Source: Oopsacas minuta
Taxonomy: Eukaryota; Animalia; Porifera
NCBI GenBank assembly: GCA_024704765.1
Contig: JAKMXF010000183.1
Coordinates: forward strand, 1 to 7,680
Length of the DNA stretch: 7,680 bases
Direction of reading: 5' to 3'
Both the position numbers and the translations under genes were made by a program. Under the pieces are notes generated by a model, which saw nothing but the letters and a program-made list of their open reading frames with translations, was not told the DNA's origin and did not search any database. Position 1 is the stretch's first letter; each line of letters starts with the position of its first letter. Positions 1-7,680 of the stretch are shown here, one piece after another.

Positions 1-12
1 CCAGATGCTTTA

Positions 13-396
13 ATGAATGATTTATTGATTCAAAGTAAAAAAGTACGATCGATTAATCAGAATACTAAATTCATTGGTGGAGGAGATGTTAATGGAAGAG
101 CTCTACTAGTTAAAAAATCACTCCTGTCAGCAATGTGGGATGCTTCTTCACTAGATTTCTATGTTTCTAATCTCTCTATAATATTGTGGTTTTACTGGGT
201 GTATGTATTTTTCAAAATTCCGGAGATCAATAGTATCAAGATTTTTGAAAATTTCAAGAACAAGTTACCTTCCTTTTTACGTCTACTCACTCGATTCTTT
301 AAACTTCACATTTCCAACCATGTTCAGCGATATATCCCTATTTTGGATCCTCTTATGTTTATTAATCTATTTGTTAATAGTATTGATTGTGTTTAA
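13..396 (+). other. 127-aa ORF of uncertain status; N-terminal part weakly resembles the start of the GIMAP-like ORF at 6847
   Basis: Listed in the ORF track. NTKFIGGGDVNGR resembles NTKFVLVGDHNCGM at 6853. The rest is low-complexity F/I/L/N/K-rich sequence typical of AT-rich non-coding frames. Confidence 0.2.
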
Positions 397-430
397 AATA
401 TTCAATTATGAACCCGGCTAGGTTAATATA

Positions 431-459
431 CAACAGAACCTCGAGCCCTCGATTATCCG
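431..459 (+). repeat. Isolated degenerate Tc1/mariner-pogo-type MITE terminus remnant
   Basis: TA|CAACAGAACCTCGAGCCCTCGATTATCCG resembles TA|CAGTAGAAC-type termini such as the one at 2651. No convincing partner TIR was found. Confidence 0.3.
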
Positions 460-860
460 TGTGAAAAGAAATATTCCAATTATTATTTTCTTGATTGACA
501 GGAATGTAAATCTGCTTGTCAACTTCTAATTGAACGATATCATAATGTTAGACATATATTCAATTCGATATAGTTAATACTTTAATTTGGAGTTCTTTTA
601 TTGTTTACACCAACACGTAACGTAATATGATAGACCTATAGCAATCTGTTAATTCATTAATTAACACCAAATTTGTGACATGATTTTGAATTTTTGACAA
701 AGAGCAGAAGTTCATATAAATCATACAAACTGTTCAGATATGTAGATTGTGAATTTGAACTAGACATACTTTCAATCATAATGTTATATTGCATTGACAA
801 TCAAGACAGACCCATTATAGTAAGGATAATTGTATGGAAATTTAGATATTGGCTAAATTG

Positions 861-1275
861 ATGGGAAACTCAGAAACAAGTTTGCCAAAAAGCAGGAAAC
901 AAAGCCAACACCTCCATTACCTGTACAAACCCCGCCACATAATGTTACACCAATTCCTCCTAAAAGAGATTTTGATCGCACTTTCATACTAATCGGTAAA
1001 TCAAATAGCGGTAAGAGCACTTTAGCTAATCTGTAATACGAAATTAAGGATAAAGTAACGTTTCCTGTTCACCCATAATTTTTTTCATTTTTCGAAAATA
1101 CAAAGATTTTTGAAACCATATTTCCTAATTGTTGCAAGTTAAATGTGGCGTAGATTTCGGCAAATATATTCAAGAGGGTGGTGATGAAAAGTTTTGGAAC
1201 TATTTTCTAGTCCCCGGCTCTTATTCAGGGAAATACGGTAGACAACCCATACCGATATTATACTCTACTTGCTAG
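861..1275 (+). pseudogene. Disrupted P-loop GTPase gene, AIG1/GIMAP-like, with an N-myristoylation-like start
   Basis: ATG at 861 gives MGNSETSLPK. A 1-nt shift in the A-run at 887-891 joins it to KQETKPTPPLPVQTPPHNVTPIPPKRDFDRTFILIGKSNSGKSTLANL, followed by a stop at 1034-1036 and then YEIKDKVTFPVHP*. The Walker A motif GKSNSGKST lies at 995-1021. In another frame, 1153-1275 reads DFGKYIQEGGDEKFWNYFLVPGSYSGKY, which parallels DSLEQHVKEMCKSKEWDYLLSRVYGRF of the 6847 ORF. Confidence 0.65.
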
Positions 1276-2272
1276 GATCATTTCTATAGGACTTGTCCAA
1301 CAGCTTATAACCTGATGAGCAAATCTGTCCAACCATGATGAAGATATCTCCCCCTGTCCTTTCAGGATGTGGAACAGTCACTCTTCTCTTTGATGATTGT
1401 CCTCTTTATAGGAGGAAAGGGGGACAACTAGTGTTGTAAATGAATATCTTGTATTCAATAACCGGTTGTCGAATGCTTTTGTCATAAATACCCGATTAAC
1501 TGGTTAATGCATTTTATTGCAAAATTGACATACAAAAATTGTACTAAATGTCAATAAATGAAGTTCAACTAAATAGAGATATATTTTAGTGGTAATAATA
1601 ATAATCGGATAATCTTTGTCCGGATTGATTGAGTAACCGGTAAGAGCTACAAACTTGAAATTTGGCATGTGTGTGGAATGCGGTAAATCTAGGAACATGT
1701 TCCAAGATCTAAGCGATATCTCAAAAATTATCTGAGATAGGTGGCGAAATGTATTGACCTATCAGATTTGAGGGTTTACCAATTATGGTAATCATATGAT
1801 ATAGGCTCTAACCCAGTAACTATGTAACTATGACTAAACCACTCTCTTCTGTGGCTATGTCATGTAACCCACTACATTGCGGATTCTATTGTATCCATTA
1901 CTTCAACACACTCACACTAACATTGATGGAATTTCCTCTACAAACACATTGAAATCCTCTCAAAAATGAAATGTTACATTCCTAATTTTAACTTAGTAAA
2001 TTCATTTTGCAAATTCAAATTATATTAATTGCTAATAGATTACTAAGGAAATCTAATTACAATAAAAATTGACTACAGTAATGTATTCAAATTCTTTCAA
2101 TAAATTCTCTGCTTACTACTGATATTTGACTGGAACTGTATACAAACATACCTAAGTACTCAATATGTTTCCAAGGACTAAACAATTGACTAATGTGTTG
2201 TCATATGATATTCCAATAATATGACCTAACAGTACCATAGGATATACATGAGATCTATTTGGGTTCCATATA

Positions 2273-3001
2273 CAGTGAAACCTCTCTAATCGGGGCCTCT
2301 GAAATCGGAGTATTGAATTTCGCGAAAATATTTTCCCATACAAATGAACCTCTGGGATCGGGAAATAGCGACAATCGGGGAATCGGGGCAAACCCTGAAA
2401 ATCTAATTCTTTCAGCTTGCATAGAACTAATACTAATATCCCCTACGCAATCGGGGCATCAATACTGAAATCAACTCAATAAACTTTTATTTCGCAATAA
2501 CTATCGAATAAAACACAATATAAATGCTATCTAAGCGAAATTTTCACTTTAGAGAGGTGTTCAGGATAAGCAATATGTAGCAGAATTAAATATTTTAACG
2601 TTACAGTTTAACCAGCAATACGAAACAATAGTATGACATAATATGAACTACAGTAGAACTCGGTTAAGACTTACTCGGCTTAAGACGTGCTCTCGGATAA
2701 GACTTACTTGTCTCCAATAACCGAAATTCTCTCCTATCTAATCCATTATAAATGATTCCGTTAAGACGTGCTAAATTATTCTTCCCAAAAGGACAAATGT
2801 ATTGAATGGTACTCGGATAATTCGTGCTCGGTTAATACGTACTTTTTATTGTTTCCCAAGCTAGTACGTCTTAACATATATACGGGTAATAGTGATTTTG
2901 ACACAATACCACACTGAAATCCAGAATCGGGGAATTTCCACAATCGGGGCGTCAAAAATTTTCCCAGTATCCTGCATGCCCCGATTCCAGAGGTTTCACT
3001 G
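2273..3001. mobile_element. Non-autonomous MITE of the Tc1/mariner-pogo (Tigger-like) type, 24-bp TIRs, TA target duplication
   Basis: Left TIR CAGTGAAACCTCTCTAATCGGGGC (2273-2296). The reverse complement of the right TIR (2978-3001) is CAGTGAAACCTCTGGAATCGGGGC, 22/24 identical. TA flanks at 2271-2272 and 3002-3003. Internal AATCGGGG motifs at 2288, 2373, 2381, 2449, 2925 and 2942. No transposase ORF. Confidence 0.9.
2651..2875. mobile_element. Second TA-inserting MITE nested in the first, right TIR truncated
   Basis: TA (2649-2650) followed by CAGTAGAACTCGGTTAAGAC. Repeated CTCGG(T/A)TAAGAC-like motifs at 2659, 2674, 2692, about 2758, 2812 and 2827. An inverted GTCTTAAC at 2868-2875 matches 2663-2670, but the outer 12 bp of the expected TIR are replaced by ATATATA. 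Confidence 0.7.
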
Positions 3002-3571
3002 TATTTCGCAATCTAACATATCAGATAAGTGAGTTTACGAATAAGGAAATAATGTATTATTCGATCTTAGGATCTAACTTTGGTTAAGTAGATTGCAAAA
3101 ATTAACTAATTGTTCCTATTTTGCAAAATTATTCAAATGGCAATTTATTAAACCTGTATCTAAGCTAGTGAATGTAATCATTACAGTACTTAGATATTAT
3201 TTTACCGCTTATAGTGAGTAGTTTAAATGGTATGAAATGCTCAAACAGTGAAAGACATGAAGATAAATTACTGATAAACGTTTACCTAACTATATTATGT
3301 GGAATTAATGATTAATTTATGGCCAATGTAATGCTATCGAATGGCGAACACTTTATCGCCTGGACATTTAGTCGGGATATTCATCGATAAGTATATTCCG
3401 GAAGTATTAAATAATAAAACGGTCACAAATTTTAATATATGCTGTATTATATGGAAGAGATAAATAAGTGTATTAAATTATATAAACGAGATACGTGTAT
3501 TATATGTGTGGTTTAAAATTGAAAGTTGTGTGCTATCCCTTTTAAATAGGAGAGAGTTTCTCTATTGTCAT

Positions 3572-3587
3572 CATAGGTGTCGATCTT
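3572..3587 (+). repeat. Left terminal inverted repeat of the hAT element
   Basis: CATAGGTGTCGATCTT, inverted partner at 6617-6632 (14/16). Confidence 0.8.
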
Positions 3588-3606
3588 GACGGGGCAGGCC
3601 CCGTCA
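3587..3606. repeat. Perfect GC-rich subterminal palindrome
   Basis: TGACGGGGC-AG-GCCCCGTCA, 9-bp arms. A related motif GGGCCTGGCCC lies at 6582-6592 near the right end. Confidence 0.8.
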
Positions 3607-3659
3607 GGTTTTGGGCTATCAGACTTCGGAAGTTTTAATTACGTTTGTCAGGGGTAATT

Positions 3660-3850
3660 CATTTAACAAGGAAGCCATTAATTATTAATACAGTTTCACG
3701 CTTTTCTATAACACCGATTATTTTGTATTCAGAATCCTGACCCATGTTCACTAACTAGAGGTGTTCACTATTTGGAAGTTAAACTGTACTTACATTTTCA
3801 CGGAAGCCATTAAGTATTTATTCTGTCATTTAGCAAGGAAGCCACTAGTT
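3660..3850 (+). repeat. Subterminal direct repeats of the hAT left end (GGAAGCCAYTA x3)
   Basis: Core copies at 3670-3680, 3802-3812 and 3837-3847. Extended copies CATTTAACAAGGAAGCCATTAATT (3660-3683) and CATTTAGCAAGGAAGCCACTAGTT (3827-3850) are 21/24 identical. Confidence 0.75.
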
Positions 3851-3931
3851 CTAGTCAAAGTAGTTACGTATATACATTTGAACTTTCAATTAATTATTAC
3901 AATTTCTATCCTTCTAAATGGATAGATTCTA

Positions 3932-6439
3932 ATGTCTAGCTTGAAACGTACTGAACCTATGTCGCATGAAGCGCAACACCCTGAAAAAAAGAGATAGACC
4001 CTGCTCTCATCATTTCTTCCGACGGCAACTAAATAACTTCCCCGTCGGAAACTAAGTTCTACAATTCAAACGAAGTTCCCACGTCCAGCAAGGTCGCAGA
4101 TATATCTTGTGACGATCTCGACGATCAACATGTGATTGGTAGTGCGTTCGAGGTGCATTTGGGAATTTTGAAAAACGGCTTCCTATTTTGCAAGATGTTA
4201 GCATGTTACCGAATGTGCTTCCAAGTGCCGAATGTAAAGATGGCCGTAGTAGATTTCTCAAGAAAGAGTGGTTCAAGAAATATTCCTGGTTGAAGCTCAA
4301 TGACGACCTGTCACTGTCTGTATGCTATTGGGCAATCCAAAACAAGCGAATCCACCCATCGGAGCGTGGAAACACCCTGGAGAACTCCAAATGGACCAAG
4401 ACGAACACAGAAGAGGGCTGGGCCAGCTTCAAATATGGAAAGAGCCATCTGGACGGCCACGAGGGCGTTGACCACACTAATGCGTGGCGTGTATATCAAA
4501 TGGAGCTGAATAAGCAAAATTGTGATCCTATGTTTGAGACAAAACGCTCCGAAGAAATCAGAAGAAACAGAGTGGGGCTCAGGGTGACTTTCGATAACTT
4601 CATGACGTGTGCAACCCAAGGACATGGTGATGAGAAGCAGACTGGAAACCTCTGGAATCTTGTGTCTTTAGTGAGCCGGTTCAACAAAGATGCCAAGAAA
4701 TATTTCACAAATGACTCAGATTCCAAGATCAAGTTTCTCAGTTCGGGAATTCAAAATGAAATGATAATGTTGTTGGCTGACAATCTGTTGAAGTTCTTCT
4801 CATCTAAAATCCGCGAAGAATCTACCGCTGGACAGGCCAAAGCAGAGGGACGTTTCTTTTACTCTTGTATCATGGACGAGACTGAGGATATTAGGACGCG
4901 TGAACAAGTCAGTGTTGTGTACGGTATGTAGATGCTGAGTTGGCTCTGACAGAAGTATTTCTAGGGTTCTTCCACACAATAACAACCGACGCTGGAGCAT
5001 TGCTAATGGTTCTTAAGGAGGCTCTCGTTTCCTTAAACCTTCCGTTTGGGAACTTCAGGGGACAGGGCTATGATGGGGCAGCCAATATGAGTGGATGTGA
5101 GCACGGTCTCCAAGCTAAGGTCAGGGAGGAGAACCCGCGTGCTCTTTGGATGTATTGCTTTGGACATGACCTAAACCTTGTAGTGCAAGACAGTATGAAG
5201 GACCGTGATATGGAGAACGCAATTCAAAAAATGCACTCTGTCATAACTTTTATCAAGGCATCCCCGAAGAGGTACGAGGTATTTAAGAAGATGGCAGCAC
5301 AAGAAGGTCACTATGACCGTCACGAGATAAGACCACTGTGTCCAACCAGGTGGGTAATGAGACTAGCCTCTGTCGATAGCATGCTTCTGCATTATACTAC
5401 AGTATTAATGCAACTCGAGACCGCTCTGGATGACCGTGAGCTCAAGCCTGATAAGCGCGCAGAAACACAAGCGTTCGTACGCTCCTTGGAGGAGTTCAAT
5501 ACGTACTTTTGTATCAGAACTTTCCAGAAGCTATTGCTCATCACCAACCCCATTCACGTGATGTGCCAGGCTAAACGTGTCACTGTAGGGAACGTGAGGT
5601 CCTGGGTCCAAAGTTTGATTGCTACACTGTCTGGTATTGGGGCAGATGAAGTTGGTGCTGCATTCTTCTACCAGGAAGTAAAAGCCGCTGCTCACAAGCT
5701 GTGGATCGACGAACCAAAGCTTCCTGGAGTTCCCCGAGCTCGGCGCGGAGATGCCGCTGATGTTGATGATGCTGACGAAATCTCTAATCGCATCGAAGAG
5801 CTCTACGTCAAAATATTTATCAAGATAAGATATTATGAACTTTGTAATTCAAAACAAGTAAGCATTAAATTACAACATTGTTTTTGCAAGGTTTTCTCTT
5901 CAGCTGCAACATCTCTGATCCTGCGGTACTCACGCCAGGACCTTCGTATGACGGAACTTCTACGCCACTCAATCGAGGATCCTGACATGGCAGAAGCAGA
6001 GTTGACCGAGCTCATAACCTTCTACGATGGCGACCTACCAAGCATGGAACAATTTAAATGGGAGAGGCAGGCCTGGTATGGTAGGTGTGACGAACAGGTT
6101 ATAGAAAAGACTTGGGAAGGTCTCAGGAAGGTTTTATCTTCTGAGCACGGAATGCGAGGAATGCTAAAAGGGATGCACACAACTCTAGTGTTGTACCTAG
6201 TCCTACCCGCCACCACCTGTGAAGCGGAGCGGTCGTTCAGTATGCTTCGCTGGCTGCTCACCTACATACGCTCCATGCAGGGCCAAGAGAAACTCAGTGG
6301 CCTGGCCATTCTAAACTGACACAGAGATGTTGTACGTGAGGTGCTACCAATAGGGAAGATGATGGAAAATTTCATTGAGAGGACGACTGTGAGGAGGAAC
6401 ATGTTTTTGATGTGGAGAACTACTGAACTAGATTTTTGA
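3932..6439 (+). pseudogene. hAT transposase pseudogene (TTF-type zinc finger, DUF4371, DDE core, hAT dimerisation domain)
   Basis: Motifs: WFKKYSWL..SVCYW and H..H (TTF-like finger); NRVGL..QGHGDE..GNL..IQNE (DUF4371); IMDET (first D); GQGYDGAANMSG (second D); CFGHDLNL (CxxH); LCPTRW; PATTCEAERSFS (E). Lesions: stops near 3995 and 4034, a frameshift near 4130-4150, a 1-nt shift near 4920 (restores QVSVVxRYVDAELALTEVFLGF), and TGA at 6317-6319 followed by in-frame HRDVV..ENFIERTTVRRNMF to TGA at 6437-6439. The start at 3932 is tentative. Confidence 0.9.
5825..5890 (+). other. Probable phase-0 intron in the transposase with the GT donor mutated to AT
   Basis: 66 nt with 15 G+C (23%) inside roughly 50% GC coding DNA. 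It begins AAG|ATAAGA (GTAAGA-like) and ends TTTTTGCAAG|GTT. Removal gives EELYVKIFIK|VFSSAATSLILRY, which fits the usual hAT segment. Confidence 0.6.
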
Positions 6440-6616
6440 TTTTTGTGAATTTCATAGTTGCGTCTTCTTATAGTTTATGCTTTTGTTCAGTTTTGTTGGC
6501 TAAATTTAATGTTAAGACTTATTATATTAGACGTACTATGTACTATTATGAATTTCGACGCAATGAACCCCGAAGCCTCGTGGGCCTGGCCCGTTAGCTT
6601 TATTCTGAAATCTGAA

Positions 6617-6632
6617 AAGTTCGACGCCTATG
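6617..6632 (-). repeat. Right terminal inverted repeat of the hAT element
   Basis: AAGTTCGACGCCTATG, inverted partner of 3572-3587. Confidence 0.8.
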
Positions 6633-6798
6633 TTTACATAACTTAGTTTTTGTTCAGCTTCCACCAATAAAGTATAATTACATCTCATACATTAATTCAA
6701 CTGTTCTTAACCGTGGGCGTACCCCCAAGGGAGACCCATCCTATTAGGATATAATTATATTAGTATATGGAATCGTACTTCAGCTTATTTGTGGTACA

Positions 6799-6845
6799 CT
6801 GATAATCTTCGAATTTTGTTTGCTTTTTTCTTTTTGAAACAACAG
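6799..6845 (+). promoter_or_regulatory. Likely 3-prime splice acceptor immediately upstream of the GIMAP-like ORF
   Basis: CTGAT branch-like motif (6799-6803), pyrimidine tract TTTTGTTTGCTTTTTTCTTTTT (6814-6835), then AACAG|CATG. An in-frame TGA lies at 6835-6837. Confidence 0.55.
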
Positions 6846-6846
6846 C

Positions 6847-7680
6847 ATGAGTAACACCAAATTTGTATTGGTTGGAGATCACAATTGTGGCATGAACTCT
6901 TTACAAAAGATGTTAGAACAGACTCGTAACAGTTCTATTAAGGTAGAATGTTTGAAGGGTGAAATATTGAACGCTAAACCTAAGTTTACAAAGTTACTAC
7001 AAGACAGATCAAACTACACAGTGTTCCTTATAGTAATTCCAATAACATTGAGAGTGCCACCAGCGCAATGGTTAGATTGGCTGAAGACTGAATGTAACAA
7101 TTTGGCTCTTTCATCTGTTAACCTTTTCAGGAATGCAATAATTGTATTCACTCATGTAGACAAGGTTAGCCCAACTCTTGATATTGACTCATTAGAACAA
7201 CATGTGAAAGAGATGTGTAAGAGTAAAGAGTGGGATTATCTGCTTAGCCGTGTTTATGGCCGTTTTGTCTGTGTAAACTCAATCTTACAAGAATTAGAAT
7301 ACAGACGTAAAATTGTGAATGAAATTATTAAAATTTCCAAACCATCTTACACAATCTTGATCCATGGGAACAATCATGCGAATTCTTCAATACTATTCAC
7401 AAAATTACAATTATCCGACTGCGATAATGTAATTGAATTGAAAGATATACGAATGAAGTTCTATTTCTATCCAGATCTTGATCTATTCCAGGGATTACAA
7501 CAGCATGATTGTGGAGATATTATCAGGAATTTGATTGGTAACCCTGTGTACCATGGTCAGGGCATTACTCTCATTTTACTATTAATCAGTCAGGAAGAGA
7601 TATTCTCCAGAGACATGAAAGAGATGATAATTGATCTTCCACACAATGAACATTATCGGATGGACCTTAAGACTGATAAG
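6847..7680 (+). CDS. AIG1/GIMAP-like protein with tandem degenerate G-domains; open to the window end (3-prime partial)
   Basis: Manual translation gives 278 stop-free codons starting MSNTKFVLVGDHNCGMNSLQKML. Domain 1 has a degenerate P-loop (GDHNCGMN), VFLIVIP, FRNAIIVFTHVDKV (AIG1-type TxxD G4) and YLLSRVYGRFVCVN. Domain 2 starts near 7348 with YTILIHGNNHANSS, KFYFYPDLD and GITLILLLISQEEIF. It is probably absent from the ORF track because it has no stop inside the window. Confidence 0.75.
   Translation, partial: MSNTKFVLVGDHNCGMNSLQKMLEQTRNSSIKVECLKGEILNAKPKFTKLLQDRSNYTVFLIVIPITLRVPPAQWLDWLKTECNNLALSSVNLFRNAIIVFTHVDKVSPTLDIDSLEQHVKEMCKSKEWDYLLSRVYGRFVCVNSILQELEYRRKIVNEIIKISKPSYTILIHGNNHANSSILFTKLQLSDCDNVIELKDIRMKFYFYPDLDLFQGLQQHDCGDIIRNLIGNPVYHGQGITLILLLISQEEIFSRDMKEMIIDLPHNEHYRMDLKTDK

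Follow-up and report, generated by a model that had tools for sequence, protein, structure and literature searches.

Immune-associated GTPases of the GIMAP/AIG1 family are patchily distributed, and little is understood about them. For a long time, reviews recorded no detection of GIMAPs from sponges (PMC8857920, PMC7053062), and the paper describing the genome of the hexactinellid (glass) sponge Oopsacas minuta, a SPAdes assembly with k up to 99, mentions no AIG1, GIMAP, or GTPases (PMC10280926). The locus analyzed here, a window of 7,680 nucleotides that is O. minuta scaffold C183 in its entirety, carries at its 3' end an open frame that a sequence-only reading described as encoding tandem AIG1/GIMAP-like domains with dead catalytic motifs. 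It raises the question of whether a GIMAP-like protein deprived of its nucleotide-binding residues is a maintained pseudo-GTPase or a decaying member of its family. We consider it probable that the frame represents the 5' portion of a tandemly clustered, single-exon AIG1/GIMAP-like gene, the product of which would be double dead and, anchored in the membrane, would act as a partner or scaffold without catalysis of its own.

Extent of the open reading frame

Translation of positions 6847 to 7680 on the forward strand gives, from an ATG, 278 sense codons that remain open to the contig end, bearing out the uninterrupted frame reported from the letters alone. The chance probability of such a 278-codon frame, computed from base composition (~35% GC), is ~1e-9. 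The ATG has an A at -3 and is preceded by a proximal upstream region of ~110 bp (6740 to 6846, +) that can be aligned with, and is conserved in, the copy on scaffold C166. The frame is missing from the program-made list of open reading frames only because it exits the end of the source.

Complete paralogs are 429-455 aa long, and the window therefore holds a partial single-exon coding sequence (6847 to 7680, +) corresponding to ~62% of an expected ~450-aa tandem AIG1/GIMAP-like pseudo-GTPase. Because scaffold C183 extends no further than the window, this copy lacks the last ~170 codons, in which the hydrophobic tail and what is left of domain 2 would be encoded. The frame can thus be called intact as far as the 278 codons are concerned, but not for the ~170 codons outside the scaffold. 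The closely related copy on C116 likewise runs into its contig end, and does so at precisely the codon where the window stops, both copies breaking off at one assembly node. The final 99 nt of C116 match the opening 99 nt of C45 without a difference (99/99), which makes C45 the continuation of the C116 gene in the k=99 graph and the source of its remaining domain 2 sequence and hydrophobic tail. As the last 99 nt of the window match C45 at only 95/99 positions, the window and C45 sequences were kept separate.

Relationship to AIG1/GIMAP proteins

The nearest named proteins are annotated as hypothetical protein LOD99_11172 / LOD99_10584, partial [Oopsacas minuta]. A Pfam scan of the window ORF returned no AIG1 (PF04548) match even at E<=1 and only sub-threshold noise (Mab-21_C, MTS_N). 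The profile does, however, recognize relatives of the window: against a gathering score of 27 bits, the fused copy on C166, which belongs to the same clade as the window, scores 37.3 bits, and paralogs with intact motifs score 44-64 bits. BLASTP connects the window ORF to AIG1-positive paralogs at E=1e-22 and 1e-15.

Searches of PDB sequences depended on the query. Nothing relevant was found by phmmer with either the window ORF or an intact paralog, and a full-length mixed family profile gave no GIMAP match; the G2/G3 columns of its alignment are mostly gaps. A profile of domain 1 with the window as its first row matched GIMAP7 (E=3.2e-7), GIMAP4 (3e-6), and GIMAP5 (2.2e-5), which rank first among all PDB sequences, with the full profile length covered.

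Structural models extend this relationship to both halves of the protein. Domain 1 (window residues 1-166), modeled with AlphaFold2 from an 18-sequence alignment (pLDDT 85, pTM 0.83), has GIMAP2 3p1j as its best Foldseek match in the PDB (E=1.7e-6, TM 0.70), followed by further GIMAP2 entries and by GIMAP1, 5, 4, and 7; TM is 0.57-0.70 for the top GIMAP matches. A complete domain 2 was modeled from unit 2 of the C166 copy, which is 86% identical to the partial domain 2 of the window (pLDDT 84, pTM 0.84). Here GIMAP7 3zjc and GIMAP2 2xto come first (E ~1e-7, TM 0.61-0.67), then GIMAP1 and GIMAP5, and GIMAPs outrank G-alpha and Toc34, with TM 0.57-0.67 for most chains. It follows from these model matches that both halves are predicted to be GIMAP-like G folds, an arrangement consistent with internal duplication. 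Vertebrate GIMAP2/7/1/5 are thus the best structural matches for both window-type domains, and GIMAP7/4/5 the best profile matches for domain 1, at a sequence identity to GIMAPs of 8-19% in the structural alignments.

A direct comparison of the two domains by hhalign placed 97 columns in register (E=3e-4), a weak match with a probability of 39%, in which TVFLIVIPIT pairs with TLILLLIS, IIVFTHVD with SVLFTFGE, and GRFVCVN with GRYIWMS. No PDB sequence rose above noise in a search with a domain 2 profile. The GIMAP-like nature predicted for domain 2 rests on the AlphaFold2 model, its Foldseek matches, and the weak hhalign match. Taken together, the models, the domain 1 profile, and the AIG1-positive paralogs support the tandem AIG1/GIMAP-like identity and the tandem G fold proposed earlier, including a second and more degenerate domain. 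The Pfam check that had been proposed fails for the window ORF by itself and succeeds for its relatives.

Nucleotide-binding motifs kept and lost

Every motif quoted in the sequence-only reading was found where it had been placed. The P-loop (G1) of domain 1 reads GDHNCGMN (6874 to 6897, +) in alignment with GxxxxGKS of intact paralogs, with Lys replaced by Met and Ser by Asn. Domain 1 comprises 166 aa; in intact paralogs its length is 212-228 aa. Some 47 residues are missing between helix 1 and the strand expected to carry DxPG, and with them the switch I/G2 Thr, one strand, and the DxPG G3 motif. What is left of the switch I/beta2/beta3/G3 region is RNSSIKVECLKG (6925 to 6960, +; alignment with intact paralogs), and ECLKG is all that the domain retains of the G2/G3 segment. 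The very short switch region and the unrecognizable DxxG noted before are therefore real, and both are accounted for by this one gap of ~47 residues.

The core of the fold is better preserved. The hydrophobic strand TVFLIVIPIT (7018 to 7047, +) corresponds in position to the 'conserved box' strand of GIMAPs and forms strand 57-65 in the model. IIVFTHVDK (7138 to 7164, +), aligned to 'ILFTRKEEL' of GIMAP7, provides a strand and the retained AIG1-type G4, THVD, which conforms to the pattern T[HRK]xD after a hydrophobic strand; across the family T102 is invariant and H103 nearly so. The final strand of domain 1, GRFVCVN (7258 to 7278, +; alignment and model), lies in the G5 region and aligns with 'CGNRCCAFSN' of GIMAP7. 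The earlier claim that G4 and this strand are kept thus stands. Inspection of the alignments at the position of the GIMAP7 arginine finger revealed no consistent residue family-wide.

The boundary between the domains is marked by a conserved linker, ISKPS (7333 to 7347, +), in which S164 is invariant and P166 nearly invariant in the alignment. Domain 2 opens with YTILIHGNNHANSS (7348 to 7389, +), identified from alignment and model as its first strand and a degenerate equivalent of the P-loop, GNNHANSS; GxxxxGK[ST] is consequently absent from both window domains. None of the paralogs examined has a P-loop lysine in domain 2, and this holds even where the first domain looks active. FYFYPDLDLF (7459 to 7488, +) is assigned by alignment and model as a strand with a vestigial G3 equivalent, PDLD for DxPG, and GITLILLLIS (7561 to 7590, +) as a core strand in register with TVFLIVIPIT of domain 1 (hhalign and model). 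A G-domain fold, as taken from the models, combined with degenerate G motifs is the feature of a pseudo-GTPase, and it is present in the window protein.

Paralogs and the Lys-less clade

Compared with the genome, the window yields 7 DNA matches (itself included) and 21 protein-level matches, in agreement with the suggestion of a lineage-expanded GIMAP-like family. The C116 copy is 93% identical to the window in nucleotide sequence; C166 carries two units fused in one 769-aa frame; C23 has a complete 455-aa gene with 57% amino acid identity to the window; the C362 copy is broken by a premature stop; and ~12 more distant paralogs show 26-34% identity. The common plan consists of an N-terminal G domain, an SKP linker, a second domain of ~195 residues, and, at the C-terminus, two hydrophobic segments that together span ~45 residues and are found in all complete members.

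In the distant paralogs the first domain is canonical, with GxxxxGKS, a switch I Thr, DxPG, and THxD. Several paralogs start with MGxxxS/T, and those on C133, C119, and C166 combine a myristoyl-type MG start with an intact first domain and a dead second domain. A maximum-likelihood tree separates three groups: the intact members, an intermediate 'MQV-type' group with a shortened switch region and the P-loops GAVNCGKS, GGIDSGKQ, and RGVDSVKS, and a Lys-less clade with 100/100 support. The 7 sequences of the latter come from the window, C116, C166, C23, and two proteins of other ENA assemblies, P0003 and P0004 (ERZ25071281, ERZ26869290), whose P-loops are GDVNSGIV and GNENSGIA. The gene for P0004 is surrounded, on a contig of 171 kb, by AIG1-positive genes arranged in tandem. 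In 7/7 clade members both the P-loop Lys and the Ser/Thr are replaced. Since the clade spans O. minuta and the ENA proteins, loss of the lysine predates the split of these lineages.

Genomic context of the window copy

The window begins within another member of the family. Positions 4 to 396 (+) cover the 3' end (~110 codons and the stop) of an upstream, partly degenerate MQV-type AIG1-like partner gene, the C-terminus of which is encoded by positions 4-327; it has 66% amino acid identity to the gene upstream of the C116 copy, and its 5' part is cut off by the contig start. Window positions 3-986 are colinear (89%) with the 977 bp directly upstream of the C116 gene. The same order, MQV-type gene followed by window-type gene, is seen on C23, C362, and C116, making four loci in all. 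Overlapping the end of the colinear segment is a pseudogene fragment (935 to 1075, +) that corresponds to the N-terminus of an intact-type paralog, with 81% identity to residues 21-67 of L019; it reads ...FDRTFILIGKSNSGKSTLANL, spells ILIGKSNSGKSTLANL, and then meets a stop.

Between this former upstream region and the window gene lies a nest of repeats and transposons of ~5.7 kb (987 to 6640), which comparison shows to be absent from the colinear C116 locus. Within it, positions 3573-6640 are occupied by a hAT-like element of ~3.07 kb. This element shares 90% identity with one on C337, gives weak matches to DUF4371 and to hAT dimerisation, and is bounded by an imperfect 12-nt terminal inverted repeat; no clear 8-bp target-site duplication flanks it. 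The element ends only ~200 bp before the window ATG.

Selection on the clade and on the window copy

Nei-Gojobori estimates of dN/dS differ with the depth of the comparison. Between the two ENA genes, P0003 and P0004, dN/dS is 0.19 at a dS of 0.85, and it is because of this value that the dead clade is regarded as maintained. For the window or its sisters against C23, P0003, and P0004, dN/dS is 0.13-0.35, at a saturated dS of >1. Among the recent O. minuta copies it rises to 0.56-0.98 overall and to ~1 in domain 1. The comparison of paralogs that had been proposed as a check therefore shows constraint at the level of the clade but not in domain 1 of the recent paralogs, nor on the window branch, which appears neutral; in these two places the dN/dS near 1 that the sequence-only reading had named as a refuting condition is partly reached. 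These comparisons show the dead clade to be maintained as a whole, but the window copy may be drifting or diversifying.

The window copy could, first, be a young undisrupted pseudogene, or a neutrally drifting duplicate in a functional clade, with an open frame that reflects its recent origin. Changes private to the window amount to 5 synonymous and 14 non-synonymous, indistinguishable from neutrality (expectation ~4:1 non-synonymous to synonymous), and dN/dS in domain 1 is ~1 against C116 and C166 (0.96 for C116, from 8 synonymous and 30 non-synonymous changes). About 5% of random substitutions in the ORF create a stop, and a frame would therefore survive ~26 neutral substitutions ~25% of the time. 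The surroundings and the sister copies point the same way, with the transposon nest separating the gene from its former upstream region, a decayed sister in the interrupted C362 copy, and the in-frame fusion of the C166 units, where unit 2 has AAG in place of ATG and unit 1 is without a tail. The absence of any stop in 278 codons argues against such decay, as do the two indels by which the four recent copies differ, both of which preserve the frame, and the conservation of the ATG, its context, and the ~110 bp of proximal upstream sequence. The part of domain 2 that the window holds also appears constrained relative to C116, with a dN/dS of 0.20 (Fisher p=0.003). On this balance, we regard it as a serious possibility, though not the outcome that we expect, that this individual copy is a young pseudogene or drifting duplicate.

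A second alternative is that the excess of non-synonymous change in domain 1 reflects diversifying selection on a recognition surface, such as a decoy or sensor for microbial factors. Of the window-private changes in domain 1, 11 are non-synonymous and 1 is synonymous, omega is 0.96-1.12 in several pairs, and the domain 2 part is constrained in pairs involving the window copy. Tandem expansion, a trait of other families of immune genes, is also seen in this one, and IAN/GIMAP genes respond to microbes in another sponge, the demosponge Dysidea avara (PMC11229196). The counts are, however, too small for omega to be significantly >1, and relaxation after the loss of catalysis predicts the same pattern, which leaves diversifying selection an improbable explanation.

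We give little credence to the idea that domain 1 is a non-hydrolysing GTP-binding switch that holds guanine nucleotide non-canonically through G4 (THVD) and G5, for although THxD is among the most conserved features of the family and some recognized pseudo-GTPases keep nucleotide binding, the P-loop residues are replaced throughout the clade, DxPG has been deleted together with the Thr of switch I, and the conservation of THxD may be structural.

Discussion

We favor the interpretation of the window ORF as part of a double dead, membrane-anchored partner or scaffold. The family combines an AIG1 G domain, a nucleotide-dead second copy of the same fold, and a hydrophobic anchor. In the clade of the window, the nucleotide-binding apparatus of domain 1 is lost as well, with the G4 THVD and the core fold staying in place, and it can be inferred that the complete protein would be unable to bind or hydrolyse GTP in either domain. 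GIMAPs homo- and hetero-oligomerise on membranes; GIMAP2 forms scaffolds on lipid droplets, and GIMAP7 stimulates GIMAP2. By analogy with this oligomerisation, the protein would be a non-catalytic, membrane-anchored scaffold or partner and would contact active paralogs by way of its G-domain-like surfaces. The scaffold, decoy, or sensor role suggested in the sequence-only reading is likewise putative.

Vertebrate GIMAPs and the window family have a G4 of the THxD type in common, and a C-terminal hydrophobic anchor is found alike in GIMAPs and in complete members of the window clade. GIMAP2 has two hydrophobic segments, as does the tail of the window family. Unlike in vertebrate GIMAPs, domain 1 of the window is without the P-loop Lys/Ser, switch I, and DxPG, and the family carries a fused second, dead G-like domain. 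GIMAPs sensu stricto have been defined for invertebrates as an AIG1 domain with a coiled coil (PMC7053062), whereas domain 1 of the window is followed by a second G-like domain and not by an extended coil, judging from the secondary structure of the paralog model.

Tandem AIG1 domains are already known. GIMAP8 has them (PMC4201521), as the sequence-only reading had noted; it comprises three, and the window protein shares this tandem AIG1-type arrangement. AIG proteins of the mollusc Biomphalaria glabrata are reported to include dual AIG1 domains, transmembrane segments, and members without G1-G3 (PMC7053062), and tandem AIG1-type domains together with lineage-specific tandem gene expansion are common to these and to the window family. 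In contrast to GIMAP8 and the mollusc proteins, the window clade has both domains dead, its domain 2 lies below Pfam detection, and its host is a hexactinellid. What is new here is a glass-sponge protein with tandem AIG1/GIMAP-like domains that are both dead. A full-text literature search for 'pseudoGTPase' together with 'GIMAP' returned only a septin-evolution paper.

Recognized pseudo-GTPases, among them CENP-M and the tandem pG1/pG2 domains of p190RhoGAP, keep the G fold with degenerate motifs and are presumed to have a scaffolding or regulatory role. They belong to unrelated G-domain families, whereas the pseudo-domains described here arose inside an AIG1 expansion and come with a membrane anchor.

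It could further be speculated that the Lys-less clade is a conserved, membrane-anchored double pseudo-GTPase that acts as the obligatory non-catalytic partner of neighboring AIG1 paralogs. The basis for this reading is the MQV-type/window-type gene order at four loci and the presence of active members in the same arrays, and we consider it rather unlikely in this strong form. If it were true, pseudoenzyme control of GIMAP-type immune GTPases would already have existed in one of the earliest-branching animal lineages, and domain 1 would have been freed to diversify as a recognition surface.

The gain from the C183 copy itself is modest, as it is a partial and possibly decaying family member. 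The locus adds to the evidence for a sizeable, tandemly expanding AIG1 family in a glass sponge, and this family forms a graded series that leads from fully active-looking members to members with both domains nucleotide-dead that, as a clade, remain subject to purifying selection. Such a series is a natural experiment on the conversion of a GTPase into a pseudoenzyme, and the members of the dead clade are concrete candidates for testing whether active GIMAP-like proteins are regulated by dead ones.

Genomic context of the dead clade

At window 4-396 (+) lies the 3' end of an AIG1-like gene of the partly degenerate MQV-type, comprising the C-terminal ~110 amino acids and the stop codon, and its product shares 66% identity with that of the gene upstream of the copy on scaffold C116. 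As an MQV-type gene followed by a window-type gene recurs at four loci (C23, C362, C116, and the window), the pair duplicates as one unit.

A second relic, at window 935-1075 (+), is a pseudogene fragment corresponding to the N-terminal part of a paralog of the intact type, in which the first-domain G motifs are canonical. It shares 81% identity with the upstream gene on C166 and still encodes the canonical P-loop GKSNSGKS, with a stop at its end. The C116 counterpart is cut at ...FDRTF and directly adjoins the start codon (ATG) of the dead-clade gene, whose type lacks the P-loop lysine in both G-like domains, and this suggests a deletion at the C116 locus.

Mobile and repetitive sequence also occupies the window. 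A hAT-like DNA transposon of ~3.07 kb (3573-6640) is 90% identical to C337:134642-137725, and its ORFs (4188-4931 and 4940-6319) give weak DUF4371 and hAT-dimerisation matches. An imperfect 12-nt terminal inverted repeat is present (3572-3583/6621-6632); no clear target-site duplication was found around the element. Its two ends (3597-3867 and 6448-6632) adjoin each other on many other scaffolds, suggesting internally deleted, non-autonomous copies there. Short interspersed repeats at 2264-2652, 2874-3004, and 3040-3337 have dozens of genomic copies at 77-97% identity.

Variation among family members

On a 171-kb contig of ENA assembly ERZ25071281 (locus L026), the Lys-less protein P0004 is a mid-array member of a same-strand tandem array of at least five AIG1-family genes, with products of 723, 508, 437, 517, and 404 amino acids; in the 723-aa product there seems to be an additional dead domain.

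Five intact-type paralogs (L016, L017, L018, L020, and L024) open with MGxxxS/T, which may act as an N-myristoylation signal; dead-clade proteins begin with MxxxKF and lack a signal of this type. The 780-aa intact-type paralog on C133 (L016:1105-3444) has a glycine-rich hydrophobic segment, followed at the C-terminus by a long tandem repeat that is rich in Pro, Asp, and Thr, with units such as LISYDTPLIPED.

On C166, two dead-clade units share one fused 769-aa frame (L003:329-2635; G000:C166:5202-7508). In unit 1 the hydrophobic tail is missing and 9 codons have been deleted in frame; in unit 2 the ATG has become AAG. This fusion may represent a four-domain pseudo-GTPase or else a decaying tandem.
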